From contig JANRKO010000023.1 of assembly GCA_033763455.1 (NCBI GenBank), positions 96,001 through 160,000 of the forward strand: 64,000 nucleotides of DNA, written 5' to 3'. Position 1 is the stretch's first letter. Each line of letters begins with the position of its first letter. Positions 1 to 64,000 of the stretch are shown here, one piece after another. Position numbers and translations under genes: made by a program. The notes beneath the pieces were generated by a model. The model did no database searches. It was not told the DNA's origin and saw only the letters and a list, made by a program, of their open reading frames with translations. This stretch comes from Polyangiaceae bacterium (lineage in GTDB: Bacteria > Myxococcota_A > Polyangia > Polyangiales > Polyangiaceae).

Positions 1-28
1 TCGCGTGCGTATCCGCCACTAGATTCAT
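1..28 (-). CDS. PIN-domain (VapC-type) toxin, 5' end only; runs off the window
   Basis: ATG at 28-26 overlaps the antitoxin TGA (ATGA) and reads MNLVADTHA, the typical PIN start (hydrophobic strand + DTH). Too short for the ORF track. Confidence 0.7.
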
Positions 29-363
29 GGGCGCGGCTTAACCCGAGCGCGCCTGCTGAGCGGCTGAGGCTGCAAGATCTTCGATGCGCCTAAAACCTGC
101 TTCTCAGTTCTCTTCAACGACGATTCGAAAGCCTTACGAAGGTCGTCCTCACCTTGGCTAAGCGCGCTCGCAGCTTCGAACTCAACAAGCCCCACGAGCG
201 GCCGCCGAACGCGAGGGCTTTGTGAATCTGCAACAGCCACCAACGCAACCTCAGCGCGCCCCCGCCGCCCCATGTAGATCGGCCCCTTGCCAGAGGCCGC
301 CAGCTCGATCAGGTGCGGGAGCAGCCGCCGGGCCTCACCAACCGGGTAGGGCTTGCTAGACAT
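25..363 (-). CDS. Phd/YefM-family antitoxin
   Basis: N-terminus YPVGEARRLLPHLIELAASGKGPIYMGRRGRAEVALV matches the Phd/YefM pattern (EAR..L..LI......PI.I.RRG....LV). Coupled to a PIN start. ATG at 363 chosen over TTG at 369. Confidence 0.75.
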   Translation of the reverse strand: MSSKPYPVGEARRLLPHLIELAASGKGPIYMGRRGRAEVALVAVADSQSPRVRRPLVGLVEFEAASALSQGEDDLRKAFESSLKRTEKQVLGASKILQPQPLSRRARVKPRP

Positions 364-382
364 GTACAAGTTAGTAGTACAT
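362..382. promoter_or_regulatory. Putative toxin-antitoxin autorepression operator
   Basis: Inverted repeat ATGTAC-N9-GTACAT overlapping the antitoxin start. Contains TGTACA/AGTACA cores like YefM/Phd operators. Confidence 0.5.
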
Positions 383-439
383 TTCGGCTACTCAGGCAAG
401 CCACCCCGCTGTCCGGGAAAATTGTGTTATCCTCCCGAG

Positions 440-1111
440 ATGCACAGCAGGACGAGCGTCTTTGGCCGCGCCTCACTCGCAGGGCTGCTATTGGTCATCG
501 GGTGTTCGAGTGAAGGAGATGGAACCGGGCAAACACCCGCGTTGATGACCACTGGCGGGTCCAATAATACAGGGGGAAGTCCGAGCCCGAGCAACACAGG
601 TGGTCGGAGTGGCCAAACGGGTGGAGCGTCGTCCTCCGGAGGCACGCCAAGCTCCTCCTCACTAGAGCCGGCGCCGCTCACAGGTATCACCGCGGCACAC
701 AACAGGGTGCGCGCCGACGCCATACCGGCCCCTGGCACGCCTCTAGCACCGTTAACCTGGGACTCTTCAATTGCGGCCACCGCCCAACAATGGGCGGATG
801 GTTGCATGTTCAAGCATAGCCAGGGGAAATACGGCGAGAATATCTACGCAACAACGGGAAGCGCCAGCGGCCAGAAGGTTGTTGATTCGTGGGCGAGTGA
901 AAGCACCGATTATACCTACGCCAATAACTCCTGCGCGCCCCAAAAGGCATGCGGCCACTATACGCAAATAGTCTGGGCCAAGAGCCTGCGGCTGGGCTGC
1001 GCGGTGAAGCAGTGCAGCCAGAATTCGCCCTTCTCGAGTTCCGCCACTTGGGAATTCTGGGTCTGCAATTACGATCCTCCAGGGAATTATGTAGGGCAGA
1101 AGCCGTACTGA
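440..1111 (+). CDS. CAP/SCP (PR-1-like) domain lipoprotein
   Basis: Lipobox-like LVIGC, Gly/Ser/Thr linker, then HNRVRA, LTWD, YGENI, GHYTQIVW and VCNYDPPGN CAP motifs. ATG 440 preferred. Confidence 0.9.
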   Translation: MHSRTSVFGRASLAGLLLVIGCSSEGDGTGQTPALMTTGGSNNTGGSPSPSNTGGRSGQTGGASSSGGTPSSSSLEPAPLTGITAAHNRVRADAIPAPGTPLAPLTWDSSIAATAQQWADGCMFKHSQGKYGENIYATTGSASGQKVVDSWASESTDYTYANNSCAPQKACGHYTQIVWAKSLRLGCAVKQCSQNSPFSSSATWEFWVCNYDPPGNYVGQKPY

Positions 1112-1129
1112 ACTATCGGCGAGGCCTTT

Positions 1130-1148
1130 CTCAGCTCAGCTCAGCTCA
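1130..1148. repeat. Short tandem repeat (CTCAG)x3.8
   Basis: ctcagctcagctcagctca read directly in the intergenic region. Confidence 0.7.
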
Positions 1149-1155
1149 CCCCCAG

Positions 1156-1178
1156 GTTGTCTTGACAACTTGACAAGT
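1156..1178. promoter_or_regulatory. Putative GntR/HutC-type operator overlapping TTGACA -35 boxes
   Basis: GTTGTC-TT-GACAAC palindrome (1156-1169) and ACTTG-A-CAAGT (1168-1178). TTGACA at 1162 and 1170. Lies 25-50 bp upstream of the GntR gene. Confidence 0.6.
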
Positions 1179-1203
1179 TTGGCCCAGGCTAGGTGCACCT
1201 CCG

Positions 1204-1929
1204 ATGCTGAACCCAGGCTCCCCCGTGCCCCTCTATCGGCAGCTCTCGGATCTTCTTGCAGCGGACATTCGTACGGGGCGTTACCAGAGTGGGGAACGGT
1301 TGCCGTCGGAGCCGGCCCTCTGCCGTGCCTTCAATGTAGGTCGCCCTACGGTGCGACAAGCAACAGAAACGCTTGTGCAGAAGAAGTTGATCGAACGGCG
1401 TCGTGGTTCAGGCACATTTGTTCTGGCTCGGCCGCCGGAAGTGGATGTGTTTTCGGCCTTCGGTACTGTGGCGGCGTTCAAGGCTCAAGGGTTGGAGCTC
1501 AAGGTGAAAGTGGTGGAGTCGCTCAGGCGCCGGCGCTTTGCCGAAGCGGTAGAGAGCCCGCTCGCTGGAAAGCAGGTTTTCCAATTTTCACGCGTAGGGC
1601 ACCTGAAGCAGGAGCCCGTATTGCTGGAGCGCTTCTTTCTTTCGGCCGAGGTGTTCGCAGGGATCGAAGGAGTGGATCTTGAGCAGGCTTCGCTTTCGGA
1701 AGTCGTGAAGGAGCGCTTATTTTTAACTCCACTGGGCGGAAGGCAAAGCTTCACTGTGAAGGCGCTGGGAGAAAAATGGGGGCATTTTCTGGGCATTTCA
1801 GCGCGCACACAGCTGCTTTTGATCCAGCGTAGCCTCGATTTTCGCGGATCCCCTGGGGCCCTTTTCTCGGAGCTCTATTGCCGTTCAGATCGCGTCACGT
1901 TTTCTCAAACCATCCAGGCCAGCCAATGA
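1204..1929 (+). CDS. GntR-family (HutC subfamily, UTRA domain) transcriptional regulator
   Basis: PLYRQL..RLPSEPAL...FNVGRPTVRQA...LIERRRGSGTFV winged HTH plus C-terminal UTRA-like domain. Confidence 0.93.
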   Translation: MLNPGSPVPLYRQLSDLLAADIRTGRYQSGERLPSEPALCRAFNVGRPTVRQATETLVQKKLIERRRGSGTFVLARPPEVDVFSAFGTVAAFKAQGLELKVKVVESLRRRRFAEAVESPLAGKQVFQFSRVGHLKQEPVLLERFFLSAEVFAGIEGVDLEQASLSEVVKERLFLTPLGGRQSFTVKALGEKWGHFLGISARTQLLLIQRSLDFRGSPGALFSELYCRSDRVTFSQTIQASQ

Positions 1930-1999
1930 ATCACGCGTATAGAATCGGAATATTGACGCAGGGCAACCCAGAGCTGTGCCCTGAAGAAGGAGCAAGCTC

Positions 2000-3229
2000 G
2001 TGAAATCTCGCGGTTACTATTCCGAATTCGGTGGAGCTTTCATCCCGGAAATCTTGGTGGCTACCTTTGAAGAGCTCATTTTAGAGTTTGAAAAGGCCAA
2101 AGCGGATCCCAGCTTTTGGGCAGAATACCAAGCGTTGATGTCGAGCTACTCCTGCCGGCCAACGCCTATAACGTTCGCCGAGAATCTGACCCGGCATTTT
2201 GGTGGCGCGCAGATTTACATCAAACGGGAAGATCTGAATCACACCGGCGCCCACAAAGCGAATAACGTGATGGGGCAAGGCCTTTTGGTGAAAAGGATGG
2301 GGAAAACGCGCGTCATTGCGGAGACGGGCGCCGGCCAGCATGGCGTGGCCACTGCAACCATGGCGGCCAAGCTCGGGTTTGATTGCACGATTTACATGGG
2401 CGAAGTGGATGTGGAGCGGCAGCGCCCGAATGTCTTTTGGATGGAGCGGCTGGGGGCCCAGGTGGTGCCGGTGAAGGAGGGCTCGCGCACGCTCAAAGAT
2501 GCCATCAATGAAGCGTTCCGCGATTGGGTAAGCAATATGGATTCCACACACTACGTGCTTGGCACGGCGTGTGGCCCGCATCCTTTCCCGGAGATGGTTA
2601 CGTACTTTCAGTCCATCATTGGGAAGGAAGCCCGCGCTCAGATCCTAGAACGTACGGGAAAGCTTCCACGGCGCGTGTATGCGTGCGTCGGTGGTGGTTC
2701 GAACGCGATGGGGATCTTCAGCGGATTCATGGACGATGCAGCCGTTGAGCTTGTGGGCGTGGAAGCAGGCGGAGAAGGGGTAGCCACTGGCAAACACGCC
2801 GCACGCCTCGCGAGCAAGGACGCGAGCGTGGGCGTGGCTCAGGGTTACAAAACCTATTTTTTGCAGAATTCTGACGGTCAAATGAACGAAACGCACAGTG
2901 TGGCGGCAGGCTTAGATTACGTTGGCGTCTCCCCCATCCTTTCGCACCTCCACACCGCGGGGCGCGTTCGTTTTGAAGCTGCTACTGATGCAGAAGTGGT
3001 GGAAGCTTTAAAGCTCACGATCCGACGCGAAGGGCTCATTCCAGCGCTCGAGTCCTCCCACGCCTTTGCGCAGGCCTTCAAAGAAGCCGGCAGGCTGGCG
3101 CCAACAGATGTGGTGCTCATCAACCAATCCGGGCGGGGCGATAAGGACATATTTACGATTGCCGATGCATTCAAAGATCCCAAATGGGAAGAATTTATCA
3201 TTCAGAAAGCGGAGCGTTACCGTGCTTGA
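2000..3229 (+). CDS. trpB: Tryptophan synthase beta chain
   Basis: KREDLNHTGAHK (PLP Lys), AETGAGQHG, CVGGGSNAMG, PALESSHA, SGRGDKD. AGGAG RBS upstream. Confidence 0.97.
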   Translation: MKSRGYYSEFGGAFIPEILVATFEELILEFEKAKADPSFWAEYQALMSSYSCRPTPITFAENLTRHFGGAQIYIKREDLNHTGAHKANNVMGQGLLVKRMGKTRVIAETGAGQHGVATATMAAKLGFDCTIYMGEVDVERQRPNVFWMERLGAQVVPVKEGSRTLKDAINEAFRDWVSNMDSTHYVLGTACGPHPFPEMVTYFQSIIGKEARAQILERTGKLPRRVYACVGGGSNAMGIFSGFMDDAAVELVGVEAGGEGVATGKHAARLASKDASVGVAQGYKTYFLQNSDGQMNETHSVAAGLDYVGVSPILSHLHTAGRVRFEAATDAEVVEALKLTIRREGLIPALESSHAFAQAFKEAGRLAPTDVVLINQSGRGDKDIFTIADAFKDPKWEEFIIQKAERYRA

Positions 3230-3983
3230 GGCCTACATTCGCGAACAGCAAGAGAAAAAGGGCATCTTGCTTATGACCCATATTGTTATGGGTTACCCGA
3301 GCTTTGACGAGAGCCTGCGCTTGGTGGAAGCGATGGTAAGCTCGGGTGTAGAATTGATGGAGCTACAGATCCCATTTTCCGAGCCGATGGCAGACGGCCC
3401 GGTTATTTTGCATGCCAATCAACAAGCGCTAGAGCGGGGTGCCACAGTGCAAAAGTGCTTAGAATTTGCTGAAATGGTGAGCCGCCGCTTCGACATACCA
3501 TTCTTGTTCATGAGTTATTACAACGTGCTCTTCAAGTTCGGCGTGGCCGAATTTGCGAATCGCATGAAATCAATTGGAGTGAAGGGCGCCATCGTTCCGG
3601 ATTTGCCCCCGGAGGAAGCTGAGCTCTATCTCCAAGCTATGGCCGAGCATGAGCTTTGCCCCATCTTCATCTTTTCACCGAACACGCCGAACGAGCGGCT
3701 CCAGATGCTCTCAAAACATGGGTCGGGCTTCGTGTACGCCGTGGCGCGCAAAGGCGTTACGGGGAGTGAGACGACTTTTTCGAACGATCTCGATCTGTAT
3801 CTTGAGCGCTGCCGCGCAGCTACTTCATTGCCTCTCGCGGTAGGTTTTGGCGTCCAATCCAAAGCGGACGTGGATTTCTTGCGCGGCAAGGCTGACATCG
3901 CGGTGATTGGCAGCCAAACGTTGAGGTTGGTAGATCGCGAGGGCGTGGCGGCCGTACCCGCGTTTATCAAGAGCCTCAGGTGA
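3222..3983 (+). CDS. trpA: Tryptophan synthase alpha chain
   Basis: ELQIPFSEPMADGPVI, IVPDLPPEE, GVTG, AVGFGV. GTG at 3222 overlaps the trpB end. Confidence 0.95.
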   Translation: MLEAYIREQQEKKGILLMTHIVMGYPSFDESLRLVEAMVSSGVELMELQIPFSEPMADGPVILHANQQALERGATVQKCLEFAEMVSRRFDIPFLFMSYYNVLFKFGVAEFANRMKSIGVKGAIVPDLPPEEAELYLQAMAEHELCPIFIFSPNTPNERLQMLSKHGSGFVYAVARKGVTGSETTFSNDLDLYLERCRAATSLPLAVGFGVQSKADVDFLRGKADIAVIGSQTLRLVDREGVAAVPAFIKSLR

Positions 3984-3994
3984 GCCTCGTTCTC

Positions 3995-5173
3995 CTACTT
4001 CCGACGCAACACGAAGCAGTGCATGGCCACCTCGGCAATCCAGCTATTTTCAGGCGACGCATCGAGATTTGGGCCCGCGTACCAGAGCTCACCCGGGAGC
4101 TCTTTCGGCTCGACTTCGGTTTGAAGCGCCTGACCCAACCAAACGCCATGGTAGCCCAATCCGCGCGGCACGTTCAGCGGACGGGGTTCTGCATGCCGAG
4201 CCCGCACGACGTCATCGAACAATAACTCGAAGCTCCCGGAATCTGAAAACGACTGGCGCACACGCGCGCGGAAGTGCTCGAGCGAACTTACAGGACGAGC
4301 TTCGAACGGCAATTTAGCCGCACTCCCTGCCTGGGCAGAGGCCACATACAGAGCGAACAGCGTTTTGCAGAGCTCAAACTGCGCACGGACGTCGAGCGTT
4401 AGTTGGACAAACGCCGTGGCTGCCCGCCGTGGATCAAAATTTCCGGGATCACTCTCGCGGAGTAGTGCTTCCAAAGCGCTAGCCTGAGGATGCCCAGTCC
4501 TCCGGAGCAAGTCGCACAGCGGCAAGAGCTGCGCGCGCGGAGACACCACGAGATCGAGCAGCGGAAAGCCCTTTATTGAGGCCATCCCCCCAACTCCAAG
4601 CGACGACCGAGATGCTCCCGGGATCGCCGAATTACCGCCCAAATCTACGAACTTGGGGAGCACCACAAGCCCTTCGGCCACGGCAGAAGCCATAATCGGT
4701 TCAACACTCGTCGCCATGTCCAACCAGTGAAGTACGAGCCCACCCGGCTCAAGAACACGAGCGAGCTCCGCCACGGCGCGTGAAAGCGTCAGTACATCCA
4801 ACACACAAAGCGCCATCACCGCGGAAAATTCGGCGGCCTCGGCCTTGAGGTGATGTACGTCGAGCTGGCGGACTTGGGCCTCGCCAAACCTACGGCGCAA
4901 CCCCTGCACAAACGCGGTCGAGGATTCACTTAACACCACGCGTTCCCGCAAGGTGTGCGGTAGCCAGCGGTGGAGCTGCCCATCGCCGCTGCCAATTTCC
5001 AACCAGGCCTTCTGCCCGTTTGGCATGAAGCGCTCAAAGCTCGCCGCCACGAGGGCCGCACTCAACTCATGAACGCCTTGCCGCTGCGCTCCGAGTGTGG
5101 AAAGCGCTTGAAGCTTTTGGTGCTGTTGCTGCTTGAGCTTCTTCTTGGAGCTTTGGGTCACGCAGAAAAGCAA
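3995..5173 (-). CDS. Class I SAM-dependent methyltransferase with long uncharacterised C-terminal region
   Basis: WLEIGSGDG motif I and ELARVLEPGG motif. Start may be GTG at 5161. Confidence 0.75.
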   Translation of the reverse strand: MLFCVTQSSKKKLKQQQHQKLQALSTLGAQRQGVHELSAALVAASFERFMPNGQKAWLEIGSGDGQLHRWLPHTLRERVVLSESSTAFVQGLRRRFGEAQVRQLDVHHLKAEAAEFSAVMALCVLDVLTLSRAVAELARVLEPGGLVLHWLDMATSVEPIMASAVAEGLVVLPKFVDLGGNSAIPGASRSSLGVGGMASIKGFPLLDLVVSPRAQLLPLCDLLRRTGHPQASALEALLRESDPGNFDPRRAATAFVQLTLDVRAQFELCKTLFALYVASAQAGSAAKLPFEARPVSSLEHFRARVRQSFSDSGSFELLFDDVVRARHAEPRPLNVPRGLGYHGVWLGQALQTEVEPKELPGELWYAGPNLDASPENSWIAEVAMHCFVLRRK

Positions 5174-5203
5174 CTCCGCTAGGGACGGCAGAGCCTACTT
5201 CGA

Positions 5204-5503
5204 CTAACCCTCCAAGTCTGCCTTCAGTGTCGTCAGATCTTCGAGGAGCTGCAAAAGCTCAGCTTCCAGCCCGCGATTTCCGATCTTGGTGAGCACCTTG
5301 GCCACCTCATCCCGCCTGAGCTGCCTCACCGGAGAATTGGCGCGGCGAAGGCAACGGGCCGAAAGCACCGGGATCCGGAACACCAGATCCGCGATCAGGT
5401 TGCTTGGAGCGTACGGATCATTGAGGGCCGAGAGCAATTCGTGAATCGTTGGCAGATCATTTAAATTATCTCGGCCAACCTCGCACTCTTTGACCTGCGA
5501 CAT
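5204..5503 (-). CDS. Small protein resembling the N-terminal half of an HDOD domain
   Basis: LPT...LLSALNDP......IADLV...PVLSARCLRRANS matches the HDOD start. ATG 5503 chosen. Confidence 0.6.
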   Translation of the reverse strand: MSQVKECEVGRDNLNDLPTIHELLSALNDPYAPSNLIADLVFRIPVLSARCLRRANSPVRQLRRDEVAKVLTKIGNRGLEAELLQLLEDLTTLKADLEG

Positions 5504-5641
5504 TTTGGCAAGGCGACGAGGGGGAGGCGCGAACATTCTATGACACGTAACGGCCACTTGGGTGGATCTGAATAGGGGTGAATTGAAACACCGGCCGTGG
5601 TGACGGCCACCACACCGAGGAGTTGGGTTACCCACTCTCTC

Positions 5642-6427
5642 CTACCGCTTCAAGTCGCTTGGAAGATTCGGATGCTTCAACAGTAGCTGACGCAACTGCG
5701 GCTGCCTTTTGACTACCGGGTTTTGTATCAGTTTGGCTAAAAGCGCCGGTGGAGTTGCAGAAAAGCGCGCGAGGTTACCGATAAGGAGCGTAGATACGAT
5801 GCTCTTCGCGCACAGAATCTGCGTCATTCGGCCGTCAAAGGTGCACCCCACTAAGAAGAGCAACGCACGCCCCTCGGTGCGCAACACCAGATCCGCTCGT
5901 TCCTCGGGCTCGGCTTGGCTATATTTACGCCGAAGCTCATTGCGAATGGAGACGCGATTCCGCTCGGGTAGGTCGCGATCGATGCTAAGCTTGTAGACGT
6001 CACGTAACGCTTTTAACGTGACGAGCCGAGCGAGCACATCGCTCGCCAACTGAGGGTTTTGCAGCAAGCGCCGCTGCACTTCAGCGTCTGCGAGGAGCGA
6101 TCTTCGGCGTGAAAGGATCTCGAGGCCGCGCCCGTTGTGATGGTGCCGGGCGATCATGCGCGCGTGTGAAGGGCCGAACTCGGAGTTATCCAAGAGTGCC
6201 GCCGCGACCCGGGGCTCCTGATCGAAACACAAAGCTAAAAGGTCAGCTCCGCGGGAGCTCTGAGCAGCGTGCACCCGCGTGTCTATCGGCTCCCCCGCAA
6301 ACTTCAACTGATATAGCGTCAGGGCTTCGGCGTGGTCGGGCTCGGGCACCACGCTCACGACCCCTTCGGGCATCTCTTCGCCATCCCATGGCTCTACCCC
6401 AACAGGAAGGTCCTCTTCTTCGCCCAC
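5642..6427 (-). CDS. Hypothetical protein with leucine-rich helical (LRV/HEAT-like) repeats
   Basis: Repeated helical units ending in LLDN/LLQNP/LIQNP/LLKHP. Acidic N-terminus. Coherent 261-aa ORF. Confidence 0.7.
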   Translation of the reverse strand: MGEEEDLPVGVEPWDGEEMPEGVVSVVPEPDHAEALTLYQLKFAGEPIDTRVHAAQSSRGADLLALCFDQEPRVAAALLDNSEFGPSHARMIARHHHNGRGLEILSRRRSLLADAEVQRRLLQNPQLASDVLARLVTLKALRDVYKLSIDRDLPERNRVSIRNELRRKYSQAEPEERADLVLRTEGRALLFLVGCTFDGRMTQILCAKSIVSTLLIGNLARFSATPPALLAKLIQNPVVKRQPQLRQLLLKHPNLPSDLKR

Positions 6428-6464
6428 CTGCCAAGATTATCACGAGTCCTTAGGGGCGCGAGCC

Positions 6465-6893
6465 TCAGCCCGAATCAGGAGGTACTCGGCGCCCGCTCTT
6501 TTTGTCCCCTATGCGCTTCTTCTGGGCCAAACGGACTTCGTTCGAGCGCCGCGACGGCTTGGTGGGGCGGCGCCTCCGAGGCACCACCAGGCTGGACCGC
6601 ACAAGCTCCGCTAGCAGGCCCAAGGCGAGCTCCAGGTTGCGAGGCTGGCTGCGCGCGGACTGACAGACAATCCGCAGGCGTCCCTCGGCGTCCAGGCGTC
6701 CAGACGCCAATGCCTTCAGGCGCTGCTTCACCTCTTCGGATAGCACGCGGCTTCCGCGCAGATCAAAGCGCAGCTCCACCTTGGTGGCGACCTTGTTTAC
6801 ATTCTGCCCACCGGGGCCGCCTGCACGAACGGCAGACCAAGACAGCTCAGCCGCAGGTATAGTTAGCTTGTGATTGACAACTAGATCCTGCAC
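6465..6893 (-). CDS. arfB: Alternative ribosome-rescue peptidyl-tRNA hydrolase ArfB (YaeJ)
   Basis: GGPGGQNVNKV, RSQPRN and basic tail RRPTKPS..RLAQKK....KK..R. Confidence 0.95.
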   Translation of the reverse strand: MQDLVVNHKLTIPAAELSWSAVRAGGPGGQNVNKVATKVELRFDLRGSRVLSEEVKQRLKALASGRLDAEGRLRIVCQSARSQPRNLELALGLLAELVRSSLVVPRRRRPTKPSRRSNEVRLAQKKRIGDKKSGRRVPPDSG

Positions 6894-6935
6894 GAAGGCT
6901 ACCGATCAAGAAAAAAGAGCCCGTGCAAGGACTGG

Positions 6936-7643
6936 CTAGCGCCTGGACATGGAGAGAATTAGGCGCAGGACATAAAAGAACAGCATTGCGACGGATGCAA
7001 AGAGCTGGAGCGCCGCCGAAACGTGGCGATCCGTGGGGAAGTGATGCAGCACGTTCGAGGTGTCGTAGAGAATCGCAGCCCCTGCAAACCCAATCATCGC
7101 CACGCTGAAGAAAGTGCCCAATTGGAAGCCGAAAATGGCCCCGGCAATTATCAGAACCAACGCAAGCAACCCGCCCCAACGCAACATGCCACCAAGAAAC
7201 GAAAAGTCCTTACGGGTGGTAAACACAACAGCCGAAAGCCCAGCAAAACCCAAGATGGTGACAATACCTGCAGACTGAATCGCGCCGGGGGCGACGGAAT
7301 TTGCCATCAACAAGATAGGAAGGAAAATGACGGCCTCCGCGAACACAAACCCAGTCAAAGCGGCATACTGAGCCAACTTGGACTGGGCCGAAAAAGCCAC
7401 GCGGCTCGCAAGCCAGCTAACCAAGATGAAACCGCCCATCATCACCAAAGGGCCACCAGCGAGTAGGGCCTGAGCCACGGGAAGCGCGAGGCCGAGCTGG
7501 AAAAGCGCGAACTCGATCGCCGTAAACAGCAAGATTGCACCGAACAGGTGATTGTAGGTGCGCACAATAAACCTGGCGCGGTCGTCCACCGTGGCACGTG
7601 CTGCTGGTCTACTTACGCCTGCATATCCATAACTCTGGGCCAT
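6936..7643 (-). CDS. Bax inhibitor-1/YccA family membrane protein
   Basis: FIVRTYNHL, TRKDFSFLG, ILYDTSNV, AALQLF motifs and about 7 TM helices. ATG 7643 with AGGA upstream. Confidence 0.9.
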   Translation of the reverse strand: MAQSYGYAGVSRPAARATVDDRARFIVRTYNHLFGAILLFTAIEFALFQLGLALPVAQALLAGGPLVMMGGFILVSWLASRVAFSAQSKLAQYAALTGFVFAEAVIFLPILLMANSVAPGAIQSAGIVTILGFAGLSAVVFTTRKDFSFLGGMLRWGGLLALVLIIAGAIFGFQLGTFFSVAMIGFAGAAILYDTSNVLHHFPTDRHVSAALQLFASVAMLFFYVLRLILSMSRR

Positions 7644-7871
7644 TGCAAAGATCCTTAATCGAGGTTTTTTTACCGCAACGGCGCTCACCCTAACACACAT
7701 CGCTTCAACCGCACGGGAGGGGCGATCCGTCGCGCATTGAACGATTTGTACCGACACCTTCTCTCAGTCGGCCTCGGGGCTGATTAACCTGCGCAAAAAA
7801 CCTTATGCTTTCGGCGGTTTCCGTGCGCCAAATACTGCTGAAGACTACCGTCTGCCGGCCGTTGATCCACC

Positions 7872-9929
7872 GTGTCCACCGACCTCGCGTCCACTATGCC
7901 ACCGCCCGCCTCTCCCGAGCGCCCGGGGCGATCGCGCGTTCTGGTGGTGGATGATCAACCGGTGGTGCGAGAGCTCTTGATTGAACTCCTGGCAAACCCC
8001 GACCGCGTAGTGCTCGGCGCGGCAACAGTCAAAGAAGCCTTGCGCGTCGCCTCCGAAAACGCACCGATTCATGTTGCGTTGGTAGATCGCGATTTGCCCG
8101 ATGGCTCGGGGATTGACCTCGCTCGCAAGCTCCTAATATCAACTCCCAATCTGGAAATAATCTTAACCAGCGTTTCGCCGACCGTGCAATCAGCCATCGA
8201 AGCCGTGGAGGTTGGCGCTCACGACTACCTGACCAAGCCGTTCGAAGACATCGCCCAAGTGGAAGTCCGCGTCCGGCGCGCAGAGCAGCAGGCACACTTG
8301 GCCAGGGAGCGCCATGAGCTGCACGATGCATTACGCAAAAGCGAAGAGCGCTATCGCAAGCTGTTTGCTGCCTCACCTGACGCCATAGTCGTGTACGAGC
8401 CGGCCACGGGCATTATACGCGAAGTGAACGACGCCGCCGCGCGCCTCTATAAAACCAGCGCAACCGAGCTCGTAGGCCAAACTGTAGCAAAGCTGCGCCA
8501 CACCGATGTGTTGCCCGAAAGCTCACCGGATTCTCACAGAAGTGCCGAACGGGAAGGCATCACCGCTCGGGTCGATCGCCGTATGGATGGAAGCCCGATT
8601 GAGGTTGAGGTTTCTGAAGGCAATTTTGGCGACGCACGCCAGGGCCTTACCATCGAGGTGATTCGCGATATCCGAGAACGCGTGCGAGCCGAGCAAAAGC
8701 GGAGGGAGCTCGAAGGTCAGCTGAGGCAAGCGCATAAGATGGAAGCGCTCGGGCTCTTAGCTGGCGGCATTGCGCACGACTTCAACAACCTACTAGCCGT
8801 CATCATCAACTACTCTTCCTTTGTGCGCGACCAATTGAGCCGGCGCGCGGATGCCGTTTCGCTCGAACGCGAGGTGGAAGACGTTGAACAAATCCTCCAA
8901 GCAGCGAACTCGGCAGCTTCTGTTACTCGACAACTCCTAGCTTTCAGTCGCAGAGAGGTGCACGCCCCGGAGGTTGTTGACATCAACTCCGTCATTCGCT
9001 CGCTTGAAAAATTGGTGCGTCATACGCTTGGTGAGCACGTGGATCTCATCACGGAGCTCGGTGATAATTTGCCGTATGTGAGGGTAGATCGCGCCCAGTT
9101 TGAGCAGGTTGTAATCAATCTTGCGGTGAACGCTCGGGACGCGATCGCGGAAACGGGATGGGTCATTCTGCGTAGCGAGTTTATTCCGAAGAACTCTGAT
9201 GAAGGTGGAGCAGGCGAAGGCAGGCTAGTGTTCAGCGTCACAGACAACGGCGCCGGAATTAATCCCTCCGATATGGATCACATCTTCGACCCGTTCTTCA
9301 CCACCAAAGCACCCGGCAGCGGCACGGGGCTCGGCCTTTCAACAGTAAAGGGCATCGTCGAACAAGCTGGTGGGCAAATCAGTGTGACGTCCGAAGTAGG
9401 CCGCCAAACGACGTTCTTCGTATCCTTGCCGCCCACCCAAGAATCCGCAACCCGACACGTTCAAGCAGTACCAAGCCGAAAGTCTGCCGGTGGGGAAACC
9501 ATCTTACTCGTTGACGATGACAGTGCGGTAAGAAGAGCCGCAGCCCGCATTCTGGGTGCAGCCGGCTACAAGATCCTTGAAGCTCAGTCTGGGGCCGAAG
9601 CCCTCGCTCTGCACGAGCGACTGGGTAACCGCGTGGACCTGCTGCTCACCGATGTGATGATGCCGCGCATGTCAGGTGATGAACTCGCGGAAATGTTGAT
9701 CGCACGCCAGCCAGATCTCCGGGTGATCTTTCTCACCGGATTTGCGAGCCAAGCTATTGCCGACCTCGCCAGTCGCAACGCGCACATGGAGCTGCAGTTG
9801 AAGCCCTTCCAGAACGACGGCTTACTCACGCTCGTGCGAGAGATGCTTGATCGCCATTTGCCACCGCGCGTCCCCTCGCTGCTTCCTCCCACGAACAAGC
9901 TTAGGACGAACCAGGGAGGGCAGGAATGA
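7872..9929 (+). CDS. Cytoplasmic hybrid histidine kinase REC-PAS-HisKA-HATPase-REC (CckA-like)
   Basis: VLVVDD/DRDLPD/KP receiver, PAS, H-box AHDFNN, NLAVNARDA, DNGAG, FFTTK, GTGLGL, and C-terminal receiver LTDVMMP. Confidence 0.93.
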   Translation: MSTDLASTMPPPASPERPGRSRVLVVDDQPVVRELLIELLANPDRVVLGAATVKEALRVASENAPIHVALVDRDLPDGSGIDLARKLLISTPNLEIILTSVSPTVQSAIEAVEVGAHDYLTKPFEDIAQVEVRVRRAEQQAHLARERHELHDALRKSEERYRKLFAASPDAIVVYEPATGIIREVNDAAARLYKTSATELVGQTVAKLRHTDVLPESSPDSHRSAEREGITARVDRRMDGSPIEVEVSEGNFGDARQGLTIEVIRDIRERVRAEQKRRELEGQLRQAHKMEALGLLAGGIAHDFNNLLAVIINYSSFVRDQLSRRADAVSLEREVEDVEQILQAANSAASVTRQLLAFSRREVHAPEVVDINSVIRSLEKLVRHTLGEHVDLITELGDNLPYVRVDRAQFEQVVINLAVNARDAIAETGWVILRSEFIPKNSDEGGAGEGRLVFSVTDNGAGINPSDMDHIFDPFFTTKAPGSGTGLGLSTVKGIVEQAGGQISVTSEVGRQTTFFVSLPPTQESATRHVQAVPSRKSAGGETILLVDDDSAVRRAAARILGAAGYKILEAQSGAEALALHERLGNRVDLLLTDVMMPRMSGDELAEMLIARQPDLRVIFLTGFASQAIADLASRNAHMELQLKPFQNDGLLTLVREMLDRHLPPRVPSLLPPTNKLRTNQGGQE

Positions 9930-11764
9930 CTCTAAAGCTCAAGCTGATCGTTATCATCTTATTCGTTGCCGTCGTTCCACTCACGGTGTCAGCCGTATCC
10001 TCGTTTGGGGTGCATCAGGTCGCGTTTGACGCCGAAGTCACCCAAAATCAGCAAAATACAGCAATTTTCTCGGCCGAGGCCGGTGACGAGTACCTAGAAC
10101 ATCGACGCTCAAGCTTTGAGATCTTAGCGAGCCAAAGCATCGATTGGCCGAGCTTATCCGCGCCTGAACGAGAAGCGGCCATGTGGATGGCGTATCGAAC
10201 CTCGGAAGACGTCGCAGCCGTCGTATTACTCGCAGCCGACACCACCCCCATCACACGTGCATTCGCGGACACGCCGAACCGCGCCGACGATACCGCCGGA
10301 CATCTTGCAGTCTCACCATCCAGCTTTTCAAGCATGCTCACGCAAGCACGCCAACTCGTATCAGACGGAAAGAACGAGAGGTTTGGCGCGCCGTTTCGAC
10401 TTCCCGGCTATCCGAATCCCTTCGTGTCGCTGCGGGTTCCCACTTCTACAAACGGGGAAACGTTGGTTGTTACGCTGTCCCTCACCCGCTTCTGCGAGAG
10501 GCTCGTCAAGGGTACCCGTCTTGAGCTCGTGCTGTTCGATCCCAAAGGGACCGTCATTTGCCGTTCCCCCTCGGCACAGGCACCCGACGTCCGGGGGCTC
10601 GCCGGGCTGTTCTCTGGCAACAGAACCTCTGGGCGTTATGTTGCAAACGGACAAGAGCTCCTGGCCGCAGGAGCGCTTTCGAGCCTCGGTTGGACCATGG
10701 TTGTCCAGCAACCCACCGCAACCGCTTTTGCGTCCAGCCGCAACATTCGCAACCAGACTTTGTTCTGGATCGCGACGAGCCTATTTATCGCCATTTGTGC
10801 AGGTTGGGTGTTAGCACGCGGCATCACCCGCCCCATGGGGCAGCTCCTCGAAGGCACCCAAGCCCTGGCGAAAGGCCAACTGCACCACCGCATCAAGATG
10901 CAGGAGAAAGATGAATTCGGCGCCCTCGCGGCGGCTTTTGACCAAATGAGCGAAGAGATCGCGCTCCGCGACGGCGAGATCCGAAAGTACAACGAAGAGC
11001 TTCAGGCCCGAGTGGAAGAGCGCACCTCCGACCTCGTTCGAGCCCATGAGCAACTGCTCCAGTCGCAGCGCGTTGCCGCTGTAGGCGCATTGGGTGCCGG
11101 GCTGGCCGAGGAGGTAAACAATGCACTCACCGGCGTGCTTGGTGTGTCCCAACTCCTCTTGATGCGCGCACGGCGCGACCCTAGTCGCGAAAAGGAAGTT
11201 GAATTACTCGAAAGCGCCGAAAAAGAGGCACTCCACATCCGCGACGTGGTCGCCAAGCTCCAACGGCTCACCAAGGGCCAGGGGCTCACCAACCTGAGCG
11301 ACGTAGCCCCCAATGATCTTCTGGATGCCACGCTGAGTTTGGTAAAGCGGGACCCTTCAACCTCGATGATCCGCTTCCTGCCGGAATATACGCGCGATTT
11401 GCCCAAAGTGCGCGGCAACTTCATGCAGCTTCAGCGTGGCGTGCTGCAAATCCTGATGAACGCTATCGAATCCTGCAGCGCAGATAGTGGGCGCGTCACA
11501 TTGCGGAGCCAACTCGGCGCCGACGGCAGCGTGGAACTTTCGATCTCCGACAACGGCCACGGCATCGACCCCAAGGATATGCAGCGGATCTTCGAGCCAT
11601 TTTTCACAACAGCGAAGGACCGCGAAGGCCGTGGGATGGGGCTGGCCATCGCCGCAAGAATCGTCGAAGATCACCGTGGGCGCATCTCGGTTGAGAGCGA
11701 ACCCGACGAAGGTACGACGGTGACAATCTCGTTTCCCCCAAGAGCCAGCGAGGCGGTAGCTTGA
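9926..11764 (+). CDS. Membrane sensor (Cache-like)-HAMP-HisKA-HATPase protein lacking the phosphoacceptor His (putative pseudokinase)
   Basis: Two TM segments, HAMP (ITRPM..DEFGALAAAFDQM), H-box reads GLAEEVNNAL, and DNGHG/FFTT/GMGL boxes intact. ATGA overlap with the upstream kinase. Confidence 0.88.
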   Translation: MTLKLKLIVIILFVAVVPLTVSAVSSFGVHQVAFDAEVTQNQQNTAIFSAEAGDEYLEHRRSSFEILASQSIDWPSLSAPEREAAMWMAYRTSEDVAAVVLLAADTTPITRAFADTPNRADDTAGHLAVSPSSFSSMLTQARQLVSDGKNERFGAPFRLPGYPNPFVSLRVPTSTNGETLVVTLSLTRFCERLVKGTRLELVLFDPKGTVICRSPSAQAPDVRGLAGLFSGNRTSGRYVANGQELLAAGALSSLGWTMVVQQPTATAFASSRNIRNQTLFWIATSLFIAICAGWVLARGITRPMGQLLEGTQALAKGQLHHRIKMQEKDEFGALAAAFDQMSEEIALRDGEIRKYNEELQARVEERTSDLVRAHEQLLQSQRVAAVGALGAGLAEEVNNALTGVLGVSQLLLMRARRDPSREKEVELLESAEKEALHIRDVVAKLQRLTKGQGLTNLSDVAPNDLLDATLSLVKRDPSTSMIRFLPEYTRDLPKVRGNFMQLQRGVLQILMNAIESCSADSGRVTLRSQLGADGSVELSISDNGHGIDPKDMQRIFEPFFTTAKDREGRGMGLAIAARIVEDHRGRISVESEPDEGTTVTISFPPRASEAVA

Positions 11765-12684
11765 AGACCCGCATCTTGCTTGCCATCGCGCTTACGCTGC
11801 TAACCCTTGGTGCGGCCTATGGGGTACAGCGCGTGCTTTTCAAATCCCCACCGGAATCCGCAGTGGCAGTGGGCTCCGCTCCGGACCCGAACACGAAAGC
11901 AAAAGCTAACACTTTGGGCCAAGCCACCGCTTTGGAAGTTTTGGGCCAAGTGCAGCGCAAAGATGCGCAAGGTCACTGGGTCGACATCCGCGTAGGAGAC
12001 CGCCTCGACATCGACACCGTTGTGAGAACAAGCAGAGGAGCCTCTGCCCGCCTCGCCGTCGGCGAAAACGTGGTGGTTGAAGTACCCGAAGAAGCGGAGC
12101 TCGCGGTTGCTGAGGTCTCCGAGGGTTTGTCTCGTGTTCGGCTCGATGACGGGCGCATTGCATCCTTCGTGAAGAGCAAAGAAGGCTTTCAGTTGCGGGT
12201 CGAATTCCAGGGCAGTGACGTCAAAGCCGAGACCTCAGGCGGCGCGTTTTACGCCATGAAGCAAGGCGCAGGCCCGATTTCGGTTGCTTCTAAGGAGGGC
12301 ACCACCCGGGTCTCGTCCCAGGCTGGCGCCGTTGCCGTGGGAGCTGGCGAGCAAACGGTAGTAGAGCCCGGCAAAGCTCCAAGCGTGCCGGTGAAGATCC
12401 CAACTTCACTTCTACTCAAATTGGGGCGGATCCCCTCACAATTGCGTACCCGAGAGACGACCATTCAGGGGTCGACCAGCCCTGGTGCAATTGTGAGCCT
12501 GAATGGAGAGCGTACAACCGCCAACGCCGATGGTCAGTTCGAGCAGCATGTTGCGCTTCAAGAAGGGGAAAACGCGCTGACCGTGGAAGTCGTAGACGCT
12601 GTTGGCAGGAAGCAGAAGCAAGATCTGCCCAAAATCCGGGTCGACTCACGTCCACCCAACGTTGTCGGAAAGGTTAAATGGTAA
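11761..12684 (+). CDS. FecR-domain protein with C-terminal Ig-like domain
   Basis: N-terminal TM, FecR pattern (VGDRL...VRT..GASARL..RVRLDDGRI...EGTTRV...GEQ), and Ig-like tail (TIQGST.PGA.VSLNG...ADGQF...LQEGEN.L...D.VGR). Confidence 0.8.
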   Translation: MKTRILLAIALTLLTLGAAYGVQRVLFKSPPESAVAVGSAPDPNTKAKANTLGQATALEVLGQVQRKDAQGHWVDIRVGDRLDIDTVVRTSRGASARLAVGENVVVEVPEEAELAVAEVSEGLSRVRLDDGRIASFVKSKEGFQLRVEFQGSDVKAETSGGAFYAMKQGAGPISVASKEGTTRVSSQAGAVAVGAGEQTVVEPGKAPSVPVKIPTSLLLKLGRIPSQLRTRETTIQGSTSPGAIVSLNGERTTANADGQFEQHVALQEGENALTVEVVDAVGRKQKQDLPKIRVDSRPPNVVGKVKW

Positions 12685-14741
12685 CCTGCGCGCGACGTGC
12701 CCAGCGTTTGCGCGATCCCCACCTTGGCGCACGGCGCTGCTATATCCACGACCGAGGCAAAGTCCCCGATACGCGCGCCGCCGTGCAGTACTATCGACTA
12801 TTCGTAGTCTTTCTGTTCCTCACGGCGTCCTTGGCTGGGCTTAGGCCGGCCCGCGCTGATTCCTTTGACGTAGATGCCTCCGCTCCAATAGTTGGCGATG
12901 GGGCGACGGAGGTGCGGCTCCCGATCAAAAGTGCCCAGGGTGCCAGCATCCCGGCGTCCCAGGTGCGGGCAACCGTGAGCGCCGGCAGCATCCATGTCGT
13001 GGCGAATCCCAAGGGAACGGCCGAATTAGTTTTCCTACCTCCCGCTGTCGTGGAGAAATGGACGGCAACCTTGGATGTCACTGTCGTTGGCTTCAAGCCG
13101 TCGTTGCGCACAGCGCGTATTCGCCTTGTGCCGCCCCGACACCCGCTTCTCTACACGACGACAAGGAGCAATGAGGGGCCGGACAGCATTGAACTCAAGG
13201 TGCCGAAATCATTCATCTTGGGCGAGCATGGATCCGCGCAAATTACAGTTCGAGGTTTTGAGGAACAGCCTCTTTTGTCAGTAAATACGGGGCGCGTGTC
13301 TGAATTGCGCCCGAAGGGAAAAGGCACCTGGACAGCAACGTTCTCCCCCCCCGAAGGCGGCTTTCCACAGCGAGTGCTTGTAGTCGTGGGCTCTGAAGAA
13401 GGAAGCCAAGTACATTTTACCCATTTCGATTTGTTGGGGCGACCAACCATAGAAACGCAAAGCGAACCTGGTGCCACCGTGCAGGTTCAGGTGGGAGGGC
13501 AGACCTTTGGTCCCATGCGCGCTGATTCACGCGGGAAGCTGCGCATGATGGTGTTGGCCCCGCCGGGGGTGGTCCATGCGGACGTCACGGCCACCGATCC
13601 TTTAGGCAACGCGCGCGCAATGAATGTGCCGCTCGGAGCCCCCGACTTCAATCGGGTTCAGGTCTTCTGCCCCGAACACTCCGGAAGGTTCCTCGTGCTT
13701 GGCACGGCCCCGGATGGCACGCTGCTCCAGACCTTTGACGGCAAGATAACGGCAAGTACTGGCAGCCTTACAGACCTTATCCCCGTAATACCAGGGCTTT
13801 TTGAATCCGAACTCAGCGTACCAGAGAGCACGAATCCAGAAACGAAAATTCAACTCCAAGCGAGCCTCACGGGCAGCCCAGCATCCGTGGCAAGCTGCCT
13901 AACTCCGGTTCCGGGGGAGTCACCCGTAGCCGCTCGGCTGACGCCAGACCGCGGCGAGTATCACCTTGATGAGGGCGAGGTGACGCTAGAACTGAAGCTC
14001 ACCTATCCGGGGGAGCTCGAGCCACGCCCCGTAGCACCCCGTATCACGGCGGACCACGGCAAGGTCTCCGACATCATTCGAGTTGACGCTTCCACATTCA
14101 CCGCTCGTTGGACTCCTCCACCGCGCATGGAAGGCGTTGAGGTGGTGCGATTCACGGCCCAGGTTGGCCGCACTTCCGTCCTTTCCGCAAACGCGGAGCT
14201 TCCTGTACTCGATTCAGGGCCACAAGCGAGCGCACCTCTCGGCACCACAATCAAAGCCATAGCACACGCGGGGTATCTCACGAATCAAGAAAGGGTGTCT
14301 TCACCTTACCTTGCCGTTGGGGCGAGCGTGAGTCTGCCTTTCCTTTCGCATCGGGTGGCCGCCGGACTTGAATCTGGCTGGTTCTTGGACGACCGGAAAG
14401 CACGCGCAGACACCGGCGAATTTGTGGACTTGCAGGTGCTCGGGTTTCCAGTGAGCGCTCGCCTCACGTTCGAAGAGAGATTTGATCGACTTGTGCCATA
14501 CGGGGGTATCGGTTTTGGCGTGTTGCTCACCCGTCTGCAATCAAGATCCCCCTCAACCGGTCTAAGTGGTCGCTCGCAAATAGTTCCCCTAGGCCGGGTG
14601 CTCGTTGGTGCGCTGTACGATCTTCCGGTGGGTCAGGCAGGCATTGAGGGCGGTTACATCCATTGCTGGCTGAGGGAGCTTGGGTTCGTTGGCGAAGTGT
14701 GTGGCGTAAACATAACGGCCACCTACCATTACTCGTTTTAG
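12678..14741 (+). CDS. Secreted multi-Ig-like-domain protein with C-terminal outer-membrane beta-barrel
   Basis: Signal peptide after GTG 12783 (likely true start), repeated beta-rich units (TWTATFSPP, TFTARWTPP), amphipathic strands (LVPYGGIGFG) and C-terminal YHYSF. Confidence 0.7.
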   Translation: MVTCARRAQRLRDPHLGARRCYIHDRGKVPDTRAAVQYYRLFVVFLFLTASLAGLRPARADSFDVDASAPIVGDGATEVRLPIKSAQGASIPASQVRATVSAGSIHVVANPKGTAELVFLPPAVVEKWTATLDVTVVGFKPSLRTARIRLVPPRHPLLYTTTRSNEGPDSIELKVPKSFILGEHGSAQITVRGFEEQPLLSVNTGRVSELRPKGKGTWTATFSPPEGGFPQRVLVVVGSEEGSQVHFTHFDLLGRPTIETQSEPGATVQVQVGGQTFGPMRADSRGKLRMMVLAPPGVVHADVTATDPLGNARAMNVPLGAPDFNRVQVFCPEHSGRFLVLGTAPDGTLLQTFDGKITASTGSLTDLIPVIPGLFESELSVPESTNPETKIQLQASLTGSPASVASCLTPVPGESPVAARLTPDRGEYHLDEGEVTLELKLTYPGELEPRPVAPRITADHGKVSDIIRVDASTFTARWTPPPRMEGVEVVRFTAQVGRTSVLSANAELPVLDSGPQASAPLGTTIKAIAHAGYLTNQERVSSPYLAVGASVSLPFLSHRVAAGLESGWFLDDRKARADTGEFVDLQVLGFPVSARLTFEERFDRLVPYGGIGFGVLLTRLQSRSPSTGLSGRSQIVPLGRVLVGALYDLPVGQAGIEGGYIHCWLRELGFVGEVCGVNITATYHYSF

Positions 14742-14761
14742 TGCCCGCGCTCGCGCATCGG

Positions 14762-15622
14762 TCAATGGAAGGTAAAATTGCCGCTCAATGTCGGCAGCAG
14801 GAAACGAAGCGAATAGCGCTCATCCACCGTGTCTCGCGTCACGCTGGCGTACGTGAGGCGAAAAGCTACCCCCAGGCTGCCCTGCTCCCCTACCCAGCCT
14901 TCCCAGCCGCCACCTGCACCCAACGCTAGGCCTCCAGCATCAGAGGTTCGATCACTTTTGTCCGAGAGACTACCTGTAGCGAGGCCTGCAAACGCCTGCA
15001 CGAACCACGGTCCTTCGGCGTCTAAATAGTAGTTTACAAAAAGCGGCACCACTCCAAGATTCACGGAGTGCGATGCCCTCTTATTGATCCCCCAAAACAT
15101 GAAGCCCGAGCCCACAACAAATCCTGGCGTGGGAGTGCCACCCAGCAGAAGTTCACCCGTAGAAGCAAGCCCCTTGATCGTTCCCGAGCCAAACTCCGAG
15201 AGCAGAGAACCTGGAGGGACCAAGGTTGGGCGGAGCGTTGCGCGCCCGGGCCCGAACCCAAGCGACACGCGCGCAAAGAAGCCGTCGTGACGGTATATTG
15301 AAAGATCCTCCCGCACCTTTTCGGCGGGAGGCTGGGCACCCAAGGTGGGCATGCCTTGAATTGGCGGGATGTAAACGTATGGGGCAGGCGCGGCAGGTTG
15401 TCCCGCAGATGGCACTCCAGTTGCCGGAGGAGGCACCGCACTTGCTGCGGGTGGCACCGCACTTGCTGCGGGTGGCACCGCACTTGCTGCGGGTGGCACC
15501 GCACTCGGCACGGCCCCTTCGGCAGGCACAGTTTCCCCCGGCGGCGGAGCCGATGGGGCTGGCTGGGCCAGGGCTGAAAGCGGAAACAGACCAACAAGGG
15601 CCAGGGCACACGTGCACCGCAT
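14762..15622 (-). CDS. Outer-membrane beta-barrel protein with Pro/Ala-rich N-terminal linker
   Basis: Signal peptide (ALA|QP), PPAASAV repeats, HDGFFARVSLGFG barrel start and aromatic C-terminus FTFH. Confidence 0.75.
   Translation of the reverse strand: MRCTCALALVGLFPLSALAQPAPSAPPPGETVPAEGAVPSAVPPAASAVPPAASAVPPAASAVPPPATGVPSAGQPAAPAPYVYIPPIQGMPTLGAQPPAEKVREDLSIYRHDGFFARVSLGFGPGRATLRPTLVPPGSLLSEFGSGTIKGLASTGELLLGGTPTPGFVVGSGFMFWGINKRASHSVNLGVVPLFVNYYLDAEGPWFVQAFAGLATGSLSDKSDRTSDAGGLALGAGGGWEGWVGEQGSLGVAFRLTYASVTRDTVDERYSLRFLLPTLSGNFTFH
15432..15505. repeat. Perfect 21-bp coding tandem repeat, 3.5 copies
   Basis: Unit ggcaccgcacttgctgcgggt at 15432, 15453, 15474 plus a partial copy. Encodes SAVPPAA on the minus strand. 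Confidence 0.95.
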
Positions 15623-15680
15623 GCTCTTTCGTAGACCTGCCGGGCGCCCTTGTCTAGGGTTCAGCCGGAGTCTTTATCGC

Positions 15681-16571
15681 ATGGTCTCGGAAATTTTCGA
15701 TAGCTCTCGCTATCGGAGCGTGGACGAATTCAACTTCACCGATATCACCTACCACAGGGCGCTTGAGCACGGCACCGTGCGCATTTCCATCAATCGACCC
15801 GACGTGCGCAACGCATTTCGCCCGCGCACCGTGGACGAGCTGTATCAAGCCCTCGATCACGCCCGGCAATGGAGTGATGTGGGATGTGTGCTGTTAACAG
15901 GAAACGGCCCATCACCTAAAGATGGTGGGTGGGCATTCTGCGCCGGCGGCGATCAGCGCATCCGAGGCAAGAGTGGTTACCAATATGAAGAGGGCGGCCA
16001 AGCGGATCCGGCTCGGCTCGGGCGGCTCCACATCCTAGAAGTCCAGCGGCTAATCCGCTTCATGCCAAAGGTAGTTATCTGCGTCGTGCCGGGCTGGGCT
16101 GTCGGTGGCGGCCACAGCTTGCATGTGGTGTGCGATCTTACGCTTGCCAGTTCGGAGCACGCCCGCTTTAAACAAACCGACGCCGATGTCGCGAGTTTCG
16201 ACGGTGGGTTCGGATCCGCATATTTGGCCCGCCAGGTCGGGCAAAAGCGCGCTCGTGAGATCTTTTTTCTGGGGCGTACGTATTCGGCGCAAGAGGCGTT
16301 CGAAATGGGGATGGTCAACGCTGTGGTTCCTCACGCCGACCTCGAGGAAACGGCGCTCAACTGGGCTCGCGAGATCAACGCCAAAAGTCCAACAGCCCAG
16401 CGCATGCTTAAATACGCGTTCAACCTCATCGATGACGGCCTCGTTGGCCAGCAACTCTTCGCCGGCGAAGCCACGCGCCTTGCTTATGGCACCGAGGAAG
16501 CCGCAGAAGGCCGTGACGCATTTCTTGAAAAACGTGAAAAGGACTTCGGCCGATTCCCTTGGTACTACTGA
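15681..16571 (+). CDS. menB: 1,4-dihydroxy-2-naphthoyl-CoA synthase
   Basis: NRPDVRNAFRP, FCAGGDQ, GGGHSLHVVCDLT, SFDGGFGS, GQKRAREI, EGRDAFLEKR. Confidence 0.96.
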   Translation: MVSEIFDSSRYRSVDEFNFTDITYHRALEHGTVRISINRPDVRNAFRPRTVDELYQALDHARQWSDVGCVLLTGNGPSPKDGGWAFCAGGDQRIRGKSGYQYEEGGQADPARLGRLHILEVQRLIRFMPKVVICVVPGWAVGGGHSLHVVCDLTLASSEHARFKQTDADVASFDGGFGSAYLARQVGQKRAREIFFLGRTYSAQEAFEMGMVNAVVPHADLEETALNWAREINAKSPTAQRMLKYAFNLIDDGLVGQQLFAGEATRLAYGTEEAAEGRDAFLEKREKDFGRFPWYY

Positions 16572-16768
16572 AGATTCGGTTTTGAGTTTTGGGTAGAAAG
16601 AGGCCAAAAGGTGCGGCGGGGGCGAAGTACCTTGCCCAGAACGCACCGACGACAACACACCCACACCTACAGCACCGCAACAAGCAGATCGACCCGAATT
16701 TCCACCATTTCTTGGCCGGTCCATGCTGCATGGCGGACAAGCAGCACCCAGCTCGCTATGATAAATCA

Positions 16769-17746
16769 GTGTTGTCCTTGCTTGAAAAACGCTCGTTCGC
16801 GCTCCTCGGCTTCGGCCTCGGCTCAGCCGCAAGCGCATGCTCGTTGCTCGCGCCAACCGACTCAGAGCTGATGGGCGGACGGACGGCAATTGCAGTCGTA
16901 GCCAACGGTGGTGCGGGAACGGGCGGCGCCGAAATGACCGGTGCGGGCACAGGTGGCACGGAGATCGGCGGTACGGCAAGCGGTGGCATGAGTGGTGTGG
17001 GTACAGGTGGCACGGCCGAGGAGCCTGACCCGGATCCCGCCCCTAAAAGCCCAGCTCTCGAATATCTATCACTGTGGTTGAGAGCGGACGAAGGGCTCAG
17101 CACAACCTCCGTTAGGGTAAGCTCATGGGGTTCTCCAATGACCGACGCGTCCCCCGCTTACGCCTTGACGCCGGAAACGGTCGAGCGCGCGCCGAGCCTC
17201 GGCCCGATCATGCTCGGCGGGTATGCCCTGCCAACATTCGACGGCATGGATGATGGACTCCAAAACGCTGCTAGCCACGATTTTACCAGTTCGAACGGCT
17301 ACGCGTTCTTTGTCGTCCTCGTACCCAACAGCGGAGACGCAGACGGGGAGCTCCTTTCCATTGGCGGGCCGCTCGGAGTACGGCTGGGCCTCTGGAAGCT
17401 TGGTCAAGCACTCGGTTTCGGCACCACAGATGCTGACAGCCCAAGGCTTGTTACCGAAGGCGTCTTCACAGGGGACGACCCCATCATGATCGGCGTCGTC
17501 AGCTCCCGCCCCCCCGACGGCGAATTGATGGTTTCGACGTACGTCAATGGCACGGCCCGCGTGAGCGGTGCAAGCCCCGCTTGGGATCCGGAGCGTGAGC
17601 TATCCTTCACTCTCGGTTCATTTGAAGGAGATGCGGGGCTCGGCGGCGGCGTCGCCGAAGTCCTGATCTACAACGACACCATGGACGACGCCGCACGTTT
17701 TGGGACTGAAGCGTATTTGCGAGCGAAGTGGGGTTGCTGCAAATGA
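16769..17746 (+). CDS. Lipoprotein with Gly/Thr linker and LamG/ConA-like beta-sandwich domain
   Basis: Lipobox ASAC, GTGG repeats, LSLWLRAD, FDGMDD, YVNG, AEVLIYN...EAYLRAKW. Start GTG 16769 inferred. Confidence 0.75.
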   Translation: MLSLLEKRSFALLGFGLGSAASACSLLAPTDSELMGGRTAIAVVANGGAGTGGAEMTGAGTGGTEIGGTASGGMSGVGTGGTAEEPDPDPAPKSPALEYLSLWLRADEGLSTTSVRVSSWGSPMTDASPAYALTPETVERAPSLGPIMLGGYALPTFDGMDDGLQNAASHDFTSSNGYAFFVVLVPNSGDADGELLSIGGPLGVRLGLWKLGQALGFGTTDADSPRLVTEGVFTGDDPIMIGVVSSRPPDGELMVSTYVNGTARVSGASPAWDPERELSFTLGSFEGDAGLGGGVAEVLIYNDTMDDAARFGTEAYLRAKWGCCK

Positions 17747-19245
17747 GCGATAATCAGATGCCGCGAGACGTCGGGCGTTACCGTTTATATGACGAAATCG
17801 CGGCAGGCGGCATGGCCACTGTGCATGTGGGGCGGCTGCGCGGTCCAGCAGGATTCGCCCGGACGGTTGCGATCAAACGCCTACATCCGCAGTTTGCTCA
17901 CGATCCGGAATTCGTTTCGATGTTTCTGGATGAGGCCCGGTTAGCGGCGCGCATTCACCACCCCAACGTGGCAGCAATTCTGGACGTAGTGGCCCTCCGC
18001 GGGGAGCTATTTCTGGTGATGGAGTACGTGCGTGGGGAAACCCTTTCGCGCCTGCTTCCCGCTTGTGAGCGAGCCGGAATCACCATCCCGTTTCGCATCG
18101 CTGCCACGATCATGCAACAGGCGCTCTTGGGGCTCCACGCTGCACACGAGGCGCGCGATCACCGCGGCACCGCGCTCAATATGGTGCACCGTGACGTTTC
18201 CCCTCAAAATATCATGGTGGGCGCCGACGGCATCACGCGCATGCTCGACTTCGGCGTGGCCAAAGCAGCCACGCGCTTGCAAACGACAGGCCACGGGCAG
18301 GTTAAGGGCAAGCTCTCTTACATGGCGCCAGAGCAACTGCGGCTGGAGCCTATTGACCGGCGTACTGACTTATTCGCGGCAGGCGTAGTGCTCTGGGAAG
18401 TGTTAACCGGAAGGCGCCTTTTCGCTGCCGACGATCCGGGAGCGGTGATTGCTCGGATATTGACGCACACCGCTGAAGCCCCCAGCCGGCTGGTGCCTGG
18501 TATCCCTCCAGAGCTCGACGCCGTGGTCGCCCGAGCACTCAAGAGGCAACGAACGGATCGGTTCGCGAGTGCGCTCGAATTCGCGCGCGAGTTAGAACGA
18601 GCCGTGGCCCCCGTTGGTGCCTTGGAGGTGTCCGAGTGGGTGTGCGCCGTCGCAGGCCCCGTGCTCGAAGCCAGGGAGCGCACCGTTGCAGCCGTAGAGA
18701 TCGCCTCAGAATCCACCCCAAGCGAGAGCTTGCGCGGCGAGGAAACAACCTCGCCTCCGATCGGCGCCTACATTCCGGACCCCAACGACGAAGTGACGGT
18801 CGGGGTGCAGCCCGAGGTCTTGCTTGCGAACCTTCCGAAACGAAAAGACCGTCGCCTGGTCTGGGGCCTTGCGGCTGCCGCACTCTTCGCTGCGATCTTG
18901 ATTCTAATGTTACAGGCTTGGCCGTCTTCTGAGCCCGCCGTGGCAACCACCTCTCCAGTAACCGGCAGCCCTGAGCCCATCCCTCCAGCCGAACCTCCAG
19001 CCCCCGTAGCTAGCGCCGTTCCCCCCGAACCGTCAGCCGAGCCGGCGGCGGCCCTGCCAGCGGACAGCGCGACCCAGGAAGTTCCCGCGATTGCGCCCAG
19101 TGCCCCTGCAACCCCCTCGCGTCGCGCAAAGCGCAGCTCCAACGCTTCATCGACACGAAGCTCCGGGGTAAGCTCTAAATGTAATCCGCCCTATGAGGTC
19201 ACCCCTCAAGGCCTGAAGAGGTACAAGCCTGAGTGTTTTCGGTGA
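17743..19245 (+). CDS. Membrane-anchored Hanks-type Ser/Thr protein kinase
   Basis: AAGGMATV, VAIK, HRDVSPQN, DFG, YMAPE, TM helix and Pro-rich extracytoplasmic tail. ATGA overlap at 17743. Confidence 0.95.
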   Translation: MSDNQMPRDVGRYRLYDEIAAGGMATVHVGRLRGPAGFARTVAIKRLHPQFAHDPEFVSMFLDEARLAARIHHPNVAAILDVVALRGELFLVMEYVRGETLSRLLPACERAGITIPFRIAATIMQQALLGLHAAHEARDHRGTALNMVHRDVSPQNIMVGADGITRMLDFGVAKAATRLQTTGHGQVKGKLSYMAPEQLRLEPIDRRTDLFAAGVVLWEVLTGRRLFAADDPGAVIARILTHTAEAPSRLVPGIPPELDAVVARALKRQRTDRFASALEFARELERAVAPVGALEVSEWVCAVAGPVLEARERTVAAVEIASESTPSESLRGEETTSPPIGAYIPDPNDEVTVGVQPEVLLANLPKRKDRRLVWGLAAAALFAAILILMLQAWPSSEPAVATTSPVTGSPEPIPPAEPPAPVASAVPPEPSAEPAAALPADSATQEVPAIAPSAPATPSRRAKRSSNASSTRSSGVSSKCNPPYEVTPQGLKRYKPECFR

Positions 19246-20099
19246 AGCAGTTCTTGTTGGTTGGCGCGATAGCAGCAGTGTCCGTGCTGAGCCCGGACGC
19301 CCAGGCCCAGTCCATTGACGCGTGCGTATCAAGCAACGCCGATGGCCAGGTCTTGCAGAACCAAGGGCAACTTTTGGCGGCTGTTGAAAAGTTCCAAAGC
19401 TGCGCAGTGCAGGCCTGCCCAGAGGAAATCCGACGCGATTGTGGCACCGCTATGCTGGCGGCACGGGCAATCGTACCAAGTGTGGTCATCGCTGTGCGGA
19501 GGGGGGACGAAGATGTGATGGACGCGCTCGTCCTAATCGACAACTCTCGCAATCCCGTACGCCTAGATGGGCGCCCGATCGAATTGGATCCGGGTCCGCA
19601 CGTAATCCGAGTGCACCATGGAGACAAAGATGCGATCGAACGTCAGCTCGTCCTGCGCCAGGGTGAGCGCAATCGGCTTGTCAGCATAGAGCTCCCCATC
19701 AGGACGCGGCCCACGCCAGTAGCCCCCACCCGGCCCGCCCCGCCGTCACAGCCGGAACACCCGAGCCCTCTGCCCTCACGACGGCCTCCCACAGCAACCC
19801 TCATCGCTGGCGGGGTTGGGGTGGTGGGTGCGGGCCTTTTCGGAGCGTTTGCATGGGCTGGAAAAGTGCAGGAAGCCGAGCTTGAGCGTTGCCGTCCCGC
19901 GTGTGAGAGTTCATCTGTCCACGTTATGCGGCAGCGCTATTTGATCGCCGATGTATCCTTAGGAGTCTCAGTGCTGAGCTTTGCAACGGCCGCATGGTTT
20001 TGGTGGGCACCAGAAGAACCATCCGCACCCCGCGTTGGGGCAATGCTCGGGTTAGACAAAAACGGAACGTTAGGAGTGTCAGCTCTTGGAAGATTCTAA
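19242..20099 (+). CDS. Secreted helical + PEGA-like protein with C-terminal hydrophobic hairpin
   Basis: Signal peptide, Cys-containing helical N-domain, IELDPGPHVIR..LRQGERNRLV (PEGA-like), Pro linker and two hydrophobic segments. GTGA overlap with the kinase. Confidence 0.75.
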   Translation: MKQFLLVGAIAAVSVLSPDAQAQSIDACVSSNADGQVLQNQGQLLAAVEKFQSCAVQACPEEIRRDCGTAMLAARAIVPSVVIAVRRGDEDVMDALVLIDNSRNPVRLDGRPIELDPGPHVIRVHHGDKDAIERQLVLRQGERNRLVSIELPIRTRPTPVAPTRPAPPSQPEHPSPLPSRRPPTATLIAGGVGVVGAGLFGAFAWAGKVQEAELERCRPACESSSVHVMRQRYLIADVSLGVSVLSFATAAWFWWAPEEPSAPRVGAMLGLDKNGTLGVSALGRF

Positions 20100-20121
20100 A
20101 GCCCCCGGGCGTGAAGGCGTG

Positions 20122-21414
20122 ATGCAACCGCGAACGAACGAAGGGACTGTAAAAAGTATCTTCGGCGTTACCATTACAGGCGGCGTCCTGCGCGGGCCAC
20201 ATGGCGAAGTCTTTCGCGTGACTTTGGCTCCAGCGATCCTCGGTCGCAACGCTAGTTGCACATTCTTGCTCAAAGATGCCGAAGTAAGCTCAACCCATTG
20301 CGAGCTTCGGGCAACGCCGAGCGGCGTGCAACTTGTGGATCTTGATAGCAGCAACGGTACCTTCGTGAACGGCGTCCGGATGAAGGAAGCACTCCTCGAC
20401 GCGCCTTGCACCGTGCGCGTCGGCCGCACCAACCTCACGTTCGAGCCGCTCGCCAGCGAAGAGGTTGATCTCGGGGCAGATCTATCATTTGGCCCGCTTT
20501 CTGGCGTCTCCCCCTCTATGCGCCAGCTCTTCCGCGTGCTGCGGGACGTCGCTGGCACGCAACTTTCGGTGCTGATCACTGGAGAAACGGGTACCGGAAA
20601 AGAGCTCACGGCTCGAGCGCTGCACGACGCCAGCCGCCGTGCGGACAAGCCGTTTGTGGTGATCGATTGCGGTGCCCTTCCACCGAGCTCCGCCGAAGGT
20701 GCGCTGTTTGGTTACGAAGGTGGGGGTGTCGATGGTACAGAGAGGCGCCCGGGGGCGTTCCACGAAGCTGATGGGGGCACGGTATTCTTGGATGAGTTGG
20801 GAGAGCTCCCTACTGATTTGCAGCCCAAGCTCCTTCGGGTGCTTGCCGATGGTCAGGTCATGCGGGTGGGAGCTACCAAGTATGAACAAATCGACGTGCG
20901 AGTGCTTTCTGCAACACGTCGTGATTTGCCGCGGATGGCTAACGCAGGAACTTTTCGAAGCGACCTCTACTTTCGCCTGGCTCAAGTACGGGTTGAGCTC
21001 TCGCCACTACGCACACGACGCGAAGATATCCCGTTGATTGTTCAGGCTTATTGTGAACGCTCGGGCCACTCCGATCGCGCCTCACAGGTTATCGATTTCA
21101 TCACGCACGCCACGGCGACTCACGATTGGCCTGGAAACGTTCGCGAGCTTCTGAATGTGGCCACCGTGGTGGCGAGCCTCCCTCCCGGGTCCGACGTGAG
21201 CTTGGCGGCACTCCCCACCGAGGGCCGCGGAGATCAGCCTTCCCTCACAACGGCCTACGGAGAAGCCAAGCGGCGTGCCCTTGAGGAATTTGAGCGTCGG
21301 TTCTTTACCGATCTCCAAGGCGCCTGCGACGGAAACATCAGCGAGATGACACGAAGGAGCGGCCTTGCCCGTCACCACGTGCGCAACTACCTCCGCCGCT
21401 ACAGCCTAGTGTAG
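20122..21414 (+). CDS. FHA-domain sigma54-type AAA+ regulator with degenerate GAFTGA loop
   Basis: FHA (LGR..VSSTH..DLDSSNGTFVNG), Walker A GETGTGKE, Walker [21 protein letters not shown] and Fis-like HTH. GAFTGA position reads GGVDGT. Confidence 0.9.
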   Translation: MQPRTNEGTVKSIFGVTITGGVLRGPHGEVFRVTLAPAILGRNASCTFLLKDAEVSSTHCELRATPSGVQLVDLDSSNGTFVNGVRMKEALLDAPCTVRVGRTNLTFEPLASEEVDLGADLSFGPLSGVSPSMRQLFRVLRDVAGTQLSVLITGETGTGKELTARALHDASRRADKPFVVIDCGALPPSSAEGALFGYEGGGVDGTERRPGAFHEADGGTVFLDELGELPTDLQPKLLRVLADGQVMRVGATKYEQIDVRVLSATRRDLPRMANAGTFRSDLYFRLAQVRVELSPLRTRREDIPLIVQAYCERSGHSDRASQVIDFITHATATHDWPGNVRELLNVATVVASLPPGSDVSLAALPTEGRGDQPSLTTAYGEAKRRALEEFERRFFTDLQGACDGNISEMTRRSGLARHHVRNYLRRYSLV

Positions 21415-21475
21415 CGCAGGCCCGCGACGGGCCCACGGCTACAGCACGGCACGACCCGCCGTTGACCTGAGAAGC

Positions 21476-22246
21476 TCAGATCGCCACGAACCCGCCGTCC
21501 ACCATCAAGGAGCTCGCCGTGATGTAGGACGCGGCGTCGGAAGCAAGGAAGGCAACGGCTTCACCGACTTCATGCGGTTCGCCGATACGATTCAGCATGA
21601 TCTTTTGGCCTTCCATCTTTTCAAATTCGTCACGCGGGTAGCCCAGGCGCTCCACCTCCGACACCAGAGCGGGGGTCCAAATCGGGCCCGGGCACACTGA
21701 ATTCACGCGAATTTTGAACTCAGCGAGGTCCCACGCCATGCTTCGCGTCATCTGTACAATAGCGGCCTTAGTGGCAGCGTACGTCATGAGACCCTTCTGC
21801 GCGATAAAGCTAGATATCGAGCCGATGTTCACAATGGCGCCCGCGCCTTTTTTCTTCATCTGTTCGACTCCGTAACGCGAACAGAGGGAGGTGCCGATGA
21901 GGTTCACATCGGTAAGCCGACGCCATTCTTCCGGCGTGGCTTCGAGCCCCTTCATGATGAATATGGCAGCGTTGTTAACCAGGACGTCCGTGTCTCCGAA
22001 GGCCGACTGTGCCCGAGCAAACGCGGTCTTCACTGAACTTTCGTTGGAGATATCCACGCCAATCGCCAACGCTGCCCCGCCGCGTTTCTCGATTTCAAGG
22101 GCGGTGGCTTTAGCCGCTTCTTCATTCACGTCGAGCACGGCAACCCGAGCTCCTTCGCGAGCGAAGATCTCCGCACTCGCCCTACCGATGCCGCCGCCCG
22201 CGCCCGTAACAATCGCAACTTTTCCCTGAAAACGTGTGTTAGCCAT
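21476..22246 (-). CDS. Short-chain dehydrogenase/reductase (SDR)
   Basis: TGAGGGIG, NNAA, YAATK, VNSVCPG, VDGG. ATG 22246. Confidence 0.93.
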   Translation of the reverse strand: MANTRFQGKVAIVTGAGGGIGRASAEIFAREGARVAVLDVNEEAAKATALEIEKRGGAALAIGVDISNESSVKTAFARAQSAFGDTDVLVNNAAIFIMKGLEATPEEWRRLTDVNLIGTSLCSRYGVEQMKKKGAGAIVNIGSISSFIAQKGLMTYAATKAAIVQMTRSMAWDLAEFKIRVNSVCPGPIWTPALVSEVERLGYPRDEFEKMEGQKIMLNRIGEPHEVGEAVAFLASDAASYITASSLMVDGGFVAI

Positions 22247-22499
22247 GGAGCAACCGAATCCCTTCGTGAGTGGCGATGCCACTCTGTCGCCAACCGTCAT
22301 ATCCCCTTAGGCGCTGTGCTGACAAGCTGGCCTGGAAGCTGCCCAGCTCGGCCTCAAGCTTGAGCCTGACGCAAGTAGATGGTGCGCATACATCGAGAAC
22401 GTCTTCGGTTCTGCCTCACAGACGCGCACCTCCGGGCCCCGACATGGCCCCGCTCACGCGCAGGAAGACCAAAGGCACGTGGATCCCCTGCTCGAATGT

Positions 22500-22525
22500 C
22501 AGATACTTGTCATGACAAGTATCTG
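22500..22525. promoter_or_regulatory. Perfect 26-bp palindrome, candidate GntR-family operator
   Basis: CAGATACTTGTCATGACAAGTATCTG equals its own reverse complement. Intergenic between GH78 and SDR. Confidence 0.65.
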
Positions 22526-22601
22526 CCGCGGCTCCGAGCACCTCGCTAAGATCGCCCGCAACCCCGAGCCGCGTTCGAGCCGTACTTGCTGCGCTGCCGC
22601 A

Positions 22602-25187
22602 TCACGCCGGAACGAGCGCCCCTTGCCAGACGTTTTCGCTGATACTTGCGTTGGTCCCTGCCGCGAGTTTCCAACCAGCAGGAGCCGTGAGCTTTGCCCG
22701 AGCACCCACGGGAAGCCGCACATGAACAACCACCTCTGTGCCTTGCTTCAGCCACTCTACCGATAACTCACCGCGAATGGTCTTCAGCGTAGCTTTGGCC
22801 GTATCGAGGCCTGGCACCGGGTGCGGGCGCACCACAAAAGCGTCCCCGGGTTCGGCACTCGGATCGTCCAAGATCCCCACTAGGCGCGAGTAAAACCAAG
22901 CGTCTACAGCGCCCAACATACAGTGATTGTGGGAATTCATGCCGCCGCCAGTTTCATTTTCCCAGCGCTCCCACATGGTGGTGGCGCCGTTCTCGAGCAT
23001 ATAGCCCCAAGAAGGATATTCTTTGCGCTGCACCAAAGCCCACGCAAGATCTGCTCGACCGAGATCCGTCAAGACTTCCAACAAATACTTGGTGCACACG
23101 TTACCCGTCGTGAGATGCCCGCGGGCTTCAACGTCTGCGGTCAAACGCTGAAACACGCCTGGGCGGTGCTGTTCCGGCACCAAATCCATCCAGAGCGCGA
23201 GGGCGTTGCAGGCCTGCACGTTTTCGCCAAACGTGTGGGTGGACTCGTTGAAGTACTTCGCCTGAAGCGCATGGGTGAAGCGCTCGGCTTCGAGCGCGTA
23301 GACGTCAGCTTCGCCAACTTTGCCGAGCTCCCGAGCAATTTTTTCGAGCAAACGTGTGATGAAAATCAGATGCGCCGTCGAGATGAGCCCGCCAGGCGTG
23401 CCTGCGGAGAGACACGGGCTACCGGTTCCCACAATTGTGGGGAGGGCTGCCATGGAAAACGCGCGTGGTGGACACCAATCCCCATACCAAGAAGACTCCA
23501 GAATGCCGCCTTCAGATTCATTGGCAAGGCAACGCTGCCAACCCACCATCATCGACCAATATTCGTTCAAAATGTTGCGATCGCCGTAGTGGCGCCACAT
23601 GAGGTATGGGTACCAAACGGGGCACACACACACTGGATCGGCTCGTTTTTTCCCCCAATGCCAGGGCACTGTGTCGGGGATGGCACCGGTTACCGGATCC
23701 TGCACGCTGGCAAAATCTCGCAGCCACTTGGCCAAAAAGCGCACAGCCTGAAAGTTATGCACTAGTTGCTCGGCACGAGCGGTCTGATCGTTCAGCCAAC
23801 CTTGGCGCTCGGAACGCTGTGGACAGTCGGTGAGTACGCCAAGCTCATTCGATTTTTCGGTACGAACGATCATCTGGTGGATGGCGTTGGCCATGTCGTT
23901 GCTGGAGGTAAACACTCCACGTTCTGGAATATCGTTGCGCACTCTGCAGACAGTGAGAGCTTCCGGGCCGGCATTTCCAAGGCCTTCTACCTCGATGTAA
24001 CGAAAGCCATGATAGGTGAAGCGGGGCTCCCACACCTCTTGTCCGCCGCCCCGAGCGATGTACACATCCGCACAACGAGCCGCATAAAGATTATCCTGAT
24101 TTACGCTGCCATCTTCTTTGCGCGTTTCGCCGAACCTGAGCGTTACCTTGTGGCCTTCTGGCACGTTCAGCTTGAGACGACAATAACCGGTCATGTTGGT
24201 GCCGGCGTCGAACACATCGGCGCCATTCGGTAGGGTTAGCAGCTTTTTTGGGGTGCTTTCTTCCACCACGCGCATCGGTTCACCCAGATCGGGCACGAGC
24301 CTGCCTCCGGGCCCCGGCACGCGGTACACCATAGTCCAATAGTCTTCGCGATTCCCAAACGGTGCTTTCCAGTCCGCCGCCGGCACGCTCCAGCGCTTCA
24401 GCTCCAGCCGAGCATCGTGGTCTTCTCCGCGAAATAGGCCATCCGTCGTCGCCGAGGCGCGCACAGCAAACGTGGACATATCCCAGTGCGAAGGTGTGGT
24501 GATGCGGCTGCCATCAACACACTCGACCTCTAGCCGAAGCTTGAGAATAGGCCGGCCATACCAACCGTGGCCCACCACCACGGAAAGCACCGTTTCCGGC
24601 GACTCGATCAAGTGCGCGATGTCGTGGACAGTGTACGGCACGATTTGCTCAAAGTCCGTGGGGGGAGGATCGAGAACGCGATCCGAGATAGGGTTCCCGT
24701 TTAAGTACGCTCGGTAGAGGCCCAGACCTGCAATGTAGAGTCGCGCGCGGCGCACCTTAGCTTTGGGCTGGAAGGCATGACGGAAGAACAAGGCACGCCC
24801 AGGCCAGATCCCAGGAGCGCCCACCCAATCCGCCTCCCACTCAGCTTCGCTCAGGAGCCCCATCTCGAAGGTGGCAGCTGACGAGACCGACTCAACCCCT
24901 GCGGCATCTTTGACGTGAACCTGCCACCAACACTCCTCCCGGCTCACCAAAGCGCTTCCGCCGTACGTTACATGCGTGGTTCGGTTGGAAACAACCCAAC
25001 CGCTATCCCATTTGTCTGAAGCGCCACTTTCCAGAAGCTGTGCCGAAGATGCCACACGTACGCGGTAAGCGACCTGCGGCGCACCCACACACCAGGCAAA
25101 GCGAGGCGCTTGGGTGTGGAGGCCAAGAGGGTTCGTGGTGTACTCACAGGTGAGGTCAAACGGGGTTGACGAGGTCTGAGACGGCAT
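22602..25187 (-). CDS. Alpha-L-rhamnosidase-like glycoside hydrolase (GH78)
   Basis: ARLYIAGLG, FTYHGFRY, TDCPQRSERQGW, YGDW, GATTMWERW, MNSHNH. ATG 25187, no signal peptide. Confidence 0.93.
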   Translation of the reverse strand: MPSQTSSTPFDLTCEYTTNPLGLHTQAPRFAWCVGAPQVAYRVRVASSAQLLESGASDKWDSGWVVSNRTTHVTYGGSALVSREECWWQVHVKDAAGVESVSSAATFEMGLLSEAEWEADWVGAPGIWPGRALFFRHAFQPKAKVRRARLYIAGLGLYRAYLNGNPISDRVLDPPPTDFEQIVPYTVHDIAHLIESPETVLSVVVGHGWYGRPILKLRLEVECVDGSRITTPSHWDMSTFAVRASATTDGLFRGEDHDARLELKRWSVPAADWKAPFGNREDYWTMVYRVPGPGGRLVPDLGEPMRVVEESTPKKLLTLPNGADVFDAGTNMTGYCRLKLNVPEGHKVTLRFGETRKEDGSVNQDNLYAARCADVYIARGGGQEVWEPRFTYHGFRYIEVEGLGNAGPEALTVCRVRNDIPERGVFTSSNDMANAIHQMIVRTEKSNELGVLTDCPQRSERQGWLNDQTARAEQLVHNFQAVRFLAKWLRDFASVQDPVTGAIPDTVPWHWGKKRADPVCVCPVWYPYLMWRHYGDRNILNEYWSMMVGWQRCLANESEGGILESSWYGDWCPPRAFSMAALPTIVGTGSPCLSAGTPGGLISTAHLIFITRLLEKIARELGKVGEADVYALEAERFTHALQAKYFNESTHTFGENVQACNALALWMDLVPEQHRPGVFQRLTADVEARGHLTTGNVCTKYLLEVLTDLGRADLAWALVQRKEYPSWGYMLENGATTMWERWENETGGGMNSHNHCMLGAVDAWFYSRLVGILDDPSAEPGDAFVVRPHPVPGLDTAKATLKTIRGELSVEWLKQGTEVVVHVRLPVGARAKLTAPAGWKLAAGTNASISENVWQGALVPA

Positions 25188-25402
25188 GGTGCCGCCTGAT
25201 ACCACAGGCCACGCGCCTTGGGCTGCCCTGTAATTCGACGCGTGCTGGTTGCCTGAGCGGGGCGCATGGAGATCGAGAACCAGCCCACACGGCGAGCTGC
25301 CCCATCTCATTTTGTGCTATTTCTGGCCTCGAAATTCGGCCTTCCAGAACTCTCCAACCGGTCTGTGCATCAGGGGTCTGGGCAACGCCCGCGGGGTCCG
25401 AT

Positions 25403-26662
25403 ATGTCGGCAGCCATGAACGCTCTTCCGACCTCCGAAACGCGCACGAGCTTTCCGAAGAACAAGATCAAGGTCCTGCTCCTGGAGAACATTCATCCTAG
25501 CGCCCAAGCGCTCATTGAAGGCGATGGCCTGGAATGCGAGATGCGGAGCGCCGCGCTCGGAGAAGCGGAACTCATCGAAGCGCTGAATGACGTGCACATC
25601 CTCGGGATCCGCAGCAAGACTCAGGTGAGCAAGAAGGCTCTTGAGAGCGCTCGCCGCTTGCTCGCTGTCGGCTGTTTTTGCATTGGAACGAACCAGGTGG
25701 ATCTTGAGGCCGCCAAGCGACGCGGTATCGCGGTCTTCAACGCACCCTTTAGCAATACGCGCAGCGTCGCAGAGCTTGTGATGGGGGAGGTAATAGCTCT
25801 TTCCCGTCGGCTCGGCGACCGTTCGGGTGAGATGCACGCAGGGAAATGGAACAAGACCGCTAGCGGCTCCTTCGAGGTACGCGGCAAGACAATTGGCATT
25901 GTTGGGTATGGGCACATTGGCCGCCAAGTTGGTGTGTTGGCGGAAACGTTCGGGTTGAGCGTATTGTTTTACGACATCTCGCAGCAGCTCCCGATGGGTA
26001 ACAACCGCACTGTCGGTACACTCGACGAACTGCTCGAAAAGTCGGACTTTGTGACCCTCCACGTGCCGGCCACGCCGCTCACCAAAATGATGATAGGGCC
26101 CGAGCAGATCGCTAAGATGAAACGCGGCGCATGCCTCCTCAACCTGAGCCGGGGCAGTGTGGTTCAGATCGACGCGCTGGCGGCAGGCTTGCGTTCGAAA
26201 CACTTGGCGGGTGCCGCGATCGACGTATTTCCCGTAGAGCCAAAGAGCAATAACGATCCCTTTGAGTCCGAATTGCGCGGGTTGCCTAATGTCATCCTGA
26301 CGCCCCACGTCGGCGGCTCAACCCAAGAGGCACAGGAAGCGATTGGGCGCGAAGTGGCCAACGCTCTGTTGCGCTACCTCAACGAAGGGTCCACAGCCTC
26401 GGCGGTAAACATTCCCCAGGTAGAGCCGCCTCCGCTCTCGGGGAGACACCGCATCTTGAATCTGCACGCCAATGTCCCGGGCGTTCTTAGCAAGATCAAC
26501 AGTATTGTGGGTCAGACCAAGGCCAACGTGGAAAGCCAGATCCTGCAAACCGATCCCGACGTGGGGTATTTGGTGATGGACCTGAACCAAAGCGTTTCAG
26601 ACGAGGTGAAGGACCAAGTGGCGGCTCTCGACGCGAACATACGCACGCGCATCCTCTACTAG
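25403..26662 (+). CDS. serA: D-3-phosphoglycerate dehydrogenase (with ACT domain)
   Basis: GIRSKT, FCIGTNQV, NAPFSNTRSVAEL, GYGHIG, TPHVGGST, and ACT H.NVPGVL. Confidence 0.96.
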   Translation: MSAAMNALPTSETRTSFPKNKIKVLLLENIHPSAQALIEGDGLECEMRSAALGEAELIEALNDVHILGIRSKTQVSKKALESARRLLAVGCFCIGTNQVDLEAAKRRGIAVFNAPFSNTRSVAELVMGEVIALSRRLGDRSGEMHAGKWNKTASGSFEVRGKTIGIVGYGHIGRQVGVLAETFGLSVLFYDISQQLPMGNNRTVGTLDELLEKSDFVTLHVPATPLTKMMIGPEQIAKMKRGACLLNLSRGSVVQIDALAAGLRSKHLAGAAIDVFPVEPKSNNDPFESELRGLPNVILTPHVGGSTQEAQEAIGREVANALLRYLNEGSTASAVNIPQVEPPPLSGRHRILNLHANVPGVLSKINSIVGQTKANVESQILQTDPDVGYLVMDLNQSVSDEVKDQVAALDANIRTRILY

Positions 26663-26779
26663 AACGCTGCGTGGGGGCGCCCTTGGCACTCTCGATGCGA
26701 GGATCGCCTACGCCTTTTGCCGTGTGCGCCAGGGGCGAACGGCCCCTTCAAGAGAGCACTGCCAAGCTGCGCTCCTAAC

Positions 26780-27562
26780 CTAGCTCGAGAAGTAGGCGTC
26801 TACGGCGAGCTGGACGTCGCGTTGAACAACCGTCTTGCGCTCGTCTTTGGCCGCATTTCGGATGCTTTCGGTCGCGATACGTCGGAGATGTGCCGAAAGC
26901 GGGGCCAGGATCCCATCGGAGGTGCTCAAACCATGTGCCACCTTGACGTACTCCTTTAACTTGCTCACCACCAAGAGTACTTCTTGGGGTATCCCCGCTT
27001 CGTCAGCATCCTTGTGAAGCACCTCGCTACGGCGTGGTTTTACGACGGGCACCATGTCGCGATCGAGGAGCGTCTTTCTGCCATCGCTCTTGCTGAGCAC
27101 CACTGCCCGATTGAGCACCTCGCGCACGTGATCACTTAAGGTAGCAAACACGGCGTCGGCTACCCGCATCTGGGATTTTGCCGCAATGTAGTCCTTGAAG
27201 CGTTGCACCACGATAAGCGTGTCGCGAGGCCCTTTGCGTATACCTGCTTGCGCATCCATCTTCGCAGCTAACACTTCGGGATTAGTTGCTTTCTTGTGTT
27301 CTTCCTTTTGATCCATCCGGGCGCGCTCCTGCCCCATCTCGGCACGCCAAGCTTGCTGAGTTGGGCTGGTATCTTTAACGGCCCAGCCGTCGCGATGGTT
27401 GGCCTCTTCCCGATGTGCTTCCCAGCACGGCAAGGAACAGAAAACAAGAAATGTCCGCTTTCTATTGCACGTGGAAACGCTGCACCGAAAATGAGGTCCC
27501 TGAAATCCAACGGGTAACCTGCAACTGCTACAGGTGCGCCATGTTTCGGTGGAAAGCGTCAT
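26780..27562 (-). CDS. Bacterial histone: N-terminal Cys/His zinc finger plus two tandem histone folds (ZZ-histone type)
   Basis: Candidate zinc ligands C11,C14,C27,C32,C42,C46,H50,H56. Two mutually similar ~57-aa folds (aa 114-170, 194-250) end in RKTLLDRD and RKTVVQRD, the histone R-x6-D clamp. Confidence 0.88.
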   Translation of the reverse strand: MTLSTETWRTCSSCRLPVGFQGPHFRCSVSTCNRKRTFLVFCSLPCWEAHREEANHRDGWAVKDTSPTQQAWRAEMGQERARMDQKEEHKKATNPEVLAAKMDAQAGIRKGPRDTLIVVQRFKDYIAAKSQMRVADAVFATLSDHVREVLNRAVVLSKSDGRKTLLDRDMVPVVKPRRSEVLHKDADEAGIPQEVLLVVSKLKEYVKVAHGLSTSDGILAPLSAHLRRIATESIRNAAKDERKTVVQRDVQLAVDAYFSS

Positions 27563-27604
27563 AGATGATGAGCTCTGGCAACCAAGCTTCTTTACATCGA
27601 GGGG

Positions 27605-28072
27605 CTAATTCTCCGACTCTTGGATAGAAGACGCCTCAGGATTGCCCTTTTTTCCCTTCCCACGGCCGCCACCGCTCGGTTTTTTGGGAGCCACCTTTTC
27701 GTCCGTGGGGGCCTCGCCAATCTGCAGCTCGCATTCGCCGAAGACCACTTGGCTTTTGCCCGCCTCACCCGCGAGGCGAACCTCCAGCGTTTTGGCCTTT
27801 ACCACGGTGTTGTCGCGCACAGCTCCTCCGAGCCGAATTGTGTCGGCCTCCAGATCACCAGAAACCTCACCTTCGGACTCGAGTGAGGTGACCCGAACCT
27901 TGCCGTGAACTGCGCCAGTTGAACTAACGCGCAGCGCGGGAGCCGAAAGCTCACCTTCGATCCGACCATGCGCCAAGATGTCCACCTTGGAATTGAGCTT
28001 GCCTGAGAACTCGCTGCCCGCTTCGACAATGGTTTGTCGAACTTGAGTTGAGGTTCCGTTTTCGTCATTCAT
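27605..28072 (-). CDS. Bactofilin (polymer-forming cytoskeletal protein)
   Basis: TIVEAGSEFSGKL...ILAHGRIEGEL....LRVSSTGAVHGKV...GEVSGDL beta-helix pattern, basic C-terminal tail, GAAGGAG RBS. Confidence 0.82.
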   Translation of the reverse strand: MNDENGTSTQVRQTIVEAGSEFSGKLNSKVDILAHGRIEGELSAPALRVSSTGAVHGKVRVTSLESEGEVSGDLEADTIRLGGAVRDNTVVKAKTLEVRLAGEAGKSQVVFGECELQIGEAPTDEKVAPKKPSGGGRGKGKKGNPEASSIQESEN

Positions 28073-28088
28073 GATTGCAATCTCCTTC

Positions 28089-29312
28089 TCAAGTTTGGGG
28101 GCGCAAAATCTTCACGCGTAGGCGGCAGCCGGGCTGAAAAGCAAATGCGGTAGGCTCCGGACCCTGCGCGATGGTGCCTACGAGCGCTCCCTTGGAGCTC
28201 ACTACGAGCGTGCGAGGACCAGAGATGCCCGGGCTTTCGCGTTCGAAGAATTTTCCGTGAATCGTGATGTTACCACCACCGGTGATCACGCATTCGCTGA
28301 GGACACCGGATTCGCCGACCACCAGATCGGTCCCATCTCCCAAGGAAATACTGCACTTTTCGAAGCGGCTGTCGATCTCCACGGCGGAGCCTTCACCGAA
28401 CTCCAGGGTCGCGTCGCGCAAAACGTCCCCCTCGCCGAAGTAGCGCGTTGCCGCAGCTCCTGGAGCTAGCTTGCCTGAAAGGAACGCCTCCACGTCTTCG
28501 CCGGAAATGCGCTTGGTGCCGTCCCCGCCACGGCTCCCATCCAACCACTCAGCAACCACGCCCTCAAAGTTGGCATCTTTGGTCGCCGTACCAAAGAGCT
28601 TGGCCCCCGTGATCGTGGCCGACAAGAGATTTGCGGTCCCGAGCTCGGCGTGTCTGAGGTCAGCACCCGTGAAGTTCGCTTGTTTGAAGACCCCCTTGCC
28701 GAGGCGAGCGTTTAAGAGCCCGGTGTTCGTAAAGTTGGCGCCCGGAGCCTGAGCCTCCTCAAGGTTGGCATCAGTGAGTGTTGCGGAAGAAAAATCGGCT
28801 TCCTCAAGATTGGCCGAAGAGAGATCGGCATTGCTGAGATCCGCCGAACGAAGCTTCGCGCCGCCGAGGTACGCTTCACCGAGCTCCGCATGCGTGAGGT
28901 TGGCGTTCGAGAGGTTGGCCTTACCGAGCTCAGCCGAAGCTAATTGGGCGCCGGAAAGCCGTGCTCCGACAAGATCTGCCTCGGCGAGGTTCGCTCCCTC
29001 AAGGGTAGCGCGATCAAGGTTCGCACCACGCAAATTGGCTTGCGTGAGGTTGGCGCCTTCAAAATCAGCCTTGCCTAAATCAGCGTCCGACAAATCGGCC
29101 AGCTTGAGGAATGCCTCCCGCAAGCTGGCGTTTCGGAGGCTTGCCCCGCGAAGCTTGGCCCCTTCGAGGTTGGCTCCGTCGAGATCAGCCCGTTTCAGAT
29201 CCGCTCCTTCAAGCGGCGCACCCGATAAGTCGAGACCCGCCAAATCGCAGCGCGCCAAGGGCTGCTTATTGCGGACGCGTTCGATCACTTCATCTCTTGA
29301 ATATTCCGCCAT
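28089..29312 (-). CDS. Pentapeptide-repeat protein with C-terminal bactofilin-like beta-helix
   Basis: About 47 uninterrupted LxxA(D/N) pentapeptides (aa ~19-253). C-terminus LVVGESGVL...ITIHGKF...LVVSSKGALVGTI. Confidence 0.88.
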   Translation of the reverse strand: MAEYSRDEVIERVRNKQPLARCDLAGLDLSGAPLEGADLKRADLDGANLEGAKLRGASLRNASLREAFLKLADLSDADLGKADFEGANLTQANLRGANLDRATLEGANLAEADLVGARLSGAQLASAELGKANLSNANLTHAELGEAYLGGAKLRSADLSNADLSSANLEEADFSSATLTDANLEEAQAPGANFTNTGLLNARLGKGVFKQANFTGADLRHAELGTANLLSATITGAKLFGTATKDANFEGVVAEWLDGSRGGDGTKRISGEDVEAFLSGKLAPGAAATRYFGEGDVLRDATLEFGEGSAVEIDSRFEKCSISLGDGTDLVVGESGVLSECVITGGGNITIHGKFFERESPGISGPRTLVVSSKGALVGTIAQGPEPTAFAFQPGCRLRVKILRPQT

Positions 29313-29331
29313 CGTCTATCTCGCCTCAGAC

Positions 29332-30636
29332 TTAAAGTTCGCGTTTATCGGTTTTGCTACGTTCCAGAAACTTCTCGAGCTCTTCCAACTTCCGTCCAAA
29401 TGGAAAACGCTCAAGGCGTGTGAGCAGGGCTGCTTCGCCCAACCTGGCCAGCACTACCTGAATTTCGAGCCAGCTATCGGTGCGGGCCTGGCGCAACTTC
29501 CGCTTCTCTTTAGAAACGTTGCGCGTCCAGTTGCGGCCCTGATCGTCAATTGCCTGATTGTGCCGCCGCAGCTTGCTCATAAGTTGCTCAAGCTGCGTGT
29601 ATTCAGCCTTTCGCGTCGGCTCGGGGATAATGGAGGCCGCGCGCCGCCGGTAACGCTCGAAGCGTTCGACGATTAGCCCACAAAGCTCTAGAGATAAGCC
29701 GGTAGTAGCGGCGATGTCCTCAGCTTTGGCGTCATAGAACATCTTGAGCTGGGTCAACCCAACCGCGTAAATCTTGTCGAGCTGCACCTTGTTTACGCCG
29801 GGCACCTGCCGGAGCACACTGTCAACGATGATGGGATCTCTTCGCCCGCTTTCTCGTTCGACGGAGAAGGCCTCGGGCAGTACCTTTGCCAGCTCCTGAT
29901 GGCAGTTCAAAAGCTGCGTGCGAGCTTCCTCCTCCAGCATGGCGCCACGGCCCTTTTGTGCTTGAAGCAGCTCTACAGAGAGAACTTCAAGCGGCCCCAC
30001 TAAATCCGAAAGCCCGAGCTTCTTCGCCGCTTCCAGCAACGAATTCACGGCCGGAGAGCAGATACGGATCCACTCTCGGCGAGCTTCACCGATCGTGAGC
30101 TCCACCATGAAATCGCGAAACGGGCCCAAGTGCTCCGCTGCTAGGTGAGCAAACAAGACTTCTACCTGCTGGCGATCCTGAGGCATCCCGGCAATGCCAT
30201 CACCCGACCCTGAAATTGCTTCAAAGTGCGGCTCAATGTCGTCGAAGCCTTTGTCGATCTCCGCGGAGGTAACGCGAGCCGGTGGCTGCGAAGCCCCGTT
30301 GGCAGCCGCGTCTGGTCTCGAAGTTGCATCCTGCACGCGACGAGCGCTGGGGGCGGGCGGAGCTGAAACTCTTGGCGGCGCGGCCACCGGAGCGATGGGC
30401 TCCGCTACTGCAGCCGAAGGCACTGCGCCTGGCGGTGGGGCCGAGGAGGGCGCCCAGGACGACATCGAGTGCTGCGCTTCAAGCGCCTGTTGATCCAGCG
30501 GCTGCGTATGCGCTCGCTGGTGAGGAGTGGCGGGAGCGCCGCCCGAAAGCGCCAATCCACACTTGACGCAAAACCTCGCGGTTAGCGGGCAAGTTGCCGA
30601 GCACTTGGGGCACTGTTGGGTATCTTCCATGGTCAT
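29332..30636 (-). CDS. Zinc-ribbon / Pro-rich linker / helical bundle / helix-hairpin-helix protein
   Basis: CPKC..RFCVKCG ribbon immediately after ATG 30636/30630, LRQVPGVNKVQLDKIYAVGL HhH, and C-terminal coiled coil. The ORF-track extension to 31026 is implausible. Confidence 0.8.
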   Translation of the reverse strand: MTMEDTQQCPKCSATCPLTARFCVKCGLALSGGAPATPHQRAHTQPLDQQALEAQHSMSSWAPSSAPPPGAVPSAAVAEPIAPVAAPPRVSAPPAPSARRVQDATSRPDAAANGASQPPARVTSAEIDKGFDDIEPHFEAISGSGDGIAGMPQDRQQVEVLFAHLAAEHLGPFRDFMVELTIGEARREWIRICSPAVNSLLEAAKKLGLSDLVGPLEVLSVELLQAQKGRGAMLEEEARTQLLNCHQELAKVLPEAFSVERESGRRDPIIVDSVLRQVPGVNKVQLDKIYAVGLTQLKMFYDAKAEDIAATTGLSLELCGLIVERFERYRRRAASIIPEPTRKAEYTQLEQLMSKLRRHNQAIDDQGRNWTRNVSKEKRKLRQARTDSWLEIQVVLARLGEAALLTRLERFPFGRKLEELEKFLERSKTDKREL

Positions 30637-30863
30637 TTCGCGGTGTGTTCGCCTGTTTGCTTCGGGGACGGCATGCCTTCCGTGAATGACTTGGAAGCAT
30701 AGTCCTTCCAATGGTCGCGCGTCTTCCCTGAACGGAGGGCGAGTAGGAGAAATCGCAGCTCTTCCCACGTTTGCGGAATTCGGCCCGACGTAATGGGCCC
30801 GCTGCGGATTCCCCGGTGTCTCCCAATTGACTCCCCCCACGAGCAGGCCAAACTCCCCACCAC

Positions 30864-31814
30864 GTGAATTCACCCTGCCTGTCGAGCACCGAAATAGCAG
30901 CCGGCAGCGCCAAGCTCGCCAATCTGAAGCTCGGTAGTAGCAGGCTCGCGCTCGGTACTGCAGGCCTCGGAGGGATTTGGCGGGGAAGTGATACCCATCA
31001 ATCGGTGGACGCGCTCCTCTATGCACTGGAGCACGGCCTCAACGTCTGGGACACGGCACCTGCGTATGGCGAAGCCGAAGCCTTGATCGGGAGCGCTCTC
31101 AAACAGTGGCACGGGCCGCTACCAGTTATCAGCACTAAGATCGGGCGCACACATGCCAACGCGCCGACGAGCGTCTCTTATCGGCCAGACACACTACGCG
31201 ATACATTGTCAAAAAGCCTCGACCGGCTTCACGTAGATTCTGTAGATCTGCTCTTCCTCCATGAGCCGGAGAAGCTTCTACCTGAGCAGCGCGGGCCCGC
31301 GTTGGACACGCTACTCGCCATGCAAAGTGAGGGCCTCACACGTTTGGTTGGGCTCGGCGGTGGCTGGGGTAGAGCTTGGGATTTCTTCTTGGACTCGGGA
31401 GCCATCTCCGCGGCAATCGTCTTTCTATCGCTTGATGCGTGCTGCCTCGATTCCGTCCCAAACGACGTACCTAAGCTCCAATCAAAGGGCGTCGCGATCT
31501 ATGGCGGCAGCCCTTTGCATATGGGTCTTCTAGCCTCTGCAAAGCCAAAGACCGCCCCTTGGGCGACGCCTCAGGCCCTGCTTGGCCTCAAAGGGTTGCA
31601 GATACTCTCGCACGAGCTGAACCAGAGCGTGATCGAGCTCGCTCATCGTTTCGTGTATTCCTTGCGCTGCATCGATCGTGTGCTTATCGGGCCAAGGAAC
31701 CTCGAAGAACTCAAATCTTCCTTGCAGGACTTCAGCAAGGGCGCTCTACCTCCGAACATATTTCACCAAATCTACGACCCAGCGCTAAAGCGCGCGGCGC
31801 CGAGAAATATCTAA
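30864..31814 (+). CDS. Aldo/keto reductase (sugar dehydrogenase-like)
   Basis: LALGTAGLGG, WDTAPAYG, ISTKIG, SLDRL..DLLFLHEP, VLIGPRN. Confidence 0.88.
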   Translation: MNSPCLSSTEIAAGSAKLANLKLGSSRLALGTAGLGGIWRGSDTHQSVDALLYALEHGLNVWDTAPAYGEAEALIGSALKQWHGPLPVISTKIGRTHANAPTSVSYRPDTLRDTLSKSLDRLHVDSVDLLFLHEPEKLLPEQRGPALDTLLAMQSEGLTRLVGLGGGWGRAWDFFLDSGAISAAIVFLSLDACCLDSVPNDVPKLQSKGVAIYGGSPLHMGLLASAKPKTAPWATPQALLGLKGLQILSHELNQSVIELAHRFVYSLRCIDRVLIGPRNLEELKSSLQDFSKGALPPNIFHQIYDPALKRAAPRNI

Positions 31815-31820
31815 GCCACC

Positions 31821-32966
31821 ATGCTCCAAGAATCCTTTCACATTGTCGAAGCTAGAGTACGCACCATCGCCCCCGTGAAACTCAAGCGAGCATTCTACGA
31901 TGGCACAGGGGGGCCATTCGACAGCTACGGCATGGGGATGCTCACACTCACAGATGCTGACGGCACCGTCGGGCACACACTCGGTGGTGGCAGTGAGCTG
32001 AATCAAATCTTCCCGCACTTGTTCACGTCCGCCCCCACCCGCTACGGGGAAATCTACCCCAAGATGTATTGGACGCTCCGCAACGCGGGCTTCCGAGGTC
32101 CCGCCATGGGTGCGCTCAGCTCGGTCGACCGCGCCCTGGCCGATATCGGAGCGAAACGAGCAAAAAAGCCGCTCCACCGCTACCTCGGCGCAACGAGAGA
32201 TTGGACGCATGCCTATGGCTCTGGCGGCAGCACGGCTCTTACCGAGGACGAATTGATAGAAGAGCTGCTCGGGTTCGCTGAAATGGGATTTACAACTGTC
32301 AAGATGAAGGTCGGCACCAACCTGGGCACAGAAATGCAACGCGACATCGCGCGCGTTAAAAACGTCCGAAAACATCTGGGAAAAGGCGTACGGCTCGCTG
32401 TCGATGCCAACCAAGCTTGGTCTAGCAAGCTAGCGCTACAGTTCATCAACTCGATCGCCGACTGCGACATCGCCTGGTTTGAAGAACCAGTGCACTCGGC
32501 TGATCTGATCGCGATTCGTGAGTTTTGTTCCGCTTCTCCGGTGCCCGCGGCGTTTGGCGAATCCGAACGCTCTTCGAAAGTGTACCCCTCACTCGTAGAA
32601 GCTGGCGTGAAACATTTGCAGCCTAATCCCCTTGCCTCCACGAGCATTCAGGAGTGGTTTGAGGTTAGGGATCTAGCGGTGAAACACCAACTGCCGATTT
32701 CTCTGCCGGGTCAGCCTCAAGTGGGCTGCGTCCTAGCAGCCGCCGCTCCCGAAACAACCCTCAGCGAAATCCTTTTTCCAGTATTGTGGGGTTTCCCTCA
32801 GTATTTTTCCAAGGAGCCAAAGCTAGAAAATGGTCGCTTCCTGTTGCCCAGCGATCCAGGCAACCCGCTTGAGGTGGATTTCGACTACCTCGAAGCGAAA
32901 GGGCTCATCCGTGAGGACACGATCACGCGCGAGGAAAACGTGCGAAACCTCAGCAAGAGTCCGTAA
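31821..32966 (+). CDS. Mandelate racemase/muconate lactonizing enzyme family (enolase superfamily) protein
   Basis: ALADIGAK....PLHRYLG, KMK, VDANQ, WFEEP, GES. Starts 6 bp after the AKR. Confidence 0.9.
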   Translation: MLQESFHIVEARVRTIAPVKLKRAFYDGTGGPFDSYGMGMLTLTDADGTVGHTLGGGSELNQIFPHLFTSAPTRYGEIYPKMYWTLRNAGFRGPAMGALSSVDRALADIGAKRAKKPLHRYLGATRDWTHAYGSGGSTALTEDELIEELLGFAEMGFTTVKMKVGTNLGTEMQRDIARVKNVRKHLGKGVRLAVDANQAWSSKLALQFINSIADCDIAWFEEPVHSADLIAIREFCSASPVPAAFGESERSSKVYPSLVEAGVKHLQPNPLASTSIQEWFEVRDLAVKHQLPISLPGQPQVGCVLAAAAPETTLSEILFPVLWGFPQYFSKEPKLENGRFLLPSDPGNPLEVDFDYLEAKGLIREDTITREENVRNLSKSP

Positions 32967-32974
32967 CTTCCAAC

Positions 32975-33030
32975 AATAAAGTTGGGCTCGAAGGCGGCGT
33001 GGTTACCACATCCCTGCCGCCTCCGAGCCC
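32975..33030 (-). terminator. Intrinsic terminator-like hairpin (minus strand)
   Basis: Arms 32984-32998 and 33016-33030 pair 14/15, and the mismatch is a G-U pair on the minus strand. Followed by AACTTTATT. Confidence 0.65.
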
Positions 33031-33246
33031 GGCCCCTCGTTGCTGCCAATGTTCTCTACTCGCTCCGCGGAGAAACCAGGTCCGCTAGCTAGTTGAAACG
33101 TAGCCCAGGCCAGGTTGCTGGAGCTTTTCGGCGCCGTGTCGTTTGCGATTTTTGGGGGCAGCCAGGCCAACTGGCGAACGGCTAGAGGCGAGCACCCCCG
33201 CAGCTCGCAGCTCTCGCAACTGTGATCCCGTGGTGAAGCGTTCAGA

Positions 33247-34677
33247 CTATTCGGCGGCGTTCTTCTCTACCAAACCCCGCAATTCGGTGAGCAACCCATC
33301 GATCACCTTCTTGGCGTCACCAAACAGCATTCGTGTATTTTCCTTGAAAAATAGCGGATTTTGCACGCCCGCGTAGCCGCTCGCCATGCTTCGCTTCATC
33401 ACGATGCTGGTCTTCGCCTTCCAAACTTCCAAGACGGGCATGCCGTAAATGGGGCTCGAAGCATCGTCCAACGCGCCCGGGTTCACGATGTCGTTAGCGC
33501 CAATCACCAAAACAACATCGGTGTGAGGAAAATCTTCGTTGATTTCCTCCATCTCCAACACAATGTCGTAAGGAACTCCGGCTTCAGCCAAAAGCACGTT
33601 CATGTGTCCGGGTAAGCGCCCAGCCACCGGGTGGATGGCAAAACGCACGTTGGTGCCCCGCTGGCGCAGCAAACTTGCCACTTCGTAGAGAGGGTGCTGA
33701 GCCCGAGCCACAGCCATGCCGTAACCCGGAACGATGACCACGCTCTTAGCTTCGAGCAGAAGCTCCGCCGTTTGAGGAACCTCGATGGCCGTTGTCTCCC
33801 CCTCCGGCTCGTCCCCCTTCTTGGCCGGTGCCGCACCCTCATCCGCACCAAATCCACCAAAAATCACACTCCAAATCGAGCGATTCATGGCTTTACACAT
33901 GATGTAGCTGAGGATCGCACCGCTTGAGCCCACGAGCGCACCCGTGATGATCAAAAGATCATTGCTGAGCATGAAGCCCGCTGCCGCTGCCGCCCAACCC
34001 GAATAACTGTTGAGCATGGAGACCACCACGGGCATGTCTGCGCCGCCGATACCCATCACCAAGTGGATACCCAAAACGCACGCAATACCCGTCATGGCGA
34101 GCAACGGCATCAACGCCGCGTGGTCCGCCACACCGACAAATTGAGACCCGAAGTAGACGCTCACAGCGAGCATCCCAAGGTTCAAATAGTGGCGCCCCGG
34201 CAGGAGCAGCGGCTTGCTCCGCACAATGCCCTGGAGCTTGCCGAAAGCCACTATGGATCCGGTGAAGGTAACGGCGCCAACAAACACCCCAACAAAGATT
34301 TCCACCTCGTGGATCACCGCTTCCACGCCTTGGAGATGGGAGTTTGGATCCAGATAGCTTGCGAGCCCCACAAGCACCGCCGCAGCGCCCACAAAACTAT
34401 GAAGCACCGCAACAAGCTGGGGCATCGAAGTCATCCCAACCCGAGAGGCCAAGACAGCTCCAATCAGCGCTCCCACAGCCACCGAACCCACCAACGCCTC
34501 GTAGCGTGTCACGAGTGAACCGGCCGCCGTAACACCCACCGCGGTGAGCATTCCAATGATTCCGAGCCAATTTCCTCGCCGTGCGGTGGCCTGGGCGCTG
34601 AGGCCCGCCAAACTCAAGATGAAGAGCACTCCGGCCGCGATGTAACAGACTGTCACTAAACTTTCAGGCATCTTCAT
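33247..34677 (-). CDS. pntB: NAD(P) transhydrogenase beta subunit
   Basis: [56 protein letters not shown]. Confidence 0.97.
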
Positions 34678-34684
34678 TCCTCAA

Positions 34685-36235
34685 TCAGCGGCGGAACATC
34701 TTCAACATTCGTTGTGTCACCAAGAAACCACCGGCGATATTGATCGTCGCCAACAGAATTGCGGCGGCACCGAGCAGCGTCACCGGCGAGCTCAAGTCCC
34801 CGGAGACCTGCAGCATACCTCCCACGATAATGATCCCACTGATGGCATTGGTAACACTCATGAGCGGGGTGTGCAGAGCGGGCGTTACGTTCCAAACCAC
34901 TTGCCACCCGACAAACACCGCGAGCACGAATACCGTGAAGTGCGAGAGAAACGCAGGGGGAGCCACCATTCCAAGGCCCACCAGCGCTGCTGCGGCTAGG
35001 GCAATGAAGAGGCCCGAGCGCCTCGAGTGGTCATCCTTCACCGAAGGTGCCTTTGCCGGCGGGAGCACGCTCATTTTCACAGGCGGTGGCGCAGGCTGCT
35101 CCACTTTTGGCGGCGGCCACTTCTTTTCGCCATTCAAGAGCACGAGGGCGCCGCGCACCACCTGATCGTCCTCATCCACGTGCCAGGTGAGGCCACCGCC
35201 CATATCCGAAAGAAGGTGCAGCAGATTGTTACCGTAGAGCTGACTTGCTGTTGGCGCGAGGCGGCTCGGAAGATCCGAATAACCGATGATAGTGACGCCA
35301 TTGTGTTCGATAACGTGCCCCGGCTTGGTGAGGGCGCAGTTGCCGCCCGTTTCAGCGGCAAGATCCACGATCACCGATCCGCGGCGCATTACGTTGACTG
35401 CTTCTTCTTTAACCAAGAGCGGCGCCGGCCTTCCTGGAATGAGGGCCGTGGTAATTATAATGTCGCAATCGGCAGCTTGCTTCTTAATGAGAGCCATTTC
35501 CGCTTCGATGAAAGCGGGGCTCATCTCTTTGGCGTAGCCGCCCACACCTTCGCCGGATTCGTCGAATTTGAGCTCAACGAACTCCGCACCCATGCTCTGC
35601 ACTTGCTCGCGCACCGCAGGGCGGGTGTCAAAAGCACGAACAATCGCGCCCAAGCCGCGCGCTGCGCCAATTGCCGCCAAACCAGCCACACCGGCGCCAA
35701 TTACGAAAACTTTCGCGGGCGGCACCTTGCCCGCCGCCGTCATTTGGCCGGTGAAGAAGCGGCCGTAAAAGCTCGCTGCTTCAATCACTGCTCGATAACC
35801 CGCAATGTTCGCCATGGAGCTTAGCGCGTCCATCTTTTGCGCTCGTGTAATGCGCGGCACTTGGTCCATCGCGAGCACGGTGGCTTTGCGCTGAGCGAGC
35901 AGCTGGATCAATTCTTCGGATTTGGCCGGCCAAATGAAACTAATGAGAGCTTTGCCTTCAGGCAGAAGTTCCGCCTCATGCACCCCAAGCTTGGGATGGT
36001 GCTCGGGAGGGTTCACCTTCAGCACCAGATCCGCTTTTTGCCAAAGCTCGCGAGTGCCTTCCACAACAGCGGCGCCCACTTGTTCGTACAATGGGTTATC
36101 GAAAGCGGCGCCGTCCCCGGCCCCGGACTCCACGAACACCTCGAACCCAAGCTTCTTTAACTTGACGACTGTTTCGGGCGTGACGGCCACGCGTCGCTCG
36201 CCAGGTCGGATCTCCTTAGGAACTGCTATTTTCAT
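34685..36235 (-). CDS. pntA: NAD(P) transhydrogenase alpha subunit (unsplit)
   Basis: [52 protein letters not shown]. Confidence 0.97.
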
Positions 36236-36483
36236 CGCACTCTCGACTGGGCTGACCGCCGCTACAACGGCCGGAAAAAAAGCTCTCCAACCAATACCCT
36301 AAATTCGGGGCGAATGGACGGGGCGGGGGGCGCATAAGCACGCAGAGGCCCATAAAGTGGCTGCCCGGACGATCAGGCGAGGCGCGGGCGGGAGCGCTCC
36401 GGATGGTCGGGTTGTTGGAGCAGGATGGGCTTTGAGGACCCGTGCGTGACTGCCCCCGCGGTACGCTAGCGAGCCCCTCAGCA

Positions 36484-36894
36484 CTAACGAATCGGGACAA
36501 CCGTCACATTTCGAGCGAACGTCGAGAGCAGAAGCAGGTCGTCCGCATCTCCCGTAGCCACGAGATCACCGCGCCTTGCAGCTGAAGCTATTACTATTGC
36601 GTCCACCGCGTTCGAACCGCCGCTATCCGCTAGCAGGAGCCCTGCAGCTTGCGCGAGCTCGGGGCTTAGCCCTTCGAGAAGCGCGCTATCGAGGAGCGCT
36701 CGGTGTGAGCCGCGCCACCACTCAGCGATCACAGCTGCCGGAATGGTGATGGTTGCTCGCGACAGCCTACAGGCCTTGAGCAAAGCAAGGGCACCCGCGT
36801 GCCGGCGTTCGAGCGCAATCAACACGCCGGTGTCGAACGTCACTCCCCTAGTTGCTCGGCGGATAACCAAACGGCGTGTGGTCTTGCGAGTCAC
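36484..36894 (-). CDS. PIN-domain (VapC-type) toxin
   Basis: VTFDTGVLIA, VIAE, VDAIV, TGD..D acidic PIN residues. GTGA overlap with the antitoxin. Confidence 0.85.
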   Translation of the reverse strand: MTRKTTRRLVIRRATRGVTFDTGVLIALERRHAGALALLKACRLSRATITIPAAVIAEWWRGSHRALLDSALLEGLSPELAQAAGLLLADSGGSNAVDAIVIASAARRGDLVATGDADDLLLLSTFARNVTVVPIR

Positions 36895-37115
36895 AGGGCG
36901 CCAAGCTTTTTGAGCCAGCGATCGACCTCGCGGTCCGGAATTTCCACTCCATTCCCCAACGCTTCCAACGCTCGATCACGCGCTTCTTGACGAGCGGCGT
37001 CAGCGACCACCTCGCTCAGCACGGCGGAGGCGCTCCGTTTAACCCGCTTCGCCCTGGCGTCGATGTACCGAGCTGCGTCCGAATCGAGGGAAAAGCTGCG
37101 CTTCTGCACGGGCAT
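36891..37115 (-). CDS. Ribbon-helix-helix antitoxin
   Basis: KRSFSL ribbon followed by two helices (SASAVL). ATG 37115 with GGAGGT RBS. Confidence 0.75.
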   Translation of the reverse strand: MPVQKRSFSLDSDAARYIDARAKRVKRSASAVLSEVVADAARQEARDRALEALGNGVEIPDREVDRWLKKLGAL

Positions 37116-37140
37116 GGTCGTACCTCCAGGTAAGAAGTAT

Positions 37141-37158
37141 TCATACCATAAGGTAAGA
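37141..37158. promoter_or_regulatory. Putative operator of the RHH-PIN pair
   Basis: TCATACC-ATAA-GGTAAGA imperfect inverted repeat plus a further GGTAAG at 37129, in an AT-rich patch upstream of the antitoxin. Confidence 0.4.
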
Positions 37159-37196
37159 TTCCACGCAACAGCCCCCACCCATCTAATCCCATTCCC

Positions 37197-38186
37197 TCAA
37201 GGCACCGGGCAAACCCCAAAACCAACGATATCCGTCCCGGCTCCGTTCGCGGCGCATTCGCTAAAGTAGGTCATCCCATCGCAGCCGCAAACGCCGGCCG
37301 GTATTGCGATCGCGGCCGGCACAGCGGGCCCACCCAGAGCGCACACTTGAGGCCGCTTCTTGCAGGTCCCCGCGGCGTCCGGCGTGGTGCACGGTGTATT
37401 CACATCAAAATCACAGTATTCATCGGCAAGGCACGCAGCTCCTGCAATGCCACCACAGATTCTTGTCGGGCATCCGATCTCGGTGCACGAAGCCACGCCG
37501 CCCACACACGAACAGGTGTTGCAGCCATCCGGCGCGGGAATGTTGGTAGTACCATCGGCATAGACGTTATTCCCGATCGTGCACGAGCCCGGAGCTCGGC
37601 ACTCGCCTTTGGCACTAAAGCCCACACCCGCGGCGGCTGCGGCGCAAGCGCTGGGATACGTTTTGCCGTCGCACGCGCACACCGGGTCAAAGATGTCCGG
37701 GCACACCTGAGGGCGTTTGGCGCACGTTGAAGAGGCGTCAGCAGCACCACACAGACCGGTCCCCGCGTAAGCGCAATATTCATCGGGAGCGCAGGTGGAA
37801 CCGGCGAAACCCCCGCACACGACACTGACGCAGGCCGCCAAGGTGCACACGACAGAGCCGTTGGCGCAACTGCAGGTATTGCAGCCGTCAGGAGCTGGAA
37901 AGCTTGAGCCGCTCGGGTATTCAATATTTCCTACGACGCAATTCTTTTGGCCGGGAGTACCCCCGGTTGCCACGTGCCCACCCGTACTCCCAGCACCGCC
38001 AAGGCTCGAGCTACCCCCAGACTTCGCACCACCCAGCGACCCTGAACCCCCCACGGCTGCCACGCCGCCCGAGCCCCCCGACCCTTGCCCGGATGCCGCA
38101 TCGAAGGACCCTCCGCAGGCCAAAAGGCCGCCAAGGGAAACGGCTGAAACTACTAGGGATATGGGCTGACGTGTGGGGCGGCGCAT
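37197..38186 (-). CDS. Cys-rich lipoprotein with two pacifastin/VWC-like + Kazal-type modules (putative protease inhibitor)
   Basis: Lipobox LLAC, Gly/Ser linker, PAPDGCNTCSC..G...CT..C twice, and Kazal motifs PVCACDGKTYPSAC and VCGCDGMTYFSEC. Confidence 0.82.
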   Translation of the reverse strand: MRRPTRQPISLVVSAVSLGGLLACGGSFDAASGQGSGGSGGVAAVGGSGSLGGAKSGGSSSLGGAGSTGGHVATGGTPGQKNCVVGNIEYPSGSSFPAPDGCNTCSCANGSVVCTLAACVSVVCGGFAGSTCAPDEYCAYAGTGLCGAADASSTCAKRPQVCPDIFDPVCACDGKTYPSACAAAAAGVGFSAKGECRAPGSCTIGNNVYADGTTNIPAPDGCNTCSCVGGVASCTEIGCPTRICGGIAGAACLADEYCDFDVNTPCTTPDAAGTCKKRPQVCALGGPAVPAAIAIPAGVCGCDGMTYFSECAANGAGTDIVGFGVCPVP

Positions 38187-38198
38187 AGAGCCCGTAAT

Positions 38199-38214
38199 AG
38201 CAAGGTTGGTGCCG
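38199..38214 (-). promoter_or_regulatory. Sigma54 (-24/-12) promoter of the Kazal lipoprotein
   Basis: Minus strand CGGCAC-CAACC-TTGCT, matching TGGCAC-N5-TTGC except the first base. Confidence 0.7.
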
Positions 38215-38488
38215 AAACGGCGAGCCCCCTGCGCTAAGGGCGGCCAGTAGGGCTTCGAGCCGGCAACCTAGGGTTTTCACTCGAAAATACCAACGCCGCT
38301 TCAGAACCCATTAGAGCCCACACGCCGTGTGTCTTTCGATTCGAAGTGTGCCGCCTCACCCCCACCTGGCACAAACTAGGGCACGCCGATCCGCCTCGTG
38401 TGTGTCTTCTCGCTCATGGTCGAGAGCACCGGGCCGCCTCCACTCATGGCTCGACGCGCGTACGTCCGCTATTAAGGGGGCCCCACGG

Positions 38489-40894
38489 ATGAGGACTGCG
38501 CCTGCACTGGTACTGGTCGGGCTTCTCGCCGCAGCCGCAACTCCAGGCAACGCCCGAGCAGAGGATGAAACCAACCGAGAGGAGGCCAGCACCGTACCTC
38601 CCAAGCCGCACGTGGAACTCCCAAAGCTTCTAACGGAAGCGGTGGTTCCGTATCCCGAGGGCGGCCGAGGCGACTCGATAGTGATCTTGGCGCTTACGCT
38701 CGATCCCAGTGGGAAAGTGCTGGAAGCTGAAGCTGAAACTGGCGAGGAACCTTTCCGCTCTGCAGCAATTAACGCGGCTCGCACTTTCCAGTTCTCTCCA
38801 GCAACCCGCGGGCACGTTGCCGTTTCTTCAAAGATACGTTTTGAAGTTCTTTTCCGAGAACCCGAAGCCGCGAGTGAGGAGGTCAACGCGCCGTCCGTGA
38901 AAACGGTCGAGGTCCCCACGCCGTCTTCCCCCGAACCGCCCACTCAAGCGCTCGAAGTGGACGTACTTGGCGCGCGCACTGAGCCCACCGTTAGGCGTTT
39001 TTCCCGTGCGGAGGTGCGAGAGCTTCCCGGAGCCTTTGGCGACCCATTTCGCGCGATTGAGGCGCTTCCAGGCGTTACTCCGATATTTTCCGGGGTTCCT
39101 TTCTTTTATGTGCGTGGGGCACCTCCGGGTAACGTCGGATATTTCCTAGACGGCATCCAGGTGCCCCTCTTGTATCACGCAGGCCTCGGCCCTTCGGTTA
39201 TCCACCCGGGGTTGGTGGAAAGCGTTGACCTTTATCCGGGGGCTTACCCGAGCCGCTACGGCCGCTTTGGGGGTGGCATCGTCGCCGGAGAAACGAAAGC
39301 ACCGGAACCTGAGTGGAGAGGTGAAGGCAACATTCGGCTGTTCGATACGGGAGCCCTCGTGGAAGGGCCGTTTGCTAACGGCTATGGCAACGTGCTCGTG
39401 GCCGGCCGCTACTCCTACACAGCCGCGCTGCTTTCGCTGCTAGCCCCCAACACGCGCCTTGAATATTGGGACTACCAGGGGCGCGTGAGTTACGATCTCA
39501 GCAAACGGCGGCGGCTGACGGTATTTACGTTCGGTTCGTTTGATTATTTCGGCCAAGACGGCACCAGCGACGACAGCTTTTTCAGCACGGAATTTCACCG
39601 TGTAGATCTGCGTTACGACGAAAAACCCTCCAAAGCGAGCGAACTGCGCACAGCTGTGACACTCGGGGTTGACCGAACGCGCGGAGGCGACGGTGACGAC
39701 TACGTGATCGATCAGAAGTTCGGAATTCGCAGCGAATACAAGAACCAGCTTTCCAAAAGCGCGCTTTTACGCGCCGGGGTCGACAGCACGCTGGACCATT
39801 ACAGGGTAGAGGTGGCGCAAAGCTCCATGGATTCGGATGGGGCGGCTCCAAGCGAGGGACCGTCCAGGCCGGCGCCCAACCTAAGCGAGCCCGGGACCGC
39901 ACCAGATCCAGTGCAAAGCCCGCTCAATCCCAATCCACCGACATCGAACCCCACCGACGCGGTTCCCACTACTGACAGCAACGAAGATACAAGAGTCAAC
40001 TTTCCGAGTCGAAGCGATGTTGCCATGGGAGTGCACGCAGATGTCGTGTGGAAGGTTGCCCCGCGGGTAACGCTCACTCCTGGCGCGCGCCTCGATTACT
40101 ACAGCTCCGATGGCGCCTCAGCCGTCGCGCTTGAGCCACGAGTGACCGCGCAATATCAGATCAGCCGGGCCCTTAGCCTCACGAACGCGCTCGGCCTGGC
40201 TCACCAGCCGCCCAGCTTTGTGATCCCGCTTCCGGGCTTCCAGTTGGGCGGCCTGCGAGGTGGGCTCCAACGAAGTGTCCAAAGTAGCTTCGGCGGGGAG
40301 TTGGAACTTGGTGATGACCAACAGTTAAGCGTCACTACGTTTCACAACGTATTTTTCAACATGACAGATATTCTAAGCCTGGTGCGCGCAGGCGACCGCT
40401 TAGATCTGGGTTTTGATACCAAAACCACGGGCCAAGCCTACGGCGTCGAAGTTCTCTTCAAACGCGATCTTTCTCGTCATTTAGGCGGATTTGTGAGTTA
40501 CACACTCTCACGCTCCATTCGCTATACGGACATCGGCCGCTTGCCAGCTTCATTCGATCGCACGCACGTCTTCAATGGCGCCCTCGCCTACGATATCGGC
40601 CGCAACTGGCGTGGCGGTGGCAAGCTAACCTTTTACACGGGCTCACCCGGAACCGGCGAATTTACCTTTGAAAAACCGCAGCGTTTGCCGCCCTACTATC
40701 GCCTCGACGTACGTTTGGAAAAACGCTGGCAACTCGATCGCCCCAAGAGCTCGATTTCGTTTGTGCTTGAGGTTTTGAACACGACGTTGAACAGAGAGGC
40801 CATTGATCAATCGTGCGACCCCTTGAATGGGTGCCGTACCGAATACGTGGGGCCGGTGACCATCCCGAGCATTGGTGTAGAAGGCACCTTCTAG
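38489..40894 (+). CDS. TonB-dependent receptor with N-terminal TonB_C domain
   Basis: Signal peptide, TonB_C (VPYP..LTLDPSGKV..AAR.FQFSPA), plug (LPGAFGDPFRAIEALPGV..YLDGI..RYG..GG), barrel (EPR, AYGVE, RLDVR) and terminal F. ATG 38489. Confidence 0.92.
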   Translation: MRTAPALVLVGLLAAAATPGNARAEDETNREEASTVPPKPHVELPKLLTEAVVPYPEGGRGDSIVILALTLDPSGKVLEAEAETGEEPFRSAAINAARTFQFSPATRGHVAVSSKIRFEVLFREPEAASEEVNAPSVKTVEVPTPSSPEPPTQALEVDVLGARTEPTVRRFSRAEVRELPGAFGDPFRAIEALPGVTPIFSGVPFFYVRGAPPGNVGYFLDGIQVPLLYHAGLGPSVIHPGLVESVDLYPGAYPSRYGRFGGGIVAGETKAPEPEWRGEGNIRLFDTGALVEGPFANGYGNVLVAGRYSYTAALLSLLAPNTRLEYWDYQGRVSYDLSKRRRLTVFTFGSFDYFGQDGTSDDSFFSTEFHRVDLRYDEKPSKASELRTAVTLGVDRTRGGDGDDYVIDQKFGIRSEYKNQLSKSALLRAGVDSTLDHYRVEVAQSSMDSDGAAPSEGPSRPAPNLSEPGTAPDPVQSPLNPNPPTSNPTDAVPTTDSNEDTRVNFPSRSDVAMGVHADVVWKVAPRVTLTPGARLDYYSSDGASAVALEPRVTAQYQISRALSLTNALGLAHQPPSFVIPLPGFQLGGLRGGLQRSVQSSFGGELELGDDQQLSVTTFHNVFFNMTDILSLVRAGDRLDLGFDTKTTGQAYGVEVLFKRDLSRHLGGFVSYTLSRSIRYTDIGRLPASFDRTHVFNGALAYDIGRNWRGGGKLTFYTGSPGTGEFTFEKPQRLPPYYRLDVRLEKRWQLDRPKSSISFVLEVLNTTLNREAIDQSCDPLNGCRTEYVGPVTIPSIGVEGTF

Positions 40895-40969
40895 GGGCGG
40901 AGCTACCAAGTACCCACGGCTGGAGGTCTCTTTCGTGAGAGGATCCCCCCGGCAGCCCCCGCCTCAAAT

Positions 40970-42505
40970 TCACATCACTGCGCCAATTTGCCAAGGCACG
41001 AACTCTTGATCCCCGATCCCCAAGAGCTCGCTCTTGGACTTTTCTCCCGATGCCACGCGCAAAATAAGCTCAAATATTTCTTGGCCCTTCGACGCAATGG
41101 TAGCGCCGCCATCGATAATGTCCCCGCAATTGACGTCCATGTCTTCGCGCATACGCTCGAAGAGACCCGTACTGGTAGCAAGCTTGATGCTGGGCGTGGG
41201 CTTGCAGCCGAATACGGAGCCACGCCCCGTGGTGAAGCAAAGGATATTGGCTCCGCTTGCAACTTGGCCTGTTGCCGAACACGGATCGTACCCAGGGGAA
41301 TCCATGAAAACGAAGCCCTTCTGGGTGATTGGCTCCGCATACTCGTAAACGTCCACAAGCGGCGAGGTACCGCATTTAGCGACCGCCCCGAGCGACTTCT
41401 CTAAGATGGTGGTGAGGCCCCCGGCCTTGTTCCCCGGTGAGGGATTATTGTTCATCTCGGCCCCGTGCTTCTTCGTGTAGCTCTCCCACCAAGCTAGGCG
41501 CGCCATCAGTTTCTCGGCCACTTTGGATGTCACCGCGCGGCGAATCAGAAGATGCTCCGCACCGTAAATTTCGGGCGTTTCGCTCAAAATCGCCGTGCCG
41601 CCTTGAGCCACCAATAGATCCACCGCGCGCCCAAGTGCAGGATTTGCAGTAATGCCCGAATAGCCATCCGAGCCGCCGCACTGCAAAGCCAACATCAAGT
41701 GCGAGGCGCTCACAGATTCTCGGCGCGTCTGATTGGCAACTGGTAGCATTTTTTCGATCAGTTGCACCCCGCGTTCAATGGCCTTAAGGGTGCCACCCGC
41801 GTCTTGAATACTGAGCGTTTGCAGTAAATCCCCCGCAATCAGCCCCTGGTGTTCACATAGATCTTTGGGTTGATTCACCTCACAGCCTAGGCCCGCAATC
41901 AAAGCACCGGTGAAGTTGGGATGGCGCGCAAACCCGGCCAAAGTGCGCTGTAGGAGTTCGTAGCCCTCCCCGCTGCCGGCCATGCCGCAGCCCTGGCCGT
42001 GCACGGTTGCCATAACGCCATCTACATTAGGGAAATCAGACAAACCGCGCGTCCGAAAGCGCTCCACAATCCCGGTGGCAACGGCAGCCGAACAATTCAC
42101 GCTGGTTAGCACCGCAAGATAATTACGGGTGGCAACCCTGCCATTGGGCCGCACGATCCCTTGGAAATACGCAGGTGCTGGTGGCTGCACCGAACCAGCT
42201 TTCCCCGATTCCTCTGTGCGTGTGAAATCGAGAGCCAGCGCTCCCATCTCGCAATTGTGGGTGTGCACGTGTTCGCCGGCTGTTATCGGACGGCTCGCAA
42301 AGCCGATAACCTGTCCGTATTTCCTAACGGGAGCACCCAGCGCGATAGCAGCGAGCGCTAACTTGTGGCCTGTAGCGATATCGGCGAGCGCCGTAACGCC
42401 GACCCCAACAACGGTGCCCCGCCCAATGGCGCGGGTGGCGACACCCACGTTATCCGAAGGGTCGAGTTTCAGAACGGATGGTGTTTTCTGGAGATTGGCC
42501 AACAT
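40970..42505 (-). CDS. UxaA/GarD-family sugar-acid dehydratase (SAF + catalytic domain)
   Basis: GHKLAL..KYGQ.IG..HVHTHN, CGGSDGYSGITANP, SETPE, NPSPGNKAGG..TILEKSLG, FTTGRG. Confidence 0.93.
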   Translation of the reverse strand: MLANLQKTPSVLKLDPSDNVGVATRAIGRGTVVGVGVTALADIATGHKLALAAIALGAPVRKYGQVIGFASRPITAGEHVHTHNCEMGALALDFTRTEESGKAGSVQPPAPAYFQGIVRPNGRVATRNYLAVLTSVNCSAAVATGIVERFRTRGLSDFPNVDGVMATVHGQGCGMAGSGEGYELLQRTLAGFARHPNFTGALIAGLGCEVNQPKDLCEHQGLIAGDLLQTLSIQDAGGTLKAIERGVQLIEKMLPVANQTRRESVSASHLMLALQCGGSDGYSGITANPALGRAVDLLVAQGGTAILSETPEIYGAEHLLIRRAVTSKVAEKLMARLAWWESYTKKHGAEMNNNPSPGNKAGGLTTILEKSLGAVAKCGTSPLVDVYEYAEPITQKGFVFMDSPGYDPCSATGQVASGANILCFTTGRGSVFGCKPTPSIKLATSTGLFERMREDMDVNCGDIIDGGATIASKGQEIFELILRVASGEKSKSELLGIGDQEFVPWQIGAVM

Positions 42506-42699
42506 GCGCTTAGGCTCGAAAGCCTAGCTCAAAGCCGAGCTTTTGGTCGCCGGCCTTTCTCGAGAGAAGGTCTCACCTACCAGAGCCGCGGCATTTTGCG
42601 GGGTGCCGGAAGGCGCCGTGCCTCTGCTGTGGGTTGCCGCAAGCCGCGGCCCACGAAAAAAAGCCTACCTCACGCCGTGATTTCCGAGACGGCCAGTGC

Positions 42700-45126
42700 T
42701 CACGCAAGAAAGGCTAACTCAAAGCCCTGACCTCGGTCGTCAAAGGTCAGGGTACCGGCGTCTAGCGCCACTGGTTTTCCATCCAAAGATGCGGAACTTC
42801 CAGAAACGTTTAGCAACACCACGCGAAACTTCTCGCGCGCAAACTCCGGGTAACCGGAGCCGCTGGTCTCCGCCTTGAGAGTGATTTCGGTGCCACGCCG
42901 CTTGAGCGTGAAGCGGGTGCGCAGGCGTGTGTCCGAATTCGCTGCGAAGGTAAGGCCGTCATCCTCCTGAAGCTCGGAAGTAAAAGTGCCGTCTTCAAGC
43001 GGTACGGCCACGAACAGATCTAGCACCTTCGGTGCCAAGCCTGAGGTCGACATCGGAATGTCTTGGTGCGCTGCAATCACATGCCCACCGCGAACTAATA
43101 ATGGGATGTGCTCCATCGGAGCATCTAGCGTTCGATACTGCCCACCTTCATAAGTTTCGCGCGTGTACCAGTCTATCCAGCTGCCAGGAGGAAGGTACAC
43201 GTTGCGCGCCACAACTCCGGGTTGGATGACAGGTGCCACCAAGAGCCCACGGCCAAGCAAAAACTGATCATCGGTTTCGCGCGCTTGCCGATCCTGCTGA
43301 AAGTCAAAGACAAGAGGGCGTTGGATGGGCTCGCCCGTTTCGCTTGAAAGGACGAACGCCGTGTAAATGTAGGGCAACAGCTGATAACGCAGCATGAGTG
43401 CGTCCCGACAGGCTCGCTCCACACCCGGGCCGAAAGACCAGGGATATTGATCATCGAAACGCACGCAATTGTGGCCACGCGCAAACGGGGTGAGCACGCC
43501 GTACTGCATCCAACGCACCATGAGCTCGGGCGTGGGGGTCTGGAAGAACCCTGGAATATCCGCGCCGACAAATGGCTGCCCGGAAAGGCCAAGCCCGTTC
43601 GCCATGGGTAGGCTCATCTCGAGATGGTCCCAGCGTGAAGCGTTATCTCCCATCCAATTGGCACTCACGCGTTGAATGCCAGCAAAGCCCGCTCGACTCA
43701 AGATGAAGGTACGCTCGTTCGGGCGCGCGGCTAAAAGCCCGTCGCGGGTTCCCATTGCCATCAAGAAGCCGTACTGATTGTGAAAACGCTCGTGGGGGTG
43801 GTTGGCTCCATCTCGATCAAAACGCATAGGAAGTGGAGAAATGCTGCCGGTGGCGGGCTCATTCATGTCGTTCCAAATTCCGGCCAACCCACTTTCCACG
43901 TGAGCGGCGTTTAGCTGGCCCCACCAAGCGCGCGCTTCGGGCTTAGAAAAGTCGGGGAAAACAGTACGCCCAGGCCACACCATACCCACGTAGAGCTGCC
44001 CGTTTTCCACCTTGCAAAATAGATTTTGGCTCGCGCCCTCGTCGAAGACTCTGTACCCAGACTCGTGTTTTACGCCTGGATCGATGATCGTTACCATGCG
44101 AAAGCCACGCTCGCGAAGCTCTCCCAGCATTTGATGCGGCGCCGGAAATTTCTCCTTATCCCACGTAAAAACGCGGTACCCATCCATGTAATGGATGTCG
44201 AGCCAGAGCACATCGCACGGTAGCTTGCGCTCACGATACTCATCAGCTAACCGCAAGACATCTGGCTGATGGTAATCGAACCAACGGCACTGATGGTAGC
44301 CAAGGCTCCACAGCGGCGGCAGCTGCATGCGCCCTGTGAGCCAGGTATAGGCCTCCAAGATGCTCTCCATGCCTGGCCCCGCGAACACATATTCGGTGTA
44401 TTGGCCACCTTGGAACTCGTAGGAGTAGTGATCCTTATCGGTGTAATCGAACTTCGCAAGGTAACCGTTGTCCACGAACATCCCCGCAAACCGGGTTCCC
44501 GCGCGATCGGTGACCGCATGATAGTAAAACGGGATCGTCATGTAGTAGGGATCAAACTTCGGGCTAATGAAGTCGGAGTTCTCAACCATGGTGAGCCGGC
44601 TCAACGCCAAGCCATCTGAGGTGGCGATGTCGTAGTTCCACATCACGTACTTCTGCCCGCGTCGATTCAACGGGCCAGTCTTTTCCCCCAGGCCATAAAA
44701 GCTATCGTGCACTCCCCGCTTGCGCGTCACGACGAAGGTATCGTTCAAATACAGGTACGCTTCAGGGCCGTTCTTGCCGTCGGCACTCTCGAAAATCGCG
44801 CTACCGTCGCTGCGGTACGCATGAAATGCAAAGGGCGCCTTTTGCACCACTACCCGGAGCGCTGGGGTGCTGAGCACGAAGCGCTCCCCTTCGTCTGTCA
44901 GAGTAAACGTTACCGGGCTGAATGCTCGCTGGCACACGGCATAGGTAGGCTCTTCGTCAAATTTACCCGCCTGTGAGATCTTGAACCTCACCACATCGTT
45001 GCGCAGCACATCCACGCGAAAAAGCTCTTCTCCTACGCGAAAAAGTGCGCCCTTTGCCGATTGCTCCACCCCGGAGACATTTGCTAACCCGACGAAGTTG
45101 TCCTTAGTAATCCAAGCCTTTGACAT
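42700..45126 (-). CDS. Glycoside hydrolase family 31 (alpha-glucosidase-like)
   Basis: YGLGEK, LGYHQCRW, WLDIHYM, catalytic WNDMNEP, WMGDN, GADIPGF. ATG 45126. Confidence 0.94.
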   Translation of the reverse strand: MSKAWITKDNFVGLANVSGVEQSAKGALFRVGEELFRVDVLRNDVVRFKISQAGKFDEEPTYAVCQRAFSPVTFTLTDEGERFVLSTPALRVVVQKAPFAFHAYRSDGSAIFESADGKNGPEAYLYLNDTFVVTRKRGVHDSFYGLGEKTGPLNRRGQKYVMWNYDIATSDGLALSRLTMVENSDFISPKFDPYYMTIPFYYHAVTDRAGTRFAGMFVDNGYLAKFDYTDKDHYSYEFQGGQYTEYVFAGPGMESILEAYTWLTGRMQLPPLWSLGYHQCRWFDYHQPDVLRLADEYRERKLPCDVLWLDIHYMDGYRVFTWDKEKFPAPHQMLGELRERGFRMVTIIDPGVKHESGYRVFDEGASQNLFCKVENGQLYVGMVWPGRTVFPDFSKPEARAWWGQLNAAHVESGLAGIWNDMNEPATGSISPLPMRFDRDGANHPHERFHNQYGFLMAMGTRDGLLAARPNERTFILSRAGFAGIQRVSANWMGDNASRWDHLEMSLPMANGLGLSGQPFVGADIPGFFQTPTPELMVRWMQYGVLTPFARGHNCVRFDDQYPWSFGPGVERACRDALMLRYQLLPYIYTAFVLSSETGEPIQRPLVFDFQQDRQARETDDQFLLGRGLLVAPVIQPGVVARNVYLPPGSWIDWYTRETYEGGQYRTLDAPMEHIPLLVRGGHVIAAHQDIPMSTSGLAPKVLDLFVAVPLEDGTFTSELQEDDGLTFAANSDTRLRTRFTLKRRGTEITLKAETSGSGYPEFAREKFRVVLLNVSGSSASLDGKPVALDAGTLTFDDRGQGFELAFLA

Positions 45127-45279
45127 CGCGCGGAGCAGAGCACCCGAAAGCCGAGCGAGCAACGGATTTCTCCGAGCTCAGCGTTCGCTTTCGACACAAG
45201 TAGCACCAATCCGCCACAAATAGGCACATTCTATCGAGCTTGGTAGTCACTCGGGCGCAACGGGCATAAAGGAGCAGTC

Positions 45280-46401
45280 ATGTTTCGCCGTTTGGTCCCG
45301 CTTTTCTTAGCCGCCGCCCTCTTCGCTACCTTTGGGTGGACACTCTACTTCTTGTACCAAAAGTCCAAGGAACGGCCCGTTGTATTTGAAGTGGGCACGC
45401 CCAAGATGGCCTCCATTACCAAAAAGACGGTCGCGGCGGGAGCCATCGTTCCGCGCCGGGAGGTCGCCATAAAGTCTAGAGTTTCCGGCATTATCTCTGA
45501 GCTCTTCGTCAAACCGGGAGATGTGGTGAAAAAGGATGGGGCTCTCGCGCGCATCAAAATCATTCCGAACGTCGTAACGCTCAACAACGCCGAGGCTTCC
45601 GTCTCTTCCGCAAAGATAAGTTTCGAGAATGCCAAGCGCGAACGCGAGCGTTACAAATCTCTACTCGACGACGGGGTGCTCAGCCAGACGGACTTCAACC
45701 GCTACGAAGTTGACTTTCAACTACGCCAGCAGGAGCTGGCAACCGCCACCAGCAACCTCAGCTTGATCAAGGATGGCGCGGCTCGCGGGGCCGGCAGAGT
45801 CTCCAATGAGGTCGTCTCAACCGTTCCGGGCACCGTCATCGAAGTGCCCGTGAAAGAGGGCTCTTCCGTAATTGAGAGCAACAACTTCAACGATGGCACG
45901 ACCATCGCGGCTATTGCCGACATGAACGACATGCTATTTCAAGGTACGGTGGACGAATCTGAGATAGGTAAGCTCAAAGAGGGCATGCCGGTTGACATCA
46001 CGATTGGGGCCATCGAAGGCCAGAAATTCAGTGGGAATTTGGAGTACATTTCACCCAAAGGGGTCGCCAAAGAAGGCACTATTGAGTTCGAGGTAAAAGC
46101 TACGATCAAGCTCGCAGCCGGCCCTTTCATCCGAGCCAACTACAGCGCCAATGCCGACATCATTCTCGACAGACGAGAATCTGTACTTGCCATTGAGGAG
46201 AGCCTGCTCAGCTTTGAGAAAGGCAAGCCTTATGTAGAGGTGGAGGTGGGGCCACAGCGCTTTGAAAGGCGGGCCATAACGCTTGGGCTTTCTGATGGCG
46301 TGAACGTTGAAGTCTTGTCGGGGCTCGACCTAAAGGCGAAGGTGAAGCGACCACAAGCGGTGGCTAGTGATGGGGGGAAAGGCCCCAAACGGGGGCACTG
46401 A
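45280..46401 (+). CDS. Efflux periplasmic adaptor (MacA/HlyD-family membrane fusion protein)
   Basis: N-terminal TM, lipoyl halves (SRVSGII.ELFVKPGD.VKK; PGTV...VKEG), VDESEIGKL..GM, LGLSDG..VEVLSGL. AGGAG RBS. Confidence 0.9.
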   Translation: MFRRLVPLFLAAALFATFGWTLYFLYQKSKERPVVFEVGTPKMASITKKTVAAGAIVPRREVAIKSRVSGIISELFVKPGDVVKKDGALARIKIIPNVVTLNNAEASVSSAKISFENAKRERERYKSLLDDGVLSQTDFNRYEVDFQLRQQELATATSNLSLIKDGAARGAGRVSNEVVSTVPGTVIEVPVKEGSSVIESNNFNDGTTIAAIADMNDMLFQGTVDESEIGKLKEGMPVDITIGAIEGQKFSGNLEYISPKGVAKEGTIEFEVKATIKLAAGPFIRANYSANADIILDRRESVLAIEESLLSFEKGKPYVEVEVGPQRFERRAITLGLSDGVNVEVLSGLDLKAKVKRPQAVASDGGKGPKRGH

Positions 46402-46405
46402 GAGC

Positions 46406-47377
46406 ATGACCATCGGTCGAGATGTAGAGCTCGCCGTACGGCTCTTACGCCAAGGGGGAGTTGTGGCCTTCCCCACAGAGACAGTGTACGGCCTCGGAGC
46501 TCGGGCTGACAGCACTCAAGCAGTTCGTCGGATTTTCGAAATCAAACAGCGCCCAGCCACGCATCCACTCATTGTTCACATCCGAAGCGCTGCAGAGGTT
46601 TCGCACTTTGCGGTCAGCATTTCGGTGGAAGCTGAGGCTCTGATGGCGGCGTTTTGGCCGGGCCCATTGACACTAGTGTTTCGTCGCCAACCGTGGGTTC
46701 TACTTCAGGTTACGGGTGGACTCGAAACGGTAGCGCTGAGAGTTCCAAACCATCCCGTTGCGCAGGCGCTATTGGAGGAGCTGAACCTCGGCGTGGCGGC
46801 GCCCTCCGCCAATCGCTTCACGGAGGTAAGCCCCACACGGAGCGAACACGTGGAAAAGGATCTGGGCCAAGAGGTGGACTACATCCTCGATGGTGGCCCC
46901 TCGCTCGTGGGTATCGAATCAACGATCGTGGATGTGTCTGGGCCCACGGTTGCGGTGCTACGCCCCGGCGCGGTGACTCAGGAACAACTGGAAACCGTTC
47001 TGAACCGGCCGGTGCCCGTCCTAGTTTCAAACGCGGCAGTCCGGGTGCCGGGGCAGCACCCACTGCACTATGCACCGCGTGCGGAGGTTGTGCTCCTCAA
47101 CGCGAGCACTCTCACGGACGAAGCCGTCGCTCTTTCGAGCCGCGGGGTGCGGGTGGGCGTCTTGTTCAATGGTATTGCCACCCGAGGCTTTCCCTCGTCG
47201 GTGGTCGTGTACGAAGTTAGAGGCGGCACAGAAGGTCTCGCGCGCGAGCTCTATCACGCCCTCCGCCAGCTCGACGACGCTGGTGTTGATGTGATTTTGG
47301 CGTGCGCGCCGGAACTCGGTGGCCTAGGCGTTGCCGTGAATGATCGACTCGCAAAGGCAGCTGGCCCGCGCGCTTGA
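46406..47377 (+). CDS. sua5: L-threonylcarbamoyladenylate synthase (YrdC + SUA5 domains)
   Basis: VAFPTETVYGLGA, KQRP..HPLIVH, FWPGPLT, APSAN, GIEST, PG...HYAP, DRL.KAA. Confidence 0.93.
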   Translation: MTIGRDVELAVRLLRQGGVVAFPTETVYGLGARADSTQAVRRIFEIKQRPATHPLIVHIRSAAEVSHFAVSISVEAEALMAAFWPGPLTLVFRRQPWVLLQVTGGLETVALRVPNHPVAQALLEELNLGVAAPSANRFTEVSPTRSEHVEKDLGQEVDYILDGGPSLVGIESTIVDVSGPTVAVLRPGAVTQEQLETVLNRPVPVLVSNAAVRVPGQHPLHYAPRAEVVLLNASTLTDEAVALSSRGVRVGVLFNGIATRGFPSSVVVYEVRGGTEGLARELYHALRQLDDAGVDVILACAPELGGLGVAVNDRLAKAAGPRA

Positions 47378-47419
47378 CGCCGCAGCGACGCTCCGGCACC
47401 CCAACTGAGAGGAATCACC

Positions 47420-48199
47420 ATGGACACCGAACTGTTCTTCCAAACCGAGACCTATGTGAGTCTGCTTACCTTGACGGCCATGGAAACCGTCCTGGGCATC
47501 GACAACATCGTGTTCATCTCCATCCTCACTGGCCGTTTGCCACAAGAGCAGCAGGCGAAGGCCCGGCGACTCGGCCTTTCGTTGGCGCTCGTGCTTCGGC
47601 TCGGACTCTTGTTGGCTATTTCTTGGGTGATGAGCCTCACCAATCCCCTCTTCGCTATCTGGGGGAAAACGATTTCTGGGAGGGATCTCATCTTGTTGTT
47701 GGGCGGCATTTTCTTAATCGCCAAATCGACCCACGAGATCTACGAGAAGCTGGAAGTGCCGCATGAAGAGGCGGCAGGCACGGCAGCGGGCAAGGCCGCC
47801 GCGTTCGGTTGGATCATCCTTCAAATCCTGTTGCTAGATATCGTCTTTTCGCTCGACTCGGTGGTGACTGCTGTTGGCATGGCCTCACACGTACCCATCA
47901 TGGTCACAGCAATGCTGATATCGGTGGGCATCATGTTGGTGTTTGCAGGGAAGATTGGTGATTTTGTGAACAATCACCCGAGCATGAAGATCCTCGCACT
48001 AAGCTTTCTGTTATTGATCGGTGTCATGCTCACAGCCGAAGGCTGGGGCAGCCACGTGAGCAAGGGCTACGTGTACGCGGCCATGGCGTTTTCGCTCCTC
48101 GTGGAGCTCTTGAACATGCGGTTTCGAGCTCGCAAGAGTCCGGTGGCGCTCCACGCGCGATTCGCGGAAGCCGAAGCTGACCAAGCCCCTCCGCCCTGA
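47420..48199 (+). CDS. TerC-family membrane protein
   Basis: ETVLGIDN, GGIFLIAK, LDIVFSLDSVVTAVG, K.LAL.FLLLIG. GAGAGG RBS. Confidence 0.92.
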   Translation: MDTELFFQTETYVSLLTLTAMETVLGIDNIVFISILTGRLPQEQQAKARRLGLSLALVLRLGLLLAISWVMSLTNPLFAIWGKTISGRDLILLLGGIFLIAKSTHEIYEKLEVPHEEAAGTAAGKAAAFGWIILQILLLDIVFSLDSVVTAVGMASHVPIMVTAMLISVGIMLVFAGKIGDFVNNHPSMKILALSFLLLIGVMLTAEGWGSHVSKGYVYAAMAFSLLVELLNMRFRARKSPVALHARFAEAEADQAPPP

Positions 48200-48219
48200 A
48201 TCAGGGAGGGGGCGTTTTC
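48185..48219 (+). terminator. Hairpin spanning the convergent stop codons of terC and the lipoprotein gene
   Basis: GCCCCTCCGCCCTGA-A-TCAGGGAGGGGGC followed by GTTTT on the plus strand. Confidence 0.4.
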
Positions 48220-48542
48220 GGGTCGGGCTCGGGCTTTGGCTTCTTGGCCTTCGGTTTGCCTTGGGGATCAGTGCGCCGCTCAGGATCATACTTCAGCTTG
48301 CCGTCTTCAACGTACCAACCGGGGGCGAGCTCACCACCGTTCTCGCCAGCCTTGGCGCTTGCGGCCAGCCGATCCTTAGGGTCGATCCCATCCGCGCCAA
48401 TCGGTCGGCCGTCGGCCGTTCGCGGTTGATCCGTTCGATAATCCAAGGATGGAGACCGGGTTAACGGCTTATCTTGGCTTTCACCCGCGCACGCAAGCAG
48501 AGCCACCGGGACCAACACCCAACACCAACCGAAGACGTTCAT
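48201..48542 (-). CDS. Small hypothetical lipoprotein
   Basis: ATG 48542 with GGAG RBS, lipobox ALLAC, and Lys/Pro-rich tail. Confidence 0.65.
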   Translation of the reverse strand: MNVFGWCWVLVPVALLACAGESQDKPLTRSPSLDYRTDQPRTADGRPIGADGIDPKDRLAASAKAGENGGELAPGWYVEDGKLKYDPERRTDPQGKPKAKKPKPEPDPKTPPP

Positions 48543-48730
48543 CTCCGCTAAAGTAAACCGCGGCGGGCTTGCCACAAGCTGCAATTCGAGAAGCTGCGTC
48601 GATTCCATCAATCTTCTGTCAGAAATGCGCAAAATTACGCCATCCGGGTCAAACCAACGCAAGAAAATCGCTTGAAAGTCCTGGGGAATCTCAGCCCGGG
48701 TGTTTTACCGAGTGCGCATGGCCACAAAAA

Positions 48731-49792
48731 CTAGCTCCTGCGCGTTCGCCGAGCGCGAACGGCTCGCGCTAAACTCTCGAGCACCGGCTCGGTTTGTGCC
48801 CAGCTGATGCAACCATCGGTGATGCTTTTCCCGTATTCGAGCTCGGCCCGATCGACCATATTTTGGCGCCCGGCTTCGATGAAACTTTCGATCATGACGC
48901 CGAAGACGTTGTTCCCGTGGCTCACCTGCTCAGCGAGAGCTTCAGCTACCACGGGTTGTCGAGAGCAGTCCTTGTTGCTGTTCGCGTGGCTACAATCCAC
49001 CATGACCCCAGCATCGAACCCGGCTTTTTTGAGGTCGGCGCAGGCCTTATTCACGGCTTCCTCGGAGTAATTCGGGCCGGCGCTGCCGCCCCGTAGTATC
49101 ACGTGGCAGTTAGGGTTGCCACGTGTGCTAACAATGGCCGCCAAGCCTTGTTTAGTAACGGATAGGAATCGATGTGGGGCCGCTGAAGAGCGGATGGCAT
49201 CCACGGCGATTTGGATATCACCGCTCGTTCCGTTCTTGAAGCCCACCGGCATGGAGAGCCCGCTTGCCAACTCGCGATGAACCTGGCTTTCGGTGGTTCG
49301 CGCTCCGATCGCACCCCACGATACCAGATCAGCGACAAACTGAGGCGAAATCGGGTCTAGGAATTCAGTGCCGGTGGGTAGTCCCACAGCAAGAACATCT
49401 AGGAGAAACTTGCGCGCTACGCGTAGCCCGCGGTTGATGCGGAAGGTGCCGTCGAGATCAGGATCGTTGATGAGGCCTTTCCAACCAACCGTAGTGCGCG
49501 GTTTCTCAAAGTACGTTCGCATCACGATCAAAAGCTCGTCGCTCACGCGCTCCTGCGCCCGCTTCAGTCGGTCGGCGTAGTCAAGGCCGGCTTCTGGATC
49601 GTGAATGGAGCAAGGGCCCACGACCACCAACAGCCGATCATCCGTTCGCTGAATGATCTTGGCCGCATCGCTGCGAGAACGCGCGACGAGGCTCGCCTCG
49701 ACGTCGCCGAGAGGCAGCTCCTCCATGAGGATCGCGGGAGGCAAGAGTGGGTGGAGGCTTTCGATTCGAACGTCGTCAGTGGGCGAGAACAT
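48731..49792 (-). CDS. 3-deoxy-7-phosphoheptulonate (DAHP) synthase, class I-alpha (AroF/G/H family)
   Basis: GPCSIHD, YFEKPRTTVGWKG, IGARTTESQ.HRELASG, FKNGT, DCSHANS, SITDGC. Confidence 0.96.
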   Translation of the reverse strand: MFSPTDDVRIESLHPLLPPAILMEELPLGDVEASLVARSRSDAAKIIQRTDDRLLVVVGPCSIHDPEAGLDYADRLKRAQERVSDELLIVMRTYFEKPRTTVGWKGLINDPDLDGTFRINRGLRVARKFLLDVLAVGLPTGTEFLDPISPQFVADLVSWGAIGARTTESQVHRELASGLSMPVGFKNGTSGDIQIAVDAIRSSAAPHRFLSVTKQGLAAIVSTRGNPNCHVILRGGSAGPNYSEEAVNKACADLKKAGFDAGVMVDCSHANSNKDCSRQPVVAEALAEQVSHGNNVFGVMIESFIEAGRQNMVDRAELEYGKSITDGCISWAQTEPVLESLARAVRARRTRRS

Positions 49793-49906
49793 CAGGAACT
49801 CCGGCGTAGGCCGGCCTGGTGTTTCGTGGCCGGGGCGCCCCGTTTAGCGCGGAGGCCCCAGAGATGCCAGCGACCTGCCCCAAAACAGCCGGGCAAAACC
49901 TAGTGT

Positions 49907-51352
49907 TCAACGTGAGATCACGACGAAGCGCGTGCCACCGTCTCGCCAAACCAAGAGGGCCAACTTGCCCTTGCCTGACTTTAGCGCCCTTCGAAGTTCC
50001 TCCACATTCGGCACGGGCTTGCCTCCCGCCTCGACAATCACATCCCCTTCGCGAAGCCCGGCTTGGCCCGCAGCACTCTGGCCTTCCACCGCTCGCACCA
50101 CCACGCCTCCCCTGACGCTCGCTGGTACCTTCAGCTCCTGCCGCTGCTCTGGAGTTAGAGTTTGGAGAGTCAACCCGTGCAGCGACTCCGGCTGCGATTC
50201 ACCGCGAACTTGCTGGGCCATCTCGGAATCTGAAGGCCTTTCGTCTAGGCGAACCGTGAAGCTGCGACGTTCGGATTTTCGAATAGCTACAAAGGTGGCC
50301 GTGGCTCCCGCCGCGGAAGACGCCACAACGTTGCGCAGTTGCCCGGACGAGGTGACAGGTTGCCCGTTGACTTCGACGATCACATCTCCCCGCTGAATTC
50401 CAGCCTTCTCCGCGGGCCCACCGGCCACAACATCTGCGATCAAAACACCTGTGGTTGTTTTGAGGCTCATAGCTTCGGCCAGATCGCGATCCACATCCTG
50501 GAGCAGCACTCCGAGATAACCTCGAACCACACGCCCCTTAGCGATCAGGCTCTCCGCGATGGGCTTGGCCATGTTGGTTGGGATCGCAAAGCCAATGCCC
50601 ACGCTACCCCCACTTCGAGATAGGATGGCGGTGTTGATACCAACAAGCTGACCCCGTGAGTTCACCAGAGCTCCACCAGAATTTCCTGGATTGATTGCGG
50701 CATCTGTCTGGATAAAATCCTCGAACTCCACAATCCCAAGATCCGCACGGCCCTTGGCGGAAACAATGCCCTTGGTGACCGTTTGGCCTAGGCCGAACGG
50801 ATTGCCAATCGCCAAAACAGTATCACCGAGCCTCAAACTCTGCGAATCCCCAAGTGTGATCGGAATCAAGCCGTCGGAGGTGCCCTTTACTTTGAGCACC
50901 GCGACATCTGTCTTCGGATCCGTGCCAACCAGCTCCACCGCGTACTCGCGCTTGGATGCCGAGGCAATCTTGATCTCAGAAGCCCCATCTACCACGTGGT
51001 TGTTGGTGAGAATGTAACCCTCGCGGAACACTACGCCTGAGCCCAGCCCTTGCTGGCGCTCTTCTCTGTTCGGCCTCGGCCCAAAGAACCGCCGGAAAAA
51101 AGGGTCGTTCATGTAAGGGTGATCTTCAGCACGTACCACCTTGCTGGCCGTTACGCTAACCACTGAAGGCAAGACCTTCTCGACCACGTCGGCTACGGAG
51201 GCTAGCTCTCGGTCCCCGATACCGACCTGCGCCGTTCGGTCGGCGCCAACCCCCGCCCGACCGGAAGGTTCAGCAGTTGGCGTTCGTGACGCTCCGCAGG
51301 CAACCAACAACCCCAATGAGAGAACAGGCAACCATCGATAGAACTTCCGCAT
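49907..51352 (-). CDS. HtrA/DegQ (Do-family) serine protease with two PDZ domains, lipoprotein
   Basis: LVAC lipobox, GSGV, TNNHV, DVAV, AINPGNSGG and two PDZ domains. ATG 51352. Confidence 0.95.
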   Translation of the reverse strand: MRKFYRWLPVLSLGLLVACGASRTPTAEPSGRAGVGADRTAQVGIGDRELASVADVVEKVLPSVVSVTASKVVRAEDHPYMNDPFFRRFFGPRPNREERQQGLGSGVVFREGYILTNNHVVDGASEIKIASASKREYAVELVGTDPKTDVAVLKVKGTSDGLIPITLGDSQSLRLGDTVLAIGNPFGLGQTVTKGIVSAKGRADLGIVEFEDFIQTDAAINPGNSGGALVNSRGQLVGINTAILSRSGGSVGIGFAIPTNMAKPIAESLIAKGRVVRGYLGVLLQDVDRDLAEAMSLKTTTGVLIADVVAGGPAEKAGIQRGDVIVEVNGQPVTSSGQLRNVVASSAAGATATFVAIRKSERRSFTVRLDERPSDSEMAQQVRGESQPESLHGLTLQTLTPEQRQELKVPASVRGGVVVRAVEGQSAAGQAGLREGDVIVEAGGKPVPNVEELRRALKSGKGKLALLVWRDGGTRFVVISR

Positions 51353-51400
51353 CCGAATCCTCAATTCTCAGGCGAAACCTAGGCCCCTAGCATCCACGTT

Positions 51401-51416
51401 GGCAAGCCTGGTGCCT
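51401..51416 (-). promoter_or_regulatory. Sigma54 promoter candidate for the HtrA protease
   Basis: Minus strand AGGCAC-CAGGC-TTGCC, about 50 bp upstream of the ATG. Confidence 0.6.
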
Positions 51417-51486
51417 CGGAGAACACCCCGTGCTGCCGCGCTATTCCCCGCGAATTCATCAACGCGGGCAGCTGCGCGCACTCTGT

Positions 51487-52575
51487 TCAGCCACCAGCGT
51501 GCGGTGCGGCGGCCGCGGGCCCCGCCTTGTTGGCAAGGTAGTCCCCCAGCCGCAGCCCAACCTGCTCAAGCATTCTTCCTACGCTTGCGTCCAGCGACGG
51601 CTCCCCGCCCATGAAACGGAGGACCCCAAACCAGCGATCTTCGGTACGCACCTCCACTAGCAAAACGCGCTCGCTCGCTAGCGCGAGGCCCTCCGCTTCC
51701 AGCTTGAGGTGGGCGAAGAGCAATTGCTGCTCTGCATTCTCCCACTGCGCGGTCACGCCGAAGGCCAGCTCCGCCCCAGGCCCCGTGACGCACCCAAACG
51801 CGAAGGCCTGATCGGCAACGAACTCTGCCTGCCGAAACGCCAAAGCACGACCACCGCTCACCTTCCCTCGCCAAAACTCACCAACCTTGAAGCCTCCGAC
51901 GGGGCACACAATTGCCATGACTCGATCGACAACGGCATCGCTCCCCGAGCCACGCGAAAGCTCGTGATATATGCGTTGCTGAGCGATGAGCAGGCTTTCC
52001 AAACGCTGCACCTTGGCCTCCGCACGAAAAACTTGCTCACGCGAAAGCTCCAAGCGTGTTTTTTCCGCCTTTGACAGGGCTTCCACTTTAGCTAGCGCGC
52101 GATCCGACTCACGAAGCCGAGCCTTTAACAAACCGACATCTTGAAAATGATAACTTATGGCTAAAGCTTCACCCTCAACATCCGTAAGCAACGAGGCAGT
52201 AACGAGCATCAAGTGCTCCACTCGCTGGGAATCAGTGACCGTGAATTCAACGCCCACTTGATCTTCCCCACCCAAACAGTTCTCACGCAGCAGGCTGAGC
52301 CGCAGTTGATCTTCCCCAGCCAAGGCGAGCCCTAGACTTTCACCTATTAGGCGCTCAGCCCGAACCCCTAGCAGCTGTTCGAACGCCGCATTGACGCATA
52401 ACAGAGCGCCAGCAGGTGACTCGACGGCAATGGGCGCCGCGGCATCCAGAAATGCCGATCGCATGAGTTCCGAAGGGCTCAACGCCCCCGGGCGCTCGTG
52501 TATTCCGCTCGGCAAAGCAGCTGAGTCGAGGCCCAATTCCTCGAGTGGTGTCGCGCTTACAATAACCGGTTTCAC
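51487..52575 (-). CDS. PAS + coiled-coil + GAF-like protein without an output domain
   Basis: PAS (AAAPIAV...G.LL.VNAAFEQLLG....LIG..FQDV), coiled coil, and GAF-like end (WFGVL.F...MLEQVG..LG.YL). Confidence 0.7.
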   Translation of the reverse strand: MKPVIVSATPLEELGLDSAALPSGIHERPGALSPSELMRSAFLDAAAPIAVESPAGALLCVNAAFEQLLGVRAERLIGESLGLALAGEDQLRLSLLRENCLGGEDQVGVEFTVTDSQRVEHLMLVTASLLTDVEGEALAISYHFQDVGLLKARLRESDRALAKVEALSKAEKTRLELSREQVFRAEAKVQRLESLLIAQQRIYHELSRGSGSDAVVDRVMAIVCPVGGFKVGEFWRGKVSGGRALAFRQAEFVADQAFAFGCVTGPGAELAFGVTAQWENAEQQLLFAHLKLEAEGLALASERVLLVEVRTEDRWFGVLRFMGGEPSLDASVGRMLEQVGLRLGDYLANKAGPAAAAPHAGG

Positions 52576-52623
52576 AAGTGGCCAACCCTCTACAATTCAG
52601 CGTTACTTGCAAGCTGCCTAAGC

Positions 52624-52639
52624 CGCACACCGCGTGCCG
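52624..52639 (-). promoter_or_regulatory. Sigma54 promoter candidate (PAS-GAF gene)
   Basis: Minus strand CGGCAC-GCGGT-GTGCG (GG-N10-GC). Confidence 0.55.
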
Positions 52640-52711
52640 ACCCGTCGGCCCGCGGCCCCCAAAGAGCCACCGTAAGGGAAGCAACTATAACACCCGTGCT
52701 GCTCCGCGAAA

Positions 52712-52750
52712 GCACAAATTCTGCGGAGTGAGAAAGCGGAGCGATTCCGC
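52712..52750. promoter_or_regulatory. Pair of candidate enhancer boxes
   Basis: GCACA-N5-TGCGG (52712-52726) and GCGGA-N5-TCCGC (52736-52750), 73-111 bp upstream of the sigma54 site. Confidence 0.45.
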
Positions 52751-53124
52751 ATGGCTGCCCCATAGCTCGCCACCACCGGCTAGCAATACGGGAGAAACAA
52801 TCCGGAGCGAGCGGAAACGTTCACGCATTTTTTTTCAAACGCCACTTGGCCGCACTAACACCTACACCTCACGCGGCCGCTAAACCCCCACTGAGCAAGG
52901 ACTATTCCAACCTGTGTCATCAAATAAAATCCACGCACTGACGAAACCTGTATGTGCATTACTTGAAACACTGAAAAGCGCTGAACACGCGGCCTACCAT
53001 TGAGGCCACTCAGTTCAACTACATCTTCACATCAACCAGACACTCAGAACAAAACTGAGATAGACGCGTATCAGAAAATAAAGTACGGTGTGCATTCATT
53101 GGCCTTTAAAAGGGAGAAAGTCGC

Positions 53125-53628
53125 ATGCCGAATCAATGTGTCGTCATTGCAGATGGTGCTCGAGCCCGTTTCTTCGCCTTGGAGTCCCGAGGCTTGCCGG
53201 AAATAGAGGGCGGGCCCGCGCTCTACGAGGCGGCGGATCTTGAGAATCCAGCGAAGGCTGGATCCTCGCGCGACAGTGCTCCGCCGAGCGATTCGCGTGG
53301 TCACAGGGGAAGCCCAAGTTCAGGTTCAAGCGATCATCGCGGGCGGCACCAGGCGCAAATGGATAGGCGCTTTGCCAAGCAGGTCGCACAGCGGGCAGCG
53401 GAGCTTGCTTACGGGCGTGGGGCGCATACCTGCATCATCGTTGCGGACCCGAAAACGCTCGGCATGTTACGCCCGGAGCTCAGAGCGTTAGGTAACCAGC
53501 AGGTCAGCTTCACTGAGCTCAGCAAAGATCTGTGCCGTTTGTCGGTGCACGAAATCCAGTCGCATCTTGCGCGGCTTGGGCAGCTGCCGGCTCGCCGAGC
53601 TCCGCGGTCGGTGCGCCCCGCGGCTTAG
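53125..53628 (+). CDS. Host-attachment family (baeRF12/AtsE-like) protein
   Basis: VVIADGARARFF ... RFAKQVA ... IIVADPKTLGMLR ... ELSKDL ... EIQSHL. AGGGAG RBS. Confidence 0.85.
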   Translation: MPNQCVVIADGARARFFALESRGLPEIEGGPALYEAADLENPAKAGSSRDSAPPSDSRGHRGSPSSGSSDHRGRHQAQMDRRFAKQVAQRAAELAYGRGAHTCIIVADPKTLGMLRPELRALGNQQVSFTELSKDLCRLSVHEIQSHLARLGQLPARRAPRSVRPAA

Positions 53629-53653
53629 CCGCAATTCCGAGCTTGGATACGCG

Positions 53654-53685
53654 ACATCCCCGAAAGGCTCACCGTTCGGGGATGT
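53654..53685. terminator. Hairpin between convergent genes
   Basis: Perfect 11-bp arms ACATCCCCGAA / TTCGGGGATGT with a 10-nt loop, overlapping the GGDEF stop codon. Confidence 0.55.
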
Positions 53686-54472
53686 TAGCCTTCACGTGAG
53701 CAAGCTCCTCCGGGGCAGGCGGCTGTCCACTTTCGATGTTGGCCTTGATGGGCCGAGCGGAAGTTCTGTTGCGGCCTGCGTGTTTGGATTCATAAAGGGC
53801 TGCATCAGCCTCCTTGAGTAGCGTTCGCCAGGTATCAATCGCTGGTGTTGCCTCAGCAATCCCAAGAGATACGGTAATGCGACCGATCTGATCTAGGGGC
53901 GAGGCTGCAAGTTGCACGCGCAGCCTCTCGGCCAACACGAACGCTCCCTGTGCGTCGACGCCGGCCGCGAGAACTGCAAATTCATCACCGCCAAGGCGAG
54001 CCGCAAGATCCGTGGCACGGCAGGTTTCACGGATGGCCCCGGCAATTGCCTTAATTGCCATGTCGCCCGCGGCATGGCCCCAGCGGTCGTTGACCGCCTT
54101 AAGGCCATCCATGTCGATCAAGATGACGCTGACCGGGGTACCATAACGGCGACCCCTAGAAAATTCGGCTTCAAGCCGCATCTCAAAATTTCGGCGATTA
54201 CAGAGACCCGTAAGAACATCCGTAAACGCACTGGATTCCAGCCGATCGGCGGCTCGGCCCAGGAAGTGACCGGCAAGAGCTAACACCACGGAGGTGGAGG
54301 CTGCGGCGTAAGCGTAAAGAGCTGGGTCGCGAGTTAACTCCTCGGCCACAAATGCCGGGCTCGGGACGGCCCTCGCCATGGCTGCACGCAGGATCAAAAG
54401 GCCCGCTGGCGATCCCATCGCCAACGTTAAGCCGAGCCAGGTGTAGGTCCTACGTCGCCGCATCCATGCCAC
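53669..54472 (-). CDS. Membrane-bound diguanylate cyclase
   Basis: Two TM segments, DVLTGL.NRR, DMDGLK.VND..GH..GD, I-site RATD and intact GGDEF. Confidence 0.93.
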   Translation of the reverse strand: MAWMRRRRTYTWLGLTLAMGSPAGLLILRAAMARAVPSPAFVAEELTRDPALYAYAAASTSVVLALAGHFLGRAADRLESSAFTDVLTGLCNRRNFEMRLEAEFSRGRRYGTPVSVILIDMDGLKAVNDRWGHAAGDMAIKAIAGAIRETCRATDLAARLGGDEFAVLAAGVDAQGAFVLAERLRVQLAASPLDQIGRITVSLGIAEATPAIDTWRTLLKEADAALYESKHAGRNRTSARPIKANIESGQPPAPEELAHVKANIPER

Positions 54473-54509
54473 ACTGTCCTAGCCCGCACCGTTCTAGGCC
54501 AAGCGTGGC

Positions 54510-55175
54510 TCACTCGCGCGACATGGGTTCAACAAGCGGCATATTGCTATGGGCAGCCGCAGCAACGTTGCGCGGAACGTAGTGGTAAGTGTGGGGACGT
54601 GGATGACGCTCGCTGTGTTGCGCGCACCAAATATCTTTACCCGCGGAGGCACGCCTCACCTCAATGCAACGAGGACAGGGAGGGGCTATCTCAGGCACCC
54701 GAGACTCCGGCTCTTTCCCTCGCACCACTAACACGGGGCAGCTCGCCATGCGCACAACCCCTTCTGCGACGGAGCCCAAGAGCAAACGCTCCACACCGCG
54801 TCGACCATGCGTGCCAACTACAAGCATGTCGCTTTCGAGATCCGAAGCTAGCTGCGCCAGCTGCTCAGCTGGGGCCCCAAGAGCAACGTGGGTAACGACC
54901 CGTTGCAGCCCACCGGCGTCTGTAAGCTCAGCAACCTTGCCTTCGGCATAGCGACGCACCTTCTCTGCGGCCTCGTCAAGGCTCATGGTGAGCACTCCGG
55001 CTTTATCGTCAACAAAAACCCCGACCCCCGCCGTACGAGCTACGTTTACGAAGTGGATTTCAGAGCGTGGCTGACCTTTGGCGAGTGCAAAGGCCTGGGC
55101 CACCGCAAGGTCGCCGAGCTCAGAGTAATCAATTCCGGTTACGATCGTGTATGTGCGGTTGCTCGCTAGCGTCAT
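54510..55175 (-). CDS. Universal stress protein with C-terminal CxxC..C..H tail
   Basis: IVTGIDYS, VVGTHGRRG...LLGSVAE.VVR.ASCPVLVV, and tail CPRC..WCAQH. Confidence 0.9.
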   Translation of the reverse strand: MTLASNRTYTIVTGIDYSELGDLAVAQAFALAKGQPRSEIHFVNVARTAGVGVFVDDKAGVLTMSLDEAAEKVRRYAEGKVAELTDAGGLQRVVTHVALGAPAEQLAQLASDLESDMLVVGTHGRRGVERLLLGSVAEGVVRMASCPVLVVRGKEPESRVPEIAPPCPRCIEVRRASAGKDIWCAQHSERHPRPHTYHYVPRNVAAAAHSNMPLVEPMSRE

Positions 55176-55246
55176 GGCCGATGCTCCTCAGAGAAGAAAT
55201 TGGTGCCCGGGCTATTCGTCCGCTATAGGCACGTGCACCTGGCAGG

Positions 55247-55262
55247 TGCACATCACGTGCCA
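55247..55262 (-). promoter_or_regulatory. Sigma54 promoter candidate (usp-GGDEF)
   Basis: Minus strand TGGCAC-GTGAT-GTGCA, overlapping the inverted repeat GTGCACCTG-G-CAGGTGCAC (55233-55251). Confidence 0.6.
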
Positions 55263-55349
55263 AAGTGCTTAAACAAGCCACGTTCGAGGGAACACGCGAA
55301 AGCGCTCGGAGTCTCTGCGCCATCGCGCCCCGTTCGCCACCAGAATGCC

Positions 55350-55364
55350 ACGCAGGTTTTGCGT
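55350..55364. promoter_or_regulatory. Candidate enhancer box
   Basis: ACGCA-GGTTT-TGCGT about 90-100 bp upstream of the sigma54 site. A weaker TCGGA-N5-TGCGC sits at 55306-55320. Confidence 0.5.
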
Positions 55365-56293
55365 TAGTTTCGCTCGGCATCGCGCGCCATGCGCTCAGGC
55401 AGCGGCGCAAATGTTTGCCCGGATTCGGCGGGCTCGGTATGCACCAACACATCTCGAACATTTGGGAACTGGGCCTTGATCGCGTCAATCACCCAGTGAG
55501 TAACCTCATGCGCTTCCACCACGTTGAGGTGCGGGGCGATCTGTATGTGGAGATCCACATATACAGCACCGGGAACGCCGCGCGTGCGAATTCGGTGGGC
55601 ACTTGCCACACCTGGTACGCTGAGCACCGTGCTTTCAACGCTGTCCCTGTCGAGCTGCGCAGAATCGGCCAAATATCCCCAATTTTTGCGCACAATATCG
55701 ATGCCGGCCCAGCCGATAAAGCCCGCAACCAGAAGCGCCGCGCCAACGTCCGCCCAAGGGTAACCCGAGCGCACCAACACCACCGATGCCAACACCCCCA
55801 ACGTAACGGCTACGTCGCTTTTGGTGTGCGTTGCATCGCTAGCAAGGAAGCTACTGCTCAAGTCCTTGGCCCGCTTCCCTTCATAGGCCGCCACCCCAAT
55901 GTTAACTAAAAGCGTCCCGATGAGCACCACATAGGACGACCTATCCAGCATCGGCGCCACGTTCGCCTCGCCCAACATTCGACCCACAGCGCTGTGCACC
56001 ACGTCGTAAGCCACCAGCATGAGCAAAGCCCCTACAAAACCGGCCGCAGCGAGCTCAATTTTCTGGTGCCCGTAGGGATGACCTCTGTCGGCTGGACGAG
56101 CAGCCCACGCGACGCTCACAATGCCGACGATATTGTTCGACGCGTCCGTCAATGAATGGAAACCGTCAGCGCGGATGGCCAAAGCGGATGCCCAGTACCC
56201 GTACGCGATCTTTCCGACTGCAACAGCTATGTTGAGCCCCAAAGTGACCAAGAGCACATGTCGAACTCCTCGCGCTCGTTGGGCTTCGTCCAT
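55364..56293 (-). CDS. Cation diffusion facilitator (FieF-like) transporter
   Basis: ALAIRADGFHSLTD, HPYGHQKIE, DATHTKSD, DLHI...EAH, VHTEP. ATG 56293. Confidence 0.93.
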   Translation of the reverse strand: MDEAQRARGVRHVLLVTLGLNIAVAVGKIAYGYWASALAIRADGFHSLTDASNNIVGIVSVAWAARPADRGHPYGHQKIELAAAGFVGALLMLVAYDVVHSAVGRMLGEANVAPMLDRSSYVVLIGTLLVNIGVAAYEGKRAKDLSSSFLASDATHTKSDVAVTLGVLASVVLVRSGYPWADVGAALLVAGFIGWAGIDIVRKNWGYLADSAQLDRDSVESTVLSVPGVASAHRIRTRGVPGAVYVDLHIQIAPHLNVVEAHEVTHWVIDAIKAQFPNVRDVLVHTEPAESGQTFAPLPERMARDAERN

Positions 56294-56371
56294 GGGCACC
56301 TGCCTGAATAGCATCGAACCGGGCCGGCCTTACGACAAGCAACGCCGATTTTTCACCCAAAGGCGGCTTAA

Positions 56372-56386
56372 GTGCAGGATTTTCGC
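56372..56386. promoter_or_regulatory. Candidate enhancer box
   Basis: GTGCA-GGATT-TTCGC upstream of the sigma54 site at 56440. Confidence 0.4.
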
Positions 56387-56439
56387 AAAACTCGGTGCCG
56401 CGCGAGCGGCTTAAATGGCTTAGGCATGCTCGCCTCGTT

Positions 56440-56455
56440 CGGCCTGGGTCTTGCA
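56440..56455 (+). promoter_or_regulatory. Sigma54 promoter candidate (usp-usp-kinase)
   Basis: CGGCCT-GGGTC-TTGCA (GG-N10-GC), about 30 bp before the usp ATG. Confidence 0.55.
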
Positions 56456-56486
56456 GATTCGTAGCCACTGGACCCCCACGGAACCC

Positions 56487-56936
56487 ATGCAGTCCATGGA
56501 TCGAATCTTATGTGCAGTAGATTTTTCGGAGGGTGCCCCGTTGGTGCTCAAGCAAGCACTCAACTTGGCTGCGCTGAGCGGTGGGAACGTTGAAGTGGTA
56601 CACGTGTGCAACGTTCCTCCCTATTTCGGGCCTGAGTTGATGGTGTGGGTGGACGCGGGCTCTACTCCCCTTTCCCAAGTCGCTGAAGAAGCGGCACGAG
56701 CACGTCTCGCAGCGCTTCTAGCAGAGCTCACCCCCGAAGAGCGCGCGCGAACTACCACGAGCATCGAATTCGGTCCTCCGGCGGACGCTCTGCTGAGAGT
56801 TGCGAAAGATCGAGAAAGCAACCTCATAGTCATGGGAACGCACGGCCGAACAGGTCTCGGGCATGTAATGCTCGGAAGTGTGGCAGAACGAGTTGTAAGA
56901 AGCTCTCACTGTCCGGTATTGGTGGTGCGCCCCTAA
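56487..56936 (+). CDS. Universal stress protein
   Basis: ILCAVDFS, IVMGTHGRTG...[21 protein letters not shown] 56487 or 56496. Confidence 0.92.
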   Translation: MQSMDRILCAVDFSEGAPLVLKQALNLAALSGGNVEVVHVCNVPPYFGPELMVWVDAGSTPLSQVAEEAARARLAALLAELTPEERARTTTSIEFGPPADALLRVAKDRESNLIVMGTHGRTGLGHVMLGSVAERVVRSSHCPVLVVRP

Positions 56937-56975
56937 GCGACCGAAAGTTTAGAGGAAAGGCAATAGGACCGAAGC

Positions 56976-57449
56976 ATGGCAACTAAACTAAGTAAGATCC
57001 TGGTAGCGGTCGATTTCTCAGAGTGTTCTATGCGCGCTCTCGAGAAAGCGAGCGAGTTAGCCCTTGCGTGTGGGGCCAGTGTCGACATCTTGCACGTCTG
57101 GGAAATGCCGAGCTTTCTGCCCCCAACCACGCTAGTGGGCCCAGATCTGGAGATGCAGCAGCCCCTCCTAGAATTGGTGCGGGAACACGCTGCGAACGAG
57201 CTGGCGCGCTTTGGAGCGGATGCTGCCGCGAAAGGGCTGAAGGTGGGAGCCGCAAGGAGCGCCGAGGGGGATCCATGGCGCACGATCGTTTCAACTGCAG
57301 AACATGACCACTACGACCTGATCGCACTTGGAACCATGGGACGCACGGGCCTTATGCACGTAATGCTCGGCAGCGTCGCCGAAAAAGTCGTGCGCCATTC
57401 ATCCGTTCCCGTGCTCACGGTGCGCATGGCAGAGGCTGCGGTCAAATAG
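56976..57449 (+). CDS. Universal stress protein
   Basis: ILVAVDFS, LGTMGRTG...LGSVAEKVVR.SSVPVLTV. Confidence 0.92.
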   Translation: MATKLSKILVAVDFSECSMRALEKASELALACGASVDILHVWEMPSFLPPTTLVGPDLEMQQPLLELVREHAANELARFGADAAAKGLKVGAARSAEGDPWRTIVSTAEHDHYDLIALGTMGRTGLMHVMLGSVAEKVVRHSSVPVLTVRMAEAAVK

Positions 57450-57489
57450 CTGACATCTTGCGCTTTACCCGCAATCCAGAGCTTTTTGC

Positions 57490-58953
57490 ATGGACGTCGC
57501 CCAGTACGAGAGCATCAAAACCTACGTTGGGTTTGGCGAGGATTCCGCCCAGATGCTGCGCGCGTTCCATGCGGTCGCCTCACCTCACTTCGAAGGTATT
57601 ACTGCAGATTTCTACGACACTCTGGAACGGCATCCGGCAGCACGCGGCGCGATTGTGGGTGGCCGTGAGCAAGTTGAGCGTCTCAAGCGAACGCTGGTCG
57701 CTTGGATGCACTCTGTGCTCCTAGGCCCGCATGATGAAGCATACCTGGCACAACATGCGCGCATCGGGCGGGTGCATGTTCAGATCGGGTTGCCACAGGA
57801 ATTCATGCTCACTGCGATGAATCGAATTCGCGAGCAGTTCCTTGCCCACAGCCAACGCGCCCACGCCGGGAGCGCGACCCTTCAGGCCAAAAGCTCGCGC
57901 GCCATTAATCAGGTGCTCGATTTGGAGCTTGCGATCATGCTCGATAGCTATCGGGACGATCTGCTAATGCTGCGCTTGACTAAAGAGCGCCAAGAAGTTG
58001 CTGAGGCCGTGCCTGTGTTCGTGCTCGCGCTCGACGATAACGGGCGAATACAGCTTTGGAACCGCGCACTTGAAGAAGCTACCGGTTTTCCCCGGACCGA
58101 AATGCTCGGAAAGCCCGGAAAAGAGCTTGTGTCGGACGCGGGCGACAGAAAGCTTCCGATAAAATCTGGCGGCCACCGCATCGCCAGGTGGCGCGCAGCT
58201 CCGGGCTCGGGTGGTCTCACGTACGCGATGGGCGTCGACGTGACGAGCGAAGTGGAGATGCAACGGCGAACCTTACGCGCCGAGCGCCTGGCGGCCGTCG
58301 GAACGCTGGCGGCAGGCCTAGCACATGAAGTGCGCAATCCTTTAAATTCTGCAACTCTTCAGCTTCAAGTGCTCAAGCGTCGCGTTGAGCGCGGTGGTCG
58401 GGACGTCGGCACACTGATGCCCGTATGCGAGGTAGTGCTCGATGAGATCCGACGGCTCGATCATCTCGTTACAGACTTCCTTGCATTCGCGCGACCCAGG
58501 CCGCTGGAGCTCCGCCCTGTGGACCCCAACGAAGTGGTAAATTCCGTGTTGACCCTGGTGCGCGCAGAAGCCGAGTCGGCAGGCATTGAGCTCCAGCTGG
58601 AACAGAGCGTGGGGCTCGGCGTAGTCCCCGCAGAATCTGAACGCTTGCGCCAGGTTCTCCTCAACCTCATGCGGAATGCCATCGAAGCGATGGGGGGCCA
58701 TGGCACCCTTCGGATCACCACGCGTGACCCCGATGCCGAGGGGTTTGTACAGATCGAAGTGCACGACACAGGCCCCGGCTTCCCAGAAGATGCACCCGTA
58801 TTCGACGCGTTCTACACGACCAAAGCGGCAGGAACGGGCCTCGGCTTGGCCATCGTCCACAGCATCGTGACCGACCACGGCGGCACTATTTCGGTGACTT
58901 CAGAGCCGGGGAATACCTGCTTCACGATTCGCCTCCCGACCCAAGCGGGCTAG
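57490..58953 (+). CDS. Globin-coupled (protoglobin)-PAS histidine kinase
   Basis: Protoglobin (YVGF..DFY distal Tyr..RIGRVH proximal His..LDLELAIM), short PAS, H-box AHEVRNPL, NL..NA, DTGPG, GTGLGL. No TM. Confidence 0.92.
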   Translation: MDVAQYESIKTYVGFGEDSAQMLRAFHAVASPHFEGITADFYDTLERHPAARGAIVGGREQVERLKRTLVAWMHSVLLGPHDEAYLAQHARIGRVHVQIGLPQEFMLTAMNRIREQFLAHSQRAHAGSATLQAKSSRAINQVLDLELAIMLDSYRDDLLMLRLTKERQEVAEAVPVFVLALDDNGRIQLWNRALEEATGFPRTEMLGKPGKELVSDAGDRKLPIKSGGHRIARWRAAPGSGGLTYAMGVDVTSEVEMQRRTLRAERLAAVGTLAAGLAHEVRNPLNSATLQLQVLKRRVERGGRDVGTLMPVCEVVLDEIRRLDHLVTDFLAFARPRPLELRPVDPNEVVNSVLTLVRAEAESAGIELQLEQSVGLGVVPAESERLRQVLLNLMRNAIEAMGGHGTLRITTRDPDAEGFVQIEVHDTGPGFPEDAPVFDAFYTTKAAGTGLGLAIVHSIVTDHGGTISVTSEPGNTCFTIRLPTQAG

Positions 58954-58970
58954 CCCAGCGTTGGGGCACT

Positions 58971-59095
58971 ACGCATATTTTGCGCCACGGAACTCCTGCC
59001 TCGCATCGAGTTCGCACTCCATAAAATATCGGATTTTTGGAGGAATCAGCGACCGTTTTGCCTGATTTAGCGAAGCGTGTGCGCATATTTTTCGC
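58971..59095. promoter_or_regulatory. Two candidate enhancer boxes upstream of the NtrC-type gene
   Basis: ACGCA-TATTT-TGCGC (58971-58985) and GCGCA-TATTT-TTCGC (59081-59095), with identical spacers. Confidence 0.6.
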
Positions 59096-59170
59096 GCCAA
59101 CGGGCATGCTTCAGGCGTCCTCGCCGTTCAAATCTGCGCACTTTGCTCTCTGTGACGCTGGTCGAGCAAC

Positions 59171-59186
59171 CGGCACACGCCGTGCA
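59171..59186 (+). promoter_or_regulatory. Sigma54 promoter candidate (activator autoregulation)
   Basis: CGGCAC-ACGCC-GTGCA, about 37 bp before GTG 59223. Confidence 0.6.
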
Positions 59187-59222
59187 TGTGGCGGGCCTAG
59201 AAACCCGGAGCGAGACTCAGCC

Positions 59223-60638
59223 GTGACGACCAAAGGATGCATCCTCATTGTTGATGACGAGGCGAACGCGAGAAGCGCCCTGGCCGAGATCTTGAAGGAG
59301 GAGGGCTACACCGTGGAGACCGCCGCGGATGGCTTCAAGGCACTTGGGCGTTTGACCGATTTCGAGCCCGACGTCGTGCTCACGGATCTGAAGATGCCAG
59401 GGATGGACGGAGTGGAGCTCTTGAGGAAGCTCCGCGAACGCGACCGCGAAGCTGCGGTGGTGTTGATGACTGCCTTTGGGGCTGTGGAAACTGCCGTTTC
59501 GGCCATGCGCGAAGGGGCCGCGGATTATCTTACCAAGCCGCTCAATACCGATGAGCTGTTGATGATCCTGGAGCGCGCCCTCGAACGCCGACGGTTGCGA
59601 CACGAAACTGAGCAACTCAAGACGCAACTCACAGAGCGTTACAATTTCGACAACATTGTCGGTGCTTCCCCCGAGATGCAGCAGGTTTTCAAGAGTATCG
59701 CACAGGTGGCCGGAAGCCGTGCCACTGTGCTGCTTACGGGAGAATCAGGCACTGGAAAAGAGCTTGTGGCGGCGGCTATTCACCATCGCTCACCCAGGCG
59801 TGAGGCGCCGTTCATCAAGCTTCACTGCGCAGCTCTCGCCGAAACGTTGCTTGAAAGCGAGCTATTTGGGCACGAAAAAGGCTCCTACACGGGGGCAGAC
59901 CGGCGACGTGAAGGTCGGTTCGAGCAGGCCAACGGCGGGACACTGTTTTTGGACGAAATTGGGGAGATATCACCATCCACCCAGGTAAAGCTGCTTCGTG
60001 TATTGCAGGAGCGTGAGTTCGAGCGTGTCGGTGGAAATCAAACCATCCAAGTAGACGTACGCGTGATCGCGGCGAGCAACCGCAACCTGAAGCAAATGGT
60101 GGACGAGGGGAAATTCCGCGAAGATCTCTACTACCGGCTCAATGTGATCAACATTGTGCTTCCGCCCCTGCGGAAGAGGCCCACAGACGTTGCAGCGCTC
60201 GCCGCACACTTTCTCAAACGTTTCAGCAAGGAGAACGAAAAGTCAGTCACGCGTATTTCCGACGGTGCGCTCGCTCAGCTGGTTGGCCACTCCTGGCCTG
60301 GGAACGTGCGAGAACTTGAAAACATCATCGAACGAGCGGTGGTCTTGGCAGACGGCCCTGCCATCGAAGTGCACCATTTGCCGCCAGAGATTGCCACCGC
60401 CGCTCGCAATAGCTCCGTTCCGGTCGTCCCAGGCTGCTCACTCGCAGATCTAGAACGGTACGCCATTCTGCAAACGTTGGAGGCCCAAGGAGGCTCAACC
60501 AGCAGAGCCGCCGACATTTTGGGCATCAGTGTGCGCAAGATCCAATACAAACTGCAGGAATACGGAGCCGCGCCCAAGAGCCACTCACCGGCGGTTCACG
60601 CGAGTGATCGTGCCCCAGCCCCGACTATTGGAAAGTGA
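59223..60638 (+). CDS. NtrC-family sigma54-dependent response regulator
   Basis: REC (IVDDE, TDLKMP, KP), [45 protein letters not shown] and Fis HTH. Confidence 0.96.
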
Positions 60639-61132
60639 ACACGGTTCCACAAATACTTGTCCCAACGGACTTTTCGGCAGGGGCGGAGGTCGCACTGGAT
60701 GAAGCGCTCCGGCTTGCTCAGCTCATTCGGGCCGATGTCGTTTTGTTGCACGTGTTAGCACCCTATGTGAACGCCCCATCCCATTTTTTCTTGCAGGAAG
60801 CCGGAAGCCGCAATGCACGGTTAGCGGCTGACATAGCGCGAGATCACGCTCGCTTCAGGCTCAAGAAGTTAGCCGAGCGAGTTCAAGCGGTAACAAGCAA
60901 GACACCGCAGACGCGCGTGGAGTTTGGAACGCCCGACGAGTTAATTGGGACGCTTGCCGAAGAAGGTGGCTACAGGTTTATTGTACTTGGAACCCACGGG
61001 GCCTCAGACACTCCAGAAACATTGGGTAGTGTCGCTGAACGAGTCCTCACACGCGCGCCCTGCCCTGTGCTGGTGGTGCCGCAGGCCGCTGCGCCGGCCT
61101 TGCTTACGGTGGCTGCGGCTTCAGTGTTCTAG
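60635..61132 (+). CDS. Universal stress protein
   Basis: [14 protein letters not shown]...[21 protein letters not shown] overlap with the regulator. Confidence 0.9.
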
Positions 61133-61231
61133 GGAATACGCAGCAAAAACCACCAAAAGTGGCCGACAGAGCGAAACATCCGTTCGCCTCCTGTGGCGTG
61201 GCTCCGGGGGGATCACTAGACTGCCGACGCA

Positions 61232-62608
61232 ATGGACTGGCTGCTAGAGACTCCCGACGCTTTTGCACAGCACCTTGAGTCACTTGGCACGCGGCGAGCG
61301 TGCTTTGTATTCGGGGCGACACCCCGTGCGTCACATCCTTCGTTGGAGCCGATGCTCGAAGCAATGGTGGCCACCCTTGGCGCCGGGGGCCACGAGGCCG
61401 TCTTCCTTGAGGTAGGAGAGCGCACAGGCGCTCTCTTCGGTGCATTCGTGCACAGAACGCGGCGAGGGCAAGCCGCAGGTGGGCTGCGACACTGGTCCTA
61501 CGGGTCCATTCGCGCTCTACTAAATGACGGCCTGCGGCTATCGAAGGCCATGACACGCAAAAATGCACTCGCGGGCCTTTGGTGGGGCGGCGGCAAAGGG
61601 ATCATCGCGCAGCAGGCCGGCGAGCGCTATCGCGACGCAGATTACCGCGCCCAGCTGTACCAAGAGTACGGCACGTTCGTGACCTCCCTACGTGGCCTAT
61701 ATGTCACCGCAGAAGATGTAGGCACCCAGCCGGCAGACATTGGTAATGTATTCAAAACCACCCGCTTCGTGACGTGTATTCCCCCTTCCCTAGGTGGCTC
61801 GGGCAACCCATCCATTTCGACGGCCACGGGCGTAATTTGTGCGATGGAGGCCGCTCTTGCCCATCAAGGTTTAGGCGATTTGAACGGCAAGCGCGTGGCA
61901 GTTCAGGGCCTTGGAAACGTGGCCTCTTCGCTCATCGAACAGCTGTTGCGCAAAGGTGTCGCGGAGATTGTTGCGGCCGATATTTCTGAGCCACAGGTGC
62001 AAGCTGCCAGAATTCGCTTCGCCAAACATCCGGTTACCATCTCCGCAGTTTTACCCTCAGACACCAGCATCTTGGCAGAGCCTTGCGATATTCTGGCACC
62101 TTCGGCACTTGGCGGGGTGCTGAATGCCATCACGATTCCGCAGATCAGAGCGAAAATTGTCTGCGGTGCAGCGAATAACCAACTCGACGATGAGGAGCGC
62201 GACGCCCAAGCTTTGGCCGATCGCGGCATCGTGTACATTCCGGATTTCGTGGCCAACCGCATGGGCATCGTGCGTTGCGCCAACGAACAGTACGGAACGC
62301 TTCCGGATGATCCGGCAATTCGCCGCCACTTTGATCGAACGTGGGAAAACTCCGTGTACCTAATCACTGAGCAAGTTCTCAACTTTGCTCGGGAGCGCGG
62401 GCTTACGACCTCAGCCGCTGCCAATCAAGTTGCCGACGAAATGAGTGAGGAGCTTCACCCGATCTGGGAACACCGCGGTAAGCTCACGCTCGAAAGCCTG
62501 CTGGACGAGCTCTGGCACCTCGAAGGGGCCATTCCCGATCCGCGTGCTTCGGGGCCCGTACCCACGCTGAAGTCGCCATTTCTAGAGATCATCGAGCCAT
62601 CAGGCTGA
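61232..62608 (+). CDS. Glu/Leu/Phe/Val dehydrogenase family (leucine dehydrogenase-like)
   Basis: GGLR, MTRK..GGGKG, TAEDVGT, VQGLGNV, PSALGG, GAANNQL, PDFVAN. Confidence 0.88.
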   Translation: MDWLLETPDAFAQHLESLGTRRACFVFGATPRASHPSLEPMLEAMVATLGAGGHEAVFLEVGERTGALFGAFVHRTRRGQAAGGLRHWSYGSIRALLNDGLRLSKAMTRKNALAGLWWGGGKGIIAQQAGERYRDADYRAQLYQEYGTFVTSLRGLYVTAEDVGTQPADIGNVFKTTRFVTCIPPSLGGSGNPSISTATGVICAMEAALAHQGLGDLNGKRVAVQGLGNVASSLIEQLLRKGVAEIVAADISEPQVQAARIRFAKHPVTISAVLPSDTSILAEPCDILAPSALGGVLNAITIPQIRAKIVCGAANNQLDDEERDAQALADRGIVYIPDFVANRMGIVRCANEQYGTLPDDPAIRRHFDRTWENSVYLITEQVLNFARERGLTTSAAANQVADEMSEELHPIWEHRGKLTLESLLDELWHLEGAIPDPRASGPVPTLKSPFLEIIEPSG

Positions 62609-62641
62609 TTCGGCAGGCCGCAGTTTGCCCAACAAAGGCGT

Positions 62642-64000
62642 TCAATTGCAGCGAAGACCGACGCAGCGCCCGGTGTCGCAGTCCGATGGGAGCAGGCACG
62701 CTTCGCTCCGTGCGCACTTGTGGCAACCCACGCCGCCGCAGTCGACGTCTGTTTCTTCGCCGTTCTTCACGTTGTCGTAACATGTGGATGCCACGCACGT
62801 GCCTCGGCACACGAGTGACGTGCACTCGCGATCCAAGCGACACTCCTTTCCAAGGGCGCAAGGCGCGCAGGCGCCACCACAATCCACGTCTGTTTCGTCC
62901 CAGTTTTTCGTTCCATCTGAACAGGATGGAGCAGCGCATACCTGGACAGTGCAGATTTTCGAAGCGCAATCCTTAACGTTGGCGCACATGCGCGACACCG
63001 CACACGGCGGGCAGGTGCCCCCACAATCCACGTCCGTTTCGTTTAACTGCTTTTGGGAGTCAGCACAGCTCTCTGAACGACACGCGCCGTCAATGCATTT
63101 GCCGCTTACACAATCGGCATCCACCACACAGCGCTCAGCATCGCCACACTTGGGGCAGACGCCTCCCCCGCAATCTGTACCGGTTTCCAGGCTATTTTGG
63201 AGACCATCCGTACAGGATGCTGCGGCGCACGTACCCCCTGCACAAACGCTTGAGGCACACTCTCCTCCGTGACGACACTTTTTGCTGGTGGTGCAGCGAG
63301 TGCAACTCCCACCGCAGTCGACATCGGATTCAGTGCCATTTTGAACGAGATCATCGCAGGCAGGCGGTGAGCACCGGTTGAGCGTACACACCCCACTCTT
63401 GCAATCGGTCGCGAGGTTACACTGGGCGCTTATCGGACACTGCCCGCAAAGGGGGCCCCCGCAGTCAAACCACGATTCGGTTCCATTCTGTTGGCCGTCA
63501 CCGCAGGCAGCAGGACGACACTTTTCGCCCTGGCAAACGTTCGTCTGGCAATCACTGACAGATTTGCAAGGTTGCCCCGCGGGACACGCCGGGCACTTAC
63601 CCGCGCAATCAATACCGACCTCATCACCGTTCTTCACGCCGTCACTGCACGTAGGAACGTCGCATGCGCCTTTGGAGGTGCAGACTCCACTCGCGCAGTC
63701 GCCACCGAAGCGACAAGCGTTACCCTCGGAGCAGGGCGCGCAGTCCGGCCCACCGCAGTCGCGGTCCGTCTCGGTGCCGTTCTTCGTCCCATCTGAGCAA
63801 CTAGATCCCCCTGAATTTCCAGCGGCCCCGGCAATTCCCCCCTGACCTCCAAGCGAGGAAGCTCCCCCCAGGGCGGCCCCACCACCCGCCGCCTGACCAC
63901 CGAGGGCAGACGCCGCGCCGGCGCTCCCACCCACCGCAGCCATATTCAGTTCCACGCGTGCGTCTAGCTTGTAGTTATCTTCTACAAGAATGGGACAACC
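62642..64000 (-). CDS. Cys-rich repeat surface protein (8 x CxDGxxNGxETDVDCGG), 5' end outside the window
   Basis: Frame is open to the window edge (GCPILVEDNYK...), followed by a Gly-rich linker and eight ~48-aa Cys-rich repeats. Confidence 0.85.
   Translation of the reverse strand, partial: GCPILVEDNYKLDARVELNMAAVGGSAGAASALGGQAAGGGAALGGASSLGGQGGIAGAAGNSGGSSCSDGTKNGTETDRDCGGPDCAPCSEGNACRFGGDCASGVCTSKGACDVPTCSDGVKNGDEVGIDCAGKCPACPAGQPCKSVSDCQTNVCQGEKCRPAACGDGQQNGTESWFDCGGPLCGQCPISAQCNLATDCKSGVCTLNRCSPPACDDLVQNGTESDVDCGGSCTRCTTSKKCRHGGECASSVCAGGTCAAASCTDGLQNSLETGTDCGGGVCPKCGDAERCVVDADCVSGKCIDGACRSESCADSQKQLNETDVDCGGTCPPCAVSRMCANVKDCASKICTVQVCAAPSCSDGTKNWDETDVDCGGACAPCALGKECRLDRECTSLVCRGTCVASTCYDNVKNGEETDVDCGGVGCHKCARSEACLLPSDCDTGRCVGLRCN

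Follow-up and report, generated by a model that had tools for sequence, protein, structure and literature searches.

The histone gene and its surroundings

The window, a 64,000-nucleotide stretch of Polyangiaceae DNA, encodes on its minus strand (26780..27562) a ZZ-finger histone doublet of 260 amino acids plus stop, identified from the list of open reading frames and their translations. The frame starts with ATG and runs without interruption, and the single chain begins with a Cys6His2 finger, from which a helical linker leads to two histone folds that are homologous to each other. The N-terminal ZZ-like, putatively binuclear zinc finger (aa 5-66; 27365..27550) is followed by a charged linker (aa 69-104; 27251..27358) containing DSSP helices 69-92 and 95-104. 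Histone fold 1, the divergent copy (aa 112-175; 27038..27229; core D114..D169 at about 27056-27223), and histone fold 2, the conservative HBb-like copy (aa 192-260; 26783..26989; core E194..D249 at about 26816-26983), are separated by an inter-fold linker (aa 176-191; 26990..27037), all of these features lying on the minus strand. Measured between HMM envelopes this linker spans about 21 residues, which places the protein in the long-linker class. The preliminary description had proposed a finger with a tandem histone-fold doublet, and this layout is confirmed, as the reading frame is real and the coordinates of finger and folds agree.

The protein has 119 homologues at E≤1e-3 in a 90%-cluster database (best E 1e-116) and 510 in a 50%-representative library. 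The exact 260-residue protein is absent from a collection of 15 billion sequences; a 96%-identical copy (P0004) lies on another contig. As had been anticipated for standard pipelines, relatives are annotated as 'hypothetical protein' (NCBI) or as 'histone H3/H4' (JGI). Gene callers can also damage ZZ-histone doublet genes: in the cluster to which the closest relative belongs, the NCBI-sourced call has 224 residues against 260, so that part of the finger has probably been removed. In a search of sequencing runs, the two best DNA runs, both sediment metagenomes, contain 0.50 and 0.47 of the words sampled, and no RNA run is among the matches listed.

The histone gene belongs to a same-strand cluster that also encodes a zinc-ribbon protein, a pentapeptide-repeat protein and a bactofilin. 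The bactofilin gene (27605..28072, minus strand; PF04519, 45.8 bits) lies 42 nt upstream, and 16 nt separate it from the pentapeptide-repeat gene (28089..29312, minus strand; PF00805, E 2e-54). Co-transcription of the bactofilin and histone genes is possible; a promoter scan of 26500-31300, restricted to the sigma-70 type, returned no sigma-70-like site. Synteny of the cluster is confined to the same genus (L001/L086; L002/L087 end at a contig edge), and a search next to the remaining 78 species loci and next to other relatives' loci did not recover the cluster (E≤1e-5/1e-3). An operon or partner link with the cluster genes is therefore rejected as a family-wide function.

The zinc finger

Eight residues, C11, C14, C27, C32, C42, C46, H50 and H56 (27395-27532), form the pattern Cx2C-x12-Cx4C-x9-Cx3C-x3-Hx5H. 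All eight ligands are invariant in 14/14 doublets, 119/119 homologues and 81/81 relatives. Following the published ZZ-histone pattern, C11, C14, C42 and C46 would constitute a C4 site, and C27, C32, H50 and H56 a C2H2 site. The assignment to the Cys6His2 finger of ZZ histones, with two putative zinc sites, is supported by a ligand order identical to that of Schwab 2024 and by ZZ domains being the best, if weak, structural matches. An isolated model of the domain (pLDDT 94.1) retrieves ZZ domains as the first 13 Foldseek rows shown and as many of the top VIA-align rows, weakly in both lists (Foldseek E 0.048-0.3, TM 0.44-0.56; VIA-align Z 4.0-4.9 against solved ZZ domains). The finger is predicted to share a cross-brace two-zinc topology with the eukaryotic ZZ domains of p62/SQSTM1, HERC2, ZZZ3, p300, Nbr1, Ada2 and Rsc8. 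It differs from them in its weak scores, its basic character and its failure to match Pfam ZZ (PF00569), which finds nothing in the query at E≤1 and none of the 119 family members at E≤0.1. A profile of the finger alignment gave chance-level matches to the PDB, none below E 0.5 (E≥0.54).

The preliminary description cast the finger as a putative reader or interaction domain. On another reading, it would be a nucleic-acid-binding module extending the footprint of the histone, rather than a reader of peptide N-termini like eukaryotic ZZ domains. Its net charge averages +3.3 over 81 sequences and is +3 in the query. The most conserved stretch apart from the ligands is a polar and basic loop, CSVSTCNRKR (59-81 of 81 sequences per position), and H52-R53, in the numbering of the domain alignment, is invariant in all 81. 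The missing Pfam ZZ match points the same way, as does the statement, in the available text of Schwab 2024 (PMC11390915), that ZZ histones do not conserve the pocket residues of eukaryotic ZZ domains. Charge alone is nonetheless weak evidence, and every one of the best fold matches is a ZZ domain that binds peptides (p62, HERC2, ZZZ3, Nbr1), leaving a nucleic-acid-binding role for the finger possible but rather unlikely.

Two histone folds in one chain

The two folds are clearly homologous to each other (BLASTP, 18/59 identical, E 1e-12), both match the histone-fold HMM of the family (E 8e-24 and 1e-26), and the RxTxxxxD motif occurs twice, as RKTLLDRD in fold 1 and RKTVVQRD in fold 2. The earlier claim of two homologous histone-fold segments with an RKTxxxxD motif is thus borne out. 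The R-D clamp and the loop-2 KT are found at R162-K-T164...R168-D169 and at R242-K-T244...R248-D249, and R162, T164, R168 and D169 of fold 1 are invariant. Pfam CBFD_NFYB_HMF (PF00808) recognizes the protein with 26.5 bits (cut-off 21.4; E 8e-6), with two stretches at E≤1, and matches 48/119 family members at E≤0.1; the NCBIfam model archaea_histone scores 30.5 bits, under its cut-off of 50. Among solved structures, phmmer aligns fold 2 with HBb (8cmp_A, E 1.3e-4; 8fvx_A, E 1.7e-4).

An AlphaFold2 model built from 119 sequences (pLDDT 90.8, pTM 0.72) displays a helix-strand-helix-strand-helix arrangement twice. DSSP assigns alpha1 to 119-130, L1 to 133-134, alpha2 to 138-159, L2 to 164-165 and a short alpha3 to 167-174 in fold 1, and alpha1 to 199-210, L1 to 213-214, alpha2 to 216-239, L2 to 244-245 and alpha3 to 247-259 in fold 2. 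Confidence is lower in the inter-fold linker (pLDDT blocks of 82 and 67); blocks of 73-97 cover the helical linker at 69-104, the length and sequence of which vary between relatives. When the model was compared with 48,161 chains by VIA-align, single-chain histone doublets, natural or engineered, ranked first. The top match is HMk (1f1e_A; Z 10.7, rmsd 2.9, 129 aligned), colinear with model residues 114-260, followed by 8uqe_B (Z 9.8), 7n8n_D (9.8), 1wwi_A (9.4) and 1q9c_A (9.2); 1r4v_A reaches Z 7.1. Foldseek returned two matches at E≤1e-3, 9cvt_D and 1f1e. The doublet structures match model residues from about 112 to 260; their matches start at model residue 106 or later, and none of the matched chains aligns to the finger.

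Read from the alignments of the model to doublet structures, the pairing of the folds supports an antiparallel intramolecular handshake pseudodimer. The intramolecular pairing put forward in the preliminary description is accordingly predicted by a confident model aligned with solved doublets, and the AlphaFold and Foldseek comparisons it suggested recover histone folds in both halves together with the handshake. Its proposed likeness to Bd0055 also holds, since Bd0055/HBb is the nearest solved relative by phmmer and by superposition, in which fold 2 lies within an rmsd of 0.7-1.0 Å over 57-58 residues at 33-35% identity. A complex prediction with two copies of residues 105-260, run without controls, scored 0.01 and has no bearing on oligomerisation.

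The DNA-contact residues of HBb, taken from the available text of PMC11317129 and mapped through the phmmer alignment, separate the two folds of the query. Fold 2 is identical at 12/14 contact or clamp residues and fold 1 at 7/14. The difference concentrates at the alpha1/L1 contacts (T8, S9, K10, K12, K16, N22, T23 and S24), where fold 2 retains 6/8 and fold 1 retains 1/8, plus a K10 to R exchange. The same trend is found in 28 long-linker doublets, which are non-identical but related proteins and hence not independent. The equivalents of R51, T53, R57 and D58 are kept in 28/28 for fold 1 and 25-28/28 for fold 2, whereas the T23 equivalent is kept in 28/28 for fold 2 but 18/28 for fold 1, and K or R at the K16 equivalent in 28/28 and 16/28, respectively. 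Fold 2 also scores above fold 1 with the HMM in 20/28; mean pairwise identity across the family differs modestly (0.517 for fold 1, 0.563 for fold 2). At the level of sequence, fold 1 has drifted at the loop-1 and helix-1 contacts of HBb, and fold 2 is conservative.

Distribution and origin of the doublets

Singlet ZZ histones match the query at E 1e-41 to 1e-23, and by sequence the doublets form a sub-clade within the ZZ-histone branch, itself part of the bacterial alpha3 histones. The family is patchy, being present in 71/301 genomes of the order and in 34/90 other genomes of the same taxonomic family. Doublets occur in 8 of the 71 matching genomes (301 searched), all belonging to one family and four genera, and make up 11 of the best 80 of 346 species loci, all of them Myxococcota metagenome-assembled genomes. 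In every doublet genome found, the doublet is the sole copy of the family. In the genome of the window, a search with PF00808 gave no match and missed even gene 26780..27562, which marks it as too insensitive; fold 2 was used as query instead, and it detected the fold in no gene but this one. In the histone-fold tree, for which an AU test was run on a 106-row set, fold 1 constitutes its own clade and fold 2 is close to the singlets. Shorter-linker doublets evidently arose separately from long-linker doublets.

The layout of a finger with a duplicated fold seems to be undescribed for the ZZ-histone family. The terms 'doublet', 'pseudodimer' and 'tandem' are absent from the searchable text of the supplements of Schwab 2024. 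The data file of that study carries the category label 'ZZ histone' 528 times, and doublets may be among these entries. The preliminary description held that the layout matches the ZZ-histone/Bd3044 class; the finger and the homology to ZZ histones uphold this in part, while the doublet departs from it, as the classes reported in the available sources have one fold. With two histone domains against one in the described ZZ layout, the protein is filed as a ZZ-histone variant.

Proposed function

The probable interpretation is that of a ZZ-branch alpha3 histone whose fold has been tandemly duplicated and whose intrachain pseudodimer binds and bends DNA asymmetrically. It is most likely a monomeric, asymmetric and non-specific DNA-bending protein. 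One chain would hold a two-zinc, cross-braced finger (Cys4 + Cys2His2), then a charged helix and fold 1, and lastly fold 2 behind a linker of about 21 residues. The intrachain handshake would allow a monomer to present the DNA surface for which HBb or a singlet ZZ histone must homodimerise, made up of two L1-L2 loop pairs and the N-termini of the alpha1 helices. By homology with HBb, this surface is expected to touch backbone phosphates at minor grooves irrespective of sequence, and to bend the DNA. Fusion would set a constant ratio of one finger to each histone dimer-equivalent, thereby constraining models of the role of the finger, and would free the copies to diverge. Fold 2 keeps the HBb contact set and fold 1 the L2 RKT and R-D clamp, fold 1 having lost the L1 Thr-Ser and one alpha1 Lys in the lineage of the query. 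This predicts weaker binding at one L1-L2 site than at the other, and hence an asymmetric binder. The most likely task of the finger is to anchor the unit, either on a partner or on nucleic acid.

A different role is conceivable, with odds clearly against it: the pseudodimer would bind DNA, yet the protein would be scarce and specialised instead of serving the nucleoid at large, with the ZZ finger lending specificity, for example through partner recruitment or by acting at particular loci or at certain cell-cycle or developmental stages. The Bdellovibrio ZZ histone is reported in the available text of Schwab 2024 (PMC11390915) to have very low expression of transcript and protein, which argues against a bulk chromatin role, and according to Hocher 2023 (PMC10627809) loss of Bd0055 is not readily compensated by Bd3044. 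A specialised factor would also suit the patchy distribution of the family, the three HU/IHF-family genes in the same genome and the position of the gene directly behind that of a bactofilin. The latter synteny, however, does not extend beyond the genus, and HBb-type contacts are described as backbone only (PMC11317129), offering no obvious source of specificity.

It is far less probable that the protein is a histone-fold scaffold without DNA binding, like the DUF1931 pseudodimers, with which it shares a single-chain build (1wwi_A and 1r4v_A, above) and a weak phmmer match (9qt0_A, E 0.094). DUF1931 proteins lack DNA-binding signature residues, as far as PMC12701072 describes them, but each fold of the query retains the RKT and the R-D clamp, and alpha1 lysines are kept as well. 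Pfam DUF1931 (PF09123) does not match the query and matches 1/119 members (E 0.044), and in sequence the protein comes closest to HBb and ZZ histones. An artefact, in which neighbouring singlet genes or a faulty assembly were read as a single ORF, is rejected as practically negligible in view of the intact frame, one finger per protein, the 28 long-linker doublets that differ in sequence and come from separate assemblies, the spread over four genera and the 96%-identical copy elsewhere.

Evolutionary implications

Bacterial histones have been recognised only recently, and the doublet is a natural experiment in histone homodimers turning into asymmetric pairs. The protein may represent the first single-chain pseudodimer described in the DNA-binding alpha3 branch, derived from a ZZ homodimer that was duplicated in a Polyangiaceae ancestor and is subfunctionalising, although this scenario is tentative and somewhat doubtful. 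The duplicate would have become the only copy in the genome, one fold being kept and the other losing loop-1 and helix-1 contacts. This would leave an obligate 'heterodimer' whose two DNA sites are unequal, one strong and the other weak, and which has a single basic zinc finger. Short-linker and finger-less doublets would show that fusion occurred independently several times in the family. If true, bacteria would offer a parallel to the transition in which homodimeric histones gave way to asymmetric pairs such as H2A-H2B. A natural single-chain ZZ histone would also be a handy defined monomer, having no dimerisation equilibrium and halves that can be mutated separately.

Comparison with known histone systems

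Single-chain pseudodimers exist in HMk of Methanopyrus kandleri (1f1e), Melbournevirus (7n8n, 9cvt), SOS (1q9c) and DUF1931 proteins (1wwi, 1r4v). These doublets share just 9-20% identity with the query and belong to nucleosomal or DUF1931 lineages, so that the duplication in the query is independent.

In the literature found, the experimentally studied bacterial histones are HBb and Leptospira FtF (PMC10627809, PMC12701072, PMC11317129, as available); no experiments on any ZZ histone are among it, the class being catalogued only. HBb/Bd0055 (PDB 8cmp, 8fvx, 9ezz, 9f0e) has a short alpha3 as in the query, and is described as highly expressed and apparently essential (PMC11390915, PMC10627809, PMC12701072). 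HBb is a singlet of 60-odd residues that homodimerises and has no finger, whereas the query unites two diverged folds and a finger in one chain.

ZZ histones, in which Schwab 2024 (PMC11390915) describes a ZZ domain joined to a single histone domain of the bacterial-dimer-like type, are the closest system. This class, exemplified by D0LYE7 from Haliangium ochraceum, has the same Cys4 + Cys2His2 ligand order as the finger of the query, although the available Fig. 4 legend of PMC11390915 gives CxC in the C4 site, against Cx3C in 81/81 sequences here. Bd3044 of Bdellovibrio, presumably a ZZ histone, is a singlet (Hocher 2023, PMC10627809). ZZ histones and the query have a phylum-level home in Myxococcota/Bdellovibrionota in common, and in both the finger is followed by a variable linker and an HBb-like fold with RxTxxxxD. 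As described, a ZZ histone has one such fold and must homodimerise, whereas the protein encoded in the window has two in tandem.

The gene and its two histone folds

The histone gene occupies 26780..27562, as the preliminary description had proposed; it lies on the minus strand, where an ATG start opens a reading frame of 260 aa. That description also placed two internally homologous repeats at 27053-27223 and 26813-26983, each with an RKTxxxxD motif, and their positions are confirmed with a deviation of at most one codon. By BLASTP, one half of the ORF aligns with the other at 18/59 identities (E 1e-12), and both contain the RxTxxxxD signature, as RKTLLDRD at residue 162 and RKTVVQRD at residue 242. 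The ORF scores 26.5 bits with the Pfam PF00808 histone model (cut-off 21.4) and 30.5 with the NCBIfam archaeal-histone model, under its cut-off of 50.

An AlphaFold2 model of the 260-aa protein, computed from a 119-sequence alignment (mean pLDDT 90.8, pTM 0.72), begins with a small finger rich in beta structure (residues about 5-66). A long helix with many charged residues (69-104) follows, and then two helix-strand-helix-strand-helix units (residues 112-175 and 192-260) joined by a spacer of lower confidence. The histone fold anticipated for both halves is present in the model. In an exhaustive VIA-align comparison against 48,161 PDB representatives, single-chain histone doublets lead the ranking, each colinear over both units: Methanopyrus HMk (1f1e_A; Z 10.7, rmsd 2.9, 129 residues, model 114-260), an H2A-H2B fusion (8uqe_B; Z 9.8), a Melbournevirus doublet (7n8n_D; Z 9.8), Thermus DUF1931 (1wwi_A; Z 9.4) and the SOS histone domain (1q9c_A; Z 9.2). 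The only Foldseek matches of the full model at E<=1e-3 are the doublets 9cvt_D and 1f1e. This colinear matching indicates that the two folds pair as an intramolecular handshake in the predicted model. The C-proximal fold (fold 2) alone superposes on HBb (Bd0055), a singlet histone of Bdellovibrio bacteriovorus, with an rmsd of 0.7-1.0 A over 57-58 residues at 33-35% identity (9ezz_B, 8fvx, 8cmp_A). HBb is also the best PDB sequence match (8cmp_A, E 1.3e-4), in keeping with the kinship to Bd0055 suggested earlier.

The N-terminal zinc finger

The Cys6His2 finger claimed at 27395-27532 is found there, with eight proposed zinc ligands (C11, C14, C27, C32, C42, C46, H50 and H56). Their pattern, Cx2C-x12-Cx4C-x9-Cx3C-x3-Hx5H, is invariant in 14/14 doublets, in 119/119 homologues and in all 81 sequences of a finger-only alignment (80 species loci and the window). 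Seven of the eight ligand positions listed for the ZZ histone D0LYE7 match the present finger at a constant offset of 9 (PMC11390915). The third Cys pair differs, being numbered C51/C53 (CxC) in the Fig. 4 legend of that paper and Cx3C in 81/81 sequences aligned here. The finger is basic (mean net charge +3.3), and the loop CSVSTCNRKR is its most conserved non-ligand element.

Modelled in isolation, the finger reaches a pLDDT of 94.1. Its first 13 Foldseek rows are ZZ domains of p62 or HERC2, all weak (E 0.048-0.23, TM 0.39-0.56). The best VIA-align Z is 4.9, and the top 25 include ZZ domains of Rsc8, Nbr1, Ada2, ZZZ3, p62, HERC2, BIG, p300 and CPEB1. Pfam ZZ matches 0/119 family members at E<=0.1, and a finger profile finds nothing in the PDB under E 0.5. 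Given weak structural matches and no profile match, ‘ZZ-like’ is the best available fold label, short of demonstrated membership.

Relatives and duplication history

A word-indexed search returns 119 homologues of 143-455 aa. About a hundred of these are 148-231 aa long and cover ~65% of the query, corresponding to the finger and one fold, and 14 are full doublets of 242-268 aa that cover 93-100% of the query, with the RKT motif present twice. P0004 makes a fifteenth; it is a piece of 178 aa without the finger, at 96% identity. An exhaustive search of representatives yields 510 matches at E<=1e-3, and a fold HMM divides 347 collected proteins into 44 with two domains, 261 with a single one and 42 without any. 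Six loci (L017, L023, L027, L029, L030 and L057) encode singlet ZZ histones of 210-238 aa, which owe their size to a long linker of low complexity, rich in Pro, Ala and Glu, and have no second fold. Doublets are not identifiable by length alone. In the cluster of P0003, from the closest species relative (L001), the NCBI-sourced member P0273 has 224 aa, against 260 aa in other sources; its contig of 94,776 bp is as long as that of L001. The 224 aa would be explained if translation were called from the internal Met37 of P0003, with a loss of 4/8 zinc ligands, and the short form is probably a start-codon miscall.

Ahead of tree building, doublets were classed by inter-fold linker length with a split at 15; the lengths fall into two groups, short (8-12 aa) and long (16-22 aa). 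In a fold tree of 233 rows (IQ-TREE quick, LG+G4), in which rows are related rather than independent and most forks are unresolved at 60 columns, 26/28 long-linker sequences of the N-proximal fold (fold 1) form one clade (SH-aLRT 98), with one long-branched short-linker sequence nested inside. There, 27/28 fold-2 sequences fall into a weakly supported group (82) with 19 singlets, and those of named origin belong to Polyangiaceae or Myxococcales. When the tree was built more carefully on 106 rows, the two fold labels needed 3 and 4 changes, whereas shuffled labels needed about 25. Because a single clade of all 28 fold-1 sequences is not rejected by an AU test (p 0.319), one duplication ancestral to long-linker doublets is compatible with the data, if not proven by them.

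Short-linker doublets are scattered in the tree. In P0234 and P0180 the protein's own two folds are mutual sisters (SH-aLRT 98 and 99), as would be expected if each had duplicated recently and on its own. P0156, P0176, P0180 and P0234 are tandem histone-fold doublets of 148-165 aa without a finger in the sequence as called. P0156, P0180 and P0234 exceed the PF00808 cut-off and lie on contigs of 9.7-26.8 kb.

Asymmetry of the two folds

The DNA-contact and clamp residues of HBb (T8, S9, K10, K12, K16, N22, T23, S24, D49, R51, K52, T53, R57 and D58; PMC11317129) were transferred through the HBb sequence alignment. In the window's protein, 12/14 are identical in fold 2 and 7/14 in fold 1, where loop 1 reads V-A in place of T-S and the K16 position is A. 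Across the 28 long-linker doublets, T23 is kept in 28/28 fold-2 and 18/28 fold-1 sequences, S24 in 26/28 and 20/28, and K16 (as K or R) in 28/28 and 16/28. The corresponding counts are 27/28 and 28/28 for K52 (as K or R), and 25-28/28 and 28/28 for R51, T53, R57 and D58. Mean pairwise identity differs modestly (0.517 for fold 1 vs 0.563 for fold 2), and the lowest within-protein fold identity among the 28, 0.30, is that of the window's protein. Because a histone DNA site joins L1 of one fold to L2 of the other, as established for HBb and HMfB (PMC11317129), the window's protein is predicted to have one weakened and one intact DNA site.

Distribution and gene neighbourhood

With one genome per species, a relative is encoded in 346/372 candidate stretches. 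Among the best 80 of the 346 species loci, 11 are doublets (L001-L010 and L018), all titled as metagenome-assembled genomes of Polyangiales, Polyangiaceae, ‘delta proteobacterium’ or Myxococcota. An even sample of the window's order gives matches in 71/301 genomes, a tally that includes one unpublished genome (G147) matched over the finger only. Full-length doublets occur in 8/71 (G000, G003, G012, G022, G217, G239, G290 and G304), all within genera g1, g10 and g20 of the window's family. A separate search adds G001 (g1) and G017 (g15). The remaining genera of this family have singlets or no match; across the whole family, 34/90 other genomes are matched. Every doublet genome yields a single match, and with fold 2 as query no second histone-fold gene is detectable in the window's own genome (93.67% complete); the doublet therefore replaces the singlet rather than accompanying it. 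Many of the matches in two further families of this order, f22 and f7, are confined to the finger (query residues about 5-75), and the matched frame often contains a stop codon. These may represent a ZZ-like finger without a recognisable histone fold, or degraded genes.

The histone gene is the last of four minus-strand genes separated by short gaps of 16-42 nt. It is preceded by a zinc-ribbon/HhH-like ORF of 564 aa (29332-31026; weak matches under Pfam cut-offs), a pentapeptide-repeat protein of 407 aa (28089-29312) and a bactofilin of 155 aa (27605-28072). As this arrangement recurs in the same genus only, no functional link to these neighbours is drawn. Downstream are a SerA-like dehydrogenase gene, convergent with the histone gene, and a GH78 rhamnosidase. 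The two convergent genes are separated by 117 nt (26663-26779), and this spacer holds a short GC-rich hairpin in which GGGGC and GCCCC flank a loop of 4 nt. The hairpin has no T-run and is absent from terminator scan output.

Proposed role and relation to known histones

From the observed architecture, homology, model and conservation, the protein would act as a monomer and correspond, in one chain, to the dimer that HBb forms. It is predicted to bend DNA and to contact the backbone at minor grooves whatever the sequence. Its halves would be unequal, and each unit would carry a single basic finger, presumably with bound zinc and a ligand, on a helical spacer. The Bdellovibrio ZZ histone is expressed at a low level (PMC11390915), and the window's own genome has three HU/IHF-family genes; both points argue against bulk packaging and favour a specialised role.

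The preliminary description was right on the fold, the HBb kinship and the finger, and wrong in equating finger plus doublet with the reported ZZ-histone/Bd3044 class, as the published layouts consulted have one histone fold. ZZ histones are described with one histone domain (Schwab et al., 2024; PMC11390915) and Bd3044 is termed a singlet (Hocher, 2023; PMC10627809); combining these two sources, Bd3044 appears to be the Bdellovibrio ZZ histone. The searchable supplementary text of Schwab 2024, figures aside, contains no occurrence of ‘doublet’, ‘pseudodimer’ or ‘tandem’, and the sole ‘Polyangi’ row in the searchable part of Hocher 2023 Table S1 is a 173-aa singlet. No description of a doublet among ZZ or alpha3 histones came up in a literature search, and the pseudodimers named in the accessible text of PMC12701072 are of the DUF1931 and archaeal nucleosomal types only. 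Limited, within the genomes searched, to a few genera of one myxobacterial family, the pseudodimeric ZZ histone is a new architectural variant of a known family, experimentally untouched in the papers found.

Follow-up and report, generated by a model that had tools for sequence, protein, structure and literature searches.

Do four genes that lie almost end to end in a bacterial genome form one machine, or has one of them simply come to rest beside the other three? The question is raised by a stretch of 64,000 nucleotides from a Polyangiaceae bacterium (the window), in which a block of four genes encodes, in the order of reading, a helix-hairpin-helix (HhH) protein, a pentapeptide-repeat protein (PRP), a bactofilin and a histone. 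Bactofilins are widespread scaffolds of which few partners are known, and the initial annotation of this block proposed a single chromatin-cytoskeleton operon, in which bactofilin polymers would anchor or chaperone histone-bound DNA. Here we report that the conserved unit is three genes, not four. We judge it likely that the locus is a three-gene bactofilin module of the Polyangia with a ZZ-histone doublet added downstream in this one genus, probably on the same transcript.

The gene block and its boundaries

The list of open reading frames and the sequence itself confirm four minus-strand genes at 26780..30636, with 19, 16 and 42 bp between them and enclosed by neighbours on the opposite strand (Table 1), as had been described. 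Gene 1 is counted from an ATG; upstream of it the frame remains open as far as a GTG at 31026. The divergent intergenic region must hold the promoter of the block; no sigma-70-like consensus was found there, a negative of little weight in this phylum. Neither a ParA nor a ParB gene is present at the locus among the reading frames and their domain annotations, and none of the four proteins matched a family of the PADLOC models of anti-phage defence at E values up to 0.01. Most of the domains first assigned to the four products were found again; the bactofilin label given to the C-terminal domain of gene 2 is backed by predicted structure and not by sequence.

Table 1. Positions in the window of the four genes, the regions between and beside them, and their neighbours.
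Feature	Position	Strand	Length or source
Gene 1, Zn ribbon/(HhH)2 protein, predicted tether/adaptor	29332..30636	-	ORF, 434 aa
Gene 2, pentapeptide-repeat (PRP) beta-helix with C-domain	28089..29312	-	ORF, 407 aa
Gene 3, divergent bactofilin	27605..28072	-	ORF, 155 aa
Gene 4, ZZ-type histone doublet	26780..27562	-	ORF, 260 aa
Bactofilin-histone junction	27563..27604	-	42 bp here
Divergent intergenic region	30637..30863	.	ORF list and sequence
2-hydroxyacid dehydrogenase with ACT domain, convergent neighbour	25403-26662	+	annotation of flanks
Aldo/keto reductase, divergent neighbour	30864-31814	+	annotation of flanks

A conserved trio of predicted scaffold genes

That the first three genes belong together, as first proposed, is borne out across the Polyangia. 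The HhH, PRP and bactofilin genes are contiguous in eight other genera and in three sister species, and their flanks are conserved only within the window's genus. We found 213 relatives of the C-terminal domain of gene 2 (the C-domain) in genome contigs and examined the best 80 loci, all from Polyangia; in these, the PRP gene is followed directly by the bactofilin gene in 79 and has the HhH gene upstream in 70. Fusions join the same parts: PRP, C-domain and bactofilin form one chain in two proteins (P0022 and P0028) and, weakly, in a third (P0010), while HhH and PRP share one open frame at a single locus (L117), which could be an assembly error. Among the loci that have no HhH gene, the PRP itself carries an N-terminal Zn ribbon in six, 41-45% identical to the ribbon of the window's gene 1; at one more (L104) the PRP has no ribbon, and three are cut by contig ends. 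Our literature search found no paper on the trio, which is apparently an undescribed and conserved filament-scaffold module of soil myxobacteria. One carrier, Minicystis rosea DSM 24000 (L082), is in culture, and the trio is experimentally accessible there.

The product of gene 1 begins with a Zn ribbon (residues ~5-30) and continues through a disordered linker rich in Pro and Ala (~36-147) and a helical bundle (152-257) to a RadA-type (HhH)2 domain (~266-337) and a basic helical region (341-433, net charge +8). Its AF2 model has a pLDDT of 80.8, with residues 36-147 below 50. In Pfam the ribbon scores under the cut-offs (Zn_Ribbon_1, 18.8 bits); its CPKC...CVKC pattern is nevertheless present, is modelled at a pLDDT of about 94 and aligns with the N-terminal ribbons of related proteins. 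The HhH signal in Pfam is also weak, at 16-17 bits (HHH_5, 17.1 bits against a cut-off of 27), and the profile of the gene 1 family establishes that the protein has two HhH motifs homologous to the N-terminal domain of RadA/Rad51, with E values of 3.7e-7 against that domain of RadA (2bke) and 8.4e-4 against Rad51 (1pzn). Foldseek adds a local RadA match (probability 1.00, 54 columns, rmsd 1.9 A) and local matches to the HhH of UvrC, and the helical bundles have generic bundles as their sole structural matches, at Z 11.9 or less. The N-terminal domain of Rad51 binds DNA, and its RadA-type relative in gene 1 could, to judge from the sequence, do the same; domains of the (HhH)2 type serve in protein contacts as well. 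Gene 1 homologues of some other lineages start with an MSxFSK(LF)-type peptide that resembles the membrane-targeting sequence of bactofilins, whereas the window's protein has its Zn ribbon at the N-terminus and no amphipathic peptide.

Gene 2 is the best conserved of the three, at 48-89% identity, and combines a beta-helix (about residues 15-255) with the C-domain (about 285-407). The A(D/N)LXX repeats match the Pfam family Pentapeptide (PF00805) with 181 bits against a gathering cut-off of 20.2, and the AF2 model (pLDDT 93.4) is a regular helix throughout the repeat region. The PDB matches, HetL, MfpA and Qnr (3du1, 2bm4 and 2xtw), concern the repeat part only. For the C-domain, the sequence and the predicted fold give different answers. 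It has no Pfam match even at E values up to 10, and hhalign gives it a probability of 8% against the core of the trio's own bactofilin, so that by sequence it was not recognised as a bactofilin, whereas its modelled fold is the triangular beta-helix of that family. With predicted models on both sides, residues 281-407 in the Atlas model align over 109 residues with a cluster made up 100% of PF04519 (bactofilin), at TM 0.77/0.74, and in the AF2 model short strands recur about every 18 residues at a pLDDT around 90. On these models the C-domain looks like a bactofilin fold.

The bactofilin encoded by gene 3 is a divergent one. It matches PF04519 with 45.8 bits, above the cut-off of 27.9, over profile positions 1-88 of 98, and its orthologues in relatives likewise lie above the gathering score; it is the lowest-scoring of the five bactofilin loci of the genome, which has a three-bactofilin tandem on another contig (G000:C33) and a single bactofilin gene on C87. 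Its N-terminus is acidic and without an MFSK-type membrane peptide, and its short tail (residues 121-155) is basic and rich in Lys and Gly, with six K and one R. When gene 3 and the C-domain of gene 2 were modelled as a complex, the score was 0.89 against 0.00 for the best control, on alignments of 10 rows that lie outside the calibration of the tool. At least 97% of the contacts were shared between runs, the partner pLDDT was at least 91, and the modelled interface is formed by the last windings of both chains. In the calibration, the mark was reached by 116 of 157 solved complexes and by 2 of 215 mismatched pairs; the score obtained here may stem from bactofilin-bactofilin stacking that the model had memorised.

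Since the natural fusions and the complex model support it, we favour a composite scaffold of bactofilin type whose N-terminal anchor can be swapped. The gene 3 bactofilin and the bactofilin-shaped C-domain of gene 2 would join in an end-to-end stack by way of their C-terminal windings, and the acidic pentapeptide rods would therefore cap or decorate the bactofilin core. Gene 1 would be the adaptor: its helical/(HhH)2 body would hold the assembly of genes 2 and 3, and its flexible linker of roughly 110 residues would carry the anchor, for which the window's protein has a Zn ribbon and other lineages have an MSxFSK(LF) peptide. The ZZ-histone would then have landed directly downstream of this module in one genus.

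The histone and its neighbourhood

Gene 4 belongs, on its sequence, to a histone family already in the literature, the ZZ histones. It consists of a ZZ zinc finger (residues 11-56), a linker and two histone folds (about 111-175 and 190-255). The second fold matches Pfam CBFD_NFYB_HMF (PF00808) with 26.5 bits (cut-off 21.4) and the Bdellovibrio histone HBb (chain 8cmp) at an E value of 1.3e-4, and NCBIfam gives histone matches as well. The two folds are 32% identical (internal repeat, E 9e-13) and carry the RKT...D motif as GRKTLLDRD and ERKTVVQRD. Both features of the family were found, namely a ZZ finger with C4 and C2H2 sites, whose ligands C11, C14, C27, C32, C42, C46, H50 and H56 do not vary across an alignment of 34 sequences, and a C-terminal fold like that of the bacterial dimer. 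Doublets of this kind comprise the window's protein and 13 of 119 database matches, a little described branch of the family in which fusion of the two folds may fix the dimer inside a single chain. Inspection of the sequence before the ATG showed no clear ribosome-binding site, a caveat that had been entered from the outset.

Is the histone part of the system? In the window's genus it stays beside the trio: a ZZ-histone adjoins it in two sister species (G001 and G002) across a junction of 12 bp, and in a third (G003) both contigs end at that junction. Since the junction is tight (12-42 bp), co-transcription within the genus is plausible from the sequence; no terminator-like site was called in it, and its fold is weaker than that of shuffled controls (z +1.38). 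Outside the genus the association is absent. The fetched flanks of the 77 trio loci that come from other lineages contain no ZZ-histone, 68 of these loci extending 1 kb or more downstream past the bactofilin gene, and no trio gene occurs at 14 histone loci of other genera, which have no other neighbour in common either. No ZZ-histone match was found in five genomes that carry the trio and are 96-99% complete, and M. rosea has no convincing one. The two also differ in frequency, with a ZZ-histone in 118 of 401 genomes and the trio in nine. Among 41 relatives, a ZZ-histone is present in 10 of 12 genomes with the trio against 8 of 29 without it, a comparison that is no independent test because the genomes are kin. 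Given this overlap and the potential of the RadA-type domain to bind DNA, a role at the nucleoid is conceivable. The four-part chromatin-cytoskeleton machine is thus unsupported, because the histone sits behind the trio only in one genus. Of the four-gene operon in the initial annotation, the tight packing and the unity of the first three genes stand and the linkage to the histone shrinks to the window's genus; absence of that linkage in related genomes had been named, along with a separate transcript and a lack of interaction, as what would overturn the four-part system, and the further ideas of spore compaction and of a pentapeptide protein that mimics DNA drew no support from any analysis here.

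Competing readings and known systems

A narrower form of the same proposal is that all four products make up one chromatin-cytoskeleton system at least in this genus, with the bactofilin anchoring or chaperoning histone-bound DNA and the histone as a recruited client. We consider this unlikely. The tight junction with no terminator-like site called, the (HhH)2 domain and basic C-terminal region of gene 1, the basic tail of gene 3, the excess of ZZ-histones among trio-bearing kin and the standing of gene 4 as the sole ZZ-histone match of its genus all speak for it, and a link between bactofilins and the nucleoid has precedent, since the BacNOP-PadC bactofilin scaffold of Myxococcus xanthus is described as positioning DNA-segregation proteins (Lin et al. 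2017, PMC5703909). Against it stand the trio and histone loci that are unlinked in other genera, the near-complete trio genomes and M. rosea with no convincing ZZ-histone, and the far greater frequency of the histone; and because six loci without an HhH gene have the ribbon on the PRP, DNA binding by HhH is argued against as the core of the module. Those six loci also weigh on the idea that the trio is a membrane-to-DNA tether in which gene 1 is placed at the membrane by its N-terminal peptide or ribbon and binds DNA directly through its (HhH)2 domain, the PRP and bactofilin do no more than stiffen or cluster the whole and the histone is uninvolved: the HhH body is dispensable there, the window's gene 1 has a Zn ribbon in place of the amphipathic peptide, and (HhH)2 domains may serve protein contacts. 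Even with the homology to RadA/Rad51, and with MSxFSK-type N-termini that resemble the bactofilin membrane-targeting sequence as published (PMC12448750), such a tether is very unlikely.

That gene 2 might be a DNA mimic acting on gyrase or topoisomerase in the manner of MfpA or Qnr, with the bactofilin serving just to localise it, takes up another early suggestion, and it appears extremely improbable. Its repeat domain is indeed acidic (net -12, pI 4.7), and MfpA, Qnr and AlbG are among the Foldseek and NCBIfam matches; acidity, however, is common among pentapeptide proteins, the closest Foldseek matches are HetL and designed solenoids, and the surroundings of the trio show no conserved gene for a topoisomerase or an MfpB-like GTPase. 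Membership in the Qnr and MfpA families was rejected (74.4 bits against 240 and 60.4 against 360), and gene 2 falls under every curated NCBIfam equivalog cut-off. A bolder view would make the trio a nucleoid-anchoring cytoskeleton throughout the Polyangia, with a RadA-type DNA-binding domain on its adaptor, whose cargo, histone-coated DNA on pentapeptide-capped bactofilin rods, would be revealed by the histone doublet captured into its operon in this genus; we regard it as distinctly unlikely.

Our preferred reading, the three-gene scaffold with a histone added in one genus, bears mostly on the bactofilins. A conserved partner with a cryptic bactofilin-like end would be a new way to build and address such scaffolds, and so would an adaptor that swaps a Zn ribbon for a membrane-type peptide. 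For bacterial chromatin the lesson is mainly one of caution, as tight adjacency to a histone gene in one genome suggested a machine, and that adjacency fails across relatives.

Among known systems, BacNOP-PadC is one of the nearest in kind: both it and the trio are bactofilin scaffolds of myxobacteria with a dedicated adaptor encoded next to them, a role that is predicted here. In the published description it has three bactofilins and a ParB-like adaptor, PadC, whereas the trio has one divergent bactofilin, a Zn-ribbon/(HhH)2 adaptor and a PRP partner with a bactofilin-like end (PMC5703909). With one bactofilin and no ParB-like domain at the locus, the trio was not assigned to that type. Canonical bactofilins such as Caulobacter BacA are described as having, like gene 3, a beta-helical PF04519 core with unstructured tails, and recruitment of clients by the polymer is a likeness that would extend, by prediction, to the trio (PMC12448750). 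The canonical proteins carry an MFSK-type N-terminus (consensus MFSKKKK; PMC12448750), which is absent from the trio's bactofilin and appears, in MFSK-like form, on the separate adaptor of some lineages. Gene 2 shares with HetL, MfpA and Qnr the right-handed quadrilateral beta-helix, here of about 48 pentapeptide units, but unlike them it adds a bactofilin-like C-domain of 120 residues and has a bactofilin gene as its obligate partner. The ZZ histones are reported from Myxococcota, with D0LYE7 of Haliangium ochraceum as an example, and gene 4 has their N-terminal ZZ finger with C4 and C2H2 sites and their RKT...D histone fold (Schwab et al. 2024, PMC11390915). It differs from them, as they are described there, in having two histone folds per chain where they have one, and in a second Cys pair spaced CxxxC, against CxC in D0LYE7 with the other spacing alike (PMC11390915). 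The alpha3 histones, ZZ histones included, are generally single-gene operons in the same account, whereas gene 4 abuts an operon in the window's genus (PMC11390915).

Layout of the locus and signals at its junctions

The four genes of interest form closely packed open reading frames on the minus strand, with intergenic gaps of 19, 16 and 42 bp from gene 1 to gene 4. The adjacent flanking genes are on the plus strand, and the co-directional arrangement bounded by opposite-strand genes that the initial annotation had described is thus confirmed. The flanks carry ordinary metabolic genes, whose synteny with relatives is kept within the genus and confined to it. The genome under study (G000) comprises 6.56 Mb in 92 contigs, and the window corresponds to positions 96001-160000 of its contig C23.

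Coordinates of the genes and other features discussed (window positions unless a contig or locus is named)
Feature	Position	Strand	Remark
Gene 1, HhH/Zn-ribbon adaptor	29332-30636	-	434 aa
Gene 2, pentapeptide-repeat protein (PRP)	28089-29312	-	407 aa
Gene 3, bactofilin	27605-28072	-	
Gene 4, ZZ histone	26780-27562	-	
Flank, one side	22602-26662	+; -	2-hydroxyacid dehydrogenase with ACT domain (+); alpha-L-rhamnosidase further out (-)
Flank, other side	30864-32966	+	aldo/keto reductase; enolase-superfamily gene
Tandem of seemingly three canonical bactofilins	G000:C33:150148-151120		genome under study, outside the window
Lone bactofilin	G000:C87:18952-19242		genome under study, outside the window
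Single frame with gene 1 homologue and PRP	L117:3442-6486	+	1015 codons; Byssovorax sp. MAG

A good ribosome-binding site, GAAGGAG, precedes the bactofilin gene, and inspection of the sequence ahead of the histone ATG revealed no evident one, as the initial annotation had cautioned. A promoter scan for a sigma-70-like consensus, which says little for this phylum, returned 0 promoter-like sites. Terminator-like sites numbered 4 versus 5.1 expected, none of them at a gene junction, and RNA folding of the bactofilin-histone gap and of the region after the histone gene gave nothing above shuffled controls; neither approach placed a terminator-like hairpin in the gap. This gap is 12 bp in two sister-species genomes (G001 and G002) and 42 bp in the window. 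Because the gap is so short, holds no such hairpin and lies within flanking synteny, co-transcription of bactofilin and histone is predicted as likely in the window's genus. The four proteins matched none of the PADLOC defence models.

Distribution of the trio and of the histone

The initial annotation had read all four genes as one candidate chromatin-cytoskeleton operon, in which bactofilin polymers would anchor or chaperone histone-bound DNA. As a conserved system this reading is not supported. An alignment of the C-terminal domain of gene 2 (the C-domain), scanned against species-representative genomes, returned 213 relatives, and the titles among the best 80 included Polyangiaceae, Sorangium, Byssovorax, Labilithrix, Kofleriaceae, Nannocystineae and Minicystis rosea DSM 24000. 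Among these best 80 of 213 loci, a bactofilin lies immediately downstream in 79, the exception being a contig end, and a gene 1 homologue lies upstream in 70; the only two with a ZZ-histone, L048 and L049, belong to the window's genus. At the 77 loci of other lineages, sequence continues beyond the bactofilin for at least 1 kb in 68 and at least 3 kb in 54.

Across 41 relatives, 18 genomes have a ZZ-histone match and 13 a gene 1 match (one weak), and around the histone matches the complete set of four genes is confined to G001 and G002, two genomes of the window's genus; the same-genus relatives are, by title, uncultured Polyangiaceae or Polyangiales MAGs. None of 14 histone loci of other genera, a few of them short, includes a trio gene, and the histone's contig in those genomes carries no bactofilin match, bar one 118 kb off in G016. 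These 14 loci have no neighbour in common, which agrees with the remark, in passages of Schwab et al. 2024 (PMC11390915), that such histone genes are usually single-gene operons. The HhH, PRP and bactofilin genes are contiguous in eight other genera. Trio loci have these three families alone in common, the genes next to them mostly run on the other strand, and outside the genus no conserved neighbours beyond the trio were found. Of 401 genomes sampled evenly across the phylum, 9 matched the C-domain and 118 a ZZ-histone. In five trio genomes, each 96-99% complete, a re-search with every candidate scored gave no ZZ-histone, and M. rosea offered a doubtful 69-residue match and nothing more. The conserved unit is a three-gene bactofilin module, apparently undescribed so far, and the histone is a member of a known family, appended to the trio in one genus.

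In two sister-species assemblies, contigs end at the junction between bactofilin and histone or just within the histone gene (the end of G002:C8, locus L034; the end of G003:C228 and the start of C210, loci L046 and L022), so that in G003 the trio stops at one contig end and the histone starts another contig. Differences between strains, or a repeat at the junction, may account for these breaks. A few of the best 80 loci (L085, L080 and L090) are full trio loci from MAGs that bear the titles Blastocatellia (Acidobacteria) or 'Clostridia', which could be due to mis-binning or to horizontal transfer, and an Acidobacteriota-named protein is among the homologues.

Gene 4 itself is a member of the already published ZZ-histone family. 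A ZZ finger and two histone folds share one chain, the folds being 32% identical to each other and the second similar to HBb, a histone of Bdellovibrio (8cmp, E 1.3e-4). All eight zinc ligands of the protein are conserved without exception in 34 relatives and agree with the C4 + C2H2 arrangement given for ZZ histones in passages of Schwab et al. 2024 (PMC11390915). Doublets are a minority, comprising the window's protein and 13 of 119 database matches, with lengths of 242-268 aa versus about 150-230 aa for singlets, and all seemingly come from Polyangia-type metagenomes. The doublet form is absent from main-text passages of Schwab et al. 2024 (PMC11390915) and of a 2026 double-histone-fold review (PMC13088155), the supplements of which may cover it.

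Parts of the three-gene module

Gene 1 begins with a CPKC...CVKC Zn ribbon that Pfam zinc-ribbon models score at 18.8 bits or less, under their cut-offs. Its AF2 model, built from a 25-row alignment, has a mean pLDDT of 80.8 and comprises a confident small beta unit (residues 1-30), a disordered stretch (36-147) and an all-helical body (152-433). HHH_5 is a weak Pfam match, the family profile matches the N-terminal (HhH)2 domain of RadA (2bke, E 3.7e-7) and Rad51 (1pzn, E 8.4e-4), and Foldseek with the model finds local HhH matches to RadA and UvrC. For residues 151-257 and 341-434 no fold could be assigned, as Foldseek and VIA-align returned generic helical bundles alone, with Z at most 11.9, under the level that the tool gives as noise for helical folds.

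The N-terminus of gene 1 varies across orthologues, which begin with the Zn ribbon or, alternatively, with a peptide like MSIFSKLF, MGIFSRLF or MSFLSRLFGRKKK. In an alignment with gene 1 orthologues (A2) and the fetched loci, an MSxFSK(LF)-type start replaces the ribbon in many of them (L067, L080, L085, L087, L090, L093, L100, L103, L105-L107, L109, L111, L113, L114, L116 and L121-L123).

The pentapeptide-repeat helix of gene 2 is secure (181 bits in Pfam; AF2 pLDDT 93.4), and these acidic rods have a net charge of -12. The C-domain that follows, 120 residues long and highly conserved, has no Pfam match. The label 'pentapeptide-bactofilin' in the initial annotation holds for predicted shape, as an Atlas model of the C-domain superposes on a bactofilin cluster with TM 0.77/0.74 (predicted models), but not for sequence, where hhalign against the neighbouring bactofilin gives a probability of 8%. 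Foldseek with the whole PRP model returned pentapeptide proteins alone and gave no information on the C-domain.

Gene 3 encodes a bactofilin (45.8 bits in Pfam) whose N-terminus is acidic and whose tail is rich in Lys and Gly. Modelled with the C-domain, its core scored 0.89 in three runs versus 0.00 in three controls, with at least 97% contact agreement between runs and partner pLDDT of at least 91; when the tool was calibrated, 116 of the 157 solved complexes reached the mark, as did 2 of the 215 mismatched pairs. The modelled interface joins the last windings of the bactofilin core to the last windings of the C-domain. As the score may echo known bactofilin stacking and the input alignments are small, we count the model as support for a PRP-bactofilin contact, not as proof.

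Fusions also connect these parts. P0022 and P0028, and P0010 weakly, join PRP, C-domain and bactofilin in a single chain, and a single frame at L117, which may be a natural fusion or may result from misassembly, holds a gene 1 homologue and PRP. Of the ten loci that lack a gene 1 homologue, three run into a contig end, six have a PRP with an N-terminal Zn ribbon and linker, and L104 has neither. The ribbon of these PRP proteins aligns to the gene 1 ribbon of the window.

Proposed working and known systems

The trio would form a composite scaffold of bactofilin, with the acidic pentapeptide rods as its caps or decoration. Gene 1 would connect this scaffold to a flexible linker and an exchangeable anchor; ribbon-PRP lineages would make the link to linker and anchor directly, without gene 1. 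Since the HhH body is lost in some lineages, the core function of the module is unlikely to be DNA binding by the HhH domain.

Searches of the published literature yielded no description of the trio or of a bactofilin-histone link. Passages of PMC12448750 give MFSKKKK as the bactofilin membrane-targeting consensus, which the MSxFSK(LF)-type peptides of gene 1 resemble. Whereas the targeting peptide sits on the bactofilin itself in the bactofilins described there, the trio bears the like peptide, where present, on its adaptor, and its own bactofilin is without an MFSK-type membrane-targeting peptide. The genome's tandem and lone bactofilins resemble the M. xanthus BacNOP and BacM in their arrangement, and given these copies elsewhere the trio bactofilin would be a fifth, divergent paralogue. 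Among known systems, the one closest to the trio is the M. xanthus BacNOP-PadC scaffold (PMC5703909).
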